NCBI RefSeq assembly: GCF_004010195.1
Contig: NC_057719.1
Coordinates: 47,798,901 to 47,818,900, forward strand
Source: Chiloscyllium plagiosum
Lineage: Eukaryota
Reading direction: 5' to 3'
Length of the DNA stretch: 20,000 nucleotides
The notes below the pieces were generated by a model. That model was not told where the DNA came from. It did no database searches and worked only from the letters and a program-made list of their open reading frames with translations. Position numbers and translations under genes: made by a program. This document shows positions 1 through 20,000 of the stretch, in pieces; the stretch's first letter is position 1, and the number at the start of each line of letters is the position of its first letter.

Positions 1-134
1 GCTTTTCATGGGCAGCATCTACTTGGGCTATTATCCACATTGCTGGATACTTTAAATGGAAGTTTGGAAGTATCTAAATTTGTTGGCACTTTAACACAGC
101 AAATAGAAATAAAATTGAATTCAGTAACTGTTGG

Positions 135-826
135 TCATAGAGTCATAGAGATGTACAGCACAGAAACAGACCCTTCGGTACAACCCGTCCATGCTGACCA
201 AATATCCCAACCCAATCTAGTCCCACCTGCCAGCACTCAGTCCATATCCCTCCAAACCATTCCTATTCATATACCCATCCAAATGCCTCTTAAATGTTGC
301 AATTGTACCAGCCTCCACCACTTCCTCTGGCAGCTCATTCCATACATGTACCACCGTCTGTATGAAAAGGTTGCCCCGTAGGTCTTTTTTATCTTTCCCC
401 TCTCGCCCTAAATCTATGCCCTCTAGTTCTAGACTCCCCCACCCCAGGGAAAAGACTTTGTCTATTTATCCTATTCATGCCCCTCATGGGTTTATAAACC
501 TCTATAAGGTCACCCATCAGCCTCCGACGTTCCAGGGACAACAGCCTCAGCCTGTTTAACTTCTCCCTATAGCTCAAATTCTCCAACCCTGGCAATATCC
601 TTGTAAATCTTTTCTGAACGCTTTCAAGTTTCACAACATCTTTCCGATAGGAAGGAGACCAGAATTGCACACAATATTCCAACAGTGGCCTAACCAATGT
701 CCTGTACAGCTGCAACATGACCTCTCGACTCCTGTACTCAATACTCTGACCAATAAAGGAAAGCATACCAAACGCCACCTTCACTATCATATCTACCTGC
801 GACTCCACTTTCAAGGAGCTGTGAAC
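135..826 (-). mobile_element. CR1-clade LINE (HER1-like), 3' portion: C-terminal ORF2 and 3' tail
   Basis: Minus ORF 389..847 has LYRTLVRPLLEYCVQFWSP...LESVQKRFTR...RRRLMGDLIEVYK, the typical CR1 ORF2 C-terminus. The 3' tail repeat (CTCTATGA)n reads tcatagagtcatagag on + at 135-150. Confidence 0.92.
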
Positions 827-1135
827 AAGGATCGGTGCTGGGTCCACTACTTTTTATCATTTGTATAAATGATTTGGATGTGAACATAGCAGGTATAGTT
901 AGTAAATTTGCAGGTGACACCAAAATTGGAGGTGTATTGGACAGCTAAGAAGGTTACCTCAGATTACGACGGGATCTTGATCAGATGGGCCAATGGCTGA
1001 GAAGTGGTACATGGAGTTTAATTAAGATAAATGGAAGGTGCTGCATTTTGGGAAAGCAAATCTTAGCAGGACTTATTCATTTAATGGTAAGATCCTAAGG
1101 AGTGTTGTTGAACAAAGAGACCTTGGAGTGCAGGT
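826..1135 (+). mobile_element. Inverted 5' segment of the same CR1 copy (RT core region)
   Basis: caaggatcggtgctgggtcc (QGSVLG), agtaaatttgcaggtgacaccaaaattgga (SKFAGDTKIG, degenerate FADD) and gaccttggagtgcaggt (DLGVQ). It ends where the minus segment begins (VHSSLKVESQV). Confidence 0.88.
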
Positions 1136-1184
1136 GGTAAACATAGAGTAGTTATGTATGTAAACTTACTTTCATTTTCTCCAG

Positions 1185-1334
1185 GTTCTGATTCTTGGTG
1201 AACCAAACCAATACAAGTTGGCTGCAAACAATCAACATTTGTTGGAGTTCAAACGTCGTTACAAAACTTTGCAAGATGTTACAAAGGTTTCCACCTACGG
1301 TGAAATTGATCTACATGCAATGTTAATGATATAA
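1185..1334 (+). CDS. lgals3: Terminal coding exon of a galectin, most like galectin-3 (C-terminal part of the carbohydrate-recognition domain)
   Basis: Acceptor ttactttcattttctccag|GTT at 1184/1185. Phase-0 translation VLILGEPNQYKLAANNQHLLEFKRRYKTLQDVTKVSTYGEIDLHAMLMI* is colinear with the galectin-3 C-terminus as recalled ([51 protein letters not shown]). Upstream exons lie outside the window; paralog identity is uncertain. Confidence 0.82.
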   Translation, partial: VLILGEPNQYKLAANNQHLLEFKRRYKTLQDVTKVSTYGEIDLHAMLMI

Positions 1335-1616
1335 ACACCAAAAAAATTATTTGAATGTTATCTCCAGCACTTACTGAATATACATACATATATATTTTTC
1401 TGTTCATTATTTTCTATCCAAACTAATGGCTGATTTGGATTGATTAAAAAGCTGTAACATAATTGAGTATTCCGACAGATTCCCAAACTTAGAATGAAGA
1501 CTTTTATTAATTGCATTTACTTTACAATTCTGCTATCATTGAATCTGTCTGAGAAAACCAGAGAGTTATTATAACAGGCCATTCAGACCATTGAGTCTAT
1601 GGGAGTATTTTCCCCA

Positions 1617-1622
1617 AATAAA
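1617..1622 (+). promoter_or_regulatory. Candidate polyadenylation signal for the galectin transcript
   Basis: AATAAA ~280 nt after the stop codon, followed by T/GT-rich sequence. An alternative ATTAAA lies at 1443-1448. Confidence 0.4.
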
Positions 1623-1823
1623 ATGGCTTGCTTTTCCTGCTTCTTGCTTGTTTTATTACTCTTTAATACTCCCCCTTCTCAGACAATATCTAATTGCTTT
1701 CAAAATGACTCAAAGTTTTCTTCATGATTGAGGAAGTCACATTTCACACAGTACTTTTTTTTCCAATCCCTAATTTTCTTGTGTTTGTATTTGACCCTGT
1801 CTGCTCAAGTAATTCAACAGAGA

Positions 1824-2004
1824 CAAAAAAAAACTGTAGATGCTGGAATCCAAAATAGACAGGCAAGCGGCTGGAAGAACACAGAAAGGCAGGCAACATC
1901 AGGAGGTGGAGAAGTCAACGTTGGTTACTCCCAAAATGTTGACTTCTCCACCTCCTGATGCTGTCTATCTTTGTGTGTTCTTCCAGCCTCCTGCCTGTCT
2001 ATCT
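1824..2004. mobile_element. Fold-back pair of PLE terminal-repeat fragments (~68 bp inverted arms)
   Basis: 1855-1922 (atagacaggc...aggaggtggagaagtcaacgtt) is the reverse complement of 1935-2002 (aatgttgacttctccacctcctgatg...gcctgtctat). The same family recurs at 13733-13848. Confidence 0.8.
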
Positions 2005-2280
2005 TAATAATTCATCAACCAATACAACCAATTTGTTTTTACATATCTTTATTGTTAACCCTATAAGACTGTGAACACCTTTTATTAGGCCATTTCATAA
2101 GCTTCTCAACTACAAGGTGTAAAATGCTAAATTCTCAAGAATTATATCTTCATAATTGGAATTGAAACCTAGCATCATTTCAGTGAATTTATGTTGCATA
2201 TCTTCCCTTATTCCCATTTCTTTATATCTTTGCAACTATACACGGTACACCACCTACAGCTTATATATTTATTCATCCAA

Positions 2281-2735
2281 ATCCTCAGATTGGAGCTGGA
2301 GCTGACTCCAAAACAGCTATTCCTTTCTAAAATGTGTGAAGCTTTGTAGCTTTGTGTAGTCCATCATATACCCACTAATCACCCTGACGGATGACCACCT
2401 CCCACCCCACCCCACCCCACCCCCATACACCAAGCACTCTCATTTTTAGGTACCCCACTCACTTCCCCATCTGTCCCATCACTCCCCCCGCTCACTCCCC
2501 AGGGCCTTCGGATGAATCCTTCCTGACATACGGCAGTAAGTACAAGAACAAACGTGTAAGTTTTGGCCTACCAGGTTGCTCCTCTGCTAAGTGGACCCTC
2601 TCCCCAGTTTTCACTGATGCATGCATTTGGGAGTGGCCAGACTCTGAAATTAGCCAGATAAACCATTAAAAGGTAAATGGGTGACAAATAGAGAATTATT
2701 GTCAATCAAACCTGCTCCAACTCTAATCTGAAAAT
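2281..2735. mobile_element. Possible old MITE / non-autonomous DNA transposon
   Basis: Imperfect terminal inverted repeats: 2281-2302 atcctcagattggagctggagc vs reverse complement of 2714-2735 attttcagattagagttggagc (18/22, all mismatches are transitions). Confidence 0.4.
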
Positions 2736-3294
2736 CTGGGCCAATACTGTGATTTAAAATTGAGGAATTGATTATGTGTGTAATTTGACCAAACTTTATA
2801 TTTACTGATGCAATAAATAAAACTGAACAAATTATTTTGTGTGTATGTGTTAGAACCTTTGTAGGAGGATTACACTGTCACTGTAATCTCATGATTGCAT
2901 GGGTCACATTACAAAACAAAAATACTTTATCAAATAATCAAGCTGACCAATGAAATATCTTCTCTGGTTTTAAACAATAAAATCTATTAACCAAATTTCT
3001 TAAACATAATTATTTGTAATAAACCAAACGGAAGTTGTTTAATGAAGGTACAATAATTGGGTAATGTACATAGTTTGTAATACAGTAATTGAAATACATT
3101 TCCCTTCTAAATATTTCCAAAATACAAACAAACCACACACTTTTCAAGGGAAAAAACGTTTTTCCACAGAGACCGGCCCATGTGTTTTTCAGTAAAGCCA
3201 ATGGTTTATCGTCCTTGAAGACAAAAGGATAAAGCAGAGAATATTACAGATCCTGTTGCTGTGATGTTTTGACATATGGCAAAATCACTAATTA

Positions 3295-3385
3295 TGCACT
3301 GAGCTCAACAAGGCTGGTAGTATCTGTGACAAGAGAAAGAAAGTTAATGCTTCAAATCCATAAGACTCAGCTTTATAGCTGAGAA
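3295..3385 (-). mobile_element. Old, degenerate PLE terminal-repeat fragment
   Basis: gagctcaacaaggctggtagtatctgtg...gaaagttaatgcttcaaatcca resembles the reverse complement of the pLTR at 13649-13732. Confidence 0.4.
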
Positions 3386-3429
3386 TTGACTGTCCACAGT
3401 ATCCATTGCCTTCAGTTGTATTTTGATAT

Positions 3430-4610
3430 CACATGGAGTGAATTGAATGGGCTCAAGACTGGGCATCTGTCATGCTGGAGGAGGCTAAGGTGTTGCAAAT
3501 ACTTCAGCCTCATCATTTGCAGTGATGCTTTGGATGCTTCCATCATTGAGAATGTGGATATTTGTGGAGCATCTTCCAATGAGTTGTTTAATTGTCCAAA
3601 ACCATTCATTAGAGAATATGGCAGAACTATAGCTCTTATATCTGACATATTCATTGTGAAATCCCTTAGTTCTATTTAATATTTGCTGCTTATGCTCTCT
3701 GGTATGCACATAGTCCTGCTTTGTAGCTTTACAGTAATCCCTCCTGCACTTTTCAATGAACCAGTGTTGATCCTGTGGCTTGATCATAATGATGGAATGG
3801 GGGATTTGTGGGGCTATAAGTTTGCAGATTGTGTTGAGTATGCTGCTGTTGTTGATGACTCACAGCATCTCATGGATGCCTAATCTTGAGTTGCTCGATT
3901 TCTTCTGAATTTGTCTAATTTAGCATAGTGGAGGGTATGCTCAATGTGAAGGAATGACTGTTTCCACGAAAACTATGTAGCGGTTACTCTTACCAGTACT
4001 TTCATGGACAGATGCATCTGCAGCTGGCAGATTGGTGAGGGTGAGGTTAAGGATGTCTAACCCTCTTGTTGATTCCTTCACCTCCTGCCGACCAGTCTAG
4101 CAGCTGTGTCCTCTAGGATTTGACAAGTTCAATCGGTAGTGCTGCTGGTGGCGGACATTGAAGTACCCCACCTAGAGTACATTCTGCGTCCTTGCCATCT
4201 CCTCTGTTTTTCCTGTAGATAGTAGTCAACATGAAGCAATACTGATTCATCACCCAAGGGAAGACACTGCATGGTAACAGCAGGAGATTTTCTTGCCCGT
4301 GTTTGACTTGATGGTCTGAATCAATCACAGGGTAACGTCTCTCTATCTTTTGTGCTACTACTGCTGGGTCTGTCCTGCTGTTTGGAAGGGCTGGCAGTAT
4401 TGGTATCTGAGACATTGTAAGGTATGATTCCATTGGTATGACTGTGTCTTACCCTTACGTGATGAGTCTATGAGAAACAGCTCTCTCAAAACTTGGTACA
4501 ACCACCCCCTACCCTCCAAAAGCATTGGTAAGGAAGACTTTACAGGATCAGCAGGGCTGAATTTACAGTTGCTGTTCCTGGTACCTTGGTTGATGCCAAG
4601 TGGTCCACCG
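3430..4610 (-). mobile_element. Degenerate CR1/L2-group LINE, AP-endonuclease region of ORF2
   Basis: Minus-strand remnants HQVKHGQENLLL and LTTIYR. The ggacattgaagtacccca segment reads as G(D/Y)FNV on minus. Many frameshifts. Confidence 0.6.
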
Positions 4611-4699
4611 AAATACTTTTTAACAGTTGGGTGAAATTGAAAGGCTTATTAGATCATCTGAGAGTCAACCAGTCAATATCAATAGGTGGGTTTTCACGG

Positions 4700-4843
4700 T
4701 CATCATTAAACTTGAATTCCAGATTTTTAAAAAAGAATTATCGTTCTCAATCTGCTGTAGTAGGATCCGTGCCAGGTTCCCAGGTCATTACCTGGATCTC
4801 TAGATTCCTTGACCAACGACAATACCATGACAACAACATTGCT
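4700..4843 (-). mobile_element. Old tRNA-derived SINE head (SacSINE1/DeuSINE-like)
   Basis: Minus strand reads tggtattgtcgttggtc...aatctagagatccaggtaatgacctgggaacctggcacggatcctactacagcagat...tggaattcaa, a decayed A/B-box head resembling shark SINE heads from memory. Confidence 0.4.
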
Positions 4844-6357
4844 GATATCTGCCACCTCCTTCCAGAAGAGCAGGGAGCCTGCATAACTAGTGCTACTCAA
4901 GACCAGCACAGACCAGAATCTCTTCTTTGGCTCCTCCCAAGAATTTAGATAAGTCCCCAAGGCCAAAGTTACAATGCGAAGTGAGGAATGAGATTGCTGT
5001 GCCTCTGGTGATGATCTTTGCATCCTCACTCTCCACGGGAGTAGTGCTGGATGATGGAGAATGGCAATTGTTCCTCTGTTCAAGAAAGGGGATTAGGGAA
5101 ATCCCTGAGAATTACAGACCAGTCAGTTGTACATCTGTGGTAAGCAAGGTACTGGAAAGGATTCTGAGAGATAGGGTTCATGACTATTTGGAAAAACATA
5201 GTTAATTAAAGGTAGTCAGCATGGTTTTGTGAGGGGCAGGTCATGCCTCACAAGCTTTATCAAGAGACGGGACAAGTTGACGAAGATTGAGCAGTGGATG
5301 TGGTGTATATGGATTTCAGTAAGCGTACTTGATAAGGTCCCCCACAGTAGGCTCATTCAGAAAGTTAGAAGTTATGGGATACAGGAAAATTGGCTGGCCA
5401 AAAGAAGATAGCAAGTGGTAGTGGAAGGAAAGCATTTGCCTGGATGTTGGTGACCAGTGGTATACGCAGTGATCTGTTCTTGAGCCTCTGCTCTTTGTAG
5501 TTTTTATAAATGACTTGGATGAAGAAGTGGAAGGGTGGGTTAGTAAGTTTGCTGATGATGCAAAGGTCGGTGGTGTTGTAGATAGTGTTGAGGGTTGTTG
5601 CAGGCTAAAACAAGACATTAACAGGATGCAGAACTGGGCTGAGAAGTGGTAGATGGAGTTCAACCTGGATAAATGTGAAGTGATTAATTTTGGAAGGTCA
5701 AACTCGAATGCTGAATGCAGGGTTAAAGATAGGTTTCTTCATCGTGTGGAGGAACAGCAGGATCTTGGAGTCCACGTACATAGATGCATCAAAGTTCCCA
5801 CCCACGTCGATAGGGTTGTTAAGAAGGCATATGGTGTTTTGGCTTTCATTAACAGGGGGATTGAGTTTAAGAGCCGCAAGGTTTTGCTGCAGCTCTATAA
5901 AACCTGGTCAGACCACACTTGGAATATTGTTTCCAGTTCTCGTCGCCTCATTACAGGAAGGATGTAGATGCTTTAGAGACGGTGCAGAGGAGATTTACCA
6001 CTATGCTGTCTAGATTGGAGGGCATCCTTATGTAGAGAGGTTGAGTGAGCTAGGGCATTTCACACTGGAGTAAAGAAGGAAGAGAGGTGACTTGATAGAG
6101 GTGTACAAAGTAATGAGAGGCATAGACAGTGTAGATAGCCAGACATTTTTCTCCAATACAGAAATGGCTGTCACAAAGGGTCATAATTTTAAGATGATTG
6201 GAGGAATGTTTAGATGAGATGTCAGAGGTAGGTTTTTTATGCAGAGAGTGTGGCTGCATGGAATACACTGCCAGCGGCGGTGGTAGAGTCAGAGACATTT
6301 AAGCGACTGCTGGTCCAGCACATAGGGGGCAGGAAATTGACAGGTGTGTAGATTAGG

Positions 6358-6483
6358 GGGGAAAGTGAGGACTGCAGATGCTGGAGATCAGAGCTGAAAA
6401 TGTGTTGCTGGAAAAGCGCAGCAGGTCAGGCAGCATCCAAGGAGCAGGAGAATCGACGTTTCGGGCATGAGCCCTTCTTCAGG
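6358..6483 (-). mobile_element. Short non-autonomous PLE pLTR-derived element carrying a hammerhead motif, inserted in the CR1 3' UTR
   Basis: Homologous to 11924-12058 and 14926-15050. Flanked by the imperfect direct repeat caggtgtgtagattagg (6341-6357) / caggtgtgtaggttcgg (6480-6496). Confidence 0.8.
6450..6483 (-). ncRNA. Minimal type-I hammerhead ribozyme motif (intact core, stem I 5' strand lost)
   Basis: Minus strand: C-CUGAAGA-A-GGGC-UCAU-GCCC-GAAAC-GUC-GAUUC. Confidence 0.65.
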
Positions 6484-6632
6484 TGTGTAGGTTCGGTTGA
6501 TTTTAGATAAAGATAAATGCTTAGCACAACATGATGGGCCGAAGAGCCTGTACTGTGCTGTCCTGTTCTATGTAATTTACTGTATGCGGGATTTCAAAAT
6601 ACGCTGTTCACAGATCTGGATGGGATTCTGAA

Positions 6633-6694
6633 TGGAGTGTCAGTGTGGACTCAATGGGCCAAATGGCCTTTTTCCACATTGTAGAAATTCTATG
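6633..6694 (+). mobile_element. Isolated HE1/HER1-type 3' tail fragment
   Basis: gtcagtgtggactcaatgggccaaatggcctttttccacattgtagaaattctatg matches the 3' ends of the SINEs at 10850-10900 and 19250-19300. Confidence 0.6.
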
Positions 6695-7024
6695 AAAAAG
6701 TGCATCTCCCAAATGACTATGCCATATTTGCCAGATTCACTTTATAACTGAAGAGACCACTCAGATTGAGAGAGTCCTTGGATTTTTTTGCTCTGGCTGG
6801 TCAAACCTCCCACAGATTGGGCTCGATGAAGAGACTTTGCAGACAAGTTGTAATGTTTAAACATCCCCTTCCAAATCCATTTTAATTTAGATTCCTCCTC
6901 TCTCCCTCACCTTTGGTTGTCTGCATTGCTCTTAATAGGCTTTGCATGCAAATTAATAAATTGGAAAACATGGGTGACAGTTAATAGATTAAAGGTACTA
7001 TGGGTAGTTTGGTTGTGGGAAAAA

Positions 7025-7309
7025 AGATTTCCTGATGATAAGGGAGTCCAGAACCTGGGGGTCACACTCTAAGGATACAGGTTAGAGAATGATGAACCTG
7101 TGGAATTCTCTGCCGCACAAAGTGGTCGAGGGCAAAACATTGAATGTTTTTAAAAAAAGTTATCTGTATAGTTTTTAGGGCAAAGGGGTTCAAAGGGTAT
7201 GGGAAGTAAATAGAAACAGGGTTGGATGATCAGCCACAATCATTGAATTACAGAGCAGGCTCAAGGAGCTGAATGACTTCTTCCTGATCCTATTTTTGAT
7301 GTTTCTATG
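7025..7309 (+). mobile_element. CR1 LINE 3' fragment (older subfamily)
   Basis: ggagtccagaacctgggggtcacactctaagg (ESRT.GH motif), ctgtggaattctctgccg (LWNSLP) and tail gagcaggctcaaggagctgaatg...tgtttctatg. Confidence 0.7.
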
Positions 7310-7484
7310 TAAGTTGAGAGTTTTCACCCAAATACATGGGCAATGTATTCCAGACACCCACCATCCTCTGGATGAAAACAGTTTTCCTCATAATCCCTCT
7401 CATACCTGCAATTTTCAGCCCTGACATCCTTCTTGTAAATCTCCCTGTTCTCTCTCGGGAACGCCATTATGTGGAGGTACCAGT

Positions 7485-8067
7485 TGTCACAAAGCTGATC
7501 CTTTTCCTCAAAGTTACTGTGTCCTTGATTTTCTACAGAGAGGTCGTAAAACAGCTCAGGCTCTGAAACAGCTAAGTTGGTGCAGAAATGAATGGTTTAT
7601 TGAGGCCCTTTTTGTTCACCCCTAATCAGATGATACCCTAGGCCAAAGGTTTTCATGTTTTAGAAATCTCTTGTGTAATGAAAGGAGAGTGGCCAGTCCA
7701 GACAGCTGAGGCTTTTTGATTCGGTTACAGCAGGGGATGTGTGAAACGAGCTGCTGGACTTCTCTCTCTCCTTGCAAACTGTAAGCCTGTGCCATGTTTT
7801 ACTGTTTATGCTAAGGGATGTCTGAGTTTTCGGAACAACATAATTAATTTGGGTTTGGATAGGGTAAGTTATCGGGTGTTCTATTTTCTGTTCTTTGTGT
7901 CTCATTGCGTAATTTTGCAAATAAATTTTGTTTGTTTAAAACTTGGAGTCGACCCAGCTAGTTTGCACCGGGAATATCAACTTTACACCTAGCTAAACAA
8001 ATAGCAAAGTTACGGTCTGGGCTACCTGCTTAAAGAGGTTTTGAGGGGTCTGGCCTAGTCCATAGCA
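7485..8067 (+). mobile_element. Solo LTR (probably Gypsy-type LTR retrotransposon)
   Basis: 583 bp with TG...CA ends (tgtcac...catagca), a 4 bp flanking duplication cagt/gagt (1 mismatch) and AATAAA at 7920-7925. Removing it rejoins a PLE pLTR (tatgtggaggtaccagt + attggacagggatggacaaag, cf. 10329-10365). Confidence 0.72.
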
Positions 8068-8071
8068 GAGT

Positions 8072-8177
8072 ATTGGACAGGGATGGACAAAGTCAAAAGT
8101 CCCACAACAACACGGTATAGTCCAACAGGTTTATTTGAAATGACAAGCTTTTGGAGTGCAGCCCCTTTGTCAGGTGG
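8072..8177 (-). mobile_element. PLE pLTR with decayed hammerhead motif (continues at 7468-7484 across the LTR)
   Basis: Homologous to 10328-10450 (tccaacaggtttatttg...). Minus strand CAC-CUGACAA-A-GGGGC-UGC-ACUCC-AAAAG-CUU-GUC. Confidence 0.75.
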
Positions 8178-9574
8178 ACAATTATGCCCTTCCTGAATGC
8201 GCTGACTAGACCTGTGCACAATTCCCAGCTGTGGCCTAACCAGTGTCCAGTATAATTCCAGCATTACATCCTTGATTCTGTATTTATTATCTCACTCAAT
8301 GAAGGATAACATTCCATATGCCTTTGTTACCATAATATCTATTTGACCTGCTCACTTCAGGAATCCGTGAATGTACACTCTAGGGTCTCTCAATTCCTCA
8401 ATACCTTCTCAATACTGTCCTAATTATTTGTGCATTCCCCAAATACATAACTTTTCATTTTTCCAGGTTGAGTTCCCACCTTGCCACTTTTCTGTCCACT
8501 CAACCATGCATTGATATAATTCTGCAGCCAACATGCATCCTCTTCACTATCAACTACATACCTAATTTTTGTGTTGTCTATAAATTTCCTAATTATACTT
8601 CCCACATTTACTATATATATATAGCACAAACTGCAAGGCACCAACGCTGTACCCTCTGGTACACACATGCAGGAGAAGACCGAAGACATCAGACTGAAGG
8701 TGTTTGCATTTGAATGCAGGACTCTACTCATCTTCTGTTGAGGTCATTGAATCTCTTTCAACATTTCATACCCAAATTTCTAACTTGTCAATGCAGATAG
8801 TGTCTGGCTTGGTGAATCTTTCCAATGTCTTTTGTTTGCATTTCAGAATTTTAAACATTTACAGATCTTTTGTTGCTTTTTATTAATAAAAGTGTGAATG
8901 TTATGCTTTGAAAATTGAAACTTGAAATTCCAACTTTAATAATATACCAAATAAAAAATAGGAAACCAAAGACATTGGAAGTTTTCAATAAAAACTGATA
9001 ACATTTCATTGTATTATAAATATATAAAGTGTATTTTACAAGAAGGTGAGATGGCTGAAAAACAATCAGGTCAATTTAAAGATACCCACAAGGTGGCGAC
9101 ATTTGCACATGATTTGAAACTACCAGGACATGATTATTGGGCATCTAGTGAGCTGAAATTCAGACAGGGGCAATGATTAACATACAGCAATCGATGCAAT
9201 AAGGTTTCATGGCAAGTTGGATTTCAATGTAACTGCCAGTTAAGTGGCGGGGTGTGGGGTTAGAATTTCGATTGGGGTCTCCCGGGACTGTCAGTCACAG
9301 GCACATTCCTGCTTGTGCTGGCCATAGTCATGGAATAAATCTGGTTACATTCTGAGGAGTGGGCAACAGTCAGTTCTACAAGACCATCACAAGTAGTCAA
9401 GACAATCGTATCTTGTCAATCAGGAAGCTGCAAACATAATGGCCAGGGGTCTGGGCGGTCATGTTTATGGGTTCTTCATCGAAGTCTGCCAGAGATCTAA
9501 GGTAAATACAGTCCTGAGGGTCCATGCATTGAGAAAGATTCAAGGGAGGGGCTATAGGGAAAACTGGGAAATCA

Positions 9575-9693
9575 CTAACAAAAGCAACGAGTAGTCGAGG
9601 CTGTGGGCAGATCAACCATGATCTAATTGAATGACCAAGCAGACTTAATGGGCTGAAAGGTCTGTATATGCTCCCATGTCTGATGGTCTTATG
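9575..9693 (+). mobile_element. CR1 3' tail fragment
   Basis: cagatcaaccatgatctaattgaatg...gcagacttaatgggctgaaaggtctgtatatgctcc resembles the tail at 7225-7309. Confidence 0.55.
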
Positions 9694-10414
9694 GAGAGGG
9701 GAAAGCAGAGTTATGTGTTTAGGTGGGACAAGGGGATGGGCAGAATAGAATTGGAGGAAATCGTGGTCTGTAGGAGGAATGAGTTATTGACAGTGACCAC
9801 CGTGGCCTCCACTGGAGGAGTGCAGAGGACAAGAATGGGCATCATTAAGGTATAAAGTCTGGGTTCAAGGGCAGGGAGAACAGTTGGAGGCAATCTCCAA
9901 AGTGGTGGGTCTCCAGGTGAGGGAGTGAGTTGTAAAAGGTTGTAGGATGGTGTGAGGTAAAAGGATTGAAGGAGGTTCTGGCAGTGGGAGTGGGAGAAGG
10001 GCAGTGAGGGGTAGAGGTGGGGTGGTTGGGAACTGGTTGGTGACCAGGTAGGGCCTGTGCTGGCATACCCAACATGAGCTGTGATGTGAAATCCAACCAG
10101 AAAATAGTTGGGACAATGCCCAGGGTGGACAGAGTCACTGTCACTTTGATGAATGAAAGCACAGGATCCATGTCTGCTGGATGTTGGGTTATTGAAAGGG
10201 TAAAGACTTAAAACAGCAATATGCAAACTGCAAGTAATTTATAATCCAAGAATTTCTTTGCCCATTTGCACTGCATGCAGTATTAATGTGCTTTAGTGAT
10301 TTGTGTCATGCCATTGGTCTTTGCAATGATGTGGAGGGGCCGGTGTTGGACTGGGGTGGGCAAAATTAAAAATCGCACAACACCAGGTGATATTCCAACA
10401 GGTTTATTTGGAAG

Positions 10415-10450
10415 TACTAGCTTTCAGAGTGCTGCTCCTTCATCAGGTAG
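10415..10450 (-). ncRNA. Minimal type-I hammerhead ribozyme motif (best preserved overall)
   Basis: Minus strand: UAC-CUGAUGA-A-GGAGC-AGC-ACUCU-GAAAG-CUA-GUA. Stem I is UAC/GUA, stem II has 4 pairs including one G-U, and stem III is the palindrome AGCU. Confidence 0.65.
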
Positions 10451-10609
10451 CTGTGGAGCAAGATCATAAGACACAGAATTTATAGTAAAAGGTCATAGTG
10501 TCATGTAATGATACGATATATTACCCCAGTGCAACACCGGCACCTCCACATCATGGCTACCATCGACACCATGAACTGCTGGCTGAAAGTGGAGAGAATC
10601 TCCAAGAAG

Positions 10610-10907
10610 GGGCAGCACGATGGCACACTGCTGCTTCACAGCGCCTGAGACCCGGGTTCAATTCCCGCCTCAGGTGACTGTCTTGTGTGGAGTTTGCACA
10701 TTCTCCCCGTGTCTGTGTGGGTTTTCTCTGGGTGCTCCAGTTTCCTCCCACAGTCCAAAAACGTGCAGGTTAGGTGAATTGGCTATGCTAAATTGCACGT
10801 AGTGTTAGGTGAAGGGGTAAATGTAGGGGAATGGGTGGGTTGCGCTTCGGCAGTTAGTGTGGACTTGTTGGGCCGAAGAGCCTATTTCCACACTGTAAGT
10901 AATCTAA
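10610..10907 (+). mobile_element. HE1-type tRNA-derived SINE
   Basis: gggcagcacg start, B box gggttcaattccc, central tggagtttgcacattctccccgtgtctg (V-domain like), CR1-like 3' tail ending aatctaa. The A box is partly deleted. Confidence 0.9.
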
Positions 10908-11078
10908 AAAGATCACGCATAATGACAGACATTAAGTTTCTGCAGAAATGCAAGAAAGCAGGAATGATCCCAAAAGGATTACAGATCACAAACCCTCTCA
11001 AGCCAATACATCGTATCAGTTGCATGACACTGGGATCTTTTGCTATAAATTCTATGTTTTATGATCCTGGTCCACAAC

Positions 11079-11113
11079 CACCTGACGAAGGAGCAGTGCT
11101 CTGAAAGCTATTA
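11079..11113 (+). ncRNA. Minimal type-I hammerhead ribozyme motif (core intact, stem I disrupted)
   Basis: CAC-CUGACGA-A-GGAGC-AGU-GCUCU-GAAAG-CUA-UUA. Confidence 0.6.
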
Positions 11114-11869
11114 CTTTCAAATAAACCTGTTGGACAAAAACCTGGTGCTGTGTGAATTTTAAAATTGGATTTTGCAAGTGTAACATGGGCATCTCAATGA
11201 AATAAAAGTTAGTAGCAATGTCTTCAAATGAGACGAATGGTGTCAAAAGTTGTAAAGTTGTAGGACGAGGGGACCATCGCTTCATCATGTCTCATGTAAG
11301 TATTATGATGAACTGTGCTGAGTTCAATGAAAAGTTGAATAATTGAGGTTGGTCTGTGATGAGAAGGGGTGCACCCCATTATTGATGCTGATTATTCAGC
11401 TGTTACAGCACCTTCAGAGTTGGTGCACATGCTGTGACCAGGATGGTGGTGGAGCAGATAACAGACCTCCTGAATATATGGCTGTGCTGCTTTAACCGGT
11501 TTAAGGAGATGGTACCTTCAGTATAGCTTGGACAGAGTACGCTGCATCATCCTGAAGTGTTGTGTTCCGTACAACTGGAGCAGGCAATGAGGTGATGTGG
11601 TAAATGCAATGGAAGTGGGACTTTGGGAACAGTTTTCCGAGAAAAACGACATGGGCATTTGGGAGGAGGAAGCTCTCCTTGTGCATGACAGAGCTCAGCT
11701 GTGTCAGGCTCCAGCTGACAGAGTAGACCTTACTGGCACTCGGTTCTCATCCAATAGACAAGAGCTGGATATGCAGATCATCATACATGTAAATAATGTA
11801 AAATAGTCATTAGTCATGATGCCAGCATTGCATTGTGTATGTGGAATCTCTATTTGTTTTAGAGACTTG

Positions 11870-12453
11870 AACATGTAACAACTGCCCATTTACTTCCTCT
11901 CCCCTTGTTATCCAAGGGCCCCCTTACATTCCTGTTGAAGGGCTTGGGCCTGAAACATCGATTCTACTGATCCTCGGACACTGCCTGACCTGCTGTGCTT
12001 TTCCAGCACCACACTTTTCGACTCTGAATTCCAGCATCTGCAGTCCCCACTTTATCCCAAACATATCTTCCAGGTGAAGCAATGCTTTACCTGTACTTCA
12101 CTGCATCCCTGCTCATAATGTGGTCTCCTCTACATTGGGGAAACAAAGCATAGATTGGGTGACTGCTTCGCAGAACATCTACATTCTGTCCACAAAAAAG
12201 ACCCTGAACTTCCAGTTGCCTGCCACTTCAACACACCACTTTGTTCCCCAGCCAAGATCCCTGTATCTGGCTTGCTGCGGTGCTCCAGAGAAGCTCAGTG
12301 CAAGCTAAAAGAACATCACCTCATTTTCTGTTTGGGAACTGTAAAGCCTTCTGGACTCAATATCGAGTTCAACAATTTTAGGATTTCAGGCACTTCTCCT
12401 ATGTCCTTATCCCAACCCTCACACACACCAGGCCTTATTATCACATGGTTTGC
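11870..12453 (+). mobile_element. Penelope-like element, C-terminal GIY-YIG endonuclease remnant (interrupted at 11924-12058)
   Basis: CPFTSSPLVIQGP|KHIFQVKQCFTCTS..CIPCS*CGLLYIGETKHRLGDCFAEHLHSV...PVACHFN...LIFCLGTVKPSGLNIEF. The YIGET, EH, HF and GLN motifs are those of PLE GIY-YIG domains. Confidence 0.88.
11924..12058 (+). mobile_element. Short PLE pLTR-derived element with mutated hammerhead
   Basis: attcctgttgaagggcttgggcctgaaacatcgattc...ccagcatctgcagtccccacttt is the reverse-complement homologue of 6358-6483. Confidence 0.78.
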
Positions 12454-13420
12454 ATTTTTTGTCATTTATATAAATGATTTGGATGTGAACATAGGATGTA
12501 TGGTTAGTAAGTTTGCAGATGACACCAAAATTGGTACTACAGTGGACAGCCAAGGAGGTTACCTCAGAGTACCATAGGACCTTGATCAAGTGGGCCGATG
12601 GAGTTTAATTTATATCAATGTGAGGAGCTACATTTTGGTAAGGCAAATCAAGGCAGGTCCTATACACTTAATGGTAAGGTCCGAGGGAGTGTTGCCGATG
12701 AAAGATACCTTGGAATGCATCATAGTTTCTTGAAAATGGAGTTTCGCGTACACAGGGTAGTGACAAAGGCATTTGGAATGCTTGCTTTTATTGGCCAATA
12801 CATTGAGTATAGGAGTTGAAAGGTCATGTTGTAAGGGGCATTGGTTAGGCCACTTTTTGAATATTGCATTCAATTCTGGTATCCCTGCTATAGGAAAGAT
12901 GTTGAGAGTCTTGGAAGGGTTCAGAAATGGTCTACAAGGATGTTGTCAGGGTTGAAGGATTTGACCTTATAGCGAGAGGCTGAATAGGCTGGAGCTTTTT
13001 TCCCTGGAGCATCGGAGGCTGAGGGGTAACCTTATAGAGGTTTTTAAGATGATGAGGGGCATGGATAGGGTGATCTTTTCACCCTAGTCAAAATCTTTTC
13101 ACATGGGTAGGGGAGTCAAAAAGGTAAGAGGGGAAAGTTTTAAAAAGGACCGAAGGAATAACTTTTTCACGCAGAGAGTGCTGCGAGTATGGAATGAGCT
13201 GCCAGAGGAAGTGGTGGAGGCTGGTACAATTACAATATTTAAACAACATCTGGATGGTACATGAATAGGAAAGGTTTAGAGGGATATGAGGAAAATGTTG
13301 AAAAATGGGACTAGCTTAATTTAGGATATCTGGTTGGCATTAACGAGTTGGACCAAAGAGTCTGTTTCTGTGCTGTACATCTCTATAATTCTATGCTATA
13401 CTATACTATGCTATGCTATA
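12454..13420 (+). mobile_element. CR1 LINE (HER1-like), 5'-truncated, inserted into the PLE
   Basis: FVIYINDLDVN...SKFADDTKIG and MEFN. Same family as 135-1135. The tail ctctataattctatg is followed by (CTATR)n. Confidence 0.9.
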
Positions 13421-13459
13421 CAAAAACTTCCAGCTCGGCGAACAGAACCACAGCATTCT

Positions 13460-13868
13460 ATGCTATTACACACAACCCATTGTTAGCCACTAATTATCTC
13501 CATTCGTAGCTATTCATTCTCCAAGGCCAATTATTATCCACTGCTTTCTCTGTTCAATTGTTCTTCTCTCTCTTTGGGTTCTATCACCATCTATCAGTTA
13601 TACCTTACCCCTTCCCCTCACCCTATCTTCTGTTTCTTAGCTACCATCAGTTTTGAGGAAGGGTCACTGGACATGAAACATTAACTCTGATTTCTCTGCA
13701 CAACTACTGCCAGACCTGCTGAGCTTTTTCAGAAACAAAACAATTACAGATACTGGAATCCAAAGTAGACAAACAGGGGGCTGGAAGAACACAGCAAGCC
13801 AGGCACCATCAGGAGGTGGAGAAGTCAATATTTCAAATATAAACCTTCCCAGCAATTTCTGTGTTTGC
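13460..13868 (+). mobile_element. 3' UTR/pLTR continuation of the PLE at 11870-12453, with decayed hammerhead
   Basis: 13649-13686 reads AGUU-UUGAGGA-A-GGGUC-ACUG-GACAU-GAAAC-AUU-AACU (stem I AGUU/AACU). It is followed by ctgccagacctgctgagctttt...ccagcaatttctg, split by the insert at 13733-13848. Confidence 0.7.
13733..13848 (-). mobile_element. Short PLE pLTR-derived element (same family as 1824-2004)
   Basis: tactggaatccaaagtagac...ggctggaagaacacagcaagccaggcaccatcaggaggtggagaagtcaa aligns to 1841-1918. Confidence 0.78.
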
Positions 13869-14559
13869 TATTGCCGACTGTGAATAAAAACTCATGTTTG
13901 AATTTCTTGTTGGAGTGTCATGTTCCCCAACTTGACAATGAAAAGATGCAGATATTCAGTAAGTATTGTGCACAGAGTAGCAATAACTAGGAGAGTGTGG
14001 TTTAAATGGAATGCAGCTAAGGACAGATAAACCATGTGACATGGTTGTTAAAAAGCAACCAGTTGAGAGAACAGGATTTTATGTGAGAGGGAGTGTCAGC
14101 CATATTTGCTATGTATCATGAGCACTGTGATATTGTGGCTGCTGTGCCATTACATTGCAAGTAAAAATCAAGGCTGGAGTGCCAATACTTGTCTCCACGC
14201 AGCCTTTCAAAGATGGTGTGGGTGAGAGAAATGTCAACCTTTCAATGGATATCTGCTAAGTGACGCATTGTTCTAGGAACCGCACAGAGTAAGGTGTGGC
14301 TAGAATTGCATGAGAGGCACACTATAGGACCAGGGCAAGTAATTAGTGAGGTAAGTTTGTTAAGATACAGCAACAGATCTTACAGTGAAGCCCTGCAAGA
14401 AACATAATACAACTGACACTTAGCCAAAAACAAATGTACAATTCAGCCCAATGTTTCTACTCCTAAAATCCAGGATCCCATATACCCAATTAACTACTTA
14501 GTAACCTGCTCTGTCATCTTTAGAAATTTGTGTGCAACCACTTCCTGATCTCACTCTTT

Positions 14560-14900
14560 TTTTCAGCTGCTCTAAAACTGATATCTCATATTTTCTCTCC
14601 ACATTATTCTTATCAAATAGTGGCAACTTATTTTTCTGTAATGAATTTCATCAAGCATTTGTCAGCTCAGTCCACTAGCCTGTTTATTATTCTCGAAGTT
14701 TATTGCTATTTTCCTCACTGTTTACAGTGCTACCAAGTTACTTGTTAGCTGGAAATTCCGAAGTCCTACTGCTATTCAGAAGGCTAAGTCCAAGAAATCT
14801 GTAATAAAAATAGCAGTGACCTTCATCCCTTGGAATTCCACAATTCCTCCAATCCAAAAAACCGATGCTCCTCATTTATCCATTCTTGTTTCTAAACACT
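14560..14900 (-). mobile_element. Very old CR1/L2-like RT remnant
   Basis: Weak similarity to the antisense FADD/QGS region (ccaagttacttgttagctggaaatt...ccttggaattccac). Confidence 0.3.
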
Positions 14901-14925
14901 AATTGGCCATCAATGTTAAACTTTC

Positions 14926-15202
14926 AGAAAATGAGGACTGCACGTACTGGAGATCAGAAACAAAATGTGTGGTGCTGGAAAAAGCACAGCAATCAAGCAG
15001 CATCCAAGGAGCAGGAGAGTCGACGCTTCAGGCATAAGCCCTTCATCGGTTTGATCTGGGATCAGGTTGGGGGGGGGAGGGAGATGAGGAAACTGGTAAA
15101 ACTGACATTGATGCAATGTTGGAGGGTCCCCAGGCAGGTGAGGCATTCTTCCTCCGGACATCAGGTGGCTTGGATTTGGTGGTGGTGGAGGCCCAGGACT
15201 TT
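14926..15202 (-). mobile_element. PLE fragment: GIY-YIG C-terminal remnant and pLTR with decayed hammerhead
   Basis: Minus strand VLGLHHHQIQAT*CPEEECLTCLGTLQHCINVSFTSF parallels 12262-12380. 15016-15050 minus reads CCGAUGA-A-GGGC-UUAU-GCCU-GAAGC-GUC. Confidence 0.78.
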
Positions 15203-15618
15203 TATCGCACTCACTATCTGAATGGATTCTGTTCATTTCGAGTTTTTTCTCGTCGCTCGTCGACATAAAAGACACCCCTATCTAGCTAACCACAGCCAGA
15301 TGATGTTAAGGGAATGGAAATATTCACTGTAAAGCAGAGACCAAGTGAGGATTGAGCTAGGATTATTCAACTGACAGGTTAGTTACCTCCTTAGCTCATC
15401 ACCTGTTGTGTTGGCAAGTGCAGTTTTAATTCTATCCACCCTAACGACCCTCCACCATTACTGTGAGCTAAAAAACAAAAATCCTTTATTACTAAAATTA
15501 TTATAAAATTTAAAATTCTAAAATAAGTTAAAATTCTACCTAAAATTAACATTACTTAAACAATCAATTTAAAAATTAATTCAATTATGTCCAAAATAGA
15601 GAAGCTTAAAAGAGTCCA

Positions 15619-16200
15619 TTATGAATCCAAAGAAATTCTTAGCAACTCAAGGGTCAGGGATATAACCAGGTTTGTAATGTGTTGAGCAAATGTCTTACAC
15701 TTTTCGATCCAGAGATCTTTCATCACGTCAGTGTTCTTTTGAACCATTTACCTCGGGACAAATCCATAAAAAGAAACATTGGTTCCTTTAATAGAATCCA
15801 TGATTTCTTTCTCTAAATGTTTATATTTCTCCACCTTCTCCTCCCAAGCTTGCTCTAGCGAATTTTCTTGGTTTTCCACCGAATTGTGACATCAACAACA
15901 ATAATATGACTGTCTTTCTTAAATCTAATATCTGGGATCCAGAGCTTTACATATCCTTTATATGAGGTTCAATATATGTGGTCCATCCTTTAGTTTTAAC
16001 ATATTTAACATATTTAATTAGTTCCTCAGCAATCCTGTTGTGTCTTTTCATGTGCATATTTTTCACATACGGGCACCAGCCCGATGTGCGCGCGACTGTC
16101 TTGATGGCATCATTGCATCCCCTACAATTCTTGGTGTTAAAGGGCCTTCCATATGATAACGATGATCTAGTTGGGTACAAGTTTGTTCGTATTTTTACTT
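15619..16200 (-). pseudogene. R2 ORF C-terminus: CCHC zinc knuckle and PD-(D/E)xK restriction-like endonuclease (frameshifted)
   Basis: ORF 15947..16180 YPTRSSL...CRGCNDAIKTVARTSGWCP...KRHNRIAEEL...EPHIKD. After frameshifts: LWIPDIRFKKDSHIIVVDVTIR, LEQAWEEKVEKYKHLEKE, GKWFKKN and LLRISLDS*. Confidence 0.85.
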
Positions 16201-16783
16201 TTCATGTTTTCATATAATGCATCTTATTTAACCAATTATTAGAGATTTTATCATTTTTAAAATAGTGAATGCCTGCCCCCTTGCTAGGCAGAGCCATCCA
16301 TTTTTGCAATTCCACATTTCTCCATTTCGAATAATTTTTACTGCAATCCTCTTCAATCCCCTCGATATCCTCATTCTCACCATCTTCACTTTTCCTTCTA
16401 ATTGGCTATTACAGAATGGATTCCAAATTTCGTCAAAATTTTCAAAGTGCTCAATTCCTTCATCTTCGTTGTTACACTAATCCCATCGAATTTAAATGAG
16501 GCATGAAGGATTTCGTCAGAAGAGGTAAGCAGCAATTCATTTTTCCTTAATACCGCAATCGGAATAGCATTGATAGCTTATTCAAACCGAGGCTGCTGTC
16601 GCAGCTCCGGGCATATAACATCCCATCTGCAACTGATTGTGGGGGGTGCAAAATTTCTTTCACTGACCCTTTAATTAAACAATCTAATTTATTTAAATAA
16701 TTCTGTGATACTTCAGATAATAATAAATCCTAGGGATAAAATAGGATTTTAATAATTCTATATTCTGCACTGGATTTAATAGT

Positions 16784-17096
16784 GGGCAGCACGGTGGCAC
16801 AGTGGGTTAGCACTGCTGCCTCACAGCACCAGAGTCACAGGTTCAATTCCCGCCTCAGGTGACTGACTGCGTGGAGTTTGCACATTCTCCCAGTGTCTGC
16901 GTGGATTTCCTCCGGGTGCTCCGGTTTCCTCCCACAGTCCAAAGATGTGCAGGTTAGGTGAATTGGCCACGCTAAATTGCCTGTAGTGGGGTAAATGTAG
17001 GGGAATGGGGCTGGGTGGGTTGCGCTCCGGTGGGTCGGCGTGGACTTGTTGGGCCGAAGGGCCTGTTTCCACACTAAGTAATCTAATCTAATCTAA
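16784..17096 (+). mobile_element. HE1-type tRNA-derived SINE inserted in R2
   Basis: A box tggcacagtgg, B box ggttcaattccc, V-like core and (TAATC)n tail. Probable TSD taatag. Confidence 0.92.
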
Positions 17097-17277
17097 TAGC
17101 GAACTCCAAGTTCTTGATCCATTCTCCTAATTGATCTTCCCAGTGTAATAAACTAATTCCAACCCCGGGATCTATTCTTGCTCCTAAATATTTTTCCACA
17201 TTCCCCGGCTCTATATACTGAATATCCTTTTTATTAAGTTTACAATTGGCCCTATTGTTGTCGATAAACATTTTATT

Positions 17278-18076
17278 CAGAGTCATAGAGATGTACAGCA
17301 TGGAAATAGACCCTTCAATCCAACCCGTCCATGCCGACCAGATATCCCAATCCAATCTAATCCCACCTGCCAGCATCCAGCCCATATCCCTCCAAACCCT
17401 TCCTATTCAAATACCCATCCAAATGCCTCTTAAATGTTGCAATTGTACCAGCCTTCACCACACCCTCTGGCAGCTCATTCCATACACGTACCACCCTCTG
17501 CGTGAAAAAGTTGTCCCTTATGTCTCTTTTATATCTATCCCCTCTCACCCTAAACCTATGCCCTCTAGTTCTGGACTCCCCGACCCCAGGGAAAAGACTT
17601 TGTCTATTTATCCAATCCATGCCCCTCATCATTTTGTAAATCTCTATAAGGTCACCCCTCAGCATCCGACGCTTCAGGGAAAACAGCCTCAGCCTGTTCA
17701 GCCTCTCCCTGTAGCTCAGATCCTACAACCCTGGCAACATCCTTGTAAATCTGTTCTGAACCCTTTCAAGTTTCAGAACATCTTTCCAATAGGAAGGAGA
17801 CCAGAATTGCATGCGAATTAAACTCCATCTGCCACTTCTCAGCCCATTGGCTCATCTGGTTCAGATTCTGTTGTAATCGGAGGTAACCCTCTTCGCTGTC
17901 CACTACACCTCCAATTTTGGTGTCATCTGCAAACTTACTAACTGTACCTCTTGTGCTCGCATCCAAATCATTTATGTAAATGACAAAAAGTAGAGGGCCA
18001 GCACCGATCCTTGTGGCACTCCACTGGTCACAGGCCTCCAGTCTGAAAAACAACCCTCCACCACCACCTTCTGTCT
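17278..18076 (-). mobile_element. CR1 LINE (HER1-like) inserted in the R2 RT, with an internal deletion near 17815
   Basis: Closely similar to 135-670 over 17278-17814. It then jumps to MEFN and SKFADDTKIGG (ORF 17766..18110). Confidence 0.92.
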
Positions 18077-19003
18077 TTTCTAATGTTAACCTCCAACCCC
18101 GTACTTTCACAAAATTGCTGTACTAGTTTTAAATTGTATTCTATGCCCTCGTAAGATTGACTTACTAAATCAATATCATGTGCAAAGGTGAGGGAGGCAC
18201 AGTGAAAATCATCACCCCTGGGACTCAAAAAATCCCTCTTTTACCCTCTTCTAACATAGTGACGACAGGGTCCATTACAATGTTAAAAAGAATAGGGGAT
18301 AAAGAGTCGTCTTGTTTGACTCCTTTTAAACTTTTTATCAAATTTGTCTTACAATTAAAACCTTCCACTAACGTATTATCATAATATAAATTTGCTATTA
18401 ATTTAATGAATTCTGGTGGAGCAATAATCTGTTCATGGCTTTAATAATCAGTTTATGACCCACTGTGTCAAAGGCCTTTGCCAGGTCCACGAACACTATC
18501 ACTAGTTGCTGCTTTTTCTTTTGGCCCCATCGATAATGTTTGTGAGGATTTTAATATTCTCCTCACAGCCTGTGACCCCAGTGAGAAAATCTTTTTGACG
18601 TTTATTTAACCTTTTAGCAATGATTTTAGTAAATAGCAGTAATAAAATAGGGCCTATTGTTATTGGTCTCCAATTTTCAATATCTTTTAGTTCTTCTTCA
18701 TCATTAGTTTTCAGAATTAGTACTGCCCTGCTCGTTTTCAGTGAATCTGGGATATTGCCAGTTTTTAGCCAAATTGAAAAAATTCTTGGGATTAAAGTAT
18801 TGTCTTTATTGAATATTTTAATTATATCTTTCACTGACATCTCATCAGGTCCTGCAGCAGATTTAACGTCAGTCACCTTAATGGCCTGAATGATGCCTTC
18901 TACTGTTATTGGCCCAATTAACATATTACTTAAGGAATTGTCTAGTCCACCCTTATATTTCACAAAAGTTCTTAAATTACACTTTTCAGTTGCAACTATT
19001 AGT
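18077..19003 (-). pseudogene. R2 reverse transcriptase domains 0-5 (frameshifted, catalytic FADD changed to FAHD)
   Basis: ORFs 18502..19203 (non-SINE part) and 18028..18228, plus intervening frames VDLAKAFDTVGH and GVKQDDSLSPILFNIVMDP. Confidence 0.88.
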
Positions 19004-19310
19004 GGGCAGCACGGTGGCACAGTGGTTAGCACTGTTGCCTCACAGCGCCAGAGACCCGGGTTCAATTCCCGACTCAGGCGACTGACTGTGTGGAGTTTGC
19101 ACATTCTCCCCGTGTCTGCGTGGGTTTCCTCCGGGTGCTCCGGTTTCCTCCCACAGTCCAAAGATGTGCAGGTCAGGTGAATTGGCCATGCTAAATTGCC
19201 CATAGTGTTAGGTTAAAAGGGGTAAATGTGGGGGTATGGGTGGGTTGCGGGTCGGTGTGGACTTGTTGGGCCGAAGGGCCTGTTTCCACACTGTAAGTAA
19301 TCTAATCTAA
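19004..19310 (+). mobile_element. HE1-type tRNA-derived SINE inserted in R2
   Basis: gggcagcacggtggcacagtggttagc (A box), gggttcaattccc (B box), V-like core and tail gtaatctaatctaa. Confidence 0.93.
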
Positions 19311-19484
19311 TTTACCACTAAAATATTATTCTAAATCTTCTTTAGTCAACGGACAAATACATTTCGTTAGAGCCCCCATTAATGATCTAGCAAGATATTG
19401 CCTTTTAAATTTATACATCATTTGCATTTCTTTAAATTGATCTTTTTTCCTACAGTATTTCTTTCTTGCATTACTTAAAAATGC

Positions 19485-20000
19485 TCAATTTTAGCCTTCT
19501 CAAAATTGATGGCTTTTGATGCCCGTCATATAATTATAGGGGGAGACTTTAATTGTATTATGGATCCGGAAATAGACAGGATTCCCAAGAGTACTGCAGG
19601 AGTATCTCCCAGATCTAGACAATTGATGGATCTGAACAAAGAATTAGGATTAGTAGATGTATGATGTCTTCATCCACAGGGTAGAGATTTCTCTTTCTAC
19701 TCTAATCCACATAAATGTCAAACCAGAATTGATATGTTTTTTGCCCCCTCAATTTTTTAAAATTCCATATCATCCTGTAAAATAGGTAATATAGCAATTT
19801 CTGACCACCCTGCTGTATATATGGAAACTAAGGCGAGGAACAGTGGGACATCCCCTCGGCATTGGCGTATGGACCCCTTCCTAATGAAAGATAGTAAATT
19901 TGTAAAGTACTTCTCTCAAGAATTTAAAACTTTTTTAGAAATTAATTCAGGTACAGCTAGCAACCCGTCAATGATGTGGGAGACCAGCAAAGCTTACACG
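19485..20000 (+). mobile_element. L1-clade LINE ORF2, AP-endonuclease C-terminal half (degenerate, runs off the window)
   Basis: GDFNCIMDPEIDR, LGLVDV*, RDFSFYSNPHKCQTRIDMFF, AISDHPAV, WRMDPFLMKD and MWETSKAY are L1 EN/linker motifs. Confidence 0.85.

Follow-up and report, generated by a model that had tools for sequence, protein, structure and literature searches.

When a 20,000-nucleotide stretch of the genome of the shark Chiloscyllium plagiosum (hereafter the window) holds several hammerhead ribozyme motifs close to each other, does it carry a functional array or the scattered ends of mobile elements? The initial annotation read the letters as a cluster of minimal type-I hammerheads in the pLTRs, the terminal repeats, of several Penelope-like element (PLE) families. 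All seven motifs that it listed are confirmed, 7/7 with the extra A that it described after the CUGANGA box, and they fall into three Penelope-like families, termed here A, B and C. Only one of the seven, the complete motif at 10415-10450(-) with its 3-bp stem I, passes our full minimal-hammerhead descriptor, which requires the core boxes, a stem II with G10.1-C11.1, an extra base after A9, a palindromic 15.2/16.2, NUH and an open stem I. The core is also intact at 6450-6483(-), where the insertion begins at -1 and stem I is down to 1 bp, and at 11079-11113(+), where pair 2.1:1.1 is disrupted. The remaining motifs carry base changes: G8>A and G12>A at 8141-8177(-), A6>U and G16.2>A at 11928-11963(+), C3>U and G16.2>A at 13649-13686(+), and U4>C and A15.1>G at 15016-15050(-). 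The parts of the window are as follows.

1810..2008 (1810-1922 minus, 1907-2008 plus): family D head-to-head pair with clipped hammerheads, a 71-bp inverted repeat
3230..3360, minus: old family C remnant (E 1.7e-7)
6355..6483, minus: family A short insert, hammerhead core and long tail (C3 at 6482; 44 matches in a search of the own genome)
8069..8178, minus: family B short insert, decayed core, AATAAA 3' of the ribozyme
10320..10508, minus: family B, long-tail arm in a head-to-head composite, holding the only complete hammerhead of the window
10523..11004, plus: family B tail end (10523-10561), then an ORF start (ATG at 10553) split by a SINE at ~10607-10907, with the 'FLQKCKKAG' frame after 10908
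11020..11167, plus: family B 3' UTR end, hammerhead with broken stem I, short tail; direct arm of the composite
11921..12058, plus: family A short insert, decayed core, embedded in coding remains of a family C element, whose flanks join as in genome locus L032
12059..12455, plus: GIY-YIG endonuclease remnant and 3' UTR start of a 5'-truncated family C element (150 scored matches)
13418..13456, plus: family E tail fragment without hammerhead, matching positions 173-208 of genome locus L015, directly behind an E hammerhead
13457..13722, plus: remaining family C 3' UTR, decayed hammerhead, tail
13720..13848, minus: family D insert, hammerhead clipped and decayed
14926..15050, minus: family A short insert, decayed core

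The insert at 6355..6483(-), with its predicted cut between 6455 and 6454, lies within a LINE and is flanked by a 14-nt target-site duplication (6341-6354 and 6480-6493, 13/14 identical). Another LINE, at ~12456-13395, cuts the family C element. The D pieces at 1810-2008 and 13720-13848(-), the C remnant at 3230-3360(-), the B tail at 10523-10561 and the E tail at 13418-13456 had been missed by the initial annotation. Weak Rfam scores for miRNA hairpins at 1855-2002 are far below the gathering threshold and correspond to the family D inverted pair.

In the window, the bare hammerhead pattern is no more frequent than expected by chance (4 matches versus a shuffle mean of 2.0, with 36/200 shuffles reaching 4), and an Rfam scan of the window returned no match to a hammerhead family. 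A relaxed scan requiring stem II finds 5 matches there, versus a mean of 0.7 and a maximum of 3 in 60 shuffles, and the full descriptor gives 41 matches in 778 kb of systematically spaced genome versus 0 in each of 10 shuffles, which rules out chance motifs. Random samples totalling 1.36 Mb contain 473 family ends, roughly 1 per 3 kb, and most copies are 95-130-nt pieces. Extrapolation gives ~1.2 million ends and ~180,000 descriptor-complete motifs (131,000-247,000) for the genome, bearing out the remark that these families are dense in it. The word cluster fares differently, as the 12 family matches in the window (the genome averages 6.96 per 20 kb) are a number that two random 10-kb stretches reach in 8% of draws, and the grouping reflects background density.

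The link to Penelope-like coding sequence was followed family by family. Hammerheads of A and C sit ~100-330 nt behind GIY-YIG frames. The B pLTR stands directly before the ORF in five genome loci (L166, L195, L196, L198 and L199) and after it in another (L209), which is the partial-tandem layout with a pLTR on both sides of the ORF; the window offers a further case at 10523-11004, whose N-terminus recurs behind the B pLTR in L166. A single ORF with reverse transcriptase (RT) and, at its C-terminus, a GIY-YIG endonuclease (EN), as in EN+ PLEs, is found: family B carries RT and a YIGET motif within single frames of 474-517 aa (L203, L205), family C runs from RT-C to EN in one frame (L173; PF01541 at E 8e-4, under the curated cut-off), and family A shows only the linker and EN (L184). 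RVT_1 matched in 3/3 RT frames (E 4e-9 to 2e-7) and the B endonuclease by itself had no Pfam match. Shark proteins, at up to 91% identity, are the nearest named relatives, and those further away combine PF00078 with PF01541. Pfam matched 0/4 of the window frames, the decayed GIY-YIG piece at 12059..12455 included, and in five genome frames gave one sub-threshold GIY-YIG match and two weak unrelated ones; the twelve longest genome frames inspected are all interrupted by runs of N and include no complete protein. Frames of A, B and C contain a CX4CxxC linker, which falls within the CX2-5CxxC pattern of Neptune, and we classify the elements as Neptune-type Penelope-like retrotransposons, a clade assignment drawn solely from this linker motif in the sequence. 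According to PMC8557442, the CX2-5CxxC linker is also found in Nematis, so it does not separate the two. With each of A, B and C tied to PLE coding sequence, the reading that several such families bear minimal type-I hammerheads in their pLTRs stands.

The motif kind is already known, and we are dealing with neither a new class nor a local cluster. A 2014 description of minimal hammerheads in Penelope ends names Neptune and Poseidon elements of fishes; the passages of it consulted here give no mapped 5' ends for short copies. It shares with the shark copies the type-I topology without a real helix III, the palindromic 15.2/16.2, the unpaired base between 9 and 10.1, the G10.1-C11.1 pair and the U3-A8 core variant, as well as multiple families in each genome, copies that are mostly single and truncated, and opposite-strand pairs. 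The shark totals given above compare with ~4,000 motifs in coelacanth and ~9,000 in Xenopus in that description, counted there with a different descriptor.

What the copies add is a record of where they begin and end. In family A, 114/221 aligned copies start within -15..+10 of the core with a peak at -4, and positions -4 and -3 together take 36 starts, at a stop rate of 0.077/nt versus 0.0025 upstream. This boundary emerged in a first sample and reappeared in another. The pyrimidine share upstream is 0.46 in short solo A copies (n=35) versus 0.78 in long copies (n=27), so that the boundary is not due to a missing subfamily reference. The A at -4 is presumably initiator-like, as judged by eye against the initiator consensus. 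Family B has 51/94 copies starting near the core, with ends spread over -13..+4 and not sharp, while family C mixes subfamilies and its ends are not reliably mapped. The cut site is crossed upstream by 188/221 A and 84/94 B copies, and only 13/221 A copies start at it. An extra G of the cap type was seen at 17/29 5' ends (p 2e-4) and at 9/18 in random samples (p 0.024), counts that head-to-head partners confound; an alignment-based control (6/17 vs 38/147, p 0.29) leaves it not established. Target-site duplications flank only 8/73 solo A copies (control 1%).

The 3' ends are bimodal, near +89 and +125 in A and +85 and +123 in B. Head-to-head pairs combine one long and one short arm in 72 of 81 cases (p 1e-13), alongside which 0 tail-to-tail pairs were found. 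An optional 30-40-nt tail at one end and inverted, 5'-truncated head-to-head copies are features of EN+ PLEs, and both are seen here. In PAc, a Poseidon element of Anolis carolinensis (Frangieh et al. 2024, PMC11167929), RT likewise starts internally at two sites that lie downstream of the hammerhead and ~35 nt from each other, and the two shark 3' ends and the long/short pairs agree with these two starts and with priming on both strands. In PAc both target strands are extended, uncleaved RNA is the main substrate, and RNA-seq ends are absent from the cut site. PAc differs in that its ORF begins inside stem II, whereas family B has its ATG at the second start site (+121..+123), and in the CX4CxxC linker of the shark families; its main text mentions neither a transcription start site nor a poly(A) site. 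Direct neighbours within 400 nt number only 8 among 469 random copies and none is a clean tandem unit, so that in these random samples a retrozyme array, which calls for head-to-tail copies, was rejected. Non-LTR retrozymes (bioRxiv 10.64898/2026.07.22.740005) are, like the shark copies, short, non-coding, PLE-derived and equipped with a type-I hammerhead, yet they are defined by tandem arrays, whereas the shark copies are solo or head-to-head.

Across -4, the depth of RNA reads on a long A copy falls from 482 to 139, and 107 loose ends lie at this point, in one sample and from a library that cannot show native ends. Among the read ends listed, none lies at the cut site or the start site, which is uninformative with such a library, and run X20 placed 0 reads. 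Since 88-94% of placed reads (one sample) continue into unlike sequence, they are likely host read-through transcripts. In family B, 804/2,929 placed reads have poly(A) at +57/+60, 12-15 nt behind ATTAAA and without a genomic A-run, which puts poly(A) addition inside the pLTR, between the ribozyme and the two 3'-end sites. AATAAA or ATTAAA is kept at this position in 56/73 B copies and is mostly absent from the other families (A 16/197, C 1/86, D 0/10, E 0/3).

We consider it probable that the window holds independent, mostly decayed pLTR insertions of several Neptune-type PLEs with minimal type-I hammerheads, and that most of the 95-130-nt pieces were reverse-transcribed from the 5' ends of uncleaved RNA. 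RNA polymerase II would start at the initiator-like A, which is the first base of stem I and lies four bases before C3. The element protein would nick both target strands and start reverse transcription internally at ~+89 and ~+125, as for PAc in vitro, and the cDNA may then run off the RNA 5' end and join the target or a second cDNA, giving solo and head-to-head inserts with a whole ribozyme. Cleavage by the ribozyme would be slow, confined to dimers or dependent on protein help, and the ribozyme would be under selection in master elements, while the genomic copies decay and would have no role at this locus. A similar layout is known from Penelope of Drosophila virilis, with an internal TATA-less promoter, an initiator inside the pLTR and a partial tandem (Schostak et al. 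2008, PMC2377424); transcription there begins 46 nt ahead of a 75-nt intron that ends at helix I (PMC2377424, PMC4209133), in contrast to the putative shark start at helix I itself.

Two other origins of the short copies were weighed against reverse transcription from uncleaved 5' ends. Short non-autonomous masters of their own, in the manner of SINE-like solo pLTRs, could be re-mobilised, as both RT start sites lie, together with the ribozyme and the putative initiator, within the 130-nt piece, and non-autonomous PLE derivatives are reported in PMC8557442 and bioRxiv 10.64898/2026.07.22.740005. One master should leave one fixed end, though, and the 5' ends vary over ~25 nt like fresh truncations; short and long copies also have the same ribozyme types, and validation copies reach a median identity of 92% to long references. 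Several head-to-head junctions join -4..-6 to +28 via stem-I complementarity, which would fit fold-back of the cDNA or a structural stop of the RT at stem I, but a structural stop would be expected 3' of the fold (+16..+33), not past it. Taken together, short masters and structural stops seem to us rather unlikely. Still less credible is that cleavage and ligation into unit circles give the main template (the model of Cervera and De la Pena 2014), with the short copies as random early truncations on circles. Selection on the hammerhead core fits it, as does the slightly raised number of A ends at the cut site (13/221 at +28..+32 vs 2.9 expected, p 1e-5), but 6/13 of these are head-to-head junctions, CpG decay can shift alignment starts at this site, and B shows no such excess at +28 (2 vs 2.3 expected). 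Circles give no reason for a stop at -4, where the rate is 30-fold over background; linkage between sites is no lower across the cut site than downstream (0.26 vs 0.26), leaving no recombination signal, and the few direct neighbours are not clean tandems. The B poly(A) site does speak for circles, as it lies upstream of the RT start sites, so that only a circle, a jump or read-through would give long copies.

Covariation, which the initial annotation had proposed as a check, is present in pairs counted by anchored parsing without a pairing filter (a MAFFT alignment of 14 hammerheads had shifted family B by one column). Family B has C:G 43, U:A 13, U:G 10 and 2 others at 2.3/1.3 (n=68). Family C (n=21) has C:G 14, U:A 5 and U:G 2 at core pair 3/8, and U:A 12, C:G 6 and 3 others at 2.2/1.2. 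Across families 2.1:1.1 is C:G, U:A or A:U and 15.2:16.2 is C:G or G:C. These compensatory changes in stem I and the core (C3-G8 to U3-A8), each of them one lineage event counted many times and the independent events few, suggest that the master lineages were likely selected for the hammerhead fold. In the most common A subfamily, 2.3:1.3 is a U.U mismatch (57/76), and folding of five monomer-plus-tail pieces gave none better than shuffles (z -1.0 to +0.3).

Minimal hammerheads are reported to cleave as dimers (Lunse et al., as told in the review PMC6765202), and the window has same-strand partners of one family (6450 with 15016 in A, 8141 with 10415 in B), one copy of which is complete. We nevertheless regard as highly improbable, and reject, a functional cluster of ribozymes acting jointly as dimers on a local transcript: the density is ordinary and one partner of each same-strand pair has core changes. 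Moreover, the copies have separate junctions and are embedded in different nested repeats, and the strand-swapped active dimer computes at 3.7-10.4 kcal/mol above the best dimer fold in 4/4 natural intact copies. Dimer cleavage at this locus is unlikely, because 6/7 copies are decayed or clipped single inserts without a tandem partner.

Beyond the known motif, the copies thus provide a fixed 5' boundary, the rule of one long and one short arm and a poly(A) site inside the B pLTR, all open to direct tests. More tentatively, the pLTR may be laid out like a retroviral U3-R-U5, R running from the start at the first base of the ribozyme to the poly(A) site just behind it and U5 holding the two RT start sites. 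Polyadenylated RNA would then be primable only near its 5' end, as these sites lie beyond the poly(A) site; the ~1 million short inserts would be abortive 'strong-stop' cDNAs of uncut RNA, the +28 ends would come from cut RNA, and long partial-tandem copies would need a hammerhead-mediated cut and ligation or an end-to-end jump. Regeneration of the pLTR and the function of the hammerhead are named as open questions in PMC2377424, PMC8557442 and PMC11167929. If this layout is true, the former would be explained and the PLE hammerhead would have a defined job. The ~1 million PLE ends are also of value as a data set, a record of reverse transcription starts and stops in a shark genome, and B inserts may serve host transcripts as portable poly(A) sites.

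The hammerhead motifs of this locus are genuine and belong to a class already described, with nothing unusual about the locus itself; its main interest lies in the end-mapping of the copies. All seven motifs listed in the initial annotation were recovered where it placed them, and profile searches assign them, as it had supposed, to several families of Penelope-like element (PLE) ends: A (6450-6483(-), 11928-11963(+), 15016-15050(-)), B (8141-8177(-), 10415-10450(-), 11079-11113(+)) and C (13649-13686(+)), within a total of 12 PLE-end hits that includes further pieces which the annotation had not listed. The bare hammerhead pattern is no commoner in the window than by chance (4 matches, shuffle mean 2.0) and an Rfam scan of the window matched no hammerhead; a scan requiring stem II gave 5 matches against a mean of 0.7 and a maximum of 3 in 60 shuffles. 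The whole core is kept in the three copies at 6450, 10415 and 11079, only the second of which also has stem I, and the other four carry core changes, several at CpG sites. Passages of PMC4209133 already describe the motif, extra base, palindrome, U3-A8 variant and opposite-strand pairs, and cover fish Neptune and Poseidon elements with the motif.

The attribution to PLE terminal repeats (pLTRs) is borne out by the surrounding frames. Hammerheads of A and C lie ~100-330 nt downstream of GIY-YIG frames, B pLTRs were found both before the ORF start and behind the ORF (window 10320-11167 is a head-to-head B composite including an ORF start), and all three RT frames tested matched RVT_1. The endonuclease (EN) match to Pfam was weak and below cut-off (E 8e-4, one frame among those tried). 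Relatives of these proteins combine RVT_1 with GIY-YIG, the nearest named ones being shark proteins up to 91% identical, and A, B and C share a CX4CxxC linker, a type given for Neptune and Nematis in part of PMC8557442. Two variants were seen in other stretches of this genome: subfamily C2 (L175:5648-5688, L102:4820-4860), with U3-A8 replacing the core pair C3-G8 and a stem I of its own, and family E (L124:5692-5735, L015:50-173), where the extra base is U, stem II is longer with a mismatch and the tail differs.

Counting of base pairs showed the covariation that the initial annotation had asked about: paired changes occur both between and within families, representing a handful of lineage events. 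Under a parse that demands pairing, families differ at 2.1:1.1 (C:G, U:A or A:U), 2.2:1.2 (U:A, A:U or C:G) and 15.2:16.2 (C:G or G:C). With no pairing filter, and with copy counts that are not independent, 2.3/1.3 in B is C:G 43, U:A 13, U:G 10 and other 2 (n=68), while C shows C:G 14, U:A 5 and U:G 2 at 3/8 and U:A 12, C:G 6 and other 3 at 2.2/1.2 (n=21 each); in A, 2.3/1.3 is an unpaired U.U in 57/76. At non-CpG core columns, 2.9% of A and 4.2% of B copies carry a letter other than the commonest one (tail medians ~6%). Of the copies that span the region, 98/157 in A and 32/59 in B retain the full set of 11 core letters. Conservation and covariation together fit selection in master elements with neutral decay of copies.

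We sampled the same genome at systematic spacing, taking 140 stretches of 10 kb in two sets: the first contained 264 PLE ends over 778,308 nt, the second 209 over 581,819 nt. The mean of 6.96 per 20 kb extrapolates to ~1.2 million genome-wide, so the families are indeed dense; the supposed cluster in the window does not stand out, since at least 12 ends per 20 kb occur in 8% of random pairs of sampled stretches. In the first sample 41 motifs fitted the full descriptor, against none in 10 shuffles, which extrapolates to about 180,000 genome-wide. Family B ends alone (95 in 1.36 Mb) would number roughly 240,000.

Positions are given relative to core base C3, with the predicted cut immediately before +28 (A) or +29 (B). 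Alignment to long natural references succeeded for 221/232 A and 94/95 B copies. In A, 114/221 5' ends fall within -15..+10, 36 of these at -4 or -3, with a stop rate of 0.077 per nt there against 0.0025 upstream, a pile-up that was found in one sample and reproduced in the other; B ends (51/94 in the same interval) are more scattered. Short solo A copies are not preceded by 3' UTR: the pyrimidine share of their upstream flank is 0.46, against 0.78 in the pyrimidine-rich 3' UTR. At -4, family A has the A of TCATTC and family C that of TCAGTT; we take both to fit the initiator consensus. Reads from one poly(A) single-cell run, whose starts do not report native 5' ends, change abruptly in depth at -4 of A, where 107 loose ends also fall; the 90% likeness filter depresses upstream depth as well. 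A cap-derived extra G at 5' ends was looked for and not established. An internal promoter within the pLTR is described in part of PMC2377424. In the open literature searched we found nothing on 5' ends piled at the ribozyme edge, nor on a poly(A) site that lies behind the ribozyme and ahead of the RT start sites; either may be described in supplements, Repbase entries or subscription papers.

Copies span the cut site in 188/221 A and 84/94 B, and their templates were therefore uncut or re-ligated. A small excess of A ends at +28..+32 (13 against 2.9 expected) is weak evidence of cleavage, since head-to-head junctions showing microhomology in stem I account for 6 of them; B has no such excess (2 against 2.3). 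The 3' ends are bimodal, with two peaks ~35 nt apart. A re-run of 469 copies gave 81 head-to-head pairs, 72 with one long and one short arm, 8 loose direct neighbours and no tail-to-tail pairs. One-ended tails and head-to-head copies already appear in sections of PMC8557442 and PMC3846280, and tandem derivatives in bioRxiv 10.64898/2026.07.22.740005. Some copies have unmistakable target-site duplications (window 6341-6354 / 6480-6493), and many more were noted by eye in a query-biased set; they were detected in only 8/73 solo A copies.

Among 2,929 reads of this run that match one B pLTR-ORF junction, poly(A) begins at +57 in 358 and at +60 in 446, 12-15 nt downstream of ATTAAA and away from any genomic A-run. 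AATAAA or ATTAAA is kept there in 56/73 B copies, and A, C, D and E mostly have no hexamer at the corresponding place. Most reads extend into dissimilar sequence and probably derive from host transcripts. Together the 804 reads with poly(A) show the B pLTR at L196:374-394 serving as poly(A) site in this run, and B ends may supply many host 3' ends. Coverage stays even from one side of the cut site to the other, which shows that some polyadenylated RNAs are uncut; cleaved 3' pieces would be too short for detection.

For the PLE PAc, PMC11167929 reports that RT starts internally at two sites, one at either end of the tail, that both strands are extended and that the main substrate is RNA which has not been cleaved; the hammerhead is assisted by protein and is dispensable for insertion in vitro. 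The shark copies fit this scheme. Adding a putative transcription start at -4 would make the dominant short class run-off cDNA from the RNA 5' end. The B poly(A) site precedes the RT start sites, so that long copies have to arise by read-through, by a jump or from a circle; circles gain no support, as no drop in linkage was found across the cut site. Dimer cleavage is known from Lunse et al., as related by PMC6765202; here the best dimer fold was computed to be more stable than the active dimer by 3.7-10.4 kcal/mol, which agrees with PMC4209133, where activity is reported to be low.

Other features of the window are as follows.
1185-1334 (+): probably the final coding exon of a gene for a galectin; acceptor AG at 1183-1184, 49 codons then stop; Pfam Gal-bind_lectin E 2e-5
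10607-10907, 16781-17097, 19001-19311: ~300-nt SINE-like repeat, presumably a tRNA-derived shark SINE
139-1132, 4990-6560, 12456-13395, 17279-18060: putative LINE 3' fragments, both orientations, presumably CR1/L2-like; the single frame searched had no Pfam match
about 15280-19000 (-): AT-rich decayed element, which we take to resemble a non-LTR element of another clade; RT-like frame 18502-19212 ('WRPITIGP'), no Pfam match
19761-20000 (+): second RT-element-like frame
12059-12455 and 13457-13722: EN remnant and 3' end of a 5'-truncated C element, interrupted by a putative LINE and hosting one A insert

PLE ends are also nested in or beside PLE remnants, at 11878-12455 (A inside C) and 13418-13848 (E and D pieces adjoining the C 3' end), a pattern that a preference in insertion might explain.

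Follow-up and report, generated by a model that had tools for sequence, protein, structure and literature searches.

R2 retrotransposons normally insert in ribosomal RNA genes only, and the R2-like remains in the 20-kb stretch of Chiloscyllium plagiosum DNA analysed here (the window) raise the question of how an element of this type came to lie elsewhere. The original prediction offered two readings, a lineage whose specificity had been lost or changed and a one-off ectopic insertion. We found that the case fitting the data lies between them: retained 28S targeting with frequent near-cognate misses. The window copy is a non-rDNA, full-length lineage-A R2 that was probably inserted by TPRT after a 28S-targeting R2 protein had nicked a site resembling its target.

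A dead R2 copy and its nested inserts

Four collinear retrotransposon ORF pieces and a 3′ UTR occupy the minus strand at 15202-19493, interrupted by two SINEs and a CR1. The pieces carry RT, CCHC and RLE in R2 order, with the motifs WRPITIG, RTNLYPTR, KRHN, EPHI and EKVEKYKHLE, and here the predicted R2-type identity was borne out: all of the named motifs lie on the minus strand, and the RT piece matched solved R2 proteins at E ~1e-25, compared with ~1e-3 for L1. Read from its 3′ end on the minus strand, the element consists of a 3′ UTR with the same terminal base as its 28S-linked relatives (15202..15618), ORF remains with the thumb/linker, the CCHC knuckle (RTNLYPTR..C..C, KRHN) and the RLE (PD..D, EKVEKYKHLE; 15619..16783), the end of the RT with its KYLG motif (17094..17277), the RT core (WRPITIG, DLAKAFD, GVKQ and a decayed FADD; 18076..19003) and ORF remains upstream of the RT (19313..19493). 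The 3′ UTR had been placed at 15203-15470; it actually starts at the stop codon at 15621-15619 and is ~417 nt long, and the true 3′ terminal base is 15202 rather than 15203.

Between these pieces lie SINE 2 (16784..17093, plus strand), which has a 6-bp direct repeat at its ends and presumably a tRNA-type head, a 5′-truncated CR1-type LINE with an RT fragment (17278..18075, minus strand) and SINE 1 (19004..19312, plus strand). These three had been recognized as younger insertions, and an L1-type insert that extends past the window (19494..20000, plus strand) makes four. The L1 is bracketed by a 17-bp direct repeat, one copy of which lies within the ORF remains upstream of the RT (19477-19493) and the other ~4 kb further on, and it is therefore a nested insert rather than the 5′ flank for which it had been taken. 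The flank reading is also ruled out by the R2 itself, which resumes past the L1 with a Myb-like stretch, three decayed zinc fingers and a 5′ UTR. This 5′ quarter of the element, ~5 kb past the window in the neighbouring stretch L126, spans L126:3461-4988 on the minus strand (Myb, ZnF1-3 and the 5′ UTR with a predicted ribozyme) and ends at L126:4988, which corresponds to C10:47823888. The L1 stretch contains an N run of ~3 kb; we joined the R2 across it because both parts lie on the same scaffold, the 17-bp repeat is present on both sides and the profile positions are collinear (1652, then 1734).

On a profile of 14 natural copies (4666 positions), the window copy aligned to positions 1-4665 in six pieces, and its ORF remains contain several stops and frameshifts. 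The window copy is a dead, originally full-length minus-strand R2 of lineage A (three zinc fingers). The domain order ZnF and Myb, RT, CCHC and RLE is present as decayed remains across the window and L126 and is intact in the relative L052, which matched the structures 9dou at E 6e-187 and 8gh6 at 1e-65, and L1 at 1e-29. Three Cys/His motifs precede the Myb in L052 and L053 (identified by eye, with weak Pfam support), and these have decayed counterparts in L126. Lineage-A vertebrate R2 (R2Tg, PDB 9dou and 9nl3; chain 9nl2) has the same three N-terminal zinc fingers, Myb, RT, CCHC and RLE; the window copy differs from it in being dead and outside 28S. No Pfam domain was detected in the window's own R2 fragments and no Rfam match at the junctions of the copy, and its identity as R2 rests on domain order, family target and the predicted ribozyme. 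Utopia and NeSL elements have a U2 snRNA or spliced-leader target, whereas the target of this family is 28S. The 5′ part in L126 also contains a Myb-like stretch, and a Myb domain is what Utopia and NeSL lack according to the accessible part of PMC13188248.

Family members at 28S and elsewhere in the genome

We searched the 3.56-Gb assembly, in which the window is C10:47798901-47818900, for relatives and obtained 44 matches for the 3′ UTR (from 40 scored of 871 candidates), 150 scored matches for the RT and 62 for an exact 3′ motif, compared with 1 for its control. We retrieved 79 loci of relatives, each of at most 10 kb, in addition to L126, giving preference to loci with long open frames or an intact 3′ end. 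After removal of L068, which had no profile match, 78 relatives and the window copy formed 79 rows, a non-random sample in which the junction classes and the TAG figures given below are hand counts. The 3′ end was kept in 62 of the 79 rows. Past it, 28S follows at the canonical site in 20 (18 by pattern, plus L058, where the contig ends, and L130, which has a small deletion), and the remaining 42 non-28S ends reduce to 37 independent insertions once five duplicates of one event are removed. The comparison of 3′ junctions, which had been suggested as a check, does not describe a non-specific family of the R2NS kind, in which no copies lie at 28S. Nor, with 37 independent non-28S insertions in the sample, is the window copy a one-off.

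The 5′ end was kept in 32 of the 79 rows, with 28S upstream in 5 and non-28S sequence in 27. L057, L064, L066, L147 and L161 have 28S on both sides, L057 being a canonical insertion within a 28S gene that matches at 99.5%. Many 28S-linked copies lie on pieces of rDNA that were relocated and that end at scattered positions; L064, L147, L152, L155 and L160 extend past the 28S 3′ end. The idea that the dispersed copies joined to 28S are processed RNA copies ending at the mature 28S end found no support, as their ends are scattered and several lie beyond that point. The assembly contains four exact matches to the uninserted 28S target, and because rDNA is poorly assembled, a ratio of on-target to off-target insertion cannot be derived from these counts. 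Two of the four uninserted targets (L092:1-1540 and L093:1-1540) are dispersed 28S fragments with a 5′ boundary 9-14 nt upstream of the nick site, boundaries that may have arisen when DNA broke or was copied there.

Some rows are closely related copies. One stray insertion is present six times (L143, L145, L150, L163, L164 and L165). The six copies, 87-97% alike, each include kilobases of flank on either side. Transduction out of a stray, as a shared non-28S 3′ tail might suggest, was rejected for these six because both flanks are common for kilobases, as expected of one insertion that was duplicated. L069, L065 and L055 form a 98-99% identical group in which two of the three lack a 3′ end. 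Separately, L158 is a young stray that is 93-97% identical to the rDNA copy L057; it has both ends and, at ~0.9 kb, is an internally deleted form. Five unplaced contigs (L019:839-864, L029:887-912, L169:651-676, L171:2003-2028 and L173:799-824) have a head-to-tail R2-R2 junction in common, in which a 3′ end is followed by a brief duplication of the 5′ start and then by a complete 5′ end. Such a junction suggests either that a tandem array was amplified or that an R2 was inserted at the upstream half-site which an earlier one had left.

In a tree built with FastTree from 75 of the 79 rows (L135, L149, L158 and L164 were too short) and rooted on the divergent L062, the window copy is sister to L127 and L128, both of which continue into 28S at the canonical site. 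L127 is 90.2% identical to the window copy over 1206 nt and L128 85.5% over 919 nt. Six supported clades contain both 28S-linked and stray copies. With its nearest relatives and members of six clades joined to the canonical 28S site, a lineage of lost or changed specificity is not what we observed. Clades with strays or end-less copies alone also occur (L077/L140/L076/L139/L070; L132/L078/L074; L141/L131; the L069 group). Several clades composed of strays only are what one would expect if some sublineages were non-specific or independent of rDNA, with a stray in another transcript, excised by its self-contained ribozyme and loosely targeted, seeding further strays while sister clades stay at 28S. 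That alternative would also accommodate the 27 of 32 5′-complete copies with non-28S upstream flanks, the strays L052, L053 and L054, which lie on chromosome-scale contigs and have open frames of 1196, 1130 and 1062 aa (none of which reaches the usual C-terminal end in frame), and a predicted ribozyme that requires no 28S bases. However, the clade of the window copy is 28S-linked, and we found no independent strays with a common non-28S 3′ tail, bar one segmental-duplication group and one repeat hot spot. A clade without 28S members is in any case expected, because rDNA turns over and is under-assembled.

Selection bears on the same alternative. Between seven subfamilies, dN/dS was 0.04-0.11 where dS was unsaturated (685 codons). 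Private changes in 27 strays gave a dN/dS of 0.30-0.44, and these strays contain 37 stops, compared with 31-40 expected under neutral amino-acid change; eight 28S-linked copies contain 3 stops, compared with 7-9 expected. Four duplicate rows were excluded from the test, as were copies, the window copy among them, with fewer than two neighbours within 16%. The dN/dS values and stop counts indicate that coding sequence is selected in source lineages and that strays decay. Counting against near-cognate insertion by 28S-targeting lineages, the stray dN/dS lies below 1; this fits evolution in an unsampled source lineage, wherever that source lay. The accumulation of stops in strays at a neutral rate argues against strays that seed further strays, and we consider rDNA-independent sublineages unlikely.

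Junctions, target likeness and a predicted ribozyme

Both true ends of the window copy lack any 28S base, and the copy stops at the element's own termini. We found no 28S or other rRNA match in the 20-kb window or the next 10 kb, and the 28S target 12-mer occurred at chance level (2 matches with 2 mismatches, compared with 1.84 expected). The prediction that the copy sits outside rDNA, with no 28S target sequence at its junctions, therefore stands, and it holds at both true ends too. The 3′ flank begins AAGTCC, without TAG. It is formed by a 276-bp fragment of a high-copy repeat that abuts the R2 3′ end, starting at 15201 (14926..15201, minus strand), and that we take from its motifs to be PLE-type; past this fragment lies decayed CR1-like sequence (14770..14925, minus strand), for which the alignment suggests CR1. 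At the true 5′ end, the flank consists of decayed CR1 RT sequence, which a looser nhmmer run detected (E 4e-4); tblastn and an initial nhmmer search gave no CR1 match in either flank. As a counterpoint to insertion at a look-alike site, the two flanks are different repeats, which makes any reconstruction of the pre-insertion site uncertain. One 6-mer, AGTTTA, is present at 14917-14922, just past the 3′ repeat fragment, and at L126:4990-4995, at the end of the 5′ flank. This pair, a weak match at six bases, could be the duplication of the 3′ repeat fragment, which would make the fragment older than the R2.

One contig of run X2, which may be the source sample, bridges the 3′ junction with 35 nt on the short side, and one contig of run X1 nearly spans it (29 nt). 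The bridging X2 contig opposes an assembly artefact at this junction. In the data of organism B (X16), the flanking repeat alone was represented, and RNA run X24, of which ~6% was read, gave 0 reads on the window stretch.

The lack of 28S would be secondary if the copy had been inserted in a 28S gene, moved as part of an rDNA fragment and later lost both 28S flanks. Relocated rDNA pieces with R2 are indeed common in this genome, as seen in the five copies that extend past the 28S 3′ end, and L127 and L128 are of the same kind. However, both ends of the window copy lie at the element's own termini without 28S, two independent end-exact deletions are unlikely, and the same terminus-exact, 28S-free pattern was found in 25 copies. 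We regard such a relocation as very improbable.

Sites of stray insertion resemble the 28S target in part. TAG follows the element end (5-8 nt past the terminal motif), as it does at the target, in 22 of the 37 independent strays, with a rough chance expectation of ~6%; 9 of the 15 that lack it begin TAA or TAT. The upstream flanks of 19 stray full-length copies matched 28S −25..−19 at 4.0 of 7 positions, compared with 3.27 in flank controls, and none of 2000 control sets reached the stray score. The motif had been fixed in advance on the basis of off-target sites of R2Tg (PMC12222951), the test takes the best of seven offsets, and the set includes two copies in the same repeat. The window copy matches at 5 of 7 positions. 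In human cells, off-target sites of R2Tg resemble 28S at −25..−19 and at 4-5 downstream bases, according to the accessible part of the same report.

Recurrent sites could instead point to a second preferred target of the family, for which a motif within CR1 or some other repeat would serve, and not to general leakiness. L052, L070, L074 and L076, which belong to different subfamilies, are inserted in one repeat beside the same 28S-like motif; L070 and L076 are 91% alike in their R2 and 78% in their flank. Additionally, the CR1 'NYRPVSL' region is close to the insertion sites of both the window copy and L141, and L067, L080 and L090 lie in a CR1 3′ region. By contrast, the flanks of most strays are unrelated to one another, and the recurrent sites are 28S-like, as leakiness predicts in a repeat-rich genome. 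Of the readings considered here, we rate a second target as the least probable.

An HDV-like double pseudoknot can be drawn for the 5′ ends of 14 full-length copies, with 92.6% of 567 cells paired in the predicted fold, compared with 25-44% in slid controls. The model follows the HDV layout. It contains 15 double-sided changes, mainly in the two side helices, and the core helices hardly vary. The window copy has a T at the position that we take, from the HDV layout, to be that of the catalytic C. The predicted P1 begins at the element's own G-run, and the cut RNA would therefore carry no 28S leader. Even at 28S the 5′ junctions are variable (L057, L064, L066, L147 and L161), and the accessible part of PMC3774820 ties ribozyme cleavage at the element's own end to variable 5′ junctions. 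We infer that own-end cleavage favours complete stray insertions.

Insertion at look-alike sites by a 28S-targeting protein, our preferred reading, could proceed as follows. An R2 in an rDNA unit would be co-transcribed with the rRNA precursor, and the self-contained HDV-like ribozyme predicted at the element's first G would free its RNA without a 28S leader. The protein would bind a short upstream motif (28S −25 to −19) and prime on a few bases such as TAG. Most insertions would reach 28S and turn over, and a fraction would land elsewhere. Strays, being without a Pol I promoter, would decay at a neutral rate and survive as fossils of one R2 subfamily after another.

Relation to known R2 elements

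The chondrichthyan R2s in the accessible part of PMC13188248, which are many and were chosen by their 28S flanks, resemble the window family in that the latter has members at the canonical 28S site. The same source describes non-site-specific sponge homologues, and the available text of PMC5035012 describes an angel-shark R2, two non-specific flatworm R2 families and a family in the oyster of which one copy out of two lies at 28S. R2NS-1_SMed and R2NS-1_CSi (PMC5035012) and the Porifera homologues (PMC13188248) share with the window family an R2-type protein and unrelated flanks, but as far as these partial sources go they are described as not at 28S, whereas 20 of the 62 3′ ends examined here enter it. 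A closer parallel than R2NS is R2-1_CGi, which, in the same portion of PMC5035012, was renamed since one of its two copies lies at 28S.

In insects, the non-rDNA R2 copies of Drosophila (PMC2718515) and the non-28S insertion of Bombyx (PMC10499050) are, in the parts of these reports that are accessible, likewise strays of a 28S-targeting element at partly target-like sites. The former were found seldom, often incomplete, in five Drosophila species, and the latter are termed rare; divergence among insect strays is given as 1-2%. Unlike these, the strays described here comprise at least 37 independent insertions, many of them full-length, in subfamilies with saturated synonymous divergence. A literature search, mostly without subscription papers, found no report of abundant stray R2 in a vertebrate, and the accessible part of PMC13580325 contained nothing on stray R2.

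R2 is prized for gene insertion on account of its supposedly near-perfect 28S specificity. Dozens of natural germline misses provide an in vivo off-target set, and this set agrees with the engineered R2Tg logo (−25..−19 and a few downstream bases). The strays also preserve a fossil series of R2 subfamilies that rDNA turnover otherwise erases. The window copy is an ordinary old member of the stray set, and its significance lies in that set across the genome.

Known R2 ribozymes differ in where they would cut. Drosophila R2 resembles the window family in having cleavage at its own 5′ end together with variable 5′ junctions, whereas for the zebra finch R2 cleavage in upstream 28S has been suggested (both from the accessible part of PMC3774820); the predicted P1 of the window family lies inside the element. 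We also observed a second, more distant R2-like family with ~50% amino acid identity to the window RT (L068:2305-2332, L062, L056 and L161 beyond its 28S tail). Its member L068 matches 28S −28..−1 outside rDNA, the form expected from ribozyme cleavage in upstream 28S.
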